From Candidatus Kapaibacterium sp. (GTDB taxonomy: Bacteria; Bacteroidota; Ignavibacteria; Kapaibacteriales; UBA2268), in assembly GCA_963665665.1 (NCBI GenBank), contig OY762428.1, positions 4,128,001 to 4,192,000 of the forward strand: a DNA stretch of 64,000 nucleotides, written 5' to 3'. The notes below the pieces were generated by a model. The model was not told the origin of the DNA. It saw only the letters and a list, made by a program, of their open reading frames with translations, and made no database searches. The position numbers and the translations under genes were made by a program. Below, one piece after another: positions 1 to 64,000 of the stretch (its first letter is position 1; every line of letters starts with the position of its first letter).

Positions 1-1245
1 CACTGCTTCTTCCAAAGTTTCAGCAGAAGCATCGTGCATGTAGGGTGGTGTTAAAGTAATATTTCGTAGTAGTGGTACTTTTTGCTTGTACATATCGTGT
101 TCATTCTTGGTGAATTTGAACCTTCCCTGATCTGCCGGGGTAATTTCACTTCCCCTGTCAGCATAATAATCATCAAATAAACCCATGTATTCAAACGATT
201 GTCCACCCATGGCTTCGCCCACATGGCAGGCTGCACAGCCAGCCTGCTTAAATGACCGATAGCCTTTCAACTGGTTTTCTGTGATTGCATTTTCATCTCC
301 CATAAGGTATTTGTCGAACGAACAATTCGGAGTAATCAGAGTTTTTTCAAATTCAGCAATGGCATCAGTTATTGAATTTTCCGTAATGCCTTCTTTATAT
401 ATTTCATCGAACCTGGCTTTAAGGGCTGTATCTGATTTCAACCTGGCAACTATGTCATCGAAACTTGCATTTCCCATCTCCTTAGCATCCATTGGGGGGC
501 CTGCTGCCTGTGCTTGTAAGTCGGCTGCCCTGCCATCCCAGAACTGTGCAACATTATAAGCAGAGTTAAATACAGTAGGGGCATTAATTGGCCCATCCTG
601 ATTTTTGATTCCCTTGGATACCGGCAGCCTGTCAACTCCGCCTTTGGCCAAATCATGGCAGGTTGCACAGGAAACGGTATTATCAGCTGAAATCCGGGTA
701 TCATGGTAAAGGTCAAAACCAAGTGCTACTTTTGCAGGATCAGTTTTAAAATAATTCGAAATAGGCCTTACAGGTTCATTTTGCATTGATTCTACTGCAA
801 GGTTTTTACCATAATCAGTCTTGCGTGAGCGTGTTGCCCATTCCAATATTATTTCTTTTTCATTTTCATTAAGTGAGCTACCCCAATGCATCATAGAATA
901 TTGCACCGGAGGCATAAATTGATTAGTTGTTGTAAATTCAATTCTTGCCAGAACTGCTTCCGAAACAGGCTCGCCATTTTCAAATTTTTTGATACAATTA
1001 TCAAGGTTCATTGCTGCAATCCCGTTTTTAATATCATTGGAAACAGGAGGAATAGCAGAGTAAAAAGGCTTGTCGCTTTCAACAGAATGACAGCTTAAGC
1101 AGTCGTTGTCCTTAAGCACGGCAAATACTTTTTGGTGTTTTTTATCACCAGCGTTTTCCAGATTCGAGGAATGATCTTCAAAAAGATTGGCCAAAACGTA
1201 AATTGCAATAGCAATGCCAACCAAAGAGAGTAGAATTTTTTTCAT
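1..1245 (-). CDS. Tri-heme bacterial cytochrome c peroxidase (YhjA/Ccp type), 3'-truncated at window edge
   Basis: Absent from the ORF track and translated by hand from ATG 1245: MKKILLSLVGIAIAIYVLA...DCLSCH...SCATCH...NAPTVFN...QFWDGRA...GCAACH...KVPLLRNI..TPPYMHD. Three CxxCH motifs plus CcP signature motifs. Confidence 0.9.
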   Translation of the reverse strand, partial: MKKILLSLVGIAIAIYVLANLFEDHSSNLENAGDKKHQKVFAVLKDNDCLSCHSVESDKPFYSAIPPVSNDIKNGIAAMNLDNCIKKFENGEPVSEAVLARIEFTTTNQFMPPVQYSMMHWGSSLNENEKEIILEWATRSRKTDYGKNLAVESMQNEPVRPISNYFKTDPAKVALGFDLYHDTRISADNTVSCATCHDLAKGGVDRLPVSKGIKNQDGPINAPTVFNSAYNVAQFWDGRAADLQAQAAGPPMDAKEMGNASFDDIVARLKSDTALKARFDEIYKEGITENSITDAIAEFEKTLITPNCSFDKYLMGDENAITENQLKGYRSFKQAGCAACHVGEAMGGQSFEYMGLFDDYYADRGSEITPADQGRFKFTKNEHDMYKQKVPLLRNITLTPPYMHDASAETLEEAV

Positions 1246-1419
1246 CGCATTTCCATTTTTTTATTAATAGTAATCCATAACTTGATAAATATATGAAAAT
1301 CTGGAATAAAATGAAATCATTTAAGGTAAATAATACCCTGCTCAAACAAACATGACTTGCTTCCGGGATAGGCAGCAAGGGATTATTGTGAACCGGATTG
1401 CCGGTCAGGACATTGTTTT

Positions 1420-3618
1420 TTATGTTTTCTTGCTTTTATTTAGCGGGAACTCAATAAAAAACACCGAACCCTTTCCGGGTTCACTTTCCGCCCATATTCT
1501 GCCTGAATGCATATCCATGAATTCTTTGCATAATATCAGTCCCAGCCCGGTACCTTTTTCATTGTCTGTTCCAACTGATGTCAGGTTTACATCAATTCTG
1601 AAAAGTTTATCAATATCTTCCTGAGACATTCCAATACCAGTATCGCTAACATAAGCTATAAGTTTTTTATCTTTTATATCAGCACCTACTGTGATTGTTC
1701 CCTGGTGAGGAGTGAATTTAATTGCATTTGATATCAGGTTTCTCATAACTGTCAGCATCATATTGGCATCAAAGTCAGCAAACAATTCCTCATTGGTTTT
1801 TGATATGAGTTTTATTTGTTTCATTTCGCTGTTCATACTAAGAAATTCAATATTTCTGTCAATTATTTGTTTGAAATTTCCGGATAAAGGTGTGAAATCG
1901 ATTTTACCTCTTTGCGACCTGGACCAGGTAAGTAAATTCTCCAATAAATTATACAGGTATCGGGATGATTTTGCCATTTCGGAAATGAAATCACGTTTTT
2001 CATCTTCACTAAAGTCATCATAATCTTTATCCATCAGTTCAAGAAGATTTTTAAAACTGCTGAACGGATTTTTCAAGTCATGAGCAATTATCGAAAAAAA
2101 CTTATCTTTTGTAGCATTCAGATCCTTTAAATTATTTTCTGATTTGACAAGGTGCTTATTTGCAGAATTAAGGTCACTGTTTGCTATTGCTAAGTTCCTT
2201 TCTGATTCAGAAAGTTTAATATTTGTTTCTTTAAGAAGTAAGTTGTTTTCTTCAAGGGTATTATTCAATCTTTTAATGATTTGTAATTTCTTCCAAAACA
2301 TAGTAATACCAATTAGAACAACAAGTGCAAAAATTGAGAGGATTATAATAATTATCTTTTGTTGTTTTATACTGTATTCTTTTAAAGCTCTTTCTTTCTT
2401 CAGGGAGTTAAGATTTCTTTCATTTTCCATACGGGTGGAAACTTCTTTTATGGAGAATTTGTTATATTTTTCGTAGACTGTATCTTTTATGGAGTTGTAA
2501 ATATTCTGATATTTACTGTATTTGTCGAAATTTTTAAATTTTTTAAAAGTTTCTGATAAATAGTATGAGCTTTCAAGTGCCGGTTTATAAAGATCATAAG
2601 TTGTTGACAGGTCTAAAGCATTTTTAGCAAATTCAATGGATTCATTAGATTTGTGATTACGATCAAAAAATTCAGCAAGGTTTAAATATCTGAACGCCAG
2701 GCTCTGCTTGTCGCCAACATTGATAAGTGTATCAAGCGAGGCTTTGATATACAATTCAGCTTTGTTAATATCTCCTTTATCTTCGAACAATAATCCAATT
2801 AAGTAAAGGCATCTTGCAAAATTAGCTCTTACTTCCAATTTTGATCCGATTTCATTATAATAAGCCGAATCAATTATTTGCAGGGCATGTTTGTAAGTAC
2901 TCAGAGCAGAATCATACTGTTTCTTCTGAAAATACATTTCGCCGATATATATCCAGGAATGTCCTATTCCGAATGTATGGTTTTGTTTCTTCCTGAATTC
3001 GAGCCCTTTTCTGAAAAAATACATAGCGGAATCATAAAGTCCTTTCTTCTGATAGCAAAGCCCAATGTTATTGTTAGCAACAGCTTTTCCGGTAAAGCTC
3101 CAATATGAATCCCTATCCTTCGGGTCAGTAATTTTTTCGCTGTTATATCCCAAAGAGTCAAATCCTATTTCTGCTGTTTTATAAAATTTTATTGCTTCAT
3201 CATACATCTGCTCGGAAAAATATATATTTCCAATAAATACATAAAGCCAGCAATAGTCTCCGTGAAAGCTGTCATCAATAAATTTCATCGCGGTATAGAA
3301 ATTTTCCAGAGCTCTGCCATTAAGCCCCTGGTCACGATAAATAGTTCCAATACTAACATAGTTGGCGGCACGAAAATTATCATTATTATACTTTTCTCCG
3401 AGCCTGATCATTTTATAATGGAAGTTCAAAGCCTTGAAAGGATTTGTACGGCGGTAGTAATCAGCAATGATCGAGTACTGCATTTTGGAGGGTTTATCAT
3501 ATTCTCCCTGTTTAACCTTAGCAATTAGCAAATTTGCCAGGCTGTCTGTGTTAGGAACTTCAGATTTAGCATAGCAAATAGAAAGAAATATTATTATAAT
3601 GATAAACTTTAATTTCAT
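1420..3618 (-). CDS. TPR-containing membrane sensor histidine kinase
   Basis: Signal peptide, TPR repeats, TM segment, coiled coil, HisKA (FSIIAHDLKNP) and HATPase (NLISNAIKF, DTGIG, GTGLGL). Confidence 0.92.
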   Translation of the reverse strand: MKLKFIIIIIFLSICYAKSEVPNTDSLANLLIAKVKQGEYDKPSKMQYSIIADYYRRTNPFKALNFHYKMIRLGEKYNNDNFRAANYVSIGTIYRDQGLNGRALENFYTAMKFIDDSFHGDYCWLYVFIGNIYFSEQMYDEAIKFYKTAEIGFDSLGYNSEKITDPKDRDSYWSFTGKAVANNNIGLCYQKKGLYDSAMYFFRKGLEFRKKQNHTFGIGHSWIYIGEMYFQKKQYDSALSTYKHALQIIDSAYYNEIGSKLEVRANFARCLYLIGLLFEDKGDINKAELYIKASLDTLINVGDKQSLAFRYLNLAEFFDRNHKSNESIEFAKNALDLSTTYDLYKPALESSYYLSETFKKFKNFDKYSKYQNIYNSIKDTVYEKYNKFSIKEVSTRMENERNLNSLKKERALKEYSIKQQKIIIIILSIFALVVLIGITMFWKKLQIIKRLNNTLEENNLLLKETNIKLSESERNLAIANSDLNSANKHLVKSENNLKDLNATKDKFFSIIAHDLKNPFSSFKNLLELMDKDYDDFSEDEKRDFISEMAKSSRYLYNLLENLLTWSRSQRGKIDFTPLSGNFKQIIDRNIEFLSMNSEMKQIKLISKTNEELFADFDANMMLTVMRNLISNAIKFTPHQGTITVGADIKDKKLIAYVSDTGIGMSQEDIDKLFRIDVNLTSVGTDNEKGTGLGLILCKEFMDMHSGRIWAESEPGKGSVFFIEFPLNKSKKT

Positions 3619-3882
3619 AAAAACATATTCAGTAATTTGTAACTTTTAATATCACAATATACAATAAAACGGGCAAATATCAATTTGGGATTATAATGAA
3701 AAAATTCCTTATTACCATAGAAACAGACTATTGATAAATAACATACTATTACTCTGCCCGGAATTGTTATAAGAAACTGATTGCTTCACTCTTTCAATTA
3801 TAGTCTGACAAATAAACTTTACCCTGAGATAACACTATGATTAAACCAGACTATAGTCAGATGTATAATAGTGTATAATAAT

Positions 3883-4068
3883 CTATTTCTTCAGATCATA
3901 TTTCAATTTTATTTCGTTCTTTTTTTCTTCATCCAATGATGTCATGTATTGTTTCCAGCCCGGACACCAATTAATGTGCCAGCGCCAGAACCTTCCCCCG
4001 AGAGATTTAGGGTTTGAATCATACTTTGCTCTCATCTTACACGTTTCGCATCCTGGTTGGTTTGCCAT
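3883..4068 (-). CDS. Small Cys/Trp-rich hypothetical protein (61 aa)
   Basis: MANQPGCETCKMRAKYD...RFWRWHINWCPGW...; AGGAAAG RBS upstream; 17 nt downstream of the preceding gene. Confidence 0.7.
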   Translation of the reverse strand: MANQPGCETCKMRAKYDSNPKSLGGRFWRWHINWCPGWKQYMTSLDEEKKNEIKLKYDLKK

Positions 4069-4085
4069 TGATCTTTCCTGATAAT

Positions 4086-5219
4086 TTATATAATATTTTT
4101 GAAATTGCCACAAATATTAAAATAAGCCTCGATCTCTACAAGTAGGTTTGCCCTGCATATATCTGCAATTACATAATTAATTGAATCTGATTCAATATTT
4201 GATTCGCAAATATTCCGAATGGTATCAATATCGCTCTTGTTTTTTATGTAAACTCTGAAATGGGAATCCGTAAATCCATTGTTATCGATATTATAGTCTT
4301 TGGATACTTTGTTTTTTAAAGCATTTATATTTTCTATTGTTTTTAATGTCTGTCCTACAGGATCATTAATATACAAAGTGTTTTCACCGCTGATTGAAGC
4401 AGTACCTGATATGAATAAAAGTCCGGTTTCTGCTGATAGAATTAGCTTTGCTCTTTCGAATTTGGGCGTTTTTTTGCCGCTGATTATTACACTGTCAGAA
4501 TATTTAGCCGGATCAATCTGCAGGGGATTCGAAATCTTAATAATTTTAGCATTATTATTTGGTACAAATCCGACAGCCTGTATCAGGCAGTTGCCTTTTA
4601 CCTGCCCGATTCCTGTTGCAGCGGGATAGCCCGATTCCCATTTTGTATGAGAATATGCTTTTTCCCTTTGCTCGTTTACAATCTGGTAATTCTGTTTCTT
4701 TCTTCCATCCAAATTAGTAAACCCGATTATATCAGGAACGTAATGCCACGCGCGGACAATATTACTCATGCCGCAGGCCCGAATAATTGTTTCTTCATAT
4801 TCAAGAAAGACATTCCTGCTAAATAAATCAGATTCAAAAGGTTCGAAGAAATAAAGCCTGCCCTGTGGATATTCTATCTGAATTTGCAGGTGCTTTTTAC
4901 TATTTATAAACTTTATATCTGAATTACTTTTAGAGGCAAGCATCAGTTCTGCCGATGCAACAGTTCCGTCTGCCGGAGGCTCGCCAATTACAGATATTAT
5001 TATCTTGTCTGAAATATCTGAAAACCTGTCATCAATTATTCGTTTTGCGGACAGGTACTCATTTCTGTTATGATAACAGCAGAAAATATTAAGCGAAACA
5101 GGAATAAAATCATTATCAAACTGATCTATATAGAAGTTATACTGATTGTAAATGAATAAAATAGCCTCGGAAAAACTTTCCGTTCTGTCAATGTTTATAT
5201 TTTGGAACTTTAATCTCAT
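4086..5219 (-). CDS. FkbO/Hyg5 chorismatase-like (Rid/YjgF-fold) protein
   Basis: Motifs VRAWHY, NYQIVN..R, YPAATGIG, PKFERA, FISGTASISGE, DICRANLLVEIEA. Confidence 0.75.
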   Translation of the reverse strand: MRLKFQNINIDRTESFSEAILFIYNQYNFYIDQFDNDFIPVSLNIFCCYHNRNEYLSAKRIIDDRFSDISDKIIISVIGEPPADGTVASAELMLASKSNSDIKFINSKKHLQIQIEYPQGRLYFFEPFESDLFSRNVFLEYEETIIRACGMSNIVRAWHYVPDIIGFTNLDGRKKQNYQIVNEQREKAYSHTKWESGYPAATGIGQVKGNCLIQAVGFVPNNNAKIIKISNPLQIDPAKYSDSVIISGKKTPKFERAKLILSAETGLLFISGTASISGENTLYINDPVGQTLKTIENINALKNKVSKDYNIDNNGFTDSHFRVYIKNKSDIDTIRNICESNIESDSINYVIADICRANLLVEIEAYFNICGNFKNII

Positions 5220-5360
5220 CTGAAATGAACTAAAATCATTTTAATACGTTATCAAAATATCCGAATATTACAAAATTATAACAAAATAACATATAATTTG
5301 TATATTCAAATAGCAGGAATGGAAAAAAATATTTTAAAATTTTCAATTGGAGAAAAAATT

Positions 5361-6152
5361 ATGAAAAAATTAATGTCAATTATGCTAACTCTCACGGTTG
5401 TGGCTTTCATGGCTTCCTGTTCGGAAGATGATAACGGAACTGATCCGAATACAAACGAAGAAAAAACTTACTACCCGATGACAAACGGCGATACATGGAT
5501 TTATAATTACGTCGGGCTGGACCAGAGCGAACAGCCGAAAGACGGAACTGAAACATCTGATACTGTTACTATTACGGGAGCCGAAATGTATATGGGCCAG
5601 GAGGCGACTATTTTTGAAATGTCTTCAAGCGACGGATCAAGCAGAACAACACACATGTATAAGGACGGGAAAAAGCTCTTTGCTTCTGTAATGTATATTC
5701 TTCCCGGCGGTGATGATCTTGGAGTATTTGGCGATTTACCGATCTTTCCCGATACTGATACCTGGGTTCTGCTCGCCGATCCTGATCAGTCGAAATGGGA
5801 TCTTTTGTCTATACCGATTGAAGATTACAGTTTGGATTATAGCGGTGTTACAATAACTGTTGATGGTGATTTTTCTTATTCAGTTGAGAAAGGCTCCAAA
5901 GCGGAATGGGTTATTGGCGGTTCAAAAACCAACGTTCAGGAATACAAAGTAATATACAAATTTGACGGTACTTTTTCCTTAGCCTGGCCAATTGAAAAAG
6001 TAATTACCCTTACTAATCATTATTGGTTTGCTGAAGGTATCGGTCTTGTTAAACGGCAGCTTGATCCGGAAACATTTGATATTTTAAGTTTCCCGATTGA
6101 AATCGACGGCAATAAGAGTGAAATAGATTCATATAATGTAACGGAGGAATAA
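5361..6152 (+). CDS. Hypothetical lipoprotein (paralog 1)
   Basis: Lipobox FMASC; YYPMTNGDTWIY and C-terminal WFAEGIGLVK; GGAG RBS upstream of ATG 5361. Confidence 0.8.
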   Translation: MKKLMSIMLTLTVVAFMASCSEDDNGTDPNTNEEKTYYPMTNGDTWIYNYVGLDQSEQPKDGTETSDTVTITGAEMYMGQEATIFEMSSSDGSSRTTHMYKDGKKLFASVMYILPGGDDLGVFGDLPIFPDTDTWVLLADPDQSKWDLLSIPIEDYSLDYSGVTITVDGDFSYSVEKGSKAEWVIGGSKTNVQEYKVIYKFDGTFSLAWPIEKVITLTNHYWFAEGIGLVKRQLDPETFDILSFPIEIDGNKSEIDSYNVTEE

Positions 6153-6156
6153 TGAT

Positions 6157-6984
6157 ATGAGGAAATTATTGTTTTTAATACTTATTGCTGTTCCTGCTTT
6201 TTTTATTTCATGTGGAGATGATGAAAGTACCGGCCCGTCTAAACCCTCAACCGAAAACCTGCTTCCCGAAACTGTGGGTAGCTGGTGGGTATATGCCACT
6301 TATGAACTGGATACATTGAACAACAGGACTTCGGACGATCCGGTTTATGATTCTACCGTCGTGGCAGGTATGGAATCTATGGCCGGAAAATTGGCTACGA
6401 TCTATTCCTCAATTACTCTGCCTTATGATCCCCTGGATTTGATTGTGAGCCAGTATTATTCTTATGACCGAACAAATAACCGGATTTACATGTTTTCGGG
6501 AATGATCTATGATTTTATCCCCCTGGAACTGCCATTCCAGTTGCCAAAGGACCTGACAGAAAACTGGCTTCTTGTTGCTGATACCGAAGGTACTGAATGG
6601 ACTGCTTTCGAACATAGATATGAAAACGATACAATATCGATTGAAACATTAGGTTCTGCTATTTTGAATGGCGATCTGAAGGTAGTAGTTACCAATGAAG
6701 GTTCGGAAATGCTTGAAACTTCAGAAGGTAAGATCAATACATGGAAATTTAAAATTAATCTTGCCATTTTCAATTCTACTGTTAAATCAGATGCTTGGGG
6801 CGATCTGGAAATACCTATCACACTTGACAGGGATATGTATGTTAATTTTGCCAGTAATATCGGCCTTATCAGGATGAAGATGGACCTTCTTGAATCATCT
6901 ATTCCCGGGCTGGAAATCCCAAAATTCCCCGGATATGAAAGAATATTGGAAAGATGGCGGGTTTTGGTTAATGCCGTTGATTAG
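6157..6984 (+). CDS. Hypothetical lipoprotein (paralog 2)
   Basis: Lipobox FISC; LLPETVGSWWVY and FASNIGLIR resemble the motifs of the upstream gene. Confidence 0.8.
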   Translation: MRKLLFLILIAVPAFFISCGDDESTGPSKPSTENLLPETVGSWWVYATYELDTLNNRTSDDPVYDSTVVAGMESMAGKLATIYSSITLPYDPLDLIVSQYYSYDRTNNRIYMFSGMIYDFIPLELPFQLPKDLTENWLLVADTEGTEWTAFEHRYENDTISIETLGSAILNGDLKVVVTNEGSEMLETSEGKINTWKFKINLAIFNSTVKSDAWGDLEIPITLDRDMYVNFASNIGLIRMKMDLLESSIPGLEIPKFPGYERILERWRVLVNAVD

Positions 6985-7001
6985 ATGAATTGGAAAAAAA
7001 T

Positions 7002-7042
7002 AAAAAAAACTCCTTACGTATATTTCGCAAGGAGTTTTTTTC
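7002..7042. terminator. Bidirectional intrinsic terminator
   Basis: A-run-CTCCTT...AAGGAG-T-run hairpin between convergent genes. Confidence 0.7.
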
Positions 7043-7055
7043 TATTTCACTTATC

Positions 7056-9404
7056 TTACATTCCGGCGCTTATACCAATATATGGCGTGCGCGGCCGGCC
7101 GGGGCCGTACACATATCCGGCATCGCGGCCAAGCCCCGTATCAAAATCTTCCTGGAAGCTGTTCAGGATATTATACATTCCAATAAACAGCTTGATTTTC
7201 GATTCACTGCTTACTTCATAGCTGAACTTACCGTTTAATTCAAAAAAGGTGTCTGTTTCAACTAATTCGTCGAACATTACTTCAGAACCGTCAGGCCTGA
7301 TTCCACCGGCAAGGTGGGGTGCTAACATAGGCCCGGTCAGTACCGAGCTAACATCAATAGCGGCTTTCTGAGTAAGTTTCCAGCTTAAATTGAAATAGCC
7401 GTACCAGTCCGGAGTCCGTAACAATTTATCTGTAGTACCGTCGCCGGATTCAATATCATTTTCATTCCATTCAACAGGATTGTCATATTTTGCCTGCTCG
7501 TAAGTAAATCCTGCCCTGAAATCAAATGTATTTTTCTTAGCAGTCTGCAATTCGAAAGTCAATCCGCTGACGTTTGCCCCGTCTTCGTTATTTCTTCTTT
7601 CCTCAACAATTAGCTGTGAGTTTTCGTCACTTATAACAGTAGTATAGAATACATCTTTCAGGTGAGTTCTGAAAAGATCCAGGGAAATTGCCGTGGGAAG
7701 TCCGAACATATCAAATGAATAATCAACGGCAGCACCAAGACTTGTTGAGTATTCAGGTTTCAGGTCAGGTGAATTAAGGTGAATTTTTGCTTCACCGCCA
7801 ACCTGTGTAATATGAAGATCCTCGTCAAATGTTTGTGGAGCACGGTATCCGGTAGAGAAACTACCTCTTAATGATAACTTTTCAGTTATTTTATAAAGTA
7901 CATTAGCTCTTGGGCTTATTATCAGGTCTTTGATCATATTATGTTTGTCGCCTCTTACTCCGAGAAGTATGCTGAATTCATCTGTAAGAGCCCAGTCATC
8001 CTGAAGATAAAAGCCATGTGTCCTGGTGAATTGGTCAATTATCCTGTTATAGGACGGAGCCCTGTCGATTATATCGTCGTAGTTGACTTCATATCCTGCT
8101 GTAAAAACATGAGCACCTGCTAATCCGTCCATCGGGTGAGTGTATTTTAAACCGCCAACATAAGTTTTATTGTCCGAAGTTCCGTATGCATCAACAATTT
8201 CATCGGAATTCATTACTTCTTTTGCTCCGTAGAAACTTTCCCTGTTTGTTACCTGGAATGATACGTAAGCAGATATCTGGTTGGATGCCTGGCCAAAGTA
8301 GTGATCAATGCTTACACCCCCGGAATTTGTTTTGTGGCTGGCAGATTCGCAGATATTCGCGTGGTGTGGTTCCACATCGAACATATCACCGCCCCGCCTT
8401 TCATCGAACAAAGTATGGAATTCGGCATTCATTTTCGTTTTAGAATCGATTTTATAAAAACCTCTTGCTCCGAAAGAATTCAGTTTCAAACGCGGTACTT
8501 CTGTAAAACCGTCACCGTTGGCATCCCACTGCCTGCGGGAACGTGTCATTCCGAAAATTGCCAGGCCAAGGTTCTGAGCATCATTAACAACTGATGCGTT
8601 CATGTGCCCGTTGAAATCCGGCATAACCCCGTCGGTATATGACTGTGTGATTCCGGCGCTGAATTCATTGCTTACAGGATCCTTTGTAATAATATTTATT
8701 ACGCCTGCTATAGCGCTTCCGCCGAACAAAGCCGATCCGCCACCGCGTATGATCTCTACCCTTTCTATCATATTTGTCGGTAATTGTTCAAGCCCGTAAA
8801 CACCGTTCAGTGTTGAAAAAACAGGCCTGCTGTCTATCAATATCTGTGAGTATTGTCCTTCAAGTCCGTTCAGCCTTACCTGGGTGAAACTGCAATTCTG
8901 GCAATTATTTTCTACTCTGACTCCCGGCTGGAAGCATAAACCCTCACGGAGATCGGAAGAACTTGTCGATTCGAACAATTTTGTATCAACAACAGAAATC
9001 TTTACGGGAACATCCTGGTAAATCTTTTCTGTCCTGGTTCCGCTTACAACAATTTCCTCGGTTTCAACCGGCGCGGATTTCATTTTAACAACAACATTAA
9101 TATGAGAATCATGAGTTTTTGCGGAGTCAGTTGAAACAAGCATCTTCTGCTTTTCATAGCCTACTGCGGTAACTAATAATTCATGAACACCCGGAGGTAC
9201 ATTTTTTACGAAGCACTGGCCTTCACGGTTTACTTTTGCACCGAGAACAGTGTTCAATACTCTTACAGTTGCTCCGATAACCGGTCCGTTATCAATATCG
9301 AATACTTCGCAATGTATGATAAATGTTCTTGCCTGGAGAGGTATATTTGCTGATATGCTAATAATAATGGAAAGGAATAATAATTTCAAAATGTTCATTT
9401 TCAT
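7056..9404 (-). CDS. TonB-dependent outer-membrane receptor
   Basis: Signal peptide, carboxypeptidase-regulatory-like N-domain, EEIVVSGTR, plug domain (NNCQNC...IERVEIIRGGGSALFG...GVINIITK) and beta-barrel. Confidence 0.93.
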   Translation of the reverse strand: MKMNILKLLFLSIIISISANIPLQARTFIIHCEVFDIDNGPVIGATVRVLNTVLGAKVNREGQCFVKNVPPGVHELLVTAVGYEKQKMLVSTDSAKTHDSHINVVVKMKSAPVETEEIVVSGTRTEKIYQDVPVKISVVDTKLFESTSSSDLREGLCFQPGVRVENNCQNCSFTQVRLNGLEGQYSQILIDSRPVFSTLNGVYGLEQLPTNMIERVEIIRGGGSALFGGSAIAGVINIITKDPVSNEFSAGITQSYTDGVMPDFNGHMNASVVNDAQNLGLAIFGMTRSRRQWDANGDGFTEVPRLKLNSFGARGFYKIDSKTKMNAEFHTLFDERRGGDMFDVEPHHANICESASHKTNSGGVSIDHYFGQASNQISAYVSFQVTNRESFYGAKEVMNSDEIVDAYGTSDNKTYVGGLKYTHPMDGLAGAHVFTAGYEVNYDDIIDRAPSYNRIIDQFTRTHGFYLQDDWALTDEFSILLGVRGDKHNMIKDLIISPRANVLYKITEKLSLRGSFSTGYRAPQTFDEDLHITQVGGEAKIHLNSPDLKPEYSTSLGAAVDYSFDMFGLPTAISLDLFRTHLKDVFYTTVISDENSQLIVEERRNNEDGANVSGLTFELQTAKKNTFDFRAGFTYEQAKYDNPVEWNENDIESGDGTTDKLLRTPDWYGYFNLSWKLTQKAAIDVSSVLTGPMLAPHLAGGIRPDGSEVMFDELVETDTFFELNGKFSYEVSSESKIKLFIGMYNILNSFQEDFDTGLGRDAGYVYGPGRPRTPYIGISAGM

Positions 9405-9565
9405 CTTTTGCCGACCAATATATCAATTCATAAAATATCAATAAATTCATCTCAAACTGATATTCTTTGTGCCCTGAAAAGAAATATCAATTGCCCTAAA
9501 TTTCATGTTCCTATTGAGCTTAACTGCATATTAGCAGTTTATATGTATGTAGAATATTTGGTGAG

Positions 9566-9931
9566 TTATACTACCGGAGGTGCACGTAACCTGTTGTCCC
9601 TGATAACCTGCCTGGAAAATGACTTTGTTTTTTCAGGTATGAAATTGTCAAATTCCAGAAAAAACAGGTTTGTTTCAAGCGAGAACAGGTTTTGCTGAAT
9701 GTAATTCTGATTACTGATATTATCCAGCATGATTAGCTGGAAGTCAGTATGTGTGTGGTCTTTTAATGGAAGTTTTGAGTCTGATGAATTCGAAAAGGGG
9801 TGGTAATGATAGATATAGCCAAGTTTGATAGACTTATGATAATGCCCGTACATTGAATAATTGTATAATTGCCATGATATTGACAAAAACACAATAAGTA
9901 CAGACATCAATCTGATAATCTTCCGGCTCAT
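9566..9931 (-). CDS. His-rich leader ORF ending in RAPP (putative arrest-peptide / metal-sensing uORF)
   Basis: N-terminal hydrophobic segment, HYH / HYHPF / HTH motifs, C-terminal RLRAPPVV; co-oriented 161 nt upstream of the TonB-dependent receptor. Confidence 0.7.
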   Translation of the reverse strand: MSRKIIRLMSVLIVFLSISWQLYNYSMYGHYHKSIKLGYIYHYHPFSNSSDSKLPLKDHTHTDFQLIMLDNISNQNYIQQNLFSLETNLFFLEFDNFIPEKTKSFSRQVIRDNRLRAPPVV

Positions 9932-10113
9932 TTTCTTATCCCATCCCGAAAAAAACCATCGTTTAACTGAGGCAAACCTAAGAAATAATTTTGTTATAAA
10001 AAACTAAAAAATTCCTTCACTTCAAAAACTATAACCAAGTGTTGTTCATTTCGGATTATAATATTATATTGTACAAAAATTATTACTATTTGTTTATAAT
10101 ATTCGGAGAAGAG

Positions 10114-11340
10114 ATGAAAATACTCAAAACAATTTTGGCCTTGGTAATTGTTATTGGCATAGCTGCCTGTAGCGAGAAAGAAGAGAAACCTGTAAAAGAA
10201 ACAACTGATTACATCCGGTTTTCTCAAAAAATGATTGAAACCTATGCTGAAACAGGTAATGAAAAAGAAACAATAGAATATGGATATGAAGCTCCCGATG
10301 ATATATTCTGGGTAAAGGCAGTTCACAAAGATGAAGAAGGAAATATTACAAAAACAGTGGAAAGAAAACTCGATGAAAACAGGTTGCCTGTAAGCGAAAC
10401 AGTTACAGAACTTGATATGGTAACCGAAAGTTCCGAAATGAAATTCGATCCCGAAACCAAACTTATGCTTGCTGTAAAAGAGTACCAGGGGGAATTGAAA
10501 CCCGAAAATCTTGTCAAAACTGTTGATTATGAATATAAAGACGGAGTTCTGTTTTCGCAGACAATCAACAGGTATTCACAGGATTCCTGCTTTACAAATG
10601 CCGAAGGTAAGAAAATTACCGCCACATATAAGATGCGCTATATGCCTGCACCTAAACACAGGCCTAAAGGGAATTATCCTGCAGCAACTGTTCTTGAAGA
10701 AATGGTTGTTTATAATACCGAGTGTTGCGACAAAAGCGATAAATCGCATCACGATAATAAAAAATGCGATGAAGAAGCAAAGAAGAAATTAGGCCAGGTA
10801 GTTCAAAAAGGGTTTACTGAATTTGATAAAGACGGCTATCCCGTGCACTATTATACTGACACTCCTGATTGCGACCACCACGCCGCTGAGGAATGGTACA
10901 AAACTGAAAAAGATGATAAAGGAAATGTAATTGCAGTAACCGGCTATATGAACAAAGCTCTCGATTCCAGCAGTTTCAGGAATGTCAGAACATCCTATAC
11001 TTATGATGAAAATGGCTTAGTTGCTTCAGTAGCAGAACACCGCTATAATCCCGAGAATGGAAAGTATGAATTGATGCATGATTTTCAGGGCTTCAAGTGG
11101 AACCCTACCGGATTGAATAATGATTACAGGCTATATTGTCCGGATACCAGGTCAGAGCACTATTGTTTTGGTGCGAAACATTACTCGGTATCAACAAAGA
11201 CAGTTGAAAAGAAAGAGGGAGTAAAAATTGCTACATACATGAGTTTTGATATGCCAAGCGAAGAAGGCGCAAAACCGGAATTAGTTGAACTGAAAAAAGA
11301 AAAACAGGTAACAGTTAAGTTTGAAATGATAACAAAATAA
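10114..11340 (+). CDS. Hypothetical lipoprotein with YD-like beta-hairpins and Cys/His-rich inserts
   Basis: Lipobox GIAAC; GGAG RBS; YTYDENG- and EFDKDG-type repeats. Confidence 0.75.
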   Translation: MKILKTILALVIVIGIAACSEKEEKPVKETTDYIRFSQKMIETYAETGNEKETIEYGYEAPDDIFWVKAVHKDEEGNITKTVERKLDENRLPVSETVTELDMVTESSEMKFDPETKLMLAVKEYQGELKPENLVKTVDYEYKDGVLFSQTINRYSQDSCFTNAEGKKITATYKMRYMPAPKHRPKGNYPAATVLEEMVVYNTECCDKSDKSHHDNKKCDEEAKKKLGQVVQKGFTEFDKDGYPVHYYTDTPDCDHHAAEEWYKTEKDDKGNVIAVTGYMNKALDSSSFRNVRTSYTYDENGLVASVAEHRYNPENGKYELMHDFQGFKWNPTGLNNDYRLYCPDTRSEHYCFGAKHYSVSTKTVEKKEGVKIATYMSFDMPSEEGAKPELVELKKEKQVTVKFEMITK

Positions 11341-11378
11341 GTTTATATATCATATTTTCTGAGTAGTAAATATTGTTT

Positions 11379-11418
11379 TAACTCATCCGGTGGCCCTAAC
11401 TAACCGGATGAGTTTTTT
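11379..11418 (+). terminator. Intrinsic terminator
   Basis: AACTCATCCGGT...ACCGGATGAGTT followed by a T-run. Confidence 0.75.
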
Positions 11419-11507
11419 ATTTCTGAGAGATACAAATTTCATGAGTGAAGTGATAAGAAATTTGATAGTCGAACATTTCCAAAGTCTATCTGTGGTTCTA
11501 CCCGAGA

Positions 11508-12971
11508 CTAACTTCTTCTGATCAGTTTTTTTAATGCTGATATTTCTTCTTTGCTGAAGAAACGGAAAGTGTAAAGAATGATCAGGAATACTGCTATAGC
11601 TAACGTTCTGACCAGAAAATCAATAATTCCGAATTCATCTACTGATATTGTAGTTGTAACAAAATATACAGGCAAAGCAGCACACCATAATAAAATGATT
11701 CTTTTCCACTCGTATTGGTTGGGATAAACCTTCAGGGTGAAATAATACATGACCAAAGCGCTGACAGCGTAGGCCACAAGTGTTGCCCATGCTGAACCCA
11801 AATAACCAAACCACGGTATCAGGACAATATTTAATATTATATTTGATATTGCTGCAGCTCCTACTGCTATGGGCAGAAATTTTGTCTGCTTGGTAATATG
11901 GAAGCCGGCGGCAAAATTGTTGAATGCTCCGTTGAAATAGTAACCAATCAGGATTATAGGGATAATTCCCATTCCGCTCCAAAAATCAGGGCTGATAAAA
12001 CGTCCGCCTACAAAGGGTAAGCGAACCATAAAATCCATGTAAAGGCTTACGGTAAGAAATATTATGGCAGAAAACATTGAAAAATAAGTAAAAATCCTGG
12101 CAAAAAGCTGCTTGGAATTTTTATCTTTGAAATGATTCAGATAAAAAGGTTTCCATGCATATTCAAAAACTGTTACAAATAGCATCATTGGAATGCCAAG
12201 CTTGTAATTCATCTCGTACATTCCAAGTGTATCATCATTTGTCATGGCTTTCAGTATTGGCCTGTCGGCAACATTCAGAATCATGATTGATAAACTTGCC
12301 GGAATGGTTGGAATACCGAAAATTATCATATCCTTCAAGAGCTTAGAGTCAAATTTCAAACTCAGATTTTTTAGAATATCTCTCGAGAAAAGCAGAACAC
12401 CTGTACCTGAAGCTATCAGGTTCGCCAGAAAAGCACCCGAGGCATCCCATTTCAAATATACGATCAGATAAATGTTAAGGCCGACAGTTATTAATATCAT
12501 CAGAAACCTCGTTAATGCAAACCTGCCTGCTTTTCTTGTCATTCTGAGGTAAGCAAACGGAATCCATGTAAGAGCATCCAGGAAGGGAATATAGGCAGCA
12601 TACCTTATTAATTCGGCTCCGTTACTTCCATTACTGACATAAGGACCGATATTTTCTGCAAGGGAGAATATGATTGTAGATATAATACCGCTAAGAAGGC
12701 CAATAAATATAAAACTATGGCTGAAGGCCTTTTTCGATTGTTTAATATCATCTTTAGAAAAGAACCTGAAATAGGCAGATTCCATACCAAGTGAATAGAT
12801 GATATTCATAAACGCCAGAACTGAAAAAACAAAACCAATGTTGCCAAGTTCAGATACGGTTAGATAATTCGAATATATAGGGAAAAGCATAAAGGTCAGA
12901 AAGCGGCCAACAATGGTAAAAACACCATATATTGCGGTATCCGAAGCCAGTGATTTCAGTTCTTTTTTCAT
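11508..12971 (-). CDS. Oligosaccharide flippase (MOP/Wzx family)
   Basis: Many TM helices; N-terminal LASDTAIYG...; DRPILK motif. Confidence 0.85.
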   Translation of the reverse strand: MKKELKSLASDTAIYGVFTIVGRFLTFMLFPIYSNYLTVSELGNIGFVFSVLAFMNIIYSLGMESAYFRFFSKDDIKQSKKAFSHSFIFIGLLSGIISTIIFSLAENIGPYVSNGSNGAELIRYAAYIPFLDALTWIPFAYLRMTRKAGRFALTRFLMILITVGLNIYLIVYLKWDASGAFLANLIASGTGVLLFSRDILKNLSLKFDSKLLKDMIIFGIPTIPASLSIMILNVADRPILKAMTNDDTLGMYEMNYKLGIPMMLFVTVFEYAWKPFYLNHFKDKNSKQLFARIFTYFSMFSAIIFLTVSLYMDFMVRLPFVGGRFISPDFWSGMGIIPIILIGYYFNGAFNNFAAGFHITKQTKFLPIAVGAAAISNIILNIVLIPWFGYLGSAWATLVAYAVSALVMYYFTLKVYPNQYEWKRIILLWCAALPVYFVTTTISVDEFGIIDFLVRTLAIAVFLIILYTFRFFSKEEISALKKLIRRS

Positions 12972-12975
12972 AATA

Positions 12976-14274
12976 TTAAATGCTTCCTGTCAGGATTGAT
13001 TCCCCGGTATAAAAAGCGCCGGCAATGCACGCTGTCATCATACATGCCAGGTTTGCAGCCAAAAGAGCCCTTGGTGCGACGGCTGCTAAATCATTTTTTC
13101 TGTCCGGCGCAAGAGCAGTTATACCACCGGTAAAAATTGCCACTGAAGCTGCATGAGCAAACCCGCAAAGAGCATAAGTTGTAATTACTATTGAGCGCGG
13201 GTCATTAAATTCGCCATTCTTTATCAAAACCGAAAGCTCCTGGTAAGAAACAACCTCGGTTAAAATCAGCCTTTCCCCGACAAGTTTGGATACAGTTCCG
13301 GCATCAGAAGAAGGTACACCCATAACATACGAGAAAGGATAAAATATATATCCCAGAATGTTTTCTATACTGAATTCCCAGTTGGTTCCGAAAAATGAGT
13401 TAAAAAGGCCTCCGAATCCTCCGAAAATGAGATTCACGAGTGTCATTATACTAATAACAGCAATTAAAAGCGCTACAATCCCGACTAACATCTGGAATCC
13501 TGTATTTGATCCGCTAATTATCGATCCAAATAAACTTTTATCCACTTTAAAATATGGCGGAACATATTTTCCGTATGTTTCTGCTGTTCCGGTTTCGGGT
13601 ACAAGTATTTTTGACATAACAATTGCTGCGGGAGCAGACAGGAGGGAAGCGGAAATCAAATGCCCTGCGATCATAGGAAATACATCATAAAGAAACAAGG
13701 TATAAGTGGCAAAAATACTTGAGGCCACTGTTGCCATTCCGGCTGTCAGAGCAGTACACAGTTCTGAGCGTGTCATTTGGGAAAGATAAGGTTTTATAGT
13801 TATTGTGGATTCAATCCCAACAAAAATATTACTGGCAGCTGATAAAGATTCAGCACCTGATGTCTTCATCAATTTTGCAAAAAGTACTGCAAAGCCTTTT
13901 AAAATTTTGGGCATAATATTATAATAATACAGCACCGACATAATTGCAGCAAAGAAAATTATTGATGGAAATACCTGGAAAGCTAATATAAAACCAATGC
14001 TTCCTTCCTTTCCGGGGCCCCTGCCAAGTGGCCCGAAAACGAATTCGGCTCCGGCAAAGGAAGATTCCAAAGCCTTCATCACAATATCGTTTAAAAGAAG
14101 AAAGAACTTGGATCCATAAGGAAATACAAAAACGAAAAGCCCTGCTGCTATCTGCAGAGCCAATCCGGCAATTACAGTTCTTTTATTTATTGCTTTTCTG
14201 TTTGTCGAAAAAATCCATCCTACAAACAATAGAAAAAACAGGCCTGCGAAACTTATTGCATTATAATGAGACAT
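12976..14274 (-). CDS. NupC/CNT concentrative nucleoside transporter
   Basis: GAEFVFG, SGAESLSAASNIFVG, GMATVA, YALCGFA motifs. Confidence 0.9.
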   Translation of the reverse strand: MSHYNAISFAGLFFLLFVGWIFSTNRKAINKRTVIAGLALQIAAGLFVFVFPYGSKFFLLLNDIVMKALESSFAGAEFVFGPLGRGPGKEGSIGFILAFQVFPSIIFFAAIMSVLYYYNIMPKILKGFAVLFAKLMKTSGAESLSAASNIFVGIESTITIKPYLSQMTRSELCTALTAGMATVASSIFATYTLFLYDVFPMIAGHLISASLLSAPAAIVMSKILVPETGTAETYGKYVPPYFKVDKSLFGSIISGSNTGFQMLVGIVALLIAVISIMTLVNLIFGGFGGLFNSFFGTNWEFSIENILGYIFYPFSYVMGVPSSDAGTVSKLVGERLILTEVVSYQELSVLIKNGEFNDPRSIVITTYALCGFAHAASVAIFTGGITALAPDRKNDLAAVAPRALLAANLACMMTACIAGAFYTGESILTGSI

Positions 14275-14283
14275 ATTGTCGGA

Positions 14284-15963
14284 TTAGTCCTTAATCAATT
14301 TTTTATAATGAATACGTTTCGGGCCGGAATCTCCAAGCCTTGCCTTTTTATTTTCTTCATAATCAGAATATGTACCCTCGAAGAAATAAACCTGCGAATC
14401 ACCTTCGAAAGCAAGGATATGAGTTGCAACCCTGTCCAGGAACCATCTGTCGTGAGAGATCACCACTGCACAACCGGCGAAGTTTTCGAGGCCTTCCTCC
14501 AGCGCGCGGAGCGTATTCACGTCAATATCATTTGTTGGTTCGTCAAGTAAAAGCACATTCGCTTCGCTTTTCAGTGTCAGGGCAAGGTGCAGCCTGTTTC
14601 TTTCACCGCCTGAAAGATATCCGCATTTCTTTTGCTGATCCTGCCCGCTGAAATTGAACCTTGCTACATAGGCTCGGGAATTAATCGTCCTTCCGCCAAC
14701 ATTTAGCAGGTCATTACCTTCGGAAACAACTTCCCAAACAGTTTTCTCAGGATCTATGTCGGTATGGGCCTGATCAACGTAACCAAGCTCAACAGTATCA
14801 CCAATTTCAAAATTGCCGTTATCGGCAGTTTCCTGCCCCATTATCATACGGAATAAAGTGGTTTTACCGGCTCCGTTCGGGCCGATAATCCCAACAATAC
14901 CTGCGGGCGGAAGGTTGAATTCAAGGTTTTCGAACAGTAGTTTGTCGCCATACGCTTTTGAAACTTTATTTGAAATAATTACTTTATCGCCCAGCCTGGG
15001 GCCGTTTGGTATAAATATTTCCAGGTTCTGTTCTTTTTCATCTACATCCTGGCTGAGCATTTTTTCATAAGCGGCCAGCCTTGCTTTGGATTTAGTCTGT
15101 TTTGCTTTGGGGCTCATCCTTACCCATTCAAGTTCTCTTTCAAGTGTTTTCCTGCGTTTACTCTCAGATTTTTCTTCCTGCTCAAGGCGTTTGGATTTCT
15201 GTTCCAGCCAGGATGAATAATTGCCTTTCCAGGGAATGCCATGCCCGCGATCAAGTTCAAGTATCCAACCTGCAACATTATCAAGAAAATACCTGTCGTG
15301 AGTGATAGCTATAACGGTTCCTTTATATTGCTTTAGGTGCATTTCCAACCATTGAACTGATTCTGCATCAAGGTGGTTTGTCGGCTCGTCAAGCAGCAGG
15401 ATATCAGGTTCCTGCAATAGCAGTCTGCATAATGCAACACGTCTGGCTTCACCGCCGGACAGGTTATCAACCGGAGTATCACCCGGTGGGCAGCGCAGTG
15501 CGTCCATGGCACGTTCCAGCCTGCTGTCAAGTTCCCAACCGTTGCGCCTTTCAATTTCATCAGTCAGTTCGCCCTGGCGTTCGATAAGTTTGTTCATCTC
15601 ATCGTCATCCATCGGCTCGGCAAATTTCATACTGACTTCTTCATATTCTTTAAGTATATCAACAAGTTCCTGCGTACCCTGCTGAACAACTTCCTTAACT
15701 GTAAGGCCTGGCTCCAGTTGCGGATCCTGCTCCAGATAACCGACAGAATAGCCGGGAGAAAAAACTACTTCGCCGTTGTATGATGTTTCGATACCGGCTA
15801 TGATCTTAAGAAGTGTTGATTTACCGGCACCGTTCAGGCCTATAATACCTATCTTTGCACCGTAAAAGAACGATAGGTAAATATCTTTCAGTACATTTTT
15901 TGCAGGAGGGAAGGTTTTACTAACACCTACCATTGAAAATATTATTTTTTTATCATCAGCCAT
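14284..15963 (-). CDS. ettA: Energy-dependent translational throttle protein EttA (ABC-F)
   Basis: LSFFYGAKIGIIGLNGAGKST, two ABC domains, LERELEWVR linker. Confidence 0.95.
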   Translation of the reverse strand: MADDKKIIFSMVGVSKTFPPAKNVLKDIYLSFFYGAKIGIIGLNGAGKSTLLKIIAGIETSYNGEVVFSPGYSVGYLEQDPQLEPGLTVKEVVQQGTQELVDILKEYEEVSMKFAEPMDDDEMNKLIERQGELTDEIERRNGWELDSRLERAMDALRCPPGDTPVDNLSGGEARRVALCRLLLQEPDILLLDEPTNHLDAESVQWLEMHLKQYKGTVIAITHDRYFLDNVAGWILELDRGHGIPWKGNYSSWLEQKSKRLEQEEKSESKRRKTLERELEWVRMSPKAKQTKSKARLAAYEKMLSQDVDEKEQNLEIFIPNGPRLGDKVIISNKVSKAYGDKLLFENLEFNLPPAGIVGIIGPNGAGKTTLFRMIMGQETADNGNFEIGDTVELGYVDQAHTDIDPEKTVWEVVSEGNDLLNVGGRTINSRAYVARFNFSGQDQQKKCGYLSGGERNRLHLALTLKSEANVLLLDEPTNDIDVNTLRALEEGLENFAGCAVVISHDRWFLDRVATHILAFEGDSQVYFFEGTYSDYEENKKARLGDSGPKRIHYKKLIKD

Positions 15964-16095
15964 TTTTTTGTTTCTCCGTTTAGTTATAAATGTATTTCTA
16001 CAAATTTACGATTAATATTTATTTGATTATATAAATGTTTAACTATATATTATTAATAATTTTTTTTAAATTAAAGGAAAAACCTTGGGATATAC

Positions 16096-17532
16096 ATGAG
16101 AATTCTAATTATTGAAGATCTACCGTCATTTCAGAAGTATGTAGAAAAAATACTGATGCTGGAGTATCGAAAAGAACTTTATGTGAAATCAGCAGATACT
16201 CTTGAAAAAGGACTGAAAATAATTAAAGAAGAAAATTTCGATATTTTTCTTTGTGATCTTGGATTACCGGACAGCAAAGGAGTTAATACAATTGAAGAAG
16301 TTAGGAAGATAAACAGGGTTACTCCCATCGTAATTATGTCTGCCAAAAATGATGAGGAAACCGTGATGGGGGCTTTAAGAAAAGATGCACAGGATTATCT
16401 ATTCAAAACCGAGATAAAAAGAGAAAACCTGATAAGGGCTATAAAGTATTCGATTGAAAGAAAAAAGCTTGAGCTAAAATGCAGGGAAACTGCATCAAGG
16501 CTGCATGCTGTAATGGATTCAATCCCTGATTTGATTTTGATCATGGATTTTGATAATAACATACTTGATTATTATACAAGTGACAGCAGTAAATTTCTTT
16601 TCGAACCGGAAGAAATGATCAATAAAAATCTTCTTGATCTTATTCCTGATGAATTTATCAACTTAGGCCGCAAACATTTTGACAGGGCAAAGATAACCGG
16701 TGAAATGCAGCAGTATTCTCACAGGTTTGAAAGAAATAATATCGAAAGATATTATGATTACAGAGTTAAACCTTTTGATAATGATAAGATTATGTTTATT
16801 ATCCGTGATCTGACAAAAGAAAAGGAATTTGAACGTCAGGTGTTTGAAAGCCAGAAAATGAAGGCTATTAGTAACCTTTCAGGTTCTGTGGCACATGAAT
16901 TCAACAGCCTGATGACTGCTGTTATCAATTATTCCGAATTGATAGGACAAATTGATAAAACATCACCCGAAGTTAAAACTTTTGCGGGTAAAATATTTGA
17001 TACTGCAACAAGAGCTGCAAAGCTATCATCGGAAATGCTTGCTTTTTCCAGTATGCAGATGTTTAATCCCGTTGAAATGAATTTTAATGAAGTTATAAAT
17101 AATATGCGTTCCATTTTCGAAAGCCTTGCCGGTGATGATATTCAATTATCATATCATCTTGATCACACACTGCCAAATGTTATCTTTGATACGAATCAGT
17201 TCCGCCAGATTATTATGAATTTAATTCTCAATGCGGTTCATGCCTGCAAAAATCAAGGCAAAGAGATAGTAATTGTTAGCAAAGCAATTAGCAGCCCAAA
17301 AGGTATTTATTCAGTATTAACTGTGATTGACAATGGTATTGGAATCCCCGAGGAAAATAAGTCAAGGATTTTTGAGCCTTTCTTTACACACGGTAAAGGA
17401 ACTAATTCAACGGGCCTGGGACTTTCGGTAGTTTATGGAATATTGATGCAACATGACGGATTTATTGAATTCGAATCCGGAATTAATAAGGGCAGTAAGT
17501 TTAGTGTATATATACCCAAAAAGGTGAAATAA
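16096..17532 (+). CDS. Hybrid REC-PAS-histidine kinase
   Basis: ILIIED...DLGLPDSKG receiver domain; PAS; VAHEFNS H-box; NLILNA, DNGIG, GLGL. Confidence 0.9.
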   Translation: MRILIIEDLPSFQKYVEKILMLEYRKELYVKSADTLEKGLKIIKEENFDIFLCDLGLPDSKGVNTIEEVRKINRVTPIVIMSAKNDEETVMGALRKDAQDYLFKTEIKRENLIRAIKYSIERKKLELKCRETASRLHAVMDSIPDLILIMDFDNNILDYYTSDSSKFLFEPEEMINKNLLDLIPDEFINLGRKHFDRAKITGEMQQYSHRFERNNIERYYDYRVKPFDNDKIMFIIRDLTKEKEFERQVFESQKMKAISNLSGSVAHEFNSLMTAVINYSELIGQIDKTSPEVKTFAGKIFDTATRAAKLSSEMLAFSSMQMFNPVEMNFNEVINNMRSIFESLAGDDIQLSYHLDHTLPNVIFDTNQFRQIIMNLILNAVHACKNQGKEIVIVSKAISSPKGIYSVLTVIDNGIGIPEENKSRIFEPFFTHGKGTNSTGLGLSVVYGILMQHDGFIEFESGINKGSKFSVYIPKKVK

Positions 17533-18276
17533 ATGTTACTTTTCAAGTTAATATCCAACATTAGAAATATATTTGTTTTCATAGTATTGTTTTCAACGGT
17601 CAATTCCATCAGCAGTAAGGAAACAGATATACTCAGGCAAAGAGTAGACTATTACAAGCAGCGTTACGGTGATAAATGCCTTCAGGAGAAAATTACAGAT
17701 AATTTCGGTAATGGTTTCGAGGATTTGTACGGTACCCGAAACCTCAGGCCTGTAATTCACGGGATAGTATACCGTGGCGGGGCGAACAATTATTATCATA
17801 AATTAAACAAAAGGAAGAACAGCAATCCATTACCGATGGATGGCCTTATCCACCTTGCAAAAGAAGGCTTCAGCTCGGCTGTTTATCTTTATGCCAAGAA
17901 TTTTAATGAAAATGATTCCCTGATTCTGTCAGGCAGCGATACACTCAGATATTATAATAATACGCTGGACAACAAAAAGGATATCCGTGAAATGCTTGAA
18001 CTTGTGAAAAGTGTTTTCGATCATCCGGAGAAAGGCCCGGTTTACCTGCATTGCTGGAATGGCTGGCATCAGTCAGGCTACGCTTCGGCTCTTGTTTTGA
18101 TGCAGTTTTGCGGCTTTTCCAATTCCGAGGCTGCCGAATACTGGAGATCATGTGCTGACGGTGGTACCAAAGGTTATGAGCACATTATCAGGAAAATCAT
18201 GAAATTCAAACCTTTTCCGGATTTAAAAGTTAAACCTGACGGGAAAGAATATTTTTGCCCCTGTAACGAAAATTAG
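17533..18276 (+). CDS. Exported protein-tyrosine-phosphatase-fold protein
   Basis: Signal-like N-terminus; NLRPV..GIVYRGG; GPVYLHCWNGWHQSG P-loop-like motif. Confidence 0.65.
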   Translation: MLLFKLISNIRNIFVFIVLFSTVNSISSKETDILRQRVDYYKQRYGDKCLQEKITDNFGNGFEDLYGTRNLRPVIHGIVYRGGANNYYHKLNKRKNSNPLPMDGLIHLAKEGFSSAVYLYAKNFNENDSLILSGSDTLRYYNNTLDNKKDIREMLELVKSVFDHPEKGPVYLHCWNGWHQSGYASALVLMQFCGFSNSEAAEYWRSCADGGTKGYEHIIRKIMKFKPFPDLKVKPDGKEYFCPCNEN

Positions 18277-18326
18277 AATTAACTTGTCTTATAATAAAAA
18301 AATAGCAACAAATAACGGAGATATTC

Positions 18327-21300
18327 ATGTGTAAGAGGACGATTCAGCTTATTGCACTGGCTTTTGTTTTTATTTTCTCAAATGCTTATTCCGGCCAGAC
18401 TGATTATGAGAAAGCCTGGGAGGAATTATTTAATAATAACGAAAAGGAAGCCGCGAAGCTTTTCCTGAAAGCCGCGGAAGATAAATCAGGGCCTGATTCA
18501 AAATTTGGATGGCTGATGCTGGCCATGATAGAGAACCAGGTTGAAACAGAGAAATTTGCCGGATTTAATTATTTCCAGAACTTTATTAAAGAAGAAAAGA
18601 ATCCCGAACCATATATTTTTGCTCTTTGGCCCACAATGGCAGTGAATTCAGGCTATAATGCAAAAGATGAAAGACAGCTTGATTTCCTGAATTCAATCCT
18701 GGAATCGAATAAATATAGCGGAACCCTTAAAGCTATGGCTGCCGAAATGATAGCTAAGCATTACGACCAAAAAATGGAATGGGATGATGCCGATGAATAC
18801 TATAGTATGATGGGCGCTATCATGGACTGGTCCTTTGCCGGGGAATTCGAAAATATTTCTGCCAGTGGGTTCGATAAAAATTACCCACCTGTTTTCAAAC
18901 CCGAAAATGATAATGTTTTTACGAATAAATATGGTGCTGAAGTCAGTTGGTTTTCCTGTGATAAAACCAGAACAGGGGAATGGATTCGCTTTACCAAGCA
19001 TTTCTATTTTCATAATGCGATAATATATGCACAAACCTTCGTTAACAGCCCGAAAGAGCAGACAGCTTTTATCCGTGTCGGTACATCGGGATCGTTGAAA
19101 ATATTTGTTAACGACAGCCTGGCATTAAGTGAGTCCGAAGAGAGAAATAATAATCTTGATACATATATAACCGAAGTAACATTGTCAAAAGGCTTTAATC
19201 GTTTGCTTCTTCAAATTGGTGAAAGCGAAGCCGGAGATTCAAATTTCATGTGCAGGATAACCGATAAGGAAGGAAATCCAATCAACGGATTATCTGTTCA
19301 GCCGGTATACTCCAAATCGGGAACAGCTTACAAGCCTTATAAAGGCATTAAACCTGTAGTACATCAACTGGACCCCGAAAAATATTTCGAAGATATGCTG
19401 GAAAAATATCCCGGCAATCCCGTTTTTACTCTTATGCTGTCAGAAACTTACCTTCTTAACGATAAGGTACAGAAGGCAAGAATGGTATTCGAGAAATTAG
19501 CCGAAAAACATCCTGATTGCGTTTTCCTTCTTGTTAAGGAAGTTACAGTTCTTCTCAGGGATGACAACAGAACTGAGCTAAGCAGGAAAGTTGAAAAAAT
19601 AAGGGATATTGATCCGAATCAGCCATTCGCGCTGACAGTGAATTTCCAGGAAGCAATGGATAACAAGGAATACGAGGAAGCTGCGGAATATTTGAAATCT
19701 CTCGAAGATTATTATGATAAAGAAATTGCCGATGTTTATAATTTCAGAATTCAGCTTGCCTCGGCACGCCAGGAAACCCAGAAAATGATAGAACTGATAC
19801 AGGAAGCTTACGCGAAATATCCCGAGAACCAGGCATTTGTTAATATGATGTTTATGGTACAGAACAGAGTGTTTCAGGATAAATCAAAAGCTGTGGATAT
19901 TCTGGAAGATTACCTTGACGAGCATTTTTCGGTTTCTATGTTAAAAACAAGAGCAGGATTTTATCTTAATGACGGAGATATGCAGGATGCTTTTGACCTT
20001 CTGGAAGTTTTAGTGGAATCAGAACCCGATAATGATTCTCATCTGAATTATATTGGAGAATTGTATTATGATTTGGGTAAATATGCCAAAGCAAGGGAAT
20101 ATTTCAGTAAATGTATTGAAATTGCCCCTTATGTGGGTTCTTACCATGCGGATATGGCAAAAACATACGAACAGGAAAATTTTGTGGGTGATGCAGTAAA
20201 ATTATATGAGAAATGCATTTACTATTCCCCGACTGATTACGATGTTCGGGCAAAGATAAGGGAATTAAAAGGCAATCGCCCGATATTTGAATTCTTTGAT
20301 GAACCTGACCTCTACGCATTATTTGAAAATGCTCCGGAACAGGATAAATATCCCGAGGATAACAGCCTGATACTTCTCGATGAAGTTCAGCGAGTTGTTT
20401 ATGGCAGGGGAGCCTCGGAAGAAAAACATTACATGGCTGTAAAGATTTTCAATGCTTCCGGGATTGATGCCTGGAAGGAAATGTACGTTCCGTACAGCAA
20501 CCAAAGATATAATATTGAAAAAGCAGAAGTGATAAAGAAAGACGGCAGTAAGATAAAAGCGGAAATAAGCGGTTCACATGTTGTTTTTACCACACTTGAG
20601 GAAGGTGACGGGATAATAATTATTTATAAACTTCAGGATTCACGTCACGTAGGTTTGGAAGGGAATTTCTGGGATAAACACTACTTTTCAATGTATGTTC
20701 CTTATCTGAAATCAAAGTATTCCCTGCTTATCAATCCTGATATCGAATTTGAACATAGGGTTATTAACTCCGAAATGAAGCCTGAAATTACTGATGTCAA
20801 TTCCTTTAAAATGTACGTGTGGGAAAAGCTTGACCAGCCGAGTATAAAATATGAAACACTTATGCCAGGGCTCGGGGATGTTGGAGAAATTCTTCATATC
20901 TCGTCTATTCCGGATTGGGATTACGTATCCAAGTGGTATTCCAGGCTGGCAAAAACAAAGGCTAAATCCGATATTGAAGTGCGTGAACTTGTAAGGGAAC
21001 TATTCGACGGAAAAGATAATCTTAAGGAATCTGAAATCGTACGTATGATATATGATTATATAGTTAAAAATATTCGCTACAGCTATGTTTCTTTTCGTCA
21101 GAGCGGAATGATACCACAGAAAGCCTCCAAAACTATTAATACCAAGATTGGGGATTGCAAGGACGTTTCCACACTGTTTGTTGCAATGTGCAGCGAAATG
21201 GACGTGAATTCCCAGCTTGTGCTGGTGGATACCAGGGACAACGGCAAGCTGGATATGGCATTGCCATCAATTGATTTCGACCACTGTATTGCTGCGGTAA

Positions 21301-22103
21301 ATGTGGACGGAAGCGACTACTACGTTGAGCTTACAAATGATTACAATCCCTTTTCCACAGTTTATTACGGCCTGATGGAAGCCTTCTCGCTAAAAATTGA
21401 CGACAATGAAAATATCGAAAACAAACCTGTTTACATTAATCCGCCTACAAGAGTAAAAAATACTGTTCAGCGATGGTCGGAGATCAGTTTTATTGATGAT
21501 AAAATGATAATCGAAAAGAAGAATGTTAAAACTGGCGGAAACGCTTCCATAATGCGTAGCGGGTACAGGGACGAAGGTGAAGAGCAGCGCATGAAAGATA
21601 TGCAGGAAGCTGTAAGCGACGAATTCCCCTCACTGAAAGTCACCCGGCTTGAATTTGATGATAATTTATATACAACCGGGGACACTCTGTCCTACCGCTA
21701 TGCCTACGAAGTGTATAATCCCATGACCAATATTGCAGGATTGTCATTATTCAAAATTCCATTATCCGACGGACTTAAGCCGGCAGATTTCCTGCCGCTT
21801 ATGGATAGAAAGTTCCCACTGGATATATGGCCTGTTTCGGGCGTGGATAATGAAACAGAATATTTGACAATAAATATTCCCGAGGGAATGATAATTGCAG
21901 AGTTACCTGAAAATACTATCCTGCAGGGGCCCGGAGCTAGCTACAAAATGGAATTTAAACTGAACGGGAACAAATTGGAGATAATCCGGAAAATTGAATA
22001 TAAAACTGATGAAATTCCGGCAGATAAATATAATGCCTTCAAGGACTTTTACGGTAGTGCCCTTACGTCCGATACAAGGCAGATTGCACTTAAGAAAAAA
22101 TAA
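18327..22103 (+). CDS. TPR + DUF3857 / transglutaminase-like domain protein
   Basis: Signal peptide, TPRs, GDCKD and FDHCIA transglutaminase-like motifs. Confidence 0.85.
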   Translation: MCKRTIQLIALAFVFIFSNAYSGQTDYEKAWEELFNNNEKEAAKLFLKAAEDKSGPDSKFGWLMLAMIENQVETEKFAGFNYFQNFIKEEKNPEPYIFALWPTMAVNSGYNAKDERQLDFLNSILESNKYSGTLKAMAAEMIAKHYDQKMEWDDADEYYSMMGAIMDWSFAGEFENISASGFDKNYPPVFKPENDNVFTNKYGAEVSWFSCDKTRTGEWIRFTKHFYFHNAIIYAQTFVNSPKEQTAFIRVGTSGSLKIFVNDSLALSESEERNNNLDTYITEVTLSKGFNRLLLQIGESEAGDSNFMCRITDKEGNPINGLSVQPVYSKSGTAYKPYKGIKPVVHQLDPEKYFEDMLEKYPGNPVFTLMLSETYLLNDKVQKARMVFEKLAEKHPDCVFLLVKEVTVLLRDDNRTELSRKVEKIRDIDPNQPFALTVNFQEAMDNKEYEEAAEYLKSLEDYYDKEIADVYNFRIQLASARQETQKMIELIQEAYAKYPENQAFVNMMFMVQNRVFQDKSKAVDILEDYLDEHFSVSMLKTRAGFYLNDGDMQDAFDLLEVLVESEPDNDSHLNYIGELYYDLGKYAKAREYFSKCIEIAPYVGSYHADMAKTYEQENFVGDAVKLYEKCIYYSPTDYDVRAKIRELKGNRPIFEFFDEPDLYALFENAPEQDKYPEDNSLILLDEVQRVVYGRGASEEKHYMAVKIFNASGIDAWKEMYVPYSNQRYNIEKAEVIKKDGSKIKAEISGSHVVFTTLEEGDGIIIIYKLQDSRHVGLEGNFWDKHYFSMYVPYLKSKYSLLINPDIEFEHRVINSEMKPEITDVNSFKMYVWEKLDQPSIKYETLMPGLGDVGEILHISSIPDWDYVSKWYSRLAKTKAKSDIEVRELVRELFDGKDNLKESEIVRMIYDYIVKNIRYSYVSFRQSGMIPQKASKTINTKIGDCKDVSTLFVAMCSEMDVNSQLVLVDTRDNGKLDMALPSIDFDHCIAAVNVDGSDYYVELTNDYNPFSTVYYGLMEAFSLKIDDNENIENKPVYINPPTRVKNTVQRWSEISFIDDKMIIEKKNVKTGGNASIMRSGYRDEGEEQRMKDMQEAVSDEFPSLKVTRLEFDDNLYTTGDTLSYRYAYEVYNPMTNIAGLSLFKIPLSDGLKPADFLPLMDRKFPLDIWPVSGVDNETEYLTINIPEGMIIAELPENTILQGPGASYKMEFKLNGNKLEIIRKIEYKTDEIPADKYNAFKDFYGSALTSDTRQIALKKK

Positions 22104-22130
22104 GCTTCGTTTCAATTTTTTTAGTGTTTT

Positions 22131-22172
22131 CAGATGTCCGACACCCCCGGGGTATCGGACATCTGTTTTTTT
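22131..22172 (+). terminator. Intrinsic terminator
   Basis: CAGATGTCCGA-CACCCCCGGGGTA-TCGGACATCTG followed by T7. Confidence 0.75.
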
Positions 22173-22232
22173 AAGCTCCGTAGGAGCTTTTTCCCTCCTT
22201 CCGAAGGAGGTGGCCGGGGGGAGGTAGGAAGG

Positions 22233-23387
22233 GTCGAAAGCAAAGAACCAAAGTTTTAACCTATTGCTGCCTTGTTCGGAATCATTGCCGCCTTGTTTGT
22301 AAGCAAAGAAAGAAAACCACCCCTGTATTCCCCTCCTACTTTAGGAGGGGATAAGAAGTTAAATAACATAAGATTAACTCCCCCTCCTTTTGAAGGAGGG
22401 GGACGGGGGGAGGTAGGAAGGGTCTAAGTTATTGCACTGATGTTCTAACTCATTGCCGCCTTATTCTTCTTCAAAGCCCTCTCCTTCGGGGAGGGTTTGG
22501 GAGGGGTCGGAGTCATTGAGGTCTTGTTTGCACCTATTGCAGCAATGTTTTGCTTTATTGCTGCCTTGGTCGGAGGCATTGCTGCCTTGTTCCAAAGCAA
22601 AGAAAGAAAACCACCCCTGTATTCCCCTCCTACTTTAGGAGGGGATAAGAAGTTAAATATCATAGAATTAACTCCCCCTCCTTTTGAAGGAGGGGGGCGG
22701 GGGGAGGTAGAAAGTGTCGAAAGCAAAGCACCAATGGTTTAACCTATTGCTGCCTTGGTCTAAGTTATTGCACTGATGTTCTAACTCATTGCCGCCTTAT
22801 TCTTCTTCAAAGCCCGCCCCTTCGGGGAGGGTTTGGGAGCGGTCGATGCCATTGCAGCAATGTTTTGCTTTATTGATGCCTTGTTCGAAGTCATTGCCGC
22901 CTTGTTTGAAGATAATGACGCATTGTTCGAAATCAATGTACCAATGGTCGACGCTATTGCAGCAATGTTTTGCTTTATTGATGCCTTGTTTGAAGTCATT
23001 GCTGCCTTGGTCGGAGTCATTGCCGCCTTGTTCGAATCCATTGCTGCCTTGGTCGAAGTTATTGACGCCTTGGTTGAAGTTATTGCTGCCTTGTTCGGAG
23101 TTATTGCTGCCTTGGTCGAAGTCATTGATGCCTTGGTTGAAGGCATTGACGCCTTGGTCGAAGTTATTGACCCCTTGTTCGGAGTTATTGCTGCCTTGGT
23201 CGAAGTTATTGACGCCTTGGTCGAAGTCATTGCTGCCTTGGTCGAAGTTATTGACGTCTTGGTTGAAGATAATGAACTCTTGGTCGACACTATTGCAGCA
23301 ATGTTTTGCTTTATTGCTGCCTTGTTCGAAGTTATTGCTGCCTTGGTCGAAGTCATTGAACTCTTGGTCGGAGGCAAAGAACATGTT
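22233..23387. repeat. 21-nt array A (consensus GTCGAAGTTATTGCTGCCTTG), 55 slots including embedded palindromes
   Basis: Unit starts at 22233+21n, checked by hand. Confidence 0.9.
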
Positions 23388-23723
23388 CAGTAAGATCAAC
23401 CAAGTGTTCAGTAAGATCAACCAAGTGTTCAGTAAAGCCAACCAAGTGTTCAGTAAGGTCAACCAAGTGTTCAGTAAAGCCAACCAAGTGTTCAGTAAAG
23501 CCAACCAAGTGTTCAGTAAAGCCAACCAAGTGTTCAGTAAGGTCAACCAAGTGTTCAGTAAGATCAACCAAGTGTTCAGTAAGATCAACCAAGTGTTCAG
23601 TAAGATCAACCAAGTGTTCAGTAAGGTCAACCAAGTGTTCAGTAAGATCAACCAAGTGTTCAGTAAGATTAACCAAGTGTTCAGTAAGATCAACCAAGTG
23701 TTCAGTAAAGCCAACCAAGCGTT
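23388..23723. repeat. 21-nt array B (CAGTAAGATCAACCAAGTGTT), 16 units
   Basis: Near-perfect tandem repeat with variants AAGATC / AAAGCC / AAGGTC. Confidence 0.97.
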
Positions 23724-24826
23724 CAATGAGGCCAAATTTCACTACATTAAGGCCAAACAGTAGTTCAATACCTCCGGCCAAGGCAGTATAAAGTCCTGCC
23801 AACAAAGTATTTAGCCCAAACATATGGATTCTGGTTCAAAACAGCGTTGAAATAAGGAAATTATCCGGTTCATTGAAACCACAGGTTGGGGAATTAAGGC
23901 CGACGGCCTGTTCATTGGGGTGGAATAATGGGTAAACTGAGCAAAAGAATGAGATGTTATGTTGTCATTCCCCGACACGTCGGGGCAGGCTTCCGGAGCT
24001 TGCGACCGAAGAATCCATCTTTCTTTAGTAGCTGATTCCCTCCTTCCCAAATTGAACTTGGGAATGAATTTTTCCTGCAAAGTTCTACTTTGGAATAGAG
24101 AAGCTCAGCTTCAAAAGAAAACTGCATTACGAAGTACAACTTCGTAATGAGGGAGAATGCATAAAGAATGGATTCTTCGCTGGCGCTCAGAATGACATCC
24201 CAGCCTTATAATCGTCAAATTCAATAGCCACGTGCATTCTCGTGGATAAAGTAGGCTAAGAAAAAGAATCCACCCCGACTCGCTGCGCTCGCCACCCCTC
24301 AACGAGGGGAATTTTAAGAATCCACCCCCGCCAGCGGGGGAAAGTGAGTTGATGTCCCCCTCAACGAGGGGGTGGCCGTTAGGCCGGGGGAGGATTCTTC
24401 GATTTGTAATTATTAGTTTATAAATTAAGAATGGATTCTTCGCTGGCGCTCAGAATGACATCCCAGCCTTATAATCATCAAATTCAATAGCCATGTGCAT
24501 TCTCGTGGATAAAGTAGGCTAAGAAAAAGAAACCACCCCTGCCTGTCCCGACGTGTCGGGAACTCGCTGCGCTCGCCACCCCTGAACGAGGGAAATTTTC
24601 CGGAAATCCATCCCCGCCCTTTCCCGACTCGTCGGCGCCAGCGGTGGACATAAAGCCTCCTTCCCAAGCCCCCGCTTGGGAAGGTCATTTTCCTCAAAGC
24701 TTCTCTTTATGATTTCCTGAAGCTCAGTTTCAAAAGAAAACAGCATTACGAAGTGCAAGTTCGTAATGAGGGAAGAATGACACAGAAGATTATAAAATGT
24801 CTCAGGATTATCAATAAAAAAGTGGA

Positions 24827-25240
24827 TTATTTTTGAAGTTCAATGAATTGGTCAGGTGAAATAATCCTTGTACTTTGATAGGGATCTAAAACCAGAAGGT
24901 CTTTGTCTCCGCTGATAATATAATCTGCTTCTGAGCTTACTGCAAGGGATAAATATTTATTATCTTTTTCGTCCCTGCAGCCCGTTACTTCCTTTGTACT
25001 TTCAATCAGGGTAACATTTTTCGAATATTCGTTAAGAAAAGCCAGCCTCAGATCACGGTCTATATATTTATCGAATTTAGGTCGCATTAAAACTGTTTCA
25101 AGCTCATTCAGTGTCTGGATACTAACAAGGATTTCGCCCTTTCGGCGGGAGAGATCAAAAACTTTACGGGGCTTGCTGAAAGGAAAGCAAAGAGCACTGA
25201 TAATAATATTGGTATCAAGTATTATCTTCAAATCAATCAC
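24827..25240 (-). CDS. PIN-domain putative toxin (TIGR00305-like)
   Basis: IILDTNIIISA...CRDEKDNKYLSLA...IISGDKDLL. Confidence 0.9.
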   Translation of the reverse strand: MIDLKIILDTNIIISALCFPFSKPRKVFDLSRRKGEILVSIQTLNELETVLMRPKFDKYIDRDLRLAFLNEYSKNVTLIESTKEVTGCRDEKDNKYLSLAVSSEADYIISGDKDLLVLDPYQSTRIISPDQFIELQK

Positions 25241-25451
25241 CTGACAGTATTTCGAAGAGTTTATCTTCTGTCAGGCCGTTAGCCATAGCCCGAAATCCTA
25301 CTTTATCCATCAGCAATTCAAGGCCATCCCTGTTTTTATCTTCTTTAAGCCATTCGGAAATTAAAAAATTGAGGCTGTTTTTCCTGTCATTGTCAGCTTT
25401 ATCGAAAAGAAGTGCTGTTTTTTCATCTACAGGTATGCTAATTTCTCTCAT
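25233..25451 (-). CDS. Putative antitoxin
   Basis: 72 aa, overlaps the toxin start; GLTEDKLFEIL C-terminus; GGAG RBS. Confidence 0.75.
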   Translation of the reverse strand: MREISIPVDEKTALLFDKADNDRKNSLNFLISEWLKEDKNRDGLELLMDKVGFRAMANGLTEDKLFEILSGD

Positions 25452-25708
25452 TATACTTACTCCAAATTGAAACTTTGTATAATATACGTAATATTATTGA
25501 AAATCTTTTCAAACATACAATTACCAGTATGACTTATGGTCAATTTTATTACCTGACCACCAAAAATTTCTTTACAGTTTCCTGGTTACCCATCTTCACC
25601 TGCAGGTGATAAACAAATAAATTACGCCTCTTTTATTCAATACTACTCTTCGTCCAAATAGTATCATGTTCCACGGATAAAGCCCCGATGGATAACAATA
25701 ATGTTTTT

Positions 25709-25859
25709 CTCATTCCTAAGCTCTTGCCTGAGAAGGTCATTTTCCTCAAAGCTTCTCTTTATGATTTCCTGAAGCTAAGCTTCGGATGAAAACAGCATTA
25801 CGAAGTGCAACTTCGTAATGAGGGAAGAATAACACATAAGACAAGAAAATGTCTCGGGA
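25709..25859. repeat. ~150-bp multi-hairpin REP-like unit, direct repeat of 24657-24808
   Basis: 45-nt identical core GAAGGTCATTTTCC...CCTGAAGCT at 24680 and 25732; CATTACGAAGTGCAACTTCGTAATG hairpin. Confidence 0.9.
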
Positions 25860-25873
25860 AAAAATACTTCTTA

Positions 25874-26557
25874 TTACAATAAATATTCCCAACTGAGATA
25901 AAGCCCGGCGAGAATGAACAGAACGCCGGTTGCCCTTCTTGCCCAATATTCGAATTTTGCAAGGCTGTTGAATGCTTTACCAACATAATTAGCTGAAAAA
26001 CCGATAATAAAGGCGAAAACTATTACCGGAAGAGCTGTACCGATACCATAAATCAATGGCAGAAAAACCCCTGATTCGTATTTCAGCGAGAGAGGAATAA
26101 GGCTGCCAAAAAATAATCCTGCTGAAACAGGACAGAAAGACAATGCAAAGATGAATCCAAGAACTGCGGCGCCCCACGGCCCCTTGCTCTGAATTTTATC
26201 CTGAAACTTTTGCGACATTGATATACCCCTGCCGAAACTCATATTGATAATTTCCAGCAGGAAAAGCCCTACAATTATCAGAAGCGGCCCGAGAATGATA
26301 TTCAGGTACTTTTGCAGAAAGCGGGCCAGCTCCGGAATGGAAAGCAAACTGCTGACAACAATAACTGAAACTATCAGGTATGCCGCCATCCTGCCGAGAG
26401 TATAGAGCAGCCCCGACAAAAGCACTGCCGGGGCGCTGTCAACTTTTTTACCAATAAAAGATATAGCAGCAATATTTGTTGCCAGCGGGCAAGGGCTTAT
26501 AGAAGTGAGAATACCAAACCACAATGCTGAAAAAACACCTGCTGTGATAAATTCCAT
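25874..26557 (-). CDS. arsG: ArsG-family aminoaromatic arsenical efflux permease (CcdA/DsbD-like TM)
   Basis: TSISPCPLATNIAAISF and LSFCPVSAGLFFG motifs; ars operon context. Confidence 0.8.
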   Translation of the reverse strand: MEFITAGVFSALWFGILTSISPCPLATNIAAISFIGKKVDSAPAVLLSGLLYTLGRMAAYLIVSVIVVSSLLSIPELARFLQKYLNIILGPLLIIVGLFLLEIINMSFGRGISMSQKFQDKIQSKGPWGAAVLGFIFALSFCPVSAGLFFGSLIPLSLKYESGVFLPLIYGIGTALPVIVFAFIIGFSANYVGKAFNSLAKFEYWARRATGVLFILAGLYLSWEYLL

Positions 26558-26980
26558 TTATATTTTTCCAAGATATTTTTTTACTTCATTTTTTAAGTAT
26601 TTCAAATAGTCATTTTTATCTCCTACTTTTTCCCATATCTTTTCCAGGTTCTTCCATTCTTTCTGCTTCCCATTTTCATAGCGTACCAGTACCAGGGCTT
26701 TATTATAAAGTTGATATTTTTCTATGTAGTGTTCGTTTTTTTCTTTATCAAAATTGATAGCCGACCACTTTAGCCTGCCTTCTTTTTTTGCTTTCGAAAA
26801 ATATTTATCGATTGTTTCTTTTGAATAAGCTTCCAGTTTATTGCATGTAGGGCAGCGATAATCGCCGTGGAAATATATTACTTTAACATAACTGCCTTTG
26901 TCGGCTTTTTTATTGGCTATCATTCCTGAAGAAGCCAGCAGTATCATTGCTATGATAATTAATAGATTTTTTGTCTTCAT
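26558..26980 (-). CDS. arsF: ArsF-family thioredoxin-like exported protein
   Basis: Signal peptide; YFHGDYRCPTC; WKNLEKIW. Confidence 0.8.
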   Translation of the reverse strand: MKTKNLLIIIAMILLASSGMIANKKADKGSYVKVIYFHGDYRCPTCNKLEAYSKETIDKYFSKAKKEGRLKWSAINFDKEKNEHYIEKYQLYNKALVLVRYENGKQKEWKNLEKIWEKVGDKNDYLKYLKNEVKKYLGKI

Positions 26981-27051
26981 CTCATACCTCGGTTAAATAA
27001 TAATACTAAAATATATAAAATTTCAATTCGGTTTAATATTTCCAATTTCGC

Positions 27052-27130
27052 GACACTGACCTCCCCAAACCCCTCCGAAGGATGGGCTTACTGCAAAGCC
27101 CTCCCTTTCGGGGAGGGTTGGGGAGGTGTC
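27052..27130. repeat. Stand-alone REP-like palindromic doublet
   Basis: GACAC..ACCTCCCCAAACCCCTCC...AAAGCCCTCCCTTTCGGGGAGGGTTGGGGAGGTGTC; the right half matches the module at 22473-22505. Confidence 0.8.
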
Positions 27131-27239
27131 ATATATATAAGAAAATTATTCAATAATAAATTATTCTACTTACCACAAAGTTATATTTGCCAATTTTAAA
27201 ATCTTTAAAGTTTAGATTTGCCATTTCAAATCAACCAAT

Positions 27240-27479
27240 CTAAGCTTCAATCATTTTTAAAATTTCTTTCACGTTCAATACTTTTCCGGCAGAAACAACT
27301 TTTCCGTCTAAAACAAGGCCGGGAGTCATAATCATGCCGTAAAGCATTATTTTCTGAATATCAGTTACGTATTCAAATTCAAGGTCTTTGCCTGACTGTG
27401 CTATCGCTTCTTTTACATTTTCGGCCAGTTTCTTGCATTTGGCACATCCCGGGCCGAGTACTTTTACTTCTTTCATCAT
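27240..27479 (-). CDS. arsE: MTH895/ArsE-family small thioredoxin-like protein
   Basis: KVLGPGCAKC...MTPGLVLDG; GGAG RBS. Confidence 0.82.
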   Translation of the reverse strand: MMKEVKVLGPGCAKCKKLAENVKEAIAQSGKDLEFEYVTDIQKIMLYGMIMTPGLVLDGKVVSAGKVLNVKEILKMIEA

Positions 27480-27487
27480 AATCTCCT

Positions 27488-28789
27488 TTAAAATAAATAT
27501 CCGTATAATAAACCGCTTATTGTTGACATTATTACAACCAGTGAAACATAGACAATTGTTTTTTTCCACCCGACAACGCTTTTAATAACGAGCATATTGG
27601 GAAGCGATAGTGCCGGGCCTGATAGCAGAAGAGCCAGTGCCGGGCCTTTTGCCATGCCGTTCCCGAGCAGCCCCTGCAGGATGGGTATCTCTGTAAGGGT
27701 GGCGAAATACATAAATGCGCCGACAACCGATGCAAATAAATTGGAAATAACCGAGTTGTCGCCAACGGCCTGGTAAATCCATTCTGCCGGTATTATACCT
27801 TCGTTTCCGGGCCTGCCGAGGGCAAAACCGGCTATCAGTACGCCATAGAACAACAATGGCATAATCTGTTTTGCAAAATCCCAGGTAGCTTCGAACCAGT
27901 CGTTTCCTTCGCCCTCACCTGAGGATGTTGTCCAGGACAAAGCAATCAATGCTGTAATAAAGGGTATCATTGGCTGATTAGCAAAGATAATTGCCATAAG
28001 CAGAACTGCACCGCCGCTGATAAGCAGTTTCGTTCTGTTAATATCAAACCAGAACAAAAGAACCAGCAGCAGAACTATGGCAGACGCACCGCTTAAATAC
28101 CATTTAACAGAATATATCACCGCCCAGAAATCAGCAGCACCTTCGGGTTTGCCCCATGTGGAAAATACGAGTACGGCAACCATCGAAGCAAAATATATTA
28201 TATTTTTCCATAAAGGGCGGGCATTTTCCTCCTCGGGAATTGCCATCTGAATTTCTTCTTTTTCGGCTTCTTCCTTCCTGAAAATGAACTGCATCATTAT
28301 TCCGATAATGATACTGAAAACAACAGCACCAAGCGCCCTTGCTATTCCAATTTCAATACCGAGTACATTTGCCGTCATTATTATTGCCATTACATTTATA
28401 GCAGGGCCAGAATAAAGAAATGCCGATGCAGGCCCCAGACCCGCGCCCATTCTGTAAATACCGGCAAACAAAGGAAGCACCGTGCAGGAACATACCGCCA
28501 GAATTCCGCCCGACATTGAAGCAACACCGTAGGCAATTACTTTATTAGCCTTTGCGCCAAGGTATTTCATAACCGATTGCCTGCTGATAAATACGCTTAT
28601 TGCTCCCGCTATAAAGAATGCCGGAAGAAGGCATAGTACAACATGTTCCCTGGCATACCATTTTGCAAGATAAAGAGCTTCTGCCAGCGCATTATCAAAT
28701 CGTGCCTGGCCTATCGGCAGATAGTAAAATCCGAGAAATACCGCTCCTATAGTTAGTAAGATTTTCCATTCTTTTTTCCATTCCATCAT
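27488..28789 (-). CDS. arsP: ArsP-family (DUF318) permease
   Basis: LAVCSCTVLPLF, FLYSGPAIN, LLSGPALSLP motifs. Confidence 0.82.
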   Translation of the reverse strand: MMEWKKEWKILLTIGAVFLGFYYLPIGQARFDNALAEALYLAKWYAREHVVLCLLPAFFIAGAISVFISRQSVMKYLGAKANKVIAYGVASMSGGILAVCSCTVLPLFAGIYRMGAGLGPASAFLYSGPAINVMAIIMTANVLGIEIGIARALGAVVFSIIIGIMMQFIFRKEEAEKEEIQMAIPEEENARPLWKNIIYFASMVAVLVFSTWGKPEGAADFWAVIYSVKWYLSGASAIVLLLVLLFWFDINRTKLLISGGAVLLMAIIFANQPMIPFITALIALSWTTSSGEGEGNDWFEATWDFAKQIMPLLFYGVLIAGFALGRPGNEGIIPAEWIYQAVGDNSVISNLFASVVGAFMYFATLTEIPILQGLLGNGMAKGPALALLLSGPALSLPNMLVIKSVVGWKKTIVYVSLVVIMSTISGLLYGYLF

Positions 28790-29955
28790 TATTTTCCTAT
28801 TTTACCGCCCATTAAATAAAAGTAAGTTGTTGCCCAATTGGCAAGCAATACCACGATAGCAAAAATTAAATTCCCAAGGCTCATCATGCCCAGCCCGGAC
28901 ATAATATTGCCAATAGAACATCCACCGGCAAACGCAGCACCGACGCCGATCATCAATCCACCCGTCAAAGCAATTAAGGTTTGCTGCGGGTCTTTGGGTA
29001 ATAATCTGGACTGTCCGGATAGCGCACCGGAGAACCAGGAACCTGCAATCAGGCTTAGAACCAACAGAACCAGCCACACATTAACTTTCTTTTTGGGTGG
29101 TTGCGGGTTCTGATGTTTTTCATTGGCAACCTGAATTTTTACAGATTTATCAGGTTTTGAAGTTATATACTTAATATTATCATTTTTTTCAAACATTAGC
29201 AGGGAATATTGATATACACCGTGTGTTACGCCCAATGGATAATTTCTTCCGCTTTCACTGGAAGAAAGGAATGCGAATATTCCCAGAATTCCGAGAGCTA
29301 TACCGGCCACCCATGGCTTCCATGAATGCTTAAGAGGCATGGAGAAATTAAGTTTTCTTTTTCTGAGTACAAGATAAATAATACTTCCTGCAACGAATAA
29401 AATCGCCAGAACCATGTATGGAATACCTGTTACAGAATAAAGAGTTAAAGATTCGCCATCCGCACCTTTAATAATGAAAGATTTCATCCACAAATGCATA
29501 TCGTTCAGCGGGCCAAGTTCTACTGCCGCAACACCGAATGGAACCCCCATCAGCGCCATAATGGAATTAATATTTCCTGTTCCGCTTTTAAACAGCACTC
29601 CGCTCACGCATCCGCCGGCAAAGACCATTCCCACACCAAATATCAGGCCGCCGACAATGGAACTAAGCCATAAGAATGGTTTCGGATTAACGCTGATCCA
29701 GCCTATATAATCAATTATTGATAACGAAAGCATTGTAGTGACAATGGCAATCCAAAATCCCCAAAGTTTGCTTCTGTCCCTGAACATTATTGCTTCACTC
29801 ATTGCCGAGGAAGCACAGAGGTCTCCTTTTTGCAGAAAATAACCAAAAAGAAAACCAATCGGGATTGCAAAATAATACCAGGCAGAAGACGATATTCCAA
29901 GGACAATGGATACGCAAACAATTATAATAATTAAACCCATAAACATCTTTTTCAT
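28789..29955 (-). CDS. YeeE/YedE-family sulfur-compound transporter
   Basis: GDLC, FAGGCVSG and FAGGCSIG conserved Cys motifs. Confidence 0.85.
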   Translation of the reverse strand: MKKMFMGLIIIIVCVSIVLGISSSAWYYFAIPIGFLFGYFLQKGDLCASSAMSEAIMFRDRSKLWGFWIAIVTTMLSLSIIDYIGWISVNPKPFLWLSSIVGGLIFGVGMVFAGGCVSGVLFKSGTGNINSIMALMGVPFGVAAVELGPLNDMHLWMKSFIIKGADGESLTLYSVTGIPYMVLAILFVAGSIIYLVLRKRKLNFSMPLKHSWKPWVAGIALGILGIFAFLSSSESGRNYPLGVTHGVYQYSLLMFEKNDNIKYITSKPDKSVKIQVANEKHQNPQPPKKKVNVWLVLLVLSLIAGSWFSGALSGQSRLLPKDPQQTLIALTGGLMIGVGAAFAGGCSIGNIMSGLGMMSLGNLIFAIVVLLANWATTYFYLMGGKIGK

Positions 29956-30024
29956 ATCAAAAACCCATTTTTAATACCAACAAACAAATACTAACTAATT
30001 CGATATTTTCAGCTAATCCCAAAA

Positions 30025-31107
30025 TCAGGGACAAACATCCGGAGCTTTAATATTTCCCTTTTCGGGATCATTGAAATATTTCTTCTGAAACCACAGGGCA
30101 ACGTTTACAAGGGCAATTAGAACCGGCACTTCCACAAGAGGCCCGATAACGGCAGCGAAAGCTTCCCCGGAATTAATACCGAAAACAGCTACTGCCACGG
30201 CTATTGCCAGCTCGAAATTATTTGAAGCTGCTGTAAACGATAGTGTTGCTGTCTTGGAATAATCCGCACCGATTTTTTTTCCCATAAAGAATGATACAAG
30301 AAACATTATTATAAAGTAAATCAGTAGTGGTATTGCTATCCTGACAACGTCAAGCGGTATTTTTACGATATACTCACCCTTTAGCGAGAACATTACAACT
30401 ATAGTGAACAGCAGCGCTATCAGGGTTATAGGGCTGATCTTAGGAATAAATTCCTTATGGTACCATTCCTTGTTCTTTATTTTTATCAGGCTGAACCGTG
30501 TTAAGATTCCGGCTATGAACGGAATACCAAGGTAAATAAACACGCTTTCGGCAATCTGCCCGATAGTAATATCAACTTCAAAACCCTCCAATCCAAGCCA
30601 ACCCGGAAGAATTGTTATAAATACATAAGCGTAAACCGAGAAGAAAAGCACCTGGAATATTGAGTTAAAAGCTACAAGGCCTGCGGCATATTCCGTATCT
30701 CCTTTGGCAAGCTCGTTCCATACTATCACCATTGCTATGCATCTTGCCAGCCCGATCATTATTAATCCTGCCATGTAATGAGGATAATCCTGCAGGAAAA
30801 TTACGGCCAACAGAAACATTAGAACAGGCCCGATTATCCAGTTCTGAATTAGGGATAAACCCAGGATTTTAACATTTCTGAAAACATCTCCGAGCTCTTC
30901 GTAGCGGACTTTTGCCAGGGGCGGGTACATCATCAGGATCAGGCCTATGGCAATCGGCCAGTTTGTTGTCCCCGTACTCATCGAATCCCAGAAATTGGCA
31001 ACTTCCGGAAAAAAGTGACCGCTGAGGACTCCTACTGCCATTGCTGCAAATATCCAGAAAGTCAGGTACCTGTCCAGAAAGCTGAGTTGTTTGGATAGTT
31101 TAGGCAT
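30025..31107 (-). CDS. acr3: ACR3 arsenite efflux transporter
   Basis: [43 protein letters not shown]. Confidence 0.95.
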
Positions 31108-31531
31108 TAGTTTCCTCTAATAAAATATCAGAATAGAATTTATAAAAACCATCCTTTATCTCATCCCTGATCCTTCTGAATTCGGAAAGGACAAACTCTT
31201 CGTTTCCTTCTGCTTTTGCAGGGTCGTCGAAACCAATATGCAGCCTGTGTTTTACCTCGCCGATAAATGCCGGACAGCTTTCTTTTGCTCCGCCACACAC
31301 AGTTACTACGTAGTCAAATTTTTCACTAAGGAAATTATCAACCAGCTTCGGACTGTTTCGGCTTATATCAATTCCTGCTTCCATCATAACCTGAATAGCA
31401 TTCGGATGTACTTCCGAAGCCGGTTTGGTGCCGGCAGAATAAACATCAAAGCTGCTATCAAACGATTTTAAAAAACCTTCTGCCATTTGGCTTCGGCAGG
31501 AATTGCCAGTACAAAGGACGAGTATTTTCAT
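31100..31531 (-). CDS. arsC: Thioredoxin-dependent arsenate reductase (LMW-PTP fold)
   Basis: [14 protein letters not shown]; VTVC...ESCP; FDDPA. Confidence 0.93.
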
Positions 31532-31559
31532 GATTTATCCGATTATATTTCTACAAATA

Positions 31560-31916
31560 TCAAACTGATTTAAGGCTGGCACATATCTGAATCCTGTCAG
31601 CTTCCGATATCAGGCCTTTGTCGCTGTTAACTATATCATTGTCGTTCAGCCAGCCCGGGAACATTGCAAGAACCTGGTGGAGAACGGGATTATCGGAGCT
31701 TCTGTTCAAAGAATAATCCACCCATTTGCCGTTCTTTTTATCCCTGATAAATCCGGCATCTTTTAATATGTTAAGATGGTTTGAAACTGTCGATGTCGAT
31801 ATATTCAGAACGCTGGTAATCTCGCAAACACATAGAGGTTTGGCTTCAAGCATTTTAATTATCCTTACCCTGTTCGGATCGCTTATTGCTTTAAATGTTT
31901 TAGTAAACTCATTCAT
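31560..31916 (-). CDS. arsR: ArsR/SmtB-family repressor
   Basis: FKAISDPNR...LCVCEI...STVSNHL. Confidence 0.9.
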   Translation of the reverse strand: MNEFTKTFKAISDPNRVRIIKMLEAKPLCVCEITSVLNISTSTVSNHLNILKDAGFIRDKKNGKWVDYSLNRSSDNPVLHQVLAMFPGWLNDNDIVNSDKGLISEADRIQICASLKSV

Positions 31917-31934
31917 AGTTTTTCCTTTTCTCAT

Positions 31935-31976
31935 TTCGATAATCATCAAATTAAAAACATTTCGATAAATATCAAA
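31935..31976 (-). promoter_or_regulatory. Two tandem palindromic boxes TTCGAT-N4-ATCAAA (putative ArsR operators)
   Basis: 31935-31950 and 31961-31976, directly upstream of arsR. Confidence 0.65.
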
Positions 31977-32179
31977 ATGTTTTTTTTTAAAATCATTAAT
32001 TCAAAAAGTGATATTTGATGATAATGGGATGGATTTTATTCAACAACTAAGATATGCATTGTGAATGTGTCGAAAATAAATCAATAATCCGTTATTTTAT
32101 TTGTTGAGATAACAAAAAATCCCGATTGAAAACAGAGTTTTTGAATCAATCGGGAGAAAAATATAAAATATGTTAAATC

Positions 32180-33118
32180 TTATTGGCCTGCCAATTTTTC
32201 CCTGATACCTTTGAAATAATCGGCTGTTATTTTCAATCCATCGGCAAAATCAACATCAGGAGACCAATTGAATTCATTCTTCAGCCTGGCATAAGAAATA
32301 ACCGACCTGCGTTGTTCACCGTCCTTTGCAGGCCCATGAATTTCTTTGCATCCCGAACCTAAAGATTCATTCAGAATGTTAAATATGAAGTTTACGTCAG
32401 TTTCAATTGCAGTACCAACATTATATGGGCCGGAAGCGTTTTTGTTAAGAGCCGCAACATTAGCTTTTACCACGTCGCCAACGAAAACATAGTCCCTGGT
32501 ATTTTTGCCATCCCCGTTTATCACGGGCTGTTCGCCGTCAAGCATTTTGTTGGCGAATATGGCTACAACTCCGGCTTCACCTCTATGGTTCTGCCGAGGC
32601 CCATAAACATTTCCGTACCTTAGAGCAACAAATTTTATTCCGTAAACATACTGATAGTAGTAAAGATATTTTTCATTTACAAGCTTGGCAATGCCATAAG
32701 GCGAGCACGGGTTTGTCGGATGATTTTCATCAGCAGGAAAATATTCCTGATCTCCGTAAATTGCTCCTCCGGATGATGCAACGATGATTTTCTTTACTCC
32801 GTGTTTCTTAGCAGCTTCATACAGGTTCAGGCTGCCAAGAACATTGGTTTCCGCATCCAGCCTTGGGTCGTCAACCGATATTCTTACATCAATCTGAGCT
32901 GCCTGGTGATTAATAATATCAAACTTTTCTTCCTTAAAAATTTGGTCTATTGAAATATCATTAATGTCTTTTTGAATAAATTTTGCTTTCGGGTTTAGAT
33001 TTTCAAGCCTGCCTGTTGACAGATTGTCAATAATCACAACATCATGGCCGGCTTTAATATAAGCGTCGGTAATATGAGAACCGATAAATCCTGCTCCGCC
33101 TGTAACTAAAATTTTCAT
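32180..33118 (-). CDS. NAD-dependent epimerase/dehydratase (UDP-glucose 4-epimerase-like)
   Basis: ILVTGGAGFIGSH; YGIAK; RYGNVYGPRQ. Confidence 0.9.
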   Translation of the reverse strand: MKILVTGGAGFIGSHITDAYIKAGHDVVIIDNLSTGRLENLNPKAKFIQKDINDISIDQIFKEEKFDIINHQAAQIDVRISVDDPRLDAETNVLGSLNLYEAAKKHGVKKIIVASSGGAIYGDQEYFPADENHPTNPCSPYGIAKLVNEKYLYYYQYVYGIKFVALRYGNVYGPRQNHRGEAGVVAIFANKMLDGEQPVINGDGKNTRDYVFVGDVVKANVAALNKNASGPYNVGTAIETDVNFIFNILNESLGSGCKEIHGPAKDGEQRRSVISYARLKNEFNWSPDVDFADGLKITADYFKGIREKLAGQ

Positions 33119-33290
33119 AAAACACCGATAATTAAAAATAATCATTAAAAAAGTTAACAAAATTATGAAACTTTAGGATACAAAACATATTGTAAAAGAG
33201 TTTTTTTCTTATTTGAAGATTTCTTTTTTTTATTGTAGAAAATTTTACTTATTTACATATTCGTATGTAGTATATATTTAAACAAATAAA

Positions 33291-36041
33291 ATGATAATAA
33301 AACGATTACTCTACCCTTTATTTATATTGATTTATATTACTGCATTCGGACAGGAAAAATCTGAATGGGAAACAATGATAAATTCTGCGAGAGAAAAGGC
33401 TTATAATTCTCAATTCGACACCGCCCTGGAAGAAGCTTTAGAGTCCGAGGCACTTGCTTTGAAGGAATTTGGTGAAAGCAGCCAATACATGGCTTCAAGC
33501 CTGCAGCTTACAGGGGAAATATACTATATGAAAGCAGATTTTAAAAATGCAATTAAATATTTCGATAAAGCTCTTGAAACCTATTCCCGGTCGATAGGAG
33601 AAAATAATGATCATTATTGTGCTGTGCTAAACAATCTTAGTGCCTGCCTTGAGAAAACCGGAAAATATCCCGAAGCGGAACGAAGGCTTGTCCGGGCAAT
33701 TGAAATAAAAAAGTCAATGCCTGCTACCGACAGTTTATCACTGGCAAAATCGCTTAATAACCTTGGCAGGATTTACCAGGAACTTGGCAAATACTCGGAG
33801 TCGGAAAATGCGTATCTTAATTCGGTTAAAATAAAAAATAAAGCAGGAAAAAACGATGATATTTCCTATGCCAGAACTTTACTCAATATAGGGTCTCTTT
33901 ACATAGAGCTGGGAAATTATAAAAATAGCGCGGAATACCTTGAAGGAGCATTTGATATATTCGAAAAGAATCAAAAAACATTTCCCGGGGAATATTTGAA
34001 TACAATTGTAAATCTTTCAATTGCATATAATGCTCTGGATAACAATGAAAAATCTCATATTTTTATTGAAAAGGCTAAGCAAATCGCAAAAAATCCGGAA
34101 AACATAAATTTCAAGGATCTTGCTGATGCATACTATAACCTGGCGATGATAGAATGGGAAGAGGGAAACGTTGCAAAAGCCGAGGAAAATTTTATGAAGG
34201 CATCCGGGATAATTGAGAATAGATTCGGTAACGGGCATCCCAAATATTCTTCCTGCCTGAATTCCCTGGGAATAATCCGCTGGCATAAGGGCGATTTGAA
34301 TGGTGCTTCGGAATTTCTGCAAAATGCTTTGTTCCTTCGTGGTAAAGTGCTTGGTAAAGATCATCCTGATTATGCTGTTAGCCTGAATAATCTGGCAGGG
34401 CTTATGAAAGATATGAATAAGCCTTCTGAAGCAGAAAAATATTATATCGAAGCGTTTGACAGCTATCTGAATCTTATTGATAGGACTTTTACATTTCTAA
34501 GCGAAAACGAAAGAACTGAGTTTTATGACGAATTGATGGACCGGTTTGAAATGTTTACTTATTTCGTCATTGAACGGCATAAAGAGAACCCTGCGCTTCT
34601 TTCAAAATTATTTGAATACAGGATGGCGACCAAAGCCATCATTATGAGCAGTGCCAGGGATTTGAGGAAGTTGATGTCTGAATCGGAAGACGAGAATACA
34701 ATTTCAAGTTTCGACAATTGGAAAGATATCAGGGAGAACCTGGTTAATATATACTCGATGAGTGCTTCGGAGATCAGTGCAAAAAATATTAATACTGACT
34801 CACTGGAAAAAGCTGCTGAAAAATTAGAGAAGAGCCTGGTAAGAGCCAATACAGAATTTAAAAAATATATCAGCGTTGATAGAAATTCCTGGCAGGATGT
34901 CAGGAATGTACTTGAAGATGATGAAGCGGCTGTTGAAATTATCAGATACCGCCTGTTCGACCGGAGATGGACAGATACAATATTTTATGCTGCTTTAGTA
35001 GTAACCAAGGAGACAAAAGAGCATCCGGAAATAGTTTTGCTTAAAGATGGTTATAAACTCGAAAATAAATTTATAAAAAATTATAAGAATTTTATTCGCC
35101 ACAGAATTGATGATTATGATTCGTACAGGCATTTTTACGAAAAAATTGATGCTAAAACCGGGAATAAAAATAAAATATATTTAAGTGCTGACGGGATTTA
35201 CCATTCGATAAATATAAATACCCTTATTGATAATAACGGGGAATATATTATTGGCAGACAATTCGTTGTGGTTGTAACTAATCTGAATGAGTTGCTATGC
35301 AAGTCAGGCAGCAGAAAACCCCGGAAAGCAGCCTTATACGGTTTCCCTGATTTTGAGTATAAAGCCGGTATTTCCAATGAAGAAAGGCCGCCGGTGAAAA
35401 TACCTGAGATTTCAGGTACCCGGGATGAAGTATTAATTCTGGATACCCTTTTCAGGAAGATGAACATCGATACAGATATTAAGATCAACAGGGATGCTTC
35501 CGAAATGAATTTCAAGCATGTTGGGGCTTATGATATTATTCATTTGGCATCGCATGGTTATTTCCTGCCGGAAAACGAAATGAAAAACCGAAAGAAAGCT
35601 TTTGGTATAAATGTTAAAAAAGCTGCTGTAAATCCATTATTACGTTCCGGAATATTGCTTTCTGGGGCAGCCTGGGCTTTTGGCGAAATGAACGGGGGAA
35701 GCGATAACGGAATACTAACATCATTCGAAGCAATAAATATTAATCTGGAAAGTGCTTCGCTTGTTGTTCTGAGTGCATGCGAAACCGGCCTTGGTAAAGT
35801 GAAAAACGGCGAGGGAGTTTATGGACTGCAAAGAGCCTTTATTGTTGCGGGTGCTGATAACCTGATTATGTCTTTATGGAAAATTGACGACAAAATCACA
35901 ACACATCTGATGGAAAAACTTTATCTGAATATTGTTTCCGGGCAAAATTACAGCGAGGCTCTTAGAAATGCTCAGTTAGCAATTAAATCAGAGTACAGGC
36001 ATCCTTATTTTTGGGGTGCTTTTGTTATTATTGGAAAATAA
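33291..36041 (+). CDS. TPR + CHAT (caspase-like peptidase) domain protein
   Basis: Kinesin-light-chain-type TPRs; HLASHG, LSACETG, SLWKIDD, PYFWGAF. Confidence 0.92.
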   Translation: MIIKRLLYPLFILIYITAFGQEKSEWETMINSAREKAYNSQFDTALEEALESEALALKEFGESSQYMASSLQLTGEIYYMKADFKNAIKYFDKALETYSRSIGENNDHYCAVLNNLSACLEKTGKYPEAERRLVRAIEIKKSMPATDSLSLAKSLNNLGRIYQELGKYSESENAYLNSVKIKNKAGKNDDISYARTLLNIGSLYIELGNYKNSAEYLEGAFDIFEKNQKTFPGEYLNTIVNLSIAYNALDNNEKSHIFIEKAKQIAKNPENINFKDLADAYYNLAMIEWEEGNVAKAEENFMKASGIIENRFGNGHPKYSSCLNSLGIIRWHKGDLNGASEFLQNALFLRGKVLGKDHPDYAVSLNNLAGLMKDMNKPSEAEKYYIEAFDSYLNLIDRTFTFLSENERTEFYDELMDRFEMFTYFVIERHKENPALLSKLFEYRMATKAIIMSSARDLRKLMSESEDENTISSFDNWKDIRENLVNIYSMSASEISAKNINTDSLEKAAEKLEKSLVRANTEFKKYISVDRNSWQDVRNVLEDDEAAVEIIRYRLFDRRWTDTIFYAALVVTKETKEHPEIVLLKDGYKLENKFIKNYKNFIRHRIDDYDSYRHFYEKIDAKTGNKNKIYLSADGIYHSININTLIDNNGEYIIGRQFVVVVTNLNELLCKSGSRKPRKAALYGFPDFEYKAGISNEERPPVKIPEISGTRDEVLILDTLFRKMNIDTDIKINRDASEMNFKHVGAYDIIHLASHGYFLPENEMKNRKKAFGINVKKAAVNPLLRSGILLSGAAWAFGEMNGGSDNGILTSFEAININLESASLVVLSACETGLGKVKNGEGVYGLQRAFIVAGADNLIMSLWKIDDKITTHLMEKLYLNIVSGQNYSEALRNAQLAIKSEYRHPYFWGAFVIIGK

Positions 36042-36066
36042 TGTTATTCTTACAAGTTAGTATATT

Positions 36067-37488
36067 ATGACTTTTATTAGAAAATTTAAAAAAAATTACT
36101 TTTCTATTCCTGATAATCTGAAATATGAATTCTTCAGGGAAATAACAGAACAGAATGTCAGGTTGTTCAGATATATTCTCGGTATTTTTATTGTCTGGCT
36201 GTCAGTACTAATCGTTATTGATATTCGTGGAGTGTTAAATATAGGTTCGATAGAATCTGAAAATTACTTATATCCTGACATAATAATGCTGATAATTGCA
36301 GTTTTTTCATTTTTTTTATTTCTCCCCCGGAAAAATACGAGAACCATCTCTTTGCGGACAAAAGACCTGCTTATGAATATAATAATATTCACACTAACTA
36401 TCTGGAGTGCTTACGTTAATTATATCGAGGAATTGACTTCTGAATTTGCATATACCCTTATCCTGACATATTTATTGATTATTATGCTGCATATCGGATC
36501 AATATACAAATACCTGTTGTTTACAATTCCTTCTGTTATTTTATACTTAATCTTACATTTCAGTAAGATCGATTTTACAACATTATCACTTGAAATGAAG
36601 TTACCGGTTGTTTCTGTTGTTGTTTTCGGCTTGCCTTTGTATTGGTTTATTTATTCAACAAGGATCAGGAACTTTCTATTCAGGAAGAAGATCTTTGAAG
36701 CATACAGAAAATTGAGAAAGGAAAATTCTAAAAGAATAAAAATTGAAGGCCAGCTTAGAAATTCCAAGATTGAATTACAGGAACAGCTTGAAAAAGAAAA
36801 AGAACTGAACAGTTTGAAAATTGATTTTATAAATATGATTTCTCACCAATACAGAACTCCGTTGACAATAATATTGAGTTCATCCTACCTGATAGATCTG
36901 AGAACAAAGGAATTAAATGATCCGAAAATTGACAGGCATGTGATGAAAATTCAGTCATCAGCCAACCAGATGATAAAGCTTCTTGAAAATGTTATTACTA
37001 TTGGAAAGAACGACTCCGGAAGATCAGAAGAGCATATTACCAACTTTGATCTGATTCAATATGTTAAGAAAATATTCCGGGTTGTTAACGAGGATTATAA
37101 AAATGATCACAAGTTGAAAATTATTACAAGCCATGACGAAGTATATTTAAGAACCAAGTCCTGGCATTTGAACAATATATTATCAAATTTAATTTCTAAT
37201 GCAATTAAATTTTCTCCTGATAATCATCAAACAGATGTTATAATTGATGACAGGGATAAATATATAAACCTGACAGTAAAAGACTATGGTATCGGAATAC
37301 CTGAAGGCCTTTGCCGTAATGGTATGTTTACAGGTTTTATTCGTGGAGAAAACGTCGGTACTATTCCGGGTTTTGGCCTTGGTATGAATATCGTTAAGCA
37401 ATCAGCTGAAAAAATTGATGCAATAATTGACGTAAAAAGCGAAATAAATCAGGGTACTGAAATAAAACTCTCAATTCCTCAACAATAA
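36067..37488 (+). CDS. Membrane sensor histidine kinase
   Basis: About 6 TM helices; ISHQYRTPL; NLISNAIKF; GFGLG. Confidence 0.9.
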   Translation: MTFIRKFKKNYFSIPDNLKYEFFREITEQNVRLFRYILGIFIVWLSVLIVIDIRGVLNIGSIESENYLYPDIIMLIIAVFSFFLFLPRKNTRTISLRTKDLLMNIIIFTLTIWSAYVNYIEELTSEFAYTLILTYLLIIMLHIGSIYKYLLFTIPSVILYLILHFSKIDFTTLSLEMKLPVVSVVVFGLPLYWFIYSTRIRNFLFRKKIFEAYRKLRKENSKRIKIEGQLRNSKIELQEQLEKEKELNSLKIDFINMISHQYRTPLTIILSSSYLIDLRTKELNDPKIDRHVMKIQSSANQMIKLLENVITIGKNDSGRSEEHITNFDLIQYVKKIFRVVNEDYKNDHKLKIITSHDEVYLRTKSWHLNNILSNLISNAIKFSPDNHQTDVIIDDRDKYINLTVKDYGIGIPEGLCRNGMFTGFIRGENVGTIPGFGLGMNIVKQSAEKIDAIIDVKSEINQGTEIKLSIPQQ

Positions 37489-37662
37489 ATAATATTCAAT
37501 TTCGTATCTATATAATTTTTTGTAAAATATTTTTAAATCCTTATCGTCTATTTGCTTAGGTGTGAATTTAAGTTTTTCGGTTCAAATCGGGATTTTGAAA
37601 TTTCAGAAAAATCTTTTATTATAGAAACTTTTGATACTTAAAAATATAAGAAACTAATTATT

Positions 37663-38445
37663 ATGCACTTCACTATTCAGATTTCACAAAGGTTAAATAA
37701 GCTAATCAGGTCTTTACATCAAAAGAAATTCCGCGATCAGAATTCGTTGTTTATTGCCGAGGGAGAAAGGCTTTGCCGGGAATTAATCGGGAGCAGGTAT
37801 GTTCCGGAATTAGCAGTTATAAGGGATTATCCATCACCGGAAATTATTGAGCTTGCTGAAAAATTTTCAGATGAAGGACTTCCGGTATATACTGCAAATA
37901 AAACTCATTTCGATCAGATGGCAGGAACAAAGTCGCCTCAGGGCATCCTAACCGTTATCAACATGGAAGACGATACAATTGATACGTCCAGACCATTTAT
38001 TGCTTTGGATGCAGTTGCCGATCCGGGAAATATTGGAACAATAATCCGTACAGCAGAGTGGTTTGGAATCGACCAGATAATTCTGGGCCGGGACTGCGCC
38101 GATAAATATAATTCCAAGACCGTCAGGGCTTCAATGGGTGCCATTTTTAAAAGTTCAATCGTACATGAACCGGATCTGAAAACATTTATCAGCGAAAACT
38201 ACAAGGATTTTGAGATATTCGGGGCTTCTCTTGATACCGACAAGATGCTTACAGGTTTAGGGCATGATCAGAAATTTGGTATTATTTTCGGTAACGAAGC
38301 AAATGGTATTTCTCCGGAGCTTGAAGAAGTAATAAACACTATGTTCAGAATAGAGGGCAACACTGAATCAGAATCTCTGAATGTTTCTGTTGCAGTTGGG
38401 ATTTCTTTGTATCATTTTGCATCGAATGGTAACGGTGCTAAATAA
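37663..38445 (+). CDS. TrmH/SpoU-family RNA methyltransferase
   Basis: DPGNIGTIIRTA, GNEANG, ESLNVSVA. Confidence 0.9.
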   Translation: MHFTIQISQRLNKLIRSLHQKKFRDQNSLFIAEGERLCRELIGSRYVPELAVIRDYPSPEIIELAEKFSDEGLPVYTANKTHFDQMAGTKSPQGILTVINMEDDTIDTSRPFIALDAVADPGNIGTIIRTAEWFGIDQIILGRDCADKYNSKTVRASMGAIFKSSIVHEPDLKTFISENYKDFEIFGASLDTDKMLTGLGHDQKFGIIFGNEANGISPELEEVINTMFRIEGNTESESLNVSVAVGISLYHFASNGNGAK

Positions 38446-38532
38446 AATGAACTAAAAAATTTAATTATTGATAGAAATTACTAATTGGTTATATTGTACT
38501 TTGGTTTGTTGTTATAGTTAGGTCAATGTTTT

Positions 38533-39219
38533 ATGGATCCTTATTTTAAACTAATTTTGGTTACTTTTTTAAGTTATTTGCTTGGATCTTTCCCTACTGC
38601 TATTGTTGTGAGTAAGAAGTTCTTTGGTTTTGACATAAGGGAAAAAGGAAGTGGAAACATGGGAAGTACAAATGCTTTTCGTGTTCTTGGTATGAAGTGG
38701 GGCATAATTGTCCAGGTAGCTGATCTTCTTAAAGGAATCCTTGCAGTTGTAGTTATTGCATCTTTGCTCGGAGAAGGAATTACTTTCCCCGGGATAACAA
38801 TGTTCGAGGATATGACAGTTGTACGCCTTCTTGCCGGAGTCAGTGCGGTTATGGGGCATATTTACTCGATATTTGTTGGTTTCAAGGGCGGAAAAGGGAT
38901 TAATACCGCGGCAGGAATGCTTATTGGTATTGCTCCTGTTGACGTTGGAATTGCTTTGTTCTTCTTTATATTGGCGGTGATTTTTTCCGGTTATATTTCT
39001 CTTGGCTCAATAACTGCTGCCGTTGCTTTTCCAAGTTCAATTTTCTTCCGCTATAATATTCTTCATGACAACATTGAAGGATATTTTACATTGATTTATT
39101 TCGCTCTCGGCCTGATGGCTATTCTTATATATCAGCACAGGCATAATGTTCTCAGGCTGCTGAAAGGAACGGAAAACAGGTTTAGCAAACTGCACCTTGT
39201 GCGGTTGAAGAAAAAATGA
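38533..39219 (+). CDS. plsY: Glycerol-3-phosphate acyltransferase PlsY
   Basis: GSGNMGSTNAFR, FKGGKG, HRHNVLRL. Confidence 0.93.
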   Translation: MDPYFKLILVTFLSYLLGSFPTAIVVSKKFFGFDIREKGSGNMGSTNAFRVLGMKWGIIVQVADLLKGILAVVVIASLLGEGITFPGITMFEDMTVVRLLAGVSAVMGHIYSIFVGFKGGKGINTAAGMLIGIAPVDVGIALFFFILAVIFSGYISLGSITAAVAFPSSIFFRYNILHDNIEGYFTLIYFALGLMAILIYQHRHNVLRLLKGTENRFSKLHLVRLKKK

Positions 39220-39231
39220 CGTTTTTTAGTT

Positions 39232-39309
39232 AAGTCCTTTTTTTAAGGGACTTTTTAGCAATAAAAAATTAAAAAAACCTTCCGTGATTGAAATCTGCGG
39301 AAGGTTTTT
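39232..39309. terminator. Two terminator hairpins between plsY and pyrG
   Basis: AAGTCCTT..AAGGGACTT and AAAACCTTCCG...CGGAAGGTTTT. Confidence 0.7.
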
Positions 39310-39328
39310 ATTTAATTATCGGCTTTTT

Positions 39329-40981
39329 CTATTTGGTTTTCTCTTTGGATTTTTTTCTGTCCAGAACTGCTTTGATAAAGTCAATAAACAGAGGATGGCC
39401 GGTAACGGCTCTGGATTTTAGTTCAGGATGGAATTGCGTGCCAAGAAACCACGGATGATCTGCAAGCTCTGCAATTTCAACAAGTGAGCCGTCCGGAGAT
39501 GTTCCGCTGAAAACCATACCTTTTTCTTCCAGAACCGGACGGAATTTGTTGTTTACTTCGTACCGGTGGCGATGCCTTTCTGATATATCATTTTCTTTAT
39601 AAGCAGCTATAGCTTTTGTGCCATCTGCCAGTTTACAGGGATAGGCACCGAGCCTCATCGTACCGCCCTTGTCTTTTACATTTTTCTGTTCTTCCATCAG
39701 GTCGATAACATTGTTATCTGTTTCTTCGAATTCAGCCGAGTGAGCTCCGTCCAAACCGCATACATGACGCGAGAATTCAATGATAGCACACTGAAGCCCA
39801 AGGCAGATTCCGAAGAAAGGCATGTTGTTTTCACGGACGTATTTAATTGCCTTTATTTTGCCTTCAATGCCCCTGGGGCCAAAGCCCGGACCAACAAGAA
39901 TTCCGTCAACATCCGAAAGCATTTCTTCAACATTTTCAGCAGTGATTTGCTCGGAATCAATCATGATAACATTCACTTTGGCATTATTAACTGATCCTGC
40001 ATGGGAAAACGCTTCAAGAATAGATTTATATGAATCCCTGTATTGTGTATATTTACCAACAAGGCCTACATTAACTTCTTTTCGGGGATTTTTTATTCTG
40101 TTTACAAATTTTGTCCAGGTTTTTAGGTCTCTTTCACCTGCTTCCATACCAAGTTTATTAAGAATGATCTCGTCCAGGTTGCTTTTGGCATACATTAACG
40201 GTACTTCGTAGATAGTGTTTTCCACATCTAAGCCCGCAATAACAGATTCAAGGTCAACATTGCAGAAAAGTGCAATTTTCTGCCTAAGATCCTTACTGAG
40301 CTTATGCTCTGACCGGCAAAGAAGTATATCGGGCCTGATTCCGTATTCCATTAGAAGCTTTACCGAGTGCTGCGTAGGTTTGGTTTTTAATTCACCGGCA
40401 CCCTGAATGAACGGAACATAGGTCAGGTGAACGCTAAGGGAATTCTGATGCCCTAATTCGATTGAAAGCTGCCTTTGAGCCTCGAAAAATGGCAAGGACT
40501 CAATATCTCCGACAGTTCCGCCAATTTCAACTAAAATAAAATCATATTTTCCGTCATAAACTGTCAGGCGTTTTTTCAGCTCATCAGTAATATGCGGGAT
40601 TACCTGTACTGTTTTACCAAGATAATGGCCGCGTCTTTCTTTCGAGATAACTTCAAAGTAAACCTGCCCGGCTGTGGCATTGTTATCTTTGGACAGCGAC
40701 TGTGCAATAAACCTTTCGTAATGTCCAAGGTCAAGGTCTGTTTCCGAGCCGTCATCAGTTACATATACTTCCCCGTGCTGGAAGGGGTTCATTGTGCCCG
40801 GATCAACATTTATATAGGGGTCGAATTTCATTATTGTTACCGAGTAGCCCCTTTGTTTTAACAAAAGGCCGATCGATGCCGAAGCAATTCCCTTGCCGAG
40901 AGAGGACAACACCCCGCCGGTAATGAATAGATACTTTGATTTTCCTGAAAAAGTCGGTTTTTTTGGCATATACTCGCTCAT
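39329..40981 (-). CDS. pyrG: CTP synthase
   Basis: [32 protein letters not shown]; start codon uncertain. Confidence 0.97.
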
Positions 40982-41195
40982 TTGATGAATCATTATAGTT
41001 ATTATTTTTCCGTTTTTAGTATTCTCAAAATTTAATAAATTTTTTGAAAATTGTTCAAATGTAACGAGAACAAATATAATGAAAATTGAATGAAAGGAAT
41101 AAAAGAAATTGGAATCGTTGAAAAAATGTGTGATATTTATGTTAATATTATTGTTGAAAATTTATTAACAAATTTCTAATAAGCATTATTTGATT

Positions 41196-42293
41196 ATGAA
41201 AAAAATTATTAGTTTTTTTGCTATTGCAATTATTTTCTGCTCCTGCGGTTTATTTGAAGATAATAAAAAATTGATGGTTTTCGAGTCTGAAACCCCTTGT
41301 TTTCCGGCTCTGTTGCCTGATACGTTGCTGAACATTTTCAGGGAAAATTATAAAATTGATGTGATCTATGACAATAATTGGTTGCTTGCGGATTCTGCCG
41401 ATATACTTATTGTCGATTACTTACACTATTTAAGTCGTTTTAAATTGATTTCTGATACAATTCCTAATAAATACATGAAATTCGCACTGAACAGTTCGGG
41501 CGGGATAATTCCATTTGCTTACAAGGAATACAAAATTTATTCTAATATTGCAGGTACTAATGAAGAAAAACCGATGGCTTCAAAAAGAAATTCCGGGCAA
41601 AACACCTTGACGGCCTTTGGAATACAAGCAAAGAACAGAGAAAACTTTCTTCCAAATTTTTATGCAGTATTCAATTACCTTGGTGGCAATTTTAATATCG
41701 CAGGAAAGGGTGGAATCTATAATTCAAAAAATATTATTGCTCTTGAAAAATATGCTGACCTGGCAGCAATGGGATTGATTGAAACTGAAAATGCCTTAAC
41801 TCATGCTTTGAAAAAAAACCAAATCAAAAACCTTATCAGGTTCGAAGACCGTTGCCTGAGAAATATTTCCGGAATTGAAGAAAATAATTTTCCGGATAAT
41901 CGCCGGTTCGGGGTTTTTAAAGTTATACTTATCAATAAAAAATCAGTAAATAAAAGTGAAGCTGATGAGTTTTTAAATTTCATTTTAACTGATTCATTAT
42001 CGGGATTTTTCAATATAGGATTACCGGATTTGCATTATACATTTCCGCTTAGCCAAAAAAATGATTTGATCGCTGATATCAGAAACTGGAATAAGCTTCC
42101 TGGTTTTAAAGATCTAAAGCATACGGAGGATAAGCTGTTCAGTCTTATCCGTGATGTATTAATTGGCAGGGAATCAGCATCTCAGGCCTTGAAATATTTC
42201 GAAAAATATGTATTGAAAAACAAAACAACAAGGCCTGATATTAATGAAATCAAAAAAGAGATTATGAAAATCAGAAAAAGAAAAATTAACTGA
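41196..42293 (+). CDS. Lipoprotein, possibly a degenerate extracellular solute-binding protein
   Basis: Lipobox FCSC; weak SBP-like pattern. Confidence 0.55.
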   Translation: MKKIISFFAIAIIFCSCGLFEDNKKLMVFESETPCFPALLPDTLLNIFRENYKIDVIYDNNWLLADSADILIVDYLHYLSRFKLISDTIPNKYMKFALNSSGGIIPFAYKEYKIYSNIAGTNEEKPMASKRNSGQNTLTAFGIQAKNRENFLPNFYAVFNYLGGNFNIAGKGGIYNSKNIIALEKYADLAAMGLIETENALTHALKKNQIKNLIRFEDRCLRNISGIEENNFPDNRRFGVFKVILINKKSVNKSEADEFLNFILTDSLSGFFNIGLPDLHYTFPLSQKNDLIADIRNWNKLPGFKDLKHTEDKLFSLIRDVLIGRESASQALKYFEKYVLKNKTTRPDINEIKKEIMKIRKRKIN

Positions 42294-42379
42294 TTCAAAT
42301 TTTTACCGAACCTTCAATTTTCATAAATTTGGTTTTACAACGTCATTCAATATGAGTGACACAATAAAATGGAGAAAAA

Positions 42380-43540
42380 ATGAGATTATTCAGGTTTTTT
42401 ATCATTTCAGTTATTATAATATTTGCTGGATTTACTAAAGGTAGCGGGCAGATTGCCATTATGAAGCATGATGCTGACAGCCTGGTAAAACTTGGGTCTT
42501 TTTACATATATAATGTAGAATTCGACAAAGCAAACGATTGTTTTGCCGAAGTAATTAAACGCTATCCTGACCATCCGGCGGGCTATTTCCTTGATGCCAT
42601 GGTTGAATGGTGGAGGATTTGGCTTTATCGTCACAACGAAACATGGGATGATATATTCCTGGAAAAAATTGATAGGGTTGTGGAACTTTGTGACAGCTAC
42701 CTGGATGAAAATCCTTCCGACATAACAGCTTTGTTCTTCAAGGGCGGTGCGATTGGTTTCAGGGGAAGATTTTACACTGTCAGGAAATCATGGCTAAATG
42801 CTGCTAATGACGGGAAAAATGCATTCGACATACTTCATGAATGCAAAAGGCTTGCACCCGGAAATCACGATATTATGCTGGGAACCGGTATTTATAATTA
42901 TTTTGCCAAGAAATTTCCTGAAATACACCCTGTATTGGAACCCATTATGGCCTTTCTGCCAAGGGGGGACATAAGGCTTGGCCTGCTTCAGCTGAAAGCC
43001 GCTGCCGAACTTGCAAGATATGCTGATATCGAAGCTCAGGTTATTCGTCTGCAAATATATTATCAGTTCGAAAAAGATTATAAGAAAACTTACAATATTG
43101 CGCTTAACCTGCACAATAGATTTCCTAACAATCCATATTTTCAGAGGTATGTTGGTAAAACATTGATAATTCATAATAAGCTGGATTCAGCCGAAATTAT
43201 TTGGAAAGAATTGCTCAGGCGTTATCTGGATAAAATGCCGGGATATGATATATATGCAGCTCGTGAGGGCTTGTATTATGTCGGGCACTGCCTTATGGCA
43301 AAAGGTAAGGAACAAGCAGCGCTGATCTATCTGAATAAATGTGTGGAAGCTTCTGATATTGTTGATGAGGAAGACAGTGGTTTCATGGTGCAGGCACATC
43401 TGAAAATTGCTAAGATTTATGACAAACTTGGTATAAGGGATAAGGCCGTGGATCATTATGAAATTGTTCTTGATATGGAAAATAAACAGGGAAGCCACAG
43501 CAAAGCCCGTAGATATCTTAAGAAACCTTATGGATCCTAA
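42380..43540 (+). CDS. Exported TPR protein
   Basis: Signal peptide; helical TPR-like repeats. Confidence 0.75.
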   Translation: MRLFRFFIISVIIIFAGFTKGSGQIAIMKHDADSLVKLGSFYIYNVEFDKANDCFAEVIKRYPDHPAGYFLDAMVEWWRIWLYRHNETWDDIFLEKIDRVVELCDSYLDENPSDITALFFKGGAIGFRGRFYTVRKSWLNAANDGKNAFDILHECKRLAPGNHDIMLGTGIYNYFAKKFPEIHPVLEPIMAFLPRGDIRLGLLQLKAAAELARYADIEAQVIRLQIYYQFEKDYKKTYNIALNLHNRFPNNPYFQRYVGKTLIIHNKLDSAEIIWKELLRRYLDKMPGYDIYAAREGLYYVGHCLMAKGKEQAALIYLNKCVEASDIVDEEDSGFMVQAHLKIAKIYDKLGIRDKAVDHYEIVLDMENKQGSHSKARRYLKKPYGS

Positions 43541-43558
43541 TTAATAAAAGAATATTTT

Positions 43559-44806
43559 ATGAAACAAATTTTATCAATTCTTGTTTTTTTATTTACTTAC
43601 AATCCGGCATTCCCGCAATTAGATCCTGCTGCCGGCGTTTTTCCCGGAATTGATGTTCTGGAGCAGAATAATTTTAAGGAAATTGAAGGAAAGAAGGTAG
43701 CTCTATTAACAAATCATGCTGGCCGTAGCAGAGATGGCAGGCTTACCCTGAATATCTTAAAAGAATCAGGTAAAGTTAACCTGACAGGCCTTTTTGTTCC
43801 CGAACATGGATTTTTTACAACAATACCTGCGGGAGAAAAAGTAAAAGATGATACTGTTTTTGGTGTCAGAGCATATTCTTTGTACGGAGGGAGTAAATCC
43901 CCGGATGACAATCTGCTGAAAAAATGCGATGTGGTTGTAGTTGATCTTCAGGATATAGGTATTCGTTCCTATACATATATATCCACAATGTACAATACCA
44001 TGAAGGCTTGTGCAAATGCCGGCAAACCGATAATTATTCTGGACAGGCCGAATCCGATTGGCGGCATTGTAGTTGACGGAGGAGTACTTGATGACAATGT
44101 GAGGTCTTTTGTGGGTATGGTTCCTGTTTCATATTTGCATGGCTGTACTTTCGGAGAGCTGGCGATGATGATAAACAATGAAGGCTGGCTTGGAACAAAA
44201 AAAGATTCCGGAAAGCTAAAGTGCGAACTGACTGTTATTAAAATGAAAGGCTGGGAAAGATGGATGGCCTGGGAAGATACAGGATTATTCTGGTATCCCA
44301 CTTCGCCTCACATCCCGTCAGTTAATGCAGTCAGGGGAGCTGCTGTTTTGGGTATTATCGGCGAATTAGGGATGATCAGCATCGGTATTGGTACAACATC
44401 ACCGTTCCAGTATCTTGGAAGTCCTGATTTCGACTACAAAAAATTTGAAGAAGTAATAGAGCATATTTCCTATAACGGATTAGTTCTTGACAAAGCCCGC
44501 TATCAGCCATTCTATGGTATGTACAGAAATAAAACATGCAACGGATACTATCTGACGTTCAGCAAGGACAATCTGGCAAGGTTTTATAGCAATGGCATAA
44601 ACGTGCTATATTCTTTGAATAGTTCTAATCCGGATCTACTTTCATCCTTGTCTTCACGCTCAAAAGATATGTTCAGAAAGGTCAGCGGTAAAGAAAACCT
44701 TCTTAATGCAATTATTTCTGGTTTAAGTTTGCCGGCAGTTATTCAAATTGCCAATGAAGGATTAGAAGATTTTTTACAAATCCGAAATAATTATTTAATT
44801 TATTGA
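43559..44806 (+). CDS. DUF1343 / NamZ exo-beta-N-acetylmuramidase
   Basis: PEHG, DLQDIGIRSYTY, LDRPNPIGG, TSPHIP. Confidence 0.88.
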   Translation: MKQILSILVFLFTYNPAFPQLDPAAGVFPGIDVLEQNNFKEIEGKKVALLTNHAGRSRDGRLTLNILKESGKVNLTGLFVPEHGFFTTIPAGEKVKDDTVFGVRAYSLYGGSKSPDDNLLKKCDVVVVDLQDIGIRSYTYISTMYNTMKACANAGKPIIILDRPNPIGGIVVDGGVLDDNVRSFVGMVPVSYLHGCTFGELAMMINNEGWLGTKKDSGKLKCELTVIKMKGWERWMAWEDTGLFWYPTSPHIPSVNAVRGAAVLGIIGELGMISIGIGTTSPFQYLGSPDFDYKKFEEVIEHISYNGLVLDKARYQPFYGMYRNKTCNGYYLTFSKDNLARFYSNGINVLYSLNSSNPDLLSSLSSRSKDMFRKVSGKENLLNAIISGLSLPAVIQIANEGLEDFLQIRNNYLIY

Positions 44807-44936
44807 CAGATAGCTAATATCAGAAGCATTCGAAAATAAATTTTTCCTAAATTATTTGGGAGATTCCGGGAAATATATTTGCATTTTTTACGATTATATA
44901 CGTATATTATATGAAAAACAACCGGGGACACAATTA

Positions 44937-45716
44937 ATGAATCATCTACTGTTTAAGTACAAAAACGACATAACCAAAGTTTTCGGAATAGGAGTTGATG
45001 TTCTCAATTCTACCAGACAGCTCAAAAGCATTTCCTTGGACCTTAAGCTACTTGCAATTAACGGTATAGTACAGGCAGCTAAAATCGGGAATAATCAGGG
45101 TCAGTCCCTGATAACTCTGTCAGCTTTTCTTTCTGATCTGCCTACGAAAATTGCTCCCGAGCTTGATGAGCTTGAAAAACTTGTCGGGCATTTATCCAGA
45201 CAGATCACTATCTGTTCGATAGCTGTCAGGCGCTTTATGATGTACAATATGGCATTGGCGAAAACAATTGACAGGGTTTCCCTGGAAACTGGTGCCAAAA
45301 CAAATTCCACAGACTTTAAACTCATGAACGTTTACGAACTTTCAAGAATATCCTCTCATGAATCATTTAGCGATGCAAAACCGATAAGTAAATCAAACCT
45401 GCATGAAATATCATTAAAGAATGAAGAAATTATGGAAACACTAATTGAACTTCTCAGGGATATTCATACAACAATTTCCAGGGCCAGGAACAGAATCGAG
45501 GAAGTTCGAAGGGATGGTTCAACTGCAAATTATATGGGTTCTTCAATATCTATTGAATCTGCATATCTGACAGATAATTCAGGTAGTTTCGACGGGCTTG
45601 TGTCGAATATAAAAAATATGGTTGAATCCCTTGAAGGTAATCTGAATACTATTCTTGATAAGATCAATTACGGCGATAAACTTCTTAACAGCCTGATGAG
45701 CATGAAAAACAATTAG
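44937..45716 (+). CDS. Soluble helical protein with two chemoreceptor-tip-like segments
   Basis: LKLLAINGIVQAAKIG and SISIESAYL..SGSF resemble the MCP motif NLLALNAAIEAARAG..G.GF. Confidence 0.6.
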   Translation: MNHLLFKYKNDITKVFGIGVDVLNSTRQLKSISLDLKLLAINGIVQAAKIGNNQGQSLITLSAFLSDLPTKIAPELDELEKLVGHLSRQITICSIAVRRFMMYNMALAKTIDRVSLETGAKTNSTDFKLMNVYELSRISSHESFSDAKPISKSNLHEISLKNEEIMETLIELLRDIHTTISRARNRIEEVRRDGSTANYMGSSISIESAYLTDNSGSFDGLVSNIKNMVESLEGNLNTILDKINYGDKLLNSLMSMKNN

Positions 45717-45736
45717 TAACCATACAGGATTTTTAC

Positions 45737-46537
45737 ATGAAAAGTGAAGTGATTTTTGATAACGGCGATCATAAATGGATTGTTCTGGGCCGCGATCCCG
45801 AGAAATCGAAAGAAGTAATAGACACCAATGAATACCTTATAATTAACAAGGATAATGCTATGCTTCTTGATCCGGGGGGAATTGAGATTTTTCCTCAGGT
45901 TTTAACTGAACTTACAAAATACGTTCCAACTGATAATATCAAAGTGATATTTGCCAGCCATCAGGATCCGGATATTTCTTCTTCACTGTCCATGTGGCTG
46001 GATCTGTGCCCTAATGTAAAGGTTTATTGCTCCTGGGTATGGACCGGATTTATTGCTCATTTTGGTATGGGTACCAGGCTGATCCTAAATCCTATTCCTG
46101 ATGAAGGTATGGAACTCAATATTGGTGGCAGTTCCAATTCTGTTTATTTTGTACCGGCACACTATTGCCATTCTTCCGGCAATTTCTCGGTTTATGACCC
46201 CAAGGCTGATATTTTGTTTTCCGGAGATATTGGTGCTGCACTTTTTCCTGAAGGCCATTCAGCTCCGTTGTTCGTTGATAATTTTGATGAGCATATAAAT
46301 TATATGAAGAATTTCCATCTTCGTTGGATGCCTTCCACCGGAGCGCTGAAAGATTGGGTTAAAAGGGTAAGGCTAATTAATCCTTCGATGATATGCCCCC
46401 AGCACGGCTCCATTTTCAAAGGAGAAGATGTTAATAAATTCCTGAATTGGCTTGAGCAGTTAAATGTTGCCCAGTGGGATGACGGAAGAGAAAGGACTGA
46501 TATAAATTCAACAGTCTGGATGAAATGGAAGAAATAG
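45737..46537 (+). CDS. Metallo-beta-lactamase-fold oxygen-binding di-iron protein (ODP-like)
   Basis: LDPGG, SHQDPD, PAHYCHSSGN, FSGDIG, CPQHG; no flavodoxin domain. Confidence 0.8.
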   Translation: MKSEVIFDNGDHKWIVLGRDPEKSKEVIDTNEYLIINKDNAMLLDPGGIEIFPQVLTELTKYVPTDNIKVIFASHQDPDISSSLSMWLDLCPNVKVYCSWVWTGFIAHFGMGTRLILNPIPDEGMELNIGGSSNSVYFVPAHYCHSSGNFSVYDPKADILFSGDIGAALFPEGHSAPLFVDNFDEHINYMKNFHLRWMPSTGALKDWVKRVRLINPSMICPQHGSIFKGEDVNKFLNWLEQLNVAQWDDGRERTDINSTVWMKWKK

Positions 46538-46547
46538 ATTTATGAAG

Positions 46548-46585
46548 AAAAAAAGGCTGCATTTTGAATAAATGCAGCCTTTTTT
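46548..46585. terminator. Bidirectional terminator
   Basis: AAAAAGGCTGCATTT...AAATGCAGCCTTTTT. Confidence 0.8.
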
Positions 46586-46628
46586 AATTATCCATTTAAA
46601 ATTGTTCATTCAGTTAGAATAAATTAGC

Positions 46629-47120
46629 TTAAAACGCAGGTAATAATTCCTCGACAATAATTCCCACAGCTTCGTACAGGTCTTCTTCTTTTTTAAAAAT
46701 ATCTCTTGCCTGATATTGTGGGTGTGGTAATTTTAGTTTTACATCGTAAACATAAGCATTAAGTAAAAAACGGTTAGCCTGAATATTGAAATTCCCGGTA
46801 ACAACTTTTTTCACATTTAATTTTTTCGCAACTTTCCACATATCTGTCTGATACTGAGGGTTATTCGGGTCAAGATTCAGATCTGCCAGCATTATTTCTA
46901 CTGAATCAGCAGGAACAATATAATAAATGGTTCCGTTTTGCTCCAGATTTCCCATGGATTTAGTAAGGGAATCCTGAAGATTATAACTCCAGATGTTATA
47001 TTTCAGATCCCCGTCCATATTCTGAAACGGAAATATTGCAATTCTTACCTGAGAATAGGCTGTTATAATCGAGAATAGGAACAAGAGAATAGCCGAAAGA
47101 AACATTTTATATTTTTTCAT
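46629..47120 (-). CDS. Exported hypothetical protein (CsgG/FlgO/TolB-N-like fold possible)
   Basis: Signal peptide; RIAIFPFQN...VVTGNF. Confidence 0.6.
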   Translation of the reverse strand: MKKYKMFLSAILLFLFSIITAYSQVRIAIFPFQNMDGDLKYNIWSYNLQDSLTKSMGNLEQNGTIYYIVPADSVEIMLADLNLDPNNPQYQTDMWKVAKKLNVKKVVTGNFNIQANRFLLNAYVYDVKLKLPHPQYQARDIFKKEEDLYEAVGIIVEELLPAF

Positions 47121-47207
47121 CACAAATACCTAAAAAATTAAACAAGCTCCGGTATCAATATATCAAACGCCGGAGCCAATGTCAATTAAATTTTTATTAA
47201 ATGCTGT

Positions 47208-47513
47208 TTAATCTTCAATATTTTTTATAAATTCTTTCATTTCTTTAAAAGAATTGACCAATTTTTCTTCCATTTCCCGGGCTTTATCCCAGTTTTTTTC
47301 TTTAGCGTAGCCCATAAGCTCAATACCCATATTGGCAACTTCGTCAAGTCCGAATTGAAAACAGGAACCTTTAAGTGTATGAGCCATTCTGTATAGGTCA
47401 TCACCATTTTTTGTATCGATTAGTACGCTGAATTGTTCGTTAATGTCATTTATCCAGGAATCAACAAATTCCGGCAGCAGTTCTCTTACAAACGGATCTT
47501 CGGGAATTTTCAC
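47208..47513 (-). CDS. Stand-alone Hpt phosphotransfer protein
   Basis: AHTLKGS motif; GTG start with GAGG RBS. Confidence 0.85.
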   Translation of the reverse strand: MKIPEDPFVRELLPEFVDSWINDINEQFSVLIDTKNGDDLYRMAHTLKGSCFQFGLDEVANMGIELMGYAKEKNWDKAREMEEKLVNSFKEMKEFIKNIED

Positions 47514-47582
47514 TACATACCTCGTAAATTGATAATATTTACTTTCTATTAAGATAACTAAGAATTTCGAAATAAAAAAGTA

Positions 47583-47983
47583 CTTGCAGAGAAAACTATA
47601 AGCCGAATTCTGTCTAAGAGTAAATTAATACTCCGAGGCAACCATTTATCTTAGAATAACGTTGCCGCTATCCTTATGCAGCCTACCCCGGTAACTGTTA
47701 TAAAAACAGGGACGAACAGCCCCTTGCCTGAGGGCCGATACCTGTACTTGGCCTTGCTCCACGCGGGGTTTACCCTGCCGGCACGGTCACCCGTGCCGCG
47801 GTAGGCTCTTACCCTGCCATTTCACCCTTACCCAAAAAGGGCGGTATATTTTCTGTGGCACTATCCGTCAGCTCGTCAACAGACTTGCTGCCTTCGCGTT
47901 ACGAAGCGCGTTGTTCTACGGAGTTCGGACTTTCCTCATCAATCAGTTAATAAATTGACGCGGTTGCCCGTTTTCCCTGCAAG
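47583..47983 (-). ncRNA. rnpB: RNase P RNA (type A)
   Basis: Minus strand has GAGGAAAGTCCGAACTC, ACAGAAAA, GGTAAACCCC and ACAGAATTCGGCTTATA; terminal P1 pairing CTTGCAGGGAAAAC / GTTTTCTCTGCAAG. Confidence 0.95.
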
Positions 47984-48066
47984 AAATTTTCAAATAACAT
48001 AAAAACTGTCCAAAATCTAATATATCAGACTATTTGGACAGTTATAAATTTTAATAATGACAACAA

Positions 48067-48807
48067 TTATTTAAATTGTTCAACAGTACTGTCATCGATA
48101 TAAAATTCTTCAGGATACAAAATCCTTCCGCAGCTTTCGCAATCGTAAACTTCATCAAGGTTATTCCTGATCTCTACAATTTTCTGAGCAGGAAGTGCAT
48201 TGAAGCATCCGGAACATGAGTTTCTTAATACCTGAACCACTGTATCGGGATGGAAATTTCTTATGCGTTCATAGGAGTTATAGTACTTATCTTCAATTTT
48301 AGAGATAACAAGCTTTCTTTTATCATAAAGAATCTTTACCTCGTCGTTTTGTTCTGTGGCTAAAGACTGGAGTTCAAGCCTTACTTTTTCAGCATCATTT
48401 TCAGCTTCTTCAAAATCCTTTTTTTGCTGATCGAGTATTCCAAGAAGGTTTTCTTCTTTAATACCTTCAGTTCTCATCTGATCCGTGAGCCTTGTATGTT
48501 CGCTGCGGATATGAGCAATTTCCTTTGTAATCGCATCAAATTCTTTGTTGTTTCTAACTTTGAACTGCTGTTTGGCAAGCTTTTCTTCTTTGTCTTTCAG
48601 CTCGATCAGTGTGTTCTTGGTAGTGGCAACAAATTTTTTGATGTTTTCCAGGATATTTTCAGTATCCTTAACAATCATTTTGTTCTCGTGAGCCTTTTTT
48701 TCCTTTGTCTTAAGAACCTCGGGCAAATCTCCGAATTCTTCATGAAGTTCGTCGAGTCTGCTGTCGATATATCCCAAAACTGCCAGATAATGGATTTGAG
48801 ATTCCAT
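48067..48807 (-). CDS. C4-type zinc-ribbon coiled-coil protein (DUF164 / CT398-like)
   Basis: Long coiled coil; CSGC...CESCGRILY. Confidence 0.9.
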   Translation of the reverse strand: MESQIHYLAVLGYIDSRLDELHEEFGDLPEVLKTKEKKAHENKMIVKDTENILENIKKFVATTKNTLIELKDKEEKLAKQQFKVRNNKEFDAITKEIAHIRSEHTRLTDQMRTEGIKEENLLGILDQQKKDFEEAENDAEKVRLELQSLATEQNDEVKILYDKRKLVISKIEDKYYNSYERIRNFHPDTVVQVLRNSCSGCFNALPAQKIVEIRNNLDEVYDCESCGRILYPEEFYIDDSTVEQFK

Positions 48808-49671
48808 TTATTCTACACCATATAATTTATTATTATTACGAAAAATATTCTGAGTTTGTAAATCCAGATAATTATCCGGGTTAGGGAAATACCTTACCGG
48901 ATTAGTAACAATGAAAGAAGAGAAAATATTAATATTTCCTTCTTCGGTCTTGTCTGATATAATTTTTGCAATAGCAGCAGGAACAAATTGCTCCATTTCG
49001 TAATGCCCCGGGTCAATAAGCATCATCCGGCCGTCTGCTGCGTGATATGTATGATAAGAGATGTCGGCAGTAATATATACGTCAAGGTCCTTTTTAAAAG
49101 CATCATTCAAAAATGAGCTTCCGCTGCCGCCTACAATTCCAATCCTTTCAATAGGACTTCCCTGCTTACCCTTGCCGAACCTTGCCGGCGAGCCGCACAC
49201 ACTGCATACTTTTTGCAGTAATTCTCTTTCGCAAATATGGCCTTTTGGCTTGCAGATAACTCCCATACCATAACCATCTTCATTTTTATCCGGTACAAGG
49301 AAATCGGTAACTTCAAGTCCGAGTAGATCGGCAAGTATTTTACTCGTGCCCTCGATAAAAACATCGAATCTGGTGTGCAGAGAGATAAGAGAAATATCGT
49401 TTTTAATCAATTTTGCAGTTACACGGCCAACCCTGTCCTGCATTTCTATAGCTTTCAGCGGCCTGTATATCAGGGGATGAAATACAACAATGCAGTCAGC
49501 ATCGTGAAGAACTGCTTCCTCGGCTACTTTGTCTGTCAGCTCGTAGGCAACCATCAGATTTTTGATCTGATTCTGTTCTGACTGTATTTGAAGCCCGATT
49601 CTGTCGCCTTCAAGTGCAGTACCTGAAGGAAAAAGATTTTCGAGTAAATCAATTAGTTGTTTTAGTTCCAT
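48808..49671 (-). CDS. Nif3-like dinuclear metal-centre protein
   Basis: DRIGLQ, FHPLIY, LHTRFD, GGSGS, TADISYH, GHYEME. Confidence 0.9.
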   Translation of the reverse strand: MELKQLIDLLENLFPSGTALEGDRIGLQIQSEQNQIKNLMVAYELTDKVAEEAVLHDADCIVVFHPLIYRPLKAIEMQDRVGRVTAKLIKNDISLISLHTRFDVFIEGTSKILADLLGLEVTDFLVPDKNEDGYGMGVICKPKGHICERELLQKVCSVCGSPARFGKGKQGSPIERIGIVGGSGSSFLNDAFKKDLDVYITADISYHTYHAADGRMMLIDPGHYEMEQFVPAAIAKIISDKTEEGNINIFSSFIVTNPVRYFPNPDNYLDLQTQNIFRNNNKLYGVE

Positions 49672-49861
49672 TCCCAATATTTCAAATCACGAACATTTTT
49701 TTTTATACTGTCAAATTTTCTAAATTGCCGGAAATATTCAAATGCAAAACATTTGAACTGTAAAATTACGAAAGTTTATTTTATCTTACAATTTTTAAAG
49801 TTTTTAATTCGTTCTTCATAGTAAAAGAATATTTGATTAATTAATCAGAGACAGTTGCGAT

Positions 49862-50581
49862 ATGCCACACAGAACAATATTATTGAGCGCTATATTATTA
49901 TTTATTATTAACTTCACTAACACGAGAGCACAGACAAAAGGATCGGAGCCTGAAGAAAGGATCAGCATCGAGGATTCGGTTTTTATTTTCCATTCTCCCC
50001 GCCCTCTGGTTAATCCGGCAAATAAAGCTGTGAATCTGCTTAATGCCTGGGGAGCAGATGTGTTGTTTTCGAATAATGGTTTTGGTTTAGGTTTCTTTTA
50101 TCAAAGAAAACTTAATAGCAGTATGGCTCTGTCTGCCAATCTGGGGATATCAGGGGCCAGAAATACCGACGAATTTCAAGTTTGGAATCCTTACGAGGGA
50201 GAGTATGTGGTATACGGAAAAGTCCACAGATTGTTTATGTTTCCTTTAACACTAAGTTTGCAGCAGTATTTTCTTCAGGATGTATTGTTCGAAACCTTAA
50301 GGCCGCATATTTCACTTGGAGCCGGCCCCACGTTTATTCTTGCAGCGCCTTACAAACACGATTTTTTCAGTGATTTTGCTCATTCCGATACTTATGTCAG
50401 GCCCGGGGCGTTCCTTGGCTTGGGAGCTGACGTTGGAAAATACGGCAAAACTATCCTGGCCTTGAACATCAGGTATTATTATATTCCTTTTGGTGGTGAT
50501 GGAATAGAATCAGTATTGGATCACCCTATTAAGGATTTTGGGGGGGTGTTCCTTACGTTAACGATTGGTTCCAGGTATTGA
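49862..50581 (+). CDS. Outer-membrane beta-barrel hypothetical protein
   Basis: Signal peptide; alternating amphipathic strands; aromatic C-terminus. Confidence 0.65.
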   Translation: MPHRTILLSAILLFIINFTNTRAQTKGSEPEERISIEDSVFIFHSPRPLVNPANKAVNLLNAWGADVLFSNNGFGLGFFYQRKLNSSMALSANLGISGARNTDEFQVWNPYEGEYVVYGKVHRLFMFPLTLSLQQYFLQDVLFETLRPHISLGAGPTFILAAPYKHDFFSDFAHSDTYVRPGAFLGLGADVGKYGKTILALNIRYYYIPFGGDGIESVLDHPIKDFGGVFLTLTIGSRY

Positions 50582-50599
50582 TAATAAAATATTGAAAAG

Positions 50600-50626
50600 A
50601 AAGAGCCCCGATATTGGGGCTCTTTT
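50600..50626. terminator. Bidirectional terminator
   Basis: AAAGAGCCCC-GATATT-GGGGCTCTTT. Confidence 0.8.
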
Positions 50627-50630
50627 GTTT

Positions 50631-52409
50631 TTAACTGTTCTTTTTGATGTAATTTACCAGCCCCCTGGCCTCGAATATTTCCATTAATTGATCCGGAAGG
50701 GGGGCAAACCTGAGCTTTTTGTCCGCAATTTTTATATATCCTTCAATAAAGTTGATCATTACTTCATCGCCGGGATTATATATCTCTACTGCTTCGGGAA
50801 GAATGATTATGGGCAGACCCTGGTTCACCGAGGAGCGATAGAATATCCTGTTTACAGATTTTACTATTACAGCCTTTACGCCAACATGAGCAAGTCCTAC
50901 TGCCGGGTGTTCGCGCGAAGAACCGCATCCGAAATTATCCCCTGCAATTATGATGTCGTCCTTACGAACCTTCGCATGGAAATTCGGATCAAATCCCTCG
51001 AAAAGATGGGGCATAATAGCTTCGCCGTCCGAACTGAGAATATTATAAGTCAGATTACCGGCAAACATTTGGTCTGTATTCAGATTATCGGCATCCTTGT
51101 AATTCCAGACATTTTCGAATTTTCTGTTTTCATCATCATTTATACTAAGTGTGTTGCTGCTTTCTTTCCTGAAGGGATAAACTTCTTTGCCAGGTGTTTC
51201 CCTGGGATCGGTAATAACTCCTGTAATTGCAGTATGTGCAACCACTGCCGGTGAAGCAAGATAAATTTCGGCTTCTTTATTTCCCATACGCCCGAGGAAA
51301 TTTCTGTTTGCAGTGGAAATAACAGAGAAACCATCTGCAGGAATTCCCTGGCCGGTGCCGAGGCATGGCCCACAGGAAGAACTTAATACATTGGCACCGG
51401 CTTTTATCAGTTTGGTAATTACTCCTTCTTCTAAAGCCTGCAGGTATATTTCTTTCGAAGCGGGTACAACGAGCAATTGAAATCCCGGAGCAACCTGCTT
51501 TCCATCAAGTATTTCTGCCGCAATTCTCATATCTTCCAGGCGGCCGTTGGTACATGTGCCAATCAAACCCTGGTCAATTTTTTTACCGGCAACTTCTGCA
51601 ATTGCCATGACGTTATCAACATGGTGAGGCGCGGCAGTAAGCGGATATATTTCAGAAAGGTTTATATTGTATTCTTCAGCATAACGGGCATCCATATCAG
51701 CCCATACTCCGTCATATTTTTCGCCGAGATGTTCTTCCAAAACTTCGTCTGCCGGGAAAACAGCATTCTTGGCACCCATTTCCGATGCCAGGTTGGCAAT
51801 CGTCATTCTGTCTGATATCGACAAAGTTTTTACGCCCTCGCCATGATATTCAATCGACATATAATTGGCACCTGATGAAGAAATCATACCGATAATCCAG
51901 AGGGAAATATCTTTGGCATAAACGCCCGGCTTTAATTTCCCTTCGAGGGTTATTTTAATTGATTCCGGAACGCGGAACCATGTTTCTCCTCTTTTCCAAA
52001 GCCCGGCGGCTTCAGTTCTGTCAATTCCGGCTGCCAATGCATTGAAAGCTCCGGCAGTACATGTATGGCTGTCGCTGCCAACAACTATCATTCCGGGCCT
52101 TGCGTGATTTGCCATAAGCTGGTGGCAAATACCGCTTCCGGCATCATAGAATTTTTTGATTCCCTGCGAATTTACAATTTTCCTGATACTATTATACTGT
52201 GTAGCCAGCTTTGCATTCGTAGGAGGTGCGTTGTGATCCAACGCCACAAATAATTGATCCGGATCCTGTACTTGTTCTCCGTTCATTTTTTTGAAAGTCT
52301 GTGCAATACTTGCTGTATTATCATGAGTAAGAACCAGGTCTGGTTTTTTAAATACTATACTTCCTGATTCCGCGTCAAGTATTTTTTCAACAAATGTTTT
52401 TCCTGCCAT
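50631..52409 (-). CDS. Fused large+small subunit 3-isopropylmalate/homoaconitate dehydratase-family enzyme
   Basis: GSDSHT, GTCTNGR, CGPCLG, STANRNF, followed by a swivel domain NTDQ...GCGSSREH. Confidence 0.9.
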   Translation of the reverse strand: MAGKTFVEKILDAESGSIVFKKPDLVLTHDNTASIAQTFKKMNGEQVQDPDQLFVALDHNAPPTNAKLATQYNSIRKIVNSQGIKKFYDAGSGICHQLMANHARPGMIVVGSDSHTCTAGAFNALAAGIDRTEAAGLWKRGETWFRVPESIKITLEGKLKPGVYAKDISLWIIGMISSSGANYMSIEYHGEGVKTLSISDRMTIANLASEMGAKNAVFPADEVLEEHLGEKYDGVWADMDARYAEEYNINLSEIYPLTAAPHHVDNVMAIAEVAGKKIDQGLIGTCTNGRLEDMRIAAEILDGKQVAPGFQLLVVPASKEIYLQALEEGVITKLIKAGANVLSSSCGPCLGTGQGIPADGFSVISTANRNFLGRMGNKEAEIYLASPAVVAHTAITGVITDPRETPGKEVYPFRKESSNTLSINDDENRKFENVWNYKDADNLNTDQMFAGNLTYNILSSDGEAIMPHLFEGFDPNFHAKVRKDDIIIAGDNFGCGSSREHPAVGLAHVGVKAVIVKSVNRIFYRSSVNQGLPIIILPEAVEIYNPGDEVMINFIEGYIKIADKKLRFAPLPDQLMEIFEARGLVNYIKKNS

Positions 52410-52499
52410 CTTGTTCCCAATTTATGTTAAATCAAAAAATCATAACACACGAAACGCAAATTGTTAAATATTATGTAAATAATAAAATGAAAATTTTAC

Positions 52500-52525
52500 T
52501 GTAACGCACAGAAAACTAAATCGTC
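52500..52525 (+). promoter_or_regulatory. Putative ECF autoregulatory promoter TGTAAC-N16-CGTC
   Basis: Typical ECF -35/-10 geometry, 12 nt before the sigma-factor ATG. Confidence 0.6.
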
Positions 52526-52537
52526 TTATCAATTGAA

Positions 52538-53047
52538 ATGGAACTAAAAGATTTTAAAATACAGATATTTCCCGCTAAGGACAAGCTATACAGGCTGGCC
52601 AACAGGCTGCTCGGGAATCCGGACGAGGCAGAAGACTCCGTTCAGGACGTTTTCCTGAAATTATGGGATATTCGTAAAACATTGTCGCCGGTTAGTAATC
52701 CCGAAGCATTTGCAATGAAAATGATGAAAAACCTGTGTATTGACAAATTGAAGGCTGCCCGAAACAGAAACCAGCCGCTCGGTGACTTTGATATGCCGTC
52801 AGCAGCACCTTCACCCGACAGAATTGCAGAAAATACGGATACAGGTGAAAAGATCGGTTTGATAGTCGATTCATTGCCCGATACTCAGAAATTACTTTTC
52901 CACCTTCGGGAAATTGAGCAAATGGAATACGACGAAATTGAAAAAATTACAGGCCTTGCCAGGGGAGCAATAAAAACAAACCTGTCAAGAACCAGAAAAA
53001 AAATAAGAGAACAACTTATTACCCGGTACAATTATGAATACAAATAA
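52538..53047 (+). CDS. ECF RNA polymerase sigma factor
   Basis: AEDSVQDVFLKLW; YDEIE...IKTNLSR. Confidence 0.92.
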   Translation: MELKDFKIQIFPAKDKLYRLANRLLGNPDEAEDSVQDVFLKLWDIRKTLSPVSNPEAFAMKMMKNLCIDKLKAARNRNQPLGDFDMPSAAPSPDRIAENTDTGEKIGLIVDSLPDTQKLLFHLREIEQMEYDEIEKITGLARGAIKTNLSRTRKKIREQLITRYNYEYK

Positions 53048-53597
53048 TCAAAATATCGAAGAACTGGTAGCAAAATATCTTGAAGGCGAAACATCCCTTG
53101 CCGAAGAGAAACTGCTCCGCGAGATGCTGAAAAGCAATGATATTCCCGAGAAATTCCGGGAAATTGCCGAAATATTTTCCTTTGCAGAACGCGAAAGAGA
53201 TATTTACCCCAAAGGAAAAGATATTGAATCAATTGCAACGGCAAAAATTAAAAGGCGCAATATGTTACGATTGGATACCAGGAACGGCCGCCTGGGTTGG
53301 AAGATCACTTCCATTGCTGCTTCTTTTATTATAGCCCTCGCTATCTTTTTCTCAATGGGGGAGCCAACATCCAACGGCGACTATTCGGCCCTCAATTTCG
53401 AAAGTAATATCAAAGACCCTGATAAGGCCTACATCGAAACCCGGAAAGCCTTTTCAAAAATATCAATTAAACTCGGCCTTGCCCAAAAAGGAATGAACAA
53501 ACTTGAGATTATGGATGATAATATTAATAAACTCAATGATGTATCCAAGTTTGATGAAATTAGAAATTTAATTTTTAGAAGAAATAATTCGGAGTAA
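53034..53597 (+). CDS. Putative anti-sigma factor
   Basis: KYLEGETSLAEE N-terminus, single TM (IAASFII), overlaps the sigma gene. Confidence 0.75.
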   Translation: MNTNNQNIEELVAKYLEGETSLAEEKLLREMLKSNDIPEKFREIAEIFSFAERERDIYPKGKDIESIATAKIKRRNMLRLDTRNGRLGWKITSIAASFIIALAIFFSMGEPTSNGDYSALNFESNIKDPDKAYIETRKAFSKISIKLGLAQKGMNKLEIMDDNINKLNDVSKFDEIRNLIFRRNNSE

Positions 53598-53601
53598 CAA
53601 A

Positions 53602-54162
53602 ATGAAGAAAATGATTATCCTGTTCGCGGTAATGCTTCTTGCAGCAACAGCAAGCAATGCTCAGCACCCGATTGCAAAATTTATGGATAAATACGATGGT
53701 GCTAAAGACTTTACAGTTGTAAAAATGAACGAAGAAATGTTTGCCATGCTTGGCGATGCCATGGGAGACCCCAATGAAGAACTTGACGACATGGTTAAGG
53801 ATATCAGGGGCATTATGATAATGAACTATGAATACAAAAGCGGTGAAAACCTGAGTGAAAAACTTTATAAGGAAGTCCAGAATACCGTGCCGCTTGATGA
53901 ATATTCAACATTTATGACGGTAAACCAGGAAGATGAGAACGTACGCTTCCTTACTAAGAAAAAAGGAGCCAAAGTTGGGGAGTTTTTGATGATAGTACGC
54001 GAAAAGACCGAATTTACCCTGATATGGATTGTAGGAGAAATTGATATGAAAAAAATTGGCCAGATCGGTAAGCAGTTCAATATGATGGACATGATGAAGG
54101 GTAAAGAAAAAATGAAAGATAAAAAAGAAAAAGTTAAAAAAGGTAATGAAGAAGAAAACTAA
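53602..54162 (+). CDS. DUF4252-family exported protein
   Basis: Signal peptide; FMDKY...EEMF...IVGEID; typical ECF-operon context. Confidence 0.75.
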   Translation: MKKMIILFAVMLLAATASNAQHPIAKFMDKYDGAKDFTVVKMNEEMFAMLGDAMGDPNEELDDMVKDIRGIMIMNYEYKSGENLSEKLYKEVQNTVPLDEYSTFMTVNQEDENVRFLTKKKGAKVGEFLMIVREKTEFTLIWIVGEIDMKKIGQIGKQFNMMDMMKGKEKMKDKKEKVKKGNEEEN

Positions 54163-54188
54163 ACTGAATAAAAATTGAACATTCCTGA

Positions 54189-54222
54189 AAGTCCCTGTCC
54201 GGATGAGACGGCAGGGATTTTT
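54189..54222 (+). terminator. Intrinsic terminator
   Basis: AGTCCCTGTCCG...CGGCAGGGATTTTT. Confidence 0.7.
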
Positions 54223-54491
54223 GTTTGGAGAATAAGAAATTTTATGAAACCAATAATTGATATTCGAAATAATATTAAAATCTTAAGCCCAATTATATAT
54301 AAGTGATATTCAGAATCCAACCCGTCAGCTCTCAATAAGGGGAATTATCCAATTCCAAAATCTATCGAAAGTGTTACCCGATCTAAAAACTATTTTGGTT
54401 TTAATAGTTAGTAATCTAAAGATATTAAACCAATATTTTGTATTTTTGTATTATAAGGTAGATATTATTAAAAAAACTTTTAGGATATAAA

Positions 54492-54944
54492 TTGGCAGAT
54501 AACGAAACGACTTACGTAGCTGATAAACTTGCTTTTTTCTGTGCGGATATCGCCGATGAAAAAATTTCCCGTGATATTTATATCATGAACCTTACTGATA
54601 TCGAAATTTCACCAGCAGATTACTTTGTTGTGTGTACCTGTGATACTGATGTTCAGTCCAGGGCGCTTGCCGATGCGATTGATAGGAAATCTAAAACAGA
54701 GGGCTATGGCAGGCCAAAAATTGAAGGTACTGACAGTGCACGTTGGATATTGCTCGATTTCTTTGACGTGGTTGTTCATATCATGCTGCCGGAAACCAGG
54801 AATTTTTATAAGCTCGAAAAATTATGGGGTGACGCTCACTTCCACAAAATTGATGAAGAGGGCAAACCTGTGGAAATAAAATTCAACCCGAAAGAATTAT
54901 ATACAGAATATACAGGCCAGGAAAATGAAGTACAGGAATATTAG
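54492..54944 (+). CDS. rsfS: Ribosome silencing factor RsfS
   Basis: DYFVVC...WILLDFFDVVVHIM..ETRNFYKLEKLW; TTG start. Confidence 0.92.
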   Translation: MADNETTYVADKLAFFCADIADEKISRDIYIMNLTDIEISPADYFVVCTCDTDVQSRALADAIDRKSKTEGYGRPKIEGTDSARWILLDFFDVVVHIMLPETRNFYKLEKLWGDAHFHKIDEEGKPVEIKFNPKELYTEYTGQENEVQEY

Positions 54945-56568
54945 TAACTATTTTGCCGATGCCCTAAAAAAAATGGGCCTTGAGGAAATTCCGGAAATTG
55001 CTTTTGAAACACCCAAAAATGCAGACCACGGTGATCTTTCTACCAATATTGCCATGCAGCTTCCAAAAATGTTGAAGAAACCACCAAGGGCTATTGCCGA
55101 GGAAATATTACAAAATATTGAAGCGGATGATGAAGTAATTGAAAAAATTGATATTGCAGGGCCGGGCTTTATTAATATTAAATTCACCCCGAAATATTAT
55201 TCCGCTGAATTGGAAGCTATCCTGAATAAGGCTGCTGATTATGGCAGGCAGGATGTCGGTAAAGGCAAAAAGACTATTGTTGAGTATGTTAGTGTTAATC
55301 CAACAGGACTCTTACACCTTGGTCACGGAAGAAATGCAGCTATAGGAGATACTGTATCAAACCTTTATGACTGGATGGGTTATGACGTAACAAGGGAATA
55401 TTATTTCAACAATGCCGGCAACCAGATGAACAATCTGGCCAAATCAATTTATGCCAGGTATATGCAAATAATCGACAGCCCTGAATTCCCATTTCCCGAG
55501 GACGGATACCACGGAGACTATATCAAAACAATCGCACAGGATATTGTTGATATAGAAAGTGATAAATATATAGCCGGAAGCGACGATGATATTGCTGCAC
55601 TGAGAAAAGCCGGGGAACTTTGGGCTTTTGATAAAATAAAAGCTACCCTTGGCAGGATGAATATCAATCAGGATAATTATTTCAACGAGGATTCACTCTA
55701 CTCGGACGGAAAAATTGAAAATATTATCAACGAGTTTAAAAACAAGGGCCTTGCTTATGAAAAAGACGATGCCCTGTGGCTTAAACTTAGCGAAATGGGA
55801 CTTCAGGACGACAGGGTGATTGTAAAATCAACAGGCGAACCAACATACCGCCTTCCGGATATGGCATACCACAGGGAGAAATTCGAACGCGGTTTTGACG
55901 TAATAGTCGATCTTTTCGGCTCGGATCATATTGCTACAATTCCTGATGTATTAACCGGTGTGAAATCACTGGGATATGATACTGATAAAGTTAAAGTGCT
56001 TATTCACCAGTTTGTAACTTTGATGGAAAACGGCGAGCAGGTGAAAATGAGTAAACGTACCGGTAAGAATTACACTCTTGACGATCTGCTGGATGAAGTA
56101 GGGGAGGATGTTGTTCGATTCTTCCTTATAATGCGCGGTATTAATACTCATCTGGAATTCGACCTTGACCTGGCAAAAGAACAAAGCGATAAAAACCCGG
56201 TATTTTATCTGCAATATGCACATGCTCGACTTTGTTCGATTTTTGACAACGCAATCGATAAAGATATAAATATTGATGATAAAGCTGATCTGACACTGTT
56301 AGTTGACAAATCGGAAATCAGCCTGATAAAAACGTTAATGAAGTTTCCTGACTATATTCGTCTGTCCTGCGACAAAGGCGAGCCAATGATACTTGCGGAA
56401 TATCTAAGGGATCTTGCCGCAGCTTTCCATGTATTTTATCATAACTGCCGGATTATCGGTTCTGAAGAAAAATTGATGCAGGCAAGGTTCAAATTGGCCG
56501 CAGCTACAAAGATAACATTGAAAAACGGACTTGATATTTTAGGTGTTTCTTCACCCGAGAGAATGTAA
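54925..56568 (+). CDS. argS: Arginine--tRNA ligase
   Basis: HGDLSTN, EYVSVNPTGLLHLGH, KMSKR, YLQYAHAR, SPERM. Confidence 0.97.
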   Translation: MKYRNISNYFADALKKMGLEEIPEIAFETPKNADHGDLSTNIAMQLPKMLKKPPRAIAEEILQNIEADDEVIEKIDIAGPGFINIKFTPKYYSAELEAILNKAADYGRQDVGKGKKTIVEYVSVNPTGLLHLGHGRNAAIGDTVSNLYDWMGYDVTREYYFNNAGNQMNNLAKSIYARYMQIIDSPEFPFPEDGYHGDYIKTIAQDIVDIESDKYIAGSDDDIAALRKAGELWAFDKIKATLGRMNINQDNYFNEDSLYSDGKIENIINEFKNKGLAYEKDDALWLKLSEMGLQDDRVIVKSTGEPTYRLPDMAYHREKFERGFDVIVDLFGSDHIATIPDVLTGVKSLGYDTDKVKVLIHQFVTLMENGEQVKMSKRTGKNYTLDDLLDEVGEDVVRFFLIMRGINTHLEFDLDLAKEQSDKNPVFYLQYAHARLCSIFDNAIDKDINIDDKADLTLLVDKSEISLIKTLMKFPDYIRLSCDKGEPMILAEYLRDLAAAFHVFYHNCRIIGSEEKLMQARFKLAAATKITLKNGLDILGVSSPERM

Positions 56569-56907
56569 TTGTAGGGAAGATGTTAGCGATACTTCTTTTT
56601 TCTGATTCCTGAATAAAAGCAGACCTTTCCCATGATGAAATGATATTTATGAAAACTGCTCGTTGGGATATTCGTATCCCGACGAGTTGTGTTGAAAGGG
56701 TTTTTCAGAATTTTTCTTTCGGATGAGATAACCGAAACCTCATTCTGAAGGAGCTTGCGATAGAGTATAATGACAGTAGTCCTGATCCGTTAATAAAAAA
56801 ATCAAATGGTTATGAGGATAAGCCCGTAAATAAATATGTCGGTTATAATCATAATTATACCACAGAATTATATCTAAACTTTTAAATATTATCTGGTTTG
56901 GGAGGGG

Positions 56908-57705
56908 GCAGAAGGAATTGCCGCCTTGTCTATAGGCATTGATGCCTTGGCCGGAGTTATTGCTGCCTTGGTCCAAATCAAAGCAAGAAAACCACCCCTG
57001 TATTCCCCTCCTACTTTAGGAGGGGATAAGAAGTTAAATATCATAGAATTAACTCCCCCTCCTTCCGAAGGATGCGACCGGGGTGAGGTAGGAGGGGGCG
57101 GAAGCAAAGCACCAATGTTTGATGATATTTCCGCCTTGTTTCGAAGCAAAGAAAGAAAACCACCCCTGTATTCCCCTCCTACATTAGGAGGGGATAAGAA
57201 ATTAAATATCATAAGATTAACTCCCCCTCCTTCCGAAGGATGCGACCGGGGTGAGGTAGGAGGGGTCAGAAGCAAAGAACCAAAGTTTTAACCTATTGCT
57301 GCTTTATTCTTCTTCAAAGCCCTCACCTTCGGGGAGGGTTTGGGAGGGGTCAGGAATATTGCTGCCTTGGTTGAAGTTATTGACGCCTTGGTCGGAGTCA
57401 TTGCCGCCTTGTTTGAAGATAATGAACTCTTGGTCGACACTATTGCAGCAATGTTTTGCTTTATTGATGCCTTGGTCGAAGTTATTGACGCCTTGGTCGG
57501 AGTTATTGATGCCTTGGTCGGAGTTATTGACGCCTTGGTTGAAGTCATTGATGCCTTGGTTGAAGTCATTGACGCCTTGGTTGAAGTCATTGCCGCCTTG
57601 TTTGAAGATAATGATGCCTTGGTCGGAGTCATTGACGCCTTGGTCGGAGTCATTGATGCCTTGGTTGAAGGCATTGAACTCTTGGTCGGAGGCAAAGAAC
57701 ATGTT
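56908..57705. repeat. 21-nt array A, 38 slots including embedded palindromes
   Basis: Unit starts at 56908+21n, checked by hand. Confidence 0.9.
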
Positions 57706-57936
57706 CAGTAAGATCAACCAAGCGTTCAGTAAGATCAACCAAGCGTTCAGTAAGATCAACCAAGCGTTCAGTAAGGTCAAACAAGTGTTCAGTAAGATCA
57801 ACCAAGCGTTCAGTAAAGCCAACCAAGTGTTCAGTAAAGCCAACCAAGTGTTCAGTAAAGCCAACCAAGTGTTCAGTAAAGCCAACCAAGTGTTCAGTAA
57901 GGTCAACCAAGTGTTCAGTAAAGCCAACCAAGTGTT
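57706..57936. repeat. 21-nt array B, 11 units
   Basis: CAGTAA(GAT/AGC/GGT)CAACCAAG(T/C)GTT tandem repeat. Confidence 0.97.
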
Positions 57937-58550
57937 CAATGAGGCCAAATTTCACTACATTAAGGCCAAACAATGATTCAATAACTCCGGCCAAGGCGGT
58001 ATAAAGCCCTGCCAACAAAACATTTAGCCCAAACATTTGGATTCTGGTTCAAAACAGCGTTGAATTAAGGAAATTATCCGGTTCATTGAAACCACAGGAT
58101 AGGGAATTAAGGCCGGCGGCCGCTTCATTGGGGTGGAAGAACGGGTAAACTGAGCAAAAGAATGAGGTGTTATGTTGTCATTCCCCGACACGTCGGGGCA
58201 GGCTTCCGGAGCTTGCGACCGAAGAATCCATCTTTCTTGCGGATAATTTATGAAGAATGGATCCTTCGCTTCGCTCAGGATGACATGGAGTTTTACCATC
58301 GTCAAGTTCAATAGCCACGTGCTTTAGCTCGTGGATAAAGATGCAAGGTGCGGAGGCAAAGAAAAAGAATCCACCCCAGCCTGTCCCGACGTGTCGGGAA
58401 CTCGCTGCGCTCGCCACCCCTCCACGAGGGGAATTTTTCCGGAAATCCACCCCCGCCCTTTCCCGACTCGTCGGCGCCAGCGTGGGACAGGTGGCTTCTT
58501 CCAATTGTTAATTCTTAATTGTCAATTATCAATTAAGAAAACATTCTTTC

Positions 58551-61451
58551 CTACTTTATTGTAATTTCATCTGCAAAAATCCAGGCAAAACCATCGGGGC
58601 CGTGTCCGATGTGCCATTCAGGCAGAGCTCCCCGGCATTTAGCAATAACTTTAACATACCTGGCATTACGCGGGCTGAAGTTTTTAGTAATTTCTTTTGT
58701 TTCAGCAGAATTTCTTTCAATTAGTTCAATCTTTTCCGAAGCAAGCTTTTTAAATTCTTTGCCATCTGCTGATATGAAGTATTCCACTTCTGTCGGATAC
58801 ATTATCCAGCTTCTCTGGTCGCTAAGGAATCCTGTGCTGATTGTTGTTATTTCCCTGACACTTCCAAGATCGACAGTAGCATCCAGGTCTTTGTTTTCAT
58901 ATCCCTGCCAAACATTTGTTTTAAAATCATTGCTACCCTTTATACCGTCAATCAATGCATTGTCGCCTCCGGCATTGTATTGATTGGCATATTGGGTTTC
59001 CAGTTTAATTGACAGGTTCGGATCAATCTTCCTGAATGTTGTTTCCAGAACCGGGCTTTTTTCGTTGCCCTTTTGAGAATAAACTTTCAGATCGGCGTCA
59101 TCTGATATATAAAAAGGAACGGAATAATCTTTATATTCGGAATTATTAAGCGAGTAATATGTTTTTACATTATCATCAATATTTCCAAGGCTTACCAGCG
59201 TACTGTCGCGAAAAGAAAGCTCGCCGGTTTTAACAAATGAAGGAGGGACGATTTGGTAGTCGTCGATTGAAGTCGAGGGAATATTATCATCATGGCTTCC
59301 CCAATAGGTAGGTTTATTTGTCATTGAAAATTCAAGTTTACCGCCTTTCATAATATCGCCGTGTTTTATGAAGGAATAAGGATAATCCTTTCCATTCAAT
59401 TTAACAGATTCAATATATAGATTATTTTCAGAAAGGTTTTTGGCATTAATCCTGAAGGTTTTGCCGCTTTCAAGATTGATAACCGCGCTGCTAACCTGCG
59501 GCGCCCCGATAACATACTCATCCGAACCCGGGGTAACGGGATAAAATCCAATGGCCGAAAAAATATACCAGGCGCTCATCTGGCCGCAATCTTCATTGCC
59601 GGAAATGCCGTCGGGAGAGTTGTTGTAAAGTTCCGTGCAAATTTGCCTTACCAGCTTTTGGGTTTTGTGCGGTTTGTTGATAAAATTGTAGAGATAAGCA
59701 ATATGATGGCTTGGTTCGTTCCCGTGAGCATACTGTCCGATTAAACCGGAAATATCCGATTGGTGCCTTCCGGAGGTCTCTTCATTAGCAGAGAAAAGAG
59801 CATCAAGCTGCTTTTCCATAACATCTTTGCCGCCAATCAACCCGATGAACCCCGAAATATCCTGCGGTACATAAAAACTATACTGCCAGGAATTGGCCTC
59901 GGTATAGTTGAAGTTCACTTCATAAGGATCGAATGGGCTGAACCATGTATTGCGATATCGCGCGCGCATGAATTTTGTATCGGGATCAAGAATATTTTTA
60001 TAGTTCTGTGCACGTTTTACAAATCTTTGGTAATCAGTTTTATTATTTAATTCTTTAGCTATTTGCGCAATAGTCCAGTCGTCATAGGCATATTCAAGGG
60101 TTTTGGAAACCGATTCGGATTCCTCCTCCATCGGTATATAACCGAATTCTTTATATCCCTTCAACCCAAGATGATCCTGCATTGCACTGTGCTTCATTGC
60201 TTTGAAAGCTTCATTGGCATCATAATCGCGGATTCCTTTGATATAGGCATCTGAAATCACGGAAACGCCGTGATAGCCAATCATACATCCCGTGTAGCAA
60301 GCCGAAAGATCCCAGATGGGCATGATTCCGCCTTCGTTATATTTGGCAATCAAAGTTTTAATAAAATCATTCGTTCTTTCCTGTTCAATAATAGTAAACA
60401 GCGGGTGGCTGGCCCTGTAAGTATCCCAAAGTGAGAAAACAGTATAATAATTGAAATCAGAATTTTTATAAATTTTCAGATCAATTCCGCGATAAGAACC
60501 GTCAACATCCTGGTAAAGATTGGGTGCCAGTACGCTATGATATAAAGCTGTGTAGAATACTTCCTTTTCCTCGCGGATTTTAGTTTCTATCTCAATTTTT
60601 CTAAGCTGGCTGTTCCATATTTTCCGGGCATTTTCACGGACATCGGCAAAAGTTTTACCATGGATTTCAGCCTGGTAATTTGCTTTAGCTCCGGCAGCGC
60701 TTACCGGAGATATTGCGATATAAACATTAAGTTCTGCGCTTTCTTTATCGAATGTAAAAGCAGCCTTAGTATTTTTTTCAGCGCCTTCAGGTTTATAATA
60801 TTCAGTATTGATAATCGGCTTCGAGAATTTAATATAAAAGAAAAGTCTCTGATCATTTGCCCAGGCTCTTGAGCGTCGGAGTCCGGTAATTTCAGTATCG
60901 GAGATTTTATTTATTTCACAGTCAAGTAATCTGTCCCTGTGTTCCAGGTCAAGGATAACTACCTGCCCGGCGTTTTCCGGGTAAGTATATCTGTGAATTC
61001 CGCATCTCGGCGTAGTTGTCAGTTCAACTTTTATTTTGCTGTCTTCAAGCATAACAGAGTAATAACCCGGTGATGCAGTTTCATTTTTATGGCTGAATTT
61101 TGAGCAATAACCGATATTACCATCAGCCCCGTTATTGAAAACCACTTTATTTGTGGGCATAAGCAGGATATCACCATAATCCGAGCAGCCAGTACCGCTC
61201 AGGTGGGTATGGGTAAAACCATAAACAACGCTGTCCGAATAATGATAGCCGGAGCAGCCGTCCCAGCCTTCAAGCCGGGTATCGGGGCTAAGCTGCATCA
61301 TGCCGAATGGCAGAGTCGGCCCGGGGAAAGTATGCCCGTGTCCTCCCGTTCCAATAAACGGATTAACATACTCAGTCAGGTCATCCCGGCCAGAAAGAAC
61401 TTTTGACGAAAAAAGTAAACTGATCATTAAAAGTAGAAATATCTTTTTCAT
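58551..61451 (-). CDS. GH92 alpha-mannosidase with C-terminal FN3-associated and F5/8-type domains
   Basis: YVNPFIGTGGHGHTFPG, FSLWDTYR, GQYAHGNEPSHH, GNEDCGQMSAWY. Confidence 0.95.
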   Translation of the reverse strand: MKKIFLLLMISLLFSSKVLSGRDDLTEYVNPFIGTGGHGHTFPGPTLPFGMMQLSPDTRLEGWDGCSGYHYSDSVVYGFTHTHLSGTGCSDYGDILLMPTNKVVFNNGADGNIGYCSKFSHKNETASPGYYSVMLEDSKIKVELTTTPRCGIHRYTYPENAGQVVILDLEHRDRLLDCEINKISDTEITGLRRSRAWANDQRLFFYIKFSKPIINTEYYKPEGAEKNTKAAFTFDKESAELNVYIAISPVSAAGAKANYQAEIHGKTFADVRENARKIWNSQLRKIEIETKIREEKEVFYTALYHSVLAPNLYQDVDGSYRGIDLKIYKNSDFNYYTVFSLWDTYRASHPLFTIIEQERTNDFIKTLIAKYNEGGIMPIWDLSACYTGCMIGYHGVSVISDAYIKGIRDYDANEAFKAMKHSAMQDHLGLKGYKEFGYIPMEEESESVSKTLEYAYDDWTIAQIAKELNNKTDYQRFVKRAQNYKNILDPDTKFMRARYRNTWFSPFDPYEVNFNYTEANSWQYSFYVPQDISGFIGLIGGKDVMEKQLDALFSANEETSGRHQSDISGLIGQYAHGNEPSHHIAYLYNFINKPHKTQKLVRQICTELYNNSPDGISGNEDCGQMSAWYIFSAIGFYPVTPGSDEYVIGAPQVSSAVINLESGKTFRINAKNLSENNLYIESVKLNGKDYPYSFIKHGDIMKGGKLEFSMTNKPTYWGSHDDNIPSTSIDDYQIVPPSFVKTGELSFRDSTLVSLGNIDDNVKTYYSLNNSEYKDYSVPFYISDDADLKVYSQKGNEKSPVLETTFRKIDPNLSIKLETQYANQYNAGGDNALIDGIKGSNDFKTNVWQGYENKDLDATVDLGSVREITTISTGFLSDQRSWIMYPTEVEYFISADGKEFKKLASEKIELIERNSAETKEITKNFSPRNARYVKVIAKCRGALPEWHIGHGPDGFAWIFADEITIK

Positions 61452-61648
61452 ATCATAAATCGCATATTTGTTCCTAATATTCATAACTTTCGAATATATG
61501 AAAATATGAGGTATAATAGGAGCAGAAATTGGAATATACCCCAAACCAAAGGAAGGTTCAATCCAATGTATCCTGTCTCCTTGCACTAAGTAATAATTTT
61601 TTGTATATTAAAATCAGTTAATTTATTTACATATTACCCGGAGACAGT

Positions 61649-63526
61649 ATGAGAAAAACATTCACAATTTTAAGTTTTTTCATTTCAATAGTTTTACTCA
61701 ATCCACAAACCCTGTTATCTCAAATTAGCAAAGAGAAATTTTTTAAGGAATATGCCAGGGAATTCCAAAAAGAAAAAATCAGATTCAACTTTGAAGATTA
61801 TCTTTCCAATAAAAATTCAAGCCTGAAAAAAGGAAATAACGATAGCCGTATAACATCCAATGATATTGAAAACCCGGTATCTACACTTGAAAATACCGAG
61901 TCTGAAATATCTATTGCCATAAATCCGCTGGATTCAAACAATATTATTATTTCCCCGATAAAAGGTGATGATCAAGACCCTGAAGGTGTTGCACTTTCCT
62001 GCCCGATATATTATACAAAAGATTTTGGTAAAACATGGAGAACCAGCAGTTTCAAAACCAAGCCTTTAAGGGATTTTGCCCTTGTAGCTGGTGGCGGCGA
62101 CCCCGTTCTGGTATTCGATTCCAAAGGAGTTGCATACTTAACATGGATTAATATATTCCTGACAGCTAAAGAAGATGAGGAACCTGACTCTGCTTTTGTG
62201 GGTATGTACTGGGCGTATTCCGAGGATGGAGGCGAAACATGGAAGCAGGAAGGAGACGGCATTCTTGGGCATTGCTTCGGCGGAAGTGAATATACACCGA
62301 ATCCCAATGAAATGTTCTCAAGGTTTTACGATAAACAATGGATGGCTGCTGACCATTCAGGAGGGCCTTATGATAATTCAGTTTATGTTTGCCTGATGGA
62401 TGTTGATATTGAAACCTATACGGTTCATCAGTATTTATTCAGGAAAGAAAACGGTGCTAAAGATTTTATACAGGTTCCCACCGATATTGCCCCTGCAATG
62501 TTCTATCCACAGTATTCATACCTTGATGTTGACGGATCGGGTACAATCCATTGCACATTTTCAGACTTTATTGGTTTTGATGCCGGATTTTTCCACGTAA
62601 GCTCAACAAACGGTGGCGAAAGTTTTGGTTGGGAAAACGAGATTGCGCTATATGCAGGAACCAACCAGATGACCGGAGTGGTTTCAACAGCCGGTATGGA
62701 AAGGCTATTCCCAGGTTCCTGCCTTGCTGCCGATAAATCTGATTCAGAATATGCCGATAATCTATACTTCAGCTGGACTTCAACAGGCGAAGGCCGGGAC
62801 GACGGAAATGGCCTTGATATCAAATTTTCAAAATCAGAGGATCATGGACTTACATGGTCTGATCCGATAACAATAAATGATGACCCCAAAGGCGTGGATA
62901 TACAGAACTATTACTCGATGATGGCTGTAAGCCCCGACGGCGTAATAGCAATAGCATGGTACGACAGGCGAGATGATGCCAACGATCTGAATACTGATAT
63001 TTACATGACCTATTCATTTGACGGTGGGGAAACCTTCATTCCAAATTTTAAAGTCACATCACAAGCCGCCGATTTTTCAATGATTGATGTGAAGAACCGT
63101 GGTTTCAGTATTGGTGAATACAACCAGATGGTAGCAACAAAAGGCTATGCAATACCTGTTTGGGCTGACGGAAGGAATAACAACGGTGATATAAACGTTT
63201 ATACTGCATTTGTGCCAATCAGCAGAAATCCTGTCTCGGTAGAATCACTATCTCCGGTCAATTCCGGATTCACTCTGCATGAACCTATACCAAATCCTGC
63301 AAAACAGGAAACTAAGATTAGTTTTTCGCTTAGGGAAGGAAGTAATATCAGGATAGATATCGTTGATATACAGGGAAATATTGTTATATCCATGGATAAA
63401 AAACGATATCCTGAAGGTGAAAGTTCGATGAATATTGATCTGTCTGAATTAGCAGACGGAGCCTATTTCTGCTATTTGTTTTCAAATAATGGATATGCGG
63501 TAAAGAAACTGAATGTTGTGAAGTAA
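61649..63526 (+). CDS. BNR/Asp-box (sialidase-like propeller) protein with T9SS C-terminal sorting domain
   Basis: Five S/TxDxGxTW/F boxes; PNPA...G.YF..L...KKLNVVK C-terminal domain. Confidence 0.85.
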   Translation: MRKTFTILSFFISIVLLNPQTLLSQISKEKFFKEYAREFQKEKIRFNFEDYLSNKNSSLKKGNNDSRITSNDIENPVSTLENTESEISIAINPLDSNNIIISPIKGDDQDPEGVALSCPIYYTKDFGKTWRTSSFKTKPLRDFALVAGGGDPVLVFDSKGVAYLTWINIFLTAKEDEEPDSAFVGMYWAYSEDGGETWKQEGDGILGHCFGGSEYTPNPNEMFSRFYDKQWMAADHSGGPYDNSVYVCLMDVDIETYTVHQYLFRKENGAKDFIQVPTDIAPAMFYPQYSYLDVDGSGTIHCTFSDFIGFDAGFFHVSSTNGGESFGWENEIALYAGTNQMTGVVSTAGMERLFPGSCLAADKSDSEYADNLYFSWTSTGEGRDDGNGLDIKFSKSEDHGLTWSDPITINDDPKGVDIQNYYSMMAVSPDGVIAIAWYDRRDDANDLNTDIYMTYSFDGGETFIPNFKVTSQAADFSMIDVKNRGFSIGEYNQMVATKGYAIPVWADGRNNNGDINVYTAFVPISRNPVSVESLSPVNSGFTLHEPIPNPAKQETKISFSLREGSNIRIDIVDIQGNIVISMDKKRYPEGESSMNIDLSELADGAYFCYLFSNNGYAVKKLNVVK

Positions 63527-63571
63527 TATTATATAAATATTTATTCTGACATTCTGAATTTATAATTGGAT

Positions 63572-63606
63572 AATACCCGCCTGAAATTTCCAGACGGGTA
63601 TTTTTT
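63572..63606 (+). terminator. Intrinsic terminator
   Basis: AATACCCGCCTG...CAGACGGGTATTTTTT. Confidence 0.75.
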
Positions 63607-63793
63607 ATTCTGCGGGATTGAATATTAAGCGGATTTTTATTCTTAGTATTTTTTGCTGATAAATATTTTCCTACAGCCTTAAAAATATCAATTATTTAAG
63701 CCCTTTTTTTATTAACTTGCAAACTTGAATTATGTTTAGATAAGTTTTTACTTAGTTTATTATATTAATTTTAAGAATATGGAAGGATGTTAG

Positions 63794-64000
63794 ATGAAAA
63801 CACAAATCGAACCATTCAAGATAAAATCAGTAGAGGCAATACCGATAACAACAGTTGAAGACAGAGAAAAATACTTAGAAGAAGCATTCTACAATCCTTT
63901 TTATCTTAAATCAGATTACATTACTATCGACCTTCTGACAGATAGCGGAACAACTGCCATGAGTTCCAAACAGTGGGCACAGGTTATGGACGGCGACGAA
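63794..64000 (+). CDS. Tryptophanase / tyrosine phenol-lyase family enzyme, 5' part
   Basis: Absent from the ORF track: [14 protein letters not shown]...YNPFYL...[17 protein letters not shown]...GDE. tnaA cannot be told from tpl with 69 aa. Confidence 0.9.

Follow-up and report, generated by a model that had tools for sequence, protein, structure and literature searches.

A family of dispersed, non-coding intergenic repeats on a common 21-nt register in a Candidatus Kapaibacterium genome

A 64,000-nt stretch of the chromosome of Candidatus Kapaibacterium sp. (contig OY762428.1, positions 4,128,001 to 4,192,000), referred to here as the window, contains an array of 21-nt units in which GC-rich palindromic modules are interposed without loss of register. 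The locus raises the question of what kind of element this is and of why sequences so unlike one another keep a common phase. The feature is very probably one copy of a family of non-coding lattice repeats.

The lattice counted from 22233 comprises 72 slots of 21 nt. As a previous sequence-only reading had claimed, 21-nt steps keep every recognisable unit in phase through slots 0–54 (22233–23387), and a second array carries the register on to slot 71, at 23724. All parts of this first copy (E38) are given on the plus strand, except for the unstranded junction slot. The copy begins with a GC hairpin module (slots N-K, 22191–22232), which marks the lattice start at −1533 from the anchor at 23724 and lies 87 nt past the stop and terminator-like hairpin of the upstream gene. 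Four slots follow (22233–22316), holding array-end type units, one of them with an in-frame TAA, and the adapter slot R. The next part is a 105-nt doublet module (slots Q-O-P-N-K, 22317–22421, lattice slots 4–8), in which two GC hairpins with purine-rich tails (−18.2 and −19.9 kcal/mol) are placed around a 21-nt AT-rich slot. The unit-like slots W and S (22422–22463), each with TAA as the second codon of the slot-aligned frame, lead to a 42-nt module (slots L-I, 22464–22505; hairpin −22.3 kcal/mol) composed of a C-rich arm, a 4-nt loop, a G-rich arm, a 3-nt loop and a second G-rich block. Further on are five A-type slots, the last being R (22506–22610), a second doublet module (22611–22715, lattice slots 18–22), four unit-like slots (H, 9, W and S, 22716–22799), three of them with an in-frame TAA, and a second L-I module (22800–22841).

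The main A-type array (22842–23366) consists of 25 slots with a recurring three-slot higher-order block. It ends at junction slot U (23367–23387), where the strand composition flips and the last 8 nt (23380–23387) are palindromic, with ATG on both strands. The B-type array (23388–23723, 16 slots, 94% matches) is built of units that correspond to the reverse complement of the A unit at 13–14 of 21 positions, and the conserved right end (23724–23968) is composed of degenerate B/D-like units with top autocorrelation lags of 21, 42 and 63. The lattice of the second copy (E39, plus strand) occupies 56950–57936, with an L-I module at 57307–57348, an A array at 57349–57684, a junction at 57685–57705, a B array at 57706–57936 and a conserved right end at 57937–58181. 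Its two doublets (56992–57096 and 57160–57264) are spaced by 168 nt, or 8 × 21, and Tandem Repeats Finder reports a period of 168 at this place. The positions previously given for the doublets and 42-nt modules of both copies proved exact, as did the spacing of the ATTG anchors across inserts, which is 147 nt (22284 to 22431) and 63 nt (22452 to 22515).

The sequence-only reading had proposed a genome-wide search, and the same lattice was recovered at 53 loci. A 107-nt probe from the right end matched 53 copies at 76.5–100% identity in the genome, which is assembled as a single 5.46-Mb contig; two of the copies are inside the window. The anchored copies are 623–2366 nt long and amount to about 70 kb, or 1.3% of the genome. 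The slot strings at 53 of 53 loci follow one grammar. On the left are the 105- and 42-nt GC hairpin modules and then the array of A-type units, and the middle is occupied by a palindromic junction slot at 39 loci and by a 546-nt (26 × 21) AT-rich spacer at 14. On the right, an array of diverged reverse complements of A units precedes the degenerate right end. Short-class loci have U or the alternative slot 7 as their junction.

Phase is shared with the conserved right-end anchor by 504 of 534 A-type unit matches, though the 53 lattices are not independent trials because of their common descent. The claim that the register is kept throughout holds at 35 of the 53 loci, which have a single phase, and fails at ten with small internal breaks; four loci are split by an insertion sequence. 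Two controls look beyond the single element: E19 and E20, which are tandem neighbours, differ in phase from each other, and the repeats past the right end give no lag-21 signal. The lattice goes beyond chance and is not confined to one place.

Units are gained and lost in whole 21-nt steps, the element copies are mosaics of shared blocks, and the left ends vary between loci. The sole recent copy pair that could be traced (E47/E51) goes back to a segmental duplication of 1.95 kb, into which part of a gene was also taken, and not to a clean transposition; clean transposon ends were not found. The gene context is convergent for 21 elements and divergent for 6, and the orientation relative to the replication direction (31 of 53) is not significant. 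A consistently linked gene, envisaged by the earlier reading, was not found; in the comparison of flank ORF families of the 53 elements, none was common to more than six.

The family appears to be lineage-restricted, judging by sequence comparison. The right end was found in 0 of 40 genomes of the family and order, a collection that may omit the own genome or near relatives. The array and modules gave only hairpin matches of 33–41 nt, in 3 of 400 genomes of the phylum, among which near relatives may likewise be absent. A protein-pattern scan of one genome per species returned two unrelated weak matches, a scan of JGI metagenomes returned 89 pattern matches of which none was confirmed, and plasmid and phage records have no similarity to the element.

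The GC modules had been read as independent interruptions of the array, a view that did not survive the genome-wide comparison. Their copies are inside elements in 62 of 71, 71 of 86, 63 of 71 and 68 of 77 cases, always in the element's orientation; the modules are fixed, inherited and orientation-locked element parts. A foreign origin, also claimed earlier, gained support, since the modules have no 21-nt autocorrelation and a hairpin like that of the 42-nt module stands solitary and intergenic in another genome. Lattice units of matching phase are found to the left and right of 47 doublets and of 60 modules of the 42-nt type; these many in-phase cases are a few events copied many times. The modal internal length is found in 56 of 59 doublet copies and in 76 of 91 copies of the 42-nt module, while a control interval spreads over 85–90 nt with the mode in 24 of 51. 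If the two module types were independent events, both lengths would be multiples of 21 by chance in about 1 in 441 cases. The GC hairpin modules also harbour five of the seven copies of an insertion sequence.

Length is far better conserved in the elements than in neighbouring repeat families. Three lattice parts had 0.031, 0.020 and 0.014 BLAST gap openings per mismatch (42, 30 and 14 gaps were still opened). In five neighbouring non-lattice modules with similar mismatch rates the ratio was 0.186, 0.212, 0.179, 0.171 and 0.225, so that indels per mismatch are 6–15 times lower in the lattice parts. The AT-rich spacer (16% GC) is 546 nt long in 13 of 13 detected copies and aligns without a gap column at 83–94.5% pairwise identity; its variants comprise 90 singleton and 126 shared substitutions and no indel. 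The spacer has 11–26 stops in each of the six frames of each of the 13 copies and is equally well registered, which, together with the rarity of indels, supports the earlier claim of a constraint on the nucleic acid rather than on a protein. Variability among the spacer copies has a 21-nt period (0 of 5000 column permutations matched the observed power), and the first 161 nt of the right end are without gaps in 53 copies.

The protection has limits. Past about 161 nt the right end has gaps in 87 of 282 alignment columns, and in its distal part, from position 247 to 303, copies differ by about 20 nt. Periodic variability was not detected in the right end (824 of 5000 permutations reach the observed value), nor did A units and spacer share variable slot positions (rho 0.25–0.29, p 0.2 or higher). 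The ten phase-broken loci comprise five with 16–33-nt small-hairpin insertions in slot I, four with single-base indels and one with +9 nt; since breaks occur in 10 of 53 loci, all in the left part of the element, an exact phase is not strictly required along its entire length. The contrast with the control families could be partly mutational, and the spacer contains only one homopolymer run of 5 or more.

Our best overall explanation, to which we assign a probability of roughly 0.45, is a lineage-restricted, non-coding, modular intergenic repeat that is constrained in its spacing and most likely acts as a DNA scaffold. For the length conservation taken by itself, we lean slightly towards selection. 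Each copy would be under selection against indels because its activity would depend on exact nucleic-acid spacing. The most likely form would be DNA in which a constrained block recurs every two helical turns, as a periodic scaffold that either binds protein or is structural. The scaffold mechanism is tentative, and its full version is equally doubtful. In that version, the approximately 53 copies would be functional non-coding scaffolds in which selection holds an exact two-turn (21-bp) register over at least 1 kilobase, and each slot would combine a constrained block with a hypervariable core that is short and fixed in length. They may form a periodic nucleoprotein or structural array in chromosome organisation, e.g., a boundary of supercoils or domains at the ends of genes. 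With no AA/TT periodicity found at 10.5 nt, there is no indication of curvature by classical phased A-tracts. The conserved blocks in A, B and spacer slots differ in sequence, so that a single protein reading all of them is not obvious.

The alternative that survives best, though we consider it unlikely, is neutral inheritance. The lattice would then be a by-product of descent from a 21-nt tandem array, a selfish or junk satellite without spacing-dependent function, in which in-register slippage or unequal recombination changes the units and modules acquired once or twice were later copied. Very few events, later copied, can account for all the in-phase modules, and phase breaks are tolerated at 10 of the 53 loci. 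The mosaic structure of the copies, the lack of both orientation bias and a linked gene, and the confinement to one lineage also agree with such a history. However, it does not readily account for the 6–15-fold deficit of indels relative to five neighbouring families of similar divergence, for 13 spacers with 90 singleton substitutions and no indel, for the 21-nt periodicity of spacer substitutions or for two module lengths that are both multiples of 21.

It is improbable that the active form is a structured RNA or single-strand hairpin, e.g., an RNase III substrate or a regulatory RNA, into which the inverted arms fold as a long imperfect hairpin. In the predicted fold of 23136–23640, A units pair with B units at −163.2 kcal/mol, compared with −120.7 kcal/mol for shuffles (0 of 100 as good), and the z-score of −7.1 is inflated because shuffling destroys the repeats. 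Unit-level complementarity extends to 13–17 of 21 positions, and covariation was seen at one hairpin pair of the Q-O module, which is C-G in 21 distinct sequences and A-T in 17. However, the complementarity is only partial, the unit number differs between the arms, and a periodic hairpin does not need an exact register. Many copies have disrupted stems in the N-K hairpin. Compensatory changes in the spacer consensus fold are confined to 4 pairs (8 cells), and the palindromic symmetry of the spacer (0.511) is within the shuffle range (maximum 0.514). The right end has no conserved fold, with 0 compensatory pairs on either strand. An Rfam 15 scan of 21500–25500 assigned no family and gave three chance-level matches to miRNA models (22–25 bits, thresholds 85–139). 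Support for a conserved RNA fold was not found.

It is highly doubtful that the arrays belong to a family of genes for heptad-repeat proteins of the coiled-coil type, whether still live or in recent decay. In favour of this reading, 21 nt correspond to seven codons, the modules, at 35 and 14 codons, would preserve the heptad phase, and the arrays are covered by several open frames. Among 5.8 billion proteins searched, six matched, all alike in kind; three belong to the own genome and one to each of three separate contigs. The best self-offsets of these gene-caller proteins are all multiples of 7 residues, and in one of those from a separate contig the frame stays open for 233 residues, across two doublets and a pair of 42-nt modules. 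Pfam and NCBIfam searches with six candidate ORFs gave low-complexity coiled-coil-type matches only. Alanine_zipper exceeded its cut-off (28.3 bits, cut-off 23.1) only on an artificial 324-residue reading through array A, on which DUF948 reached 35.5 bits (cut-off 37.2); NCBIfam Ala_zip_lipo scored 33 bits against a cut-off of 43. The 125-residue ORF that starts from ATG lacks a match to a coiled-coil lipoprotein or DUF948-type family, and two ORFs over the B array have no database matches. The protein-atlas recognition score was 957, where known families mostly reach 2300, with no match at 0.9 or more, and there are no homologues outside the lineage.

The distribution of stops speaks against coding. 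Read in the best frame, 38 of 591 A-type units contain TAA, which is a fixed feature of three slot types. In the first copy, the slot-aligned plus frame carries TAA in slots 1, 9, 10, 24, 25 and 26, as the earlier claim of stops in the 5′ part had it. Stops are not depleted in the D/M arrays either (0.054 per unit in the best frame), and most copies have TAA within the frame of the right-end ORF. In the long class the right-arm frame is not preceded by ATG, GTG or TTG, the two arrays would need different frames, and the spacer keeps the register with all frames closed. A period-3 signal is absent from the right end and a codon-position signal from the units, where third positions are not the most variable; a crude dN/dS-like ratio is equally low in closed frames and therefore does not discriminate. 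We read the element as non-coding, and the family cautions that arrays of this kind are annotated as proteins by gene callers.

An assembly artefact of a repetitive region can be practically dismissed: short-read contigs do break off at the edge of the element (at 22212 for a contig of 29 kb) and cover the array only as 60–110-nt pieces, none of which spans it, but contigs from two studies reproduce local junctions (e.g., 22712–22815) without difference, the genome is a single contig, and one consistent grammar recurs at 53 loci in unique contexts.

A described equivalent of a dispersed element with a fixed 21-nt register was not found in a limited literature search. REP/BIME and BOX elements and MITEs are short and drift freely in length, unlike the lattice element, which is kilobase-sized and places unlike sequence classes on one 21-nt register. 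Assignment as a MITE was rejected, since terminal inverted repeats or a target-site duplication were not found and the element, at 623–2366 nt, is not small. A CRISPR array was rejected because the units are contiguous, without spacers. Plasmid iteron and centromere arrays consist of contiguous direct repeats of about 17–22 bp, roughly two helical turns, beside an AT-rich stretch, sometimes with inverted repeat sets, and their proteins bind one helix face. The lattice element is similar in its direct repeats of about two turns, the adjoining AT-rich stretch and the inverted repeat sets. Plasmid iterons and partition centromeres were nevertheless rejected, given the 53 chromosomal copies and the lack of a linked Rep or Par gene and of similarity to plasmid or phage records. 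MIRU loci are simple arrays of 40–100-bp units and, compared with the lattice element, lack an inverted second arm, hairpin modules, a spacer and a register common to unlike sequence classes. According to the available part of the published account, MIRU-type minisatellites have in common with the lattice element one unit family in tandem arrays, tens of intergenic loci and copy change by whole units (PMC3635867).

BOX elements of Streptococcus pneumoniae are 67–637 bp long, with terminal inverted repeats and target-site duplications (Croucher et al. 2011, PMC3049150). As far as the accessible text of this source describes them, they are likewise composite dispersed intergenic repeats with end modules around variable tandem internal modules, have ORFs on both strands without evidence of translation, are clustered with other repeat families and change in size by whole modules (PMC3049150). 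Compared by description, the lattice element differs in its size of 623–2366 nt, in clean ends and target-site duplications not being found, and in having several unit types in two inverted arms. Its every part, including non-repetitive stretches, is on one 21-nt register with very few indels.

REP/BIME sequences of enterobacteria and pseudomonads, in the portions of the sources consulted, are similar to the lattice element in being intergenic mosaics of palindromic units and linkers, enriched at gene ends and favoured as insertion sequence targets (PMC2817692, PMC3333891, PMC1525189). In BIMEs, palindromes alternate in orientation and are tied to the RAYT transposase (same sources). The lattice element departs from this class: all modules inside elements are in one orientation, its tandem unit lattice is absent from BIMEs, and a RAYT (Y1/HUH) transposase was not found among the ORF families in the flanks of the 53 elements.

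The design of the GC modules appears to resemble that of published intrastrand-triplex repeats. [quoted passage not shown] 2015, PMC4666352). Such motifs were counted in proteobacterial genomes, have many intergenic copies, as the GC modules do, and are linked there to rearrangement-prone loci (PMC4666352); the insertion sequence copies in the GC modules are a comparable feature. A comparable layout of C-rich stem, short loop, G-rich stem, 3-nt or 2-nt loop and second G-rich block can be made out in the 42-nt module and the second doublet hairpin. At 22473–22508 it was recognised by eye, with stems of 7–8 nt and not 9, and the pattern as printed in the source is not matched letter for letter. 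The GC modules differ from TMECO in not being free-standing motifs here; they are fixed and orientation-locked within the larger lattice element.

If the scaffold reading is true, the family would be a functional equivalent, in bacteria, of higher-order satellite DNA, in the sense of a satellite that has a function. A non-coding stretch of 16% GC without an indel in 13 copies has the signature of spacing-dependent constraint in non-coding prokaryotic DNA. If this constraint holds up, the elements would offer a tractable case of function encoded in helical register and possibly a new class of chromosomal organising sequence; if it is mutational or historical, they would still be a clean example of higher-order satellite evolution in a bacterium.

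Cutting the sequence between window positions 21900 and 23700 into 21-nt steps placed every recognisable unit on a single lattice, occupying slots 0–54 from 22233, which bears out the unbroken register noticed in the sequence-only reading. The lattice of this copy extends past slot 54 through a second, more uniform array (23384–23725, period 21, 94% matches in Tandem Repeats Finder) to slot 71. The palindromic inserts lie in whole slots as claimed: the 105-nt doublets, each consisting of two GC hairpins around an AT-rich slot, fill slots 4–8 and 18–22, and the 42-nt modules (slots L-I) fill slots 11–12 and 27–28. The same parts are present in the second copy (about 56950–58181), with doublets at 56992–57096 and 57160–57264 and a 42-nt module at 57307. 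The stops reported for the 5′ part were also found; the slot-aligned plus-strand frame has TAA in slots 1, 9, 10, 24, 25 and 26, invariably as the second codon of the slot.

The 107-nt segment just after the second array has 53 copies in the genome (5.46 Mb, 38.6% GC, single contig), with 76.5–100% identity. Loci anchored on this segment were divided into 21-nt slots and the slots were clustered, and one grammar is common to all 53 loci. The left part of the element consists of at least one copy of an adapter slot and a 105-nt doublet, often followed by a stop-bearing slot and a 42-nt module. Next comes the A array, made up of A-type units, in which blocks of several slots recur. In the short class (39 loci, including both elements inside the window), the A array leads through a junction slot to arrays of B, J or E units; in the long class (14 loci), it leads through an AT-rich spacer to arrays of D and M units. 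Last comes the conserved right end, about 245 nt long. The in-register part together with the right end measures 623–2366 nt (median 1169, total 70,231 nt). Beyond the right end lie other repeat families, off the 21-nt lattice. Such modular intergenic families flank the elements on both sides (in the window at 23969–24800 and 58182–58540) and contain many small indels; four of their motifs have 141, 94, 62 and 32 copies genome-wide.

The register is kept across most of the family. A-type unit matches fall in the phase of the anchor, the first segment of the right end, in 504 of 534 cases, B units have one fixed phase, and the lattice units to either side of a module agree in phase for 47 doublets and 60 42-nt modules. 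A single phase was found at 35 of the 53 loci. An insertion sequence interrupts four loci, in each of which the 1367-nt gap and the phase shift are identical. Small internal phase breaks occur at ten loci: five carry a small hairpin of 16–17 nt within slot I (33 nt being inserted there in one of them), four have single-base indels and one has 9 additional nucleotides. All breaks are confined to the left part of the element, with none between the last module and the right end. The slot-I palindrome, the commonest source of phase breaks, enters the 42-nt module at one fixed point (loci E05, E14, E16, E23 and E35, also E28 and E36). Two tandem neighbouring elements, E19 and E20, are mutually out of phase; hence, the register is a property of an element and not of the chromosome.

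The register is partly inherited, and its neutral inheritance is the second-ranked of the four explanations considered. The length constraint, however, goes beyond inheritance. In an identical BLAST procedure, gaps were opened at 0.031, 0.020 and 0.014 per mismatch in three lattice parts, compared with 0.171–0.225 for five repeat modules that neighbour the elements in this genome but lie off the lattice, at similar mismatch rates (0.06–0.16 per nt); part of this contrast may be mutational, because homopolymer runs are scarce in the spacer. Anchor-to-anchor distances within modules were modal in 56/59, 74/76, 59/64 and 76/91 copies, whereas a control interval was spread over 85–90 nt. The long-class spacer measures 546 nt (26 slots) in all 13 detected copies, which align with no gaps both in MAFFT and in a second alignment, despite a GC-content of 16%, pairwise identities of 83–94.5%, and 90 singleton and 126 shared variants. 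Its between-copy variability has a 21-nt period, the observed power being reached by none of 5000 permutations, and the differences concentrate in short cores of fixed length within otherwise invariant slots. These cores (e.g., columns 68–77, 113–116, 196–203 and 487–494 of the 13-copy alignment) come in several alternative versions within invariant frames, and the differences look like swapped cassettes and not scattered point changes. The first 161 nt of the right end are gap-free in 53 copies. There is no global no-indel rule: the distal right end has indels, the lattice parts show a few BLAST gaps and ten loci are phase-broken. The proposal that the constraint acts on the nucleic acid is supported. 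The rarity of indels, a non-coding spacer without gaps and the periodicity of its constraint point to probable selection on exact nucleic-acid spacing in individual copies.

The GC-rich modules had been taken for unrelated interruptions of the array. Genome-wide, however, 62/71, 71/86, 63/71 and 68/77 copies of four module parts lie inside elements, in the element's orientation in every case, and most copies outside lie in partial elements. The modules are therefore element components and not independent insertions. They look foreign in origin, judging by sequence: the doublet has no lag-21 autocorrelation, while the top three lags of the right end and the spacer are 21, 42 and 63, and the only matches in 400 genomes of the phylum are 33–41 nt to hairpin cores in three genomes, in one of which the core stands alone as an intergenic hairpin that has the same G-rich tail. 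The module layout (C-rich arm, short loop, G-rich arm, short loop, second G-rich block) is the one described for abundant intrastrand triplex motifs in section 16 of Holder et al. (PMC4666352), although the stems are shorter here and the pattern printed in that section is not exactly met. The hairpins are well kept, with covariation at one loop-closing pair only. The first three doublet slots also occur off the lattice at loci E15 (contig positions ~1353350–1356700) and E42, alternating with another repeat module at a period of 132–133 nt, not a multiple of 21. Four 42-nt modules at 84-nt (4 × 21) spacing lie outside any anchored element at contig positions 4991994–4992330.

The B unit agrees with the reverse-complemented A unit at 13–14 of 21 positions, and the D unit with one A-type variant at 16–17. 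The arm inner ends adjoining the spacer are recognisable inverted copies of each other, and the right end is itself an array of this type that has decayed. The element therefore consists of two arms, in inverted orientation, that go back to a single ancestral 21-nt array. A long hairpin RNA as the active form, ranked third, agrees with the predicted fold of a strand across both arms, which pairs A units with B units at z −7.1, a value inflated because shuffling destroys repeats. No conserved fold or covariation was found in the spacer and right end, and spacer palindromy was not above shuffles.

The last-ranked explanation is a decayed family of heptad-repeat genes. With 21 nt equal to seven codons, and with several open frames, coding was considered seriously, but the evidence is against it. 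The TAA in the best A-unit frame is a fixed trait of three slot types (38/591 units), the best D/M frame shows no depletion of stops (0.054 per unit), and the two arrays require different frames. In the long class, no start codon precedes the right-arm frame, and the spacer has 11–26 stops in each frame of each copy. Across the family, the minus-strand ORF of the right end carries an in-frame TAA in most copies. A period-3 signal is absent, the most variable codon position is not the third, and a crude dN/dS-like ratio is equally low in closed and open frames. Family scans of the ORFs gave low-complexity matches only, with a low protein-atlas recognition score. A collection of 5.8 billion proteins held six such ORFs, of which three belong to this genome and one each to three other contigs; two B-array ORFs had no match in it.

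All copies are intergenic, with convergent flanking genes at 21, co-oriented at 26 and divergent at 6 loci. The consistently linked gene that was sought did not emerge, as no ORF family occurs in the flanks of more than six elements, and element orientation showed no correspondence to replichores. In the window, a PIN-domain protein gene (PIN_3, 79 bits; 24827–25240, minus strand) is overlapped by a small upstream ORF without a family match (25233–25451, minus strand), an arrangement like that of a putative toxin–antitoxin pair. Near-identical elements occur at distant loci. The traced pair, E47 and E51 (contig positions 5035945 and 5307436), is a 1.95-kb inverted segmental duplication with 98% identity that takes in the 3′ part of a neighbouring gene, and another pair shares the right half alone; therefore, recombination among copies and with surrounding repeat families is the only mode of spread that we can show. 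E19 and E20 (1775431 and 1776827) are tandem duplicates of whole elements, 97% identical at a 1396-nt offset. An insertion sequence is found in seven places in the contig (e.g., 2209991–2211100), none in the window; it encodes a DDE_Tnp_1 transposase of 370 residues, its inverted ends are almost identical, and its target duplications measure 11 bp. Of the seven copies, five are inserted in the family's GC hairpin modules and one more in a comparable GC hairpin elsewhere; the insertion sequence is a guest of the family and not its mobiliser.

The lattice family was not found in 40 genomes from the organism's own family and order, in the 400 genomes of the phylum (hairpin cores excepted), in plasmids or phages or, by protein patterns, in one genome per species and JGI metagenomes. 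The three database ORFs from other contigs, which have the same 7-residue offsets, show that near relatives carry the family.

Ranked ahead of neutral inheritance, a long hairpin RNA and a decayed gene family, in that order, is a DNA scaffold, in which the element would present one constrained block per two helical turns. Modular intergenic repeats form a broad class, to which this element adds a new and large member built on a lattice; within it, BOX elements come nearest in design.
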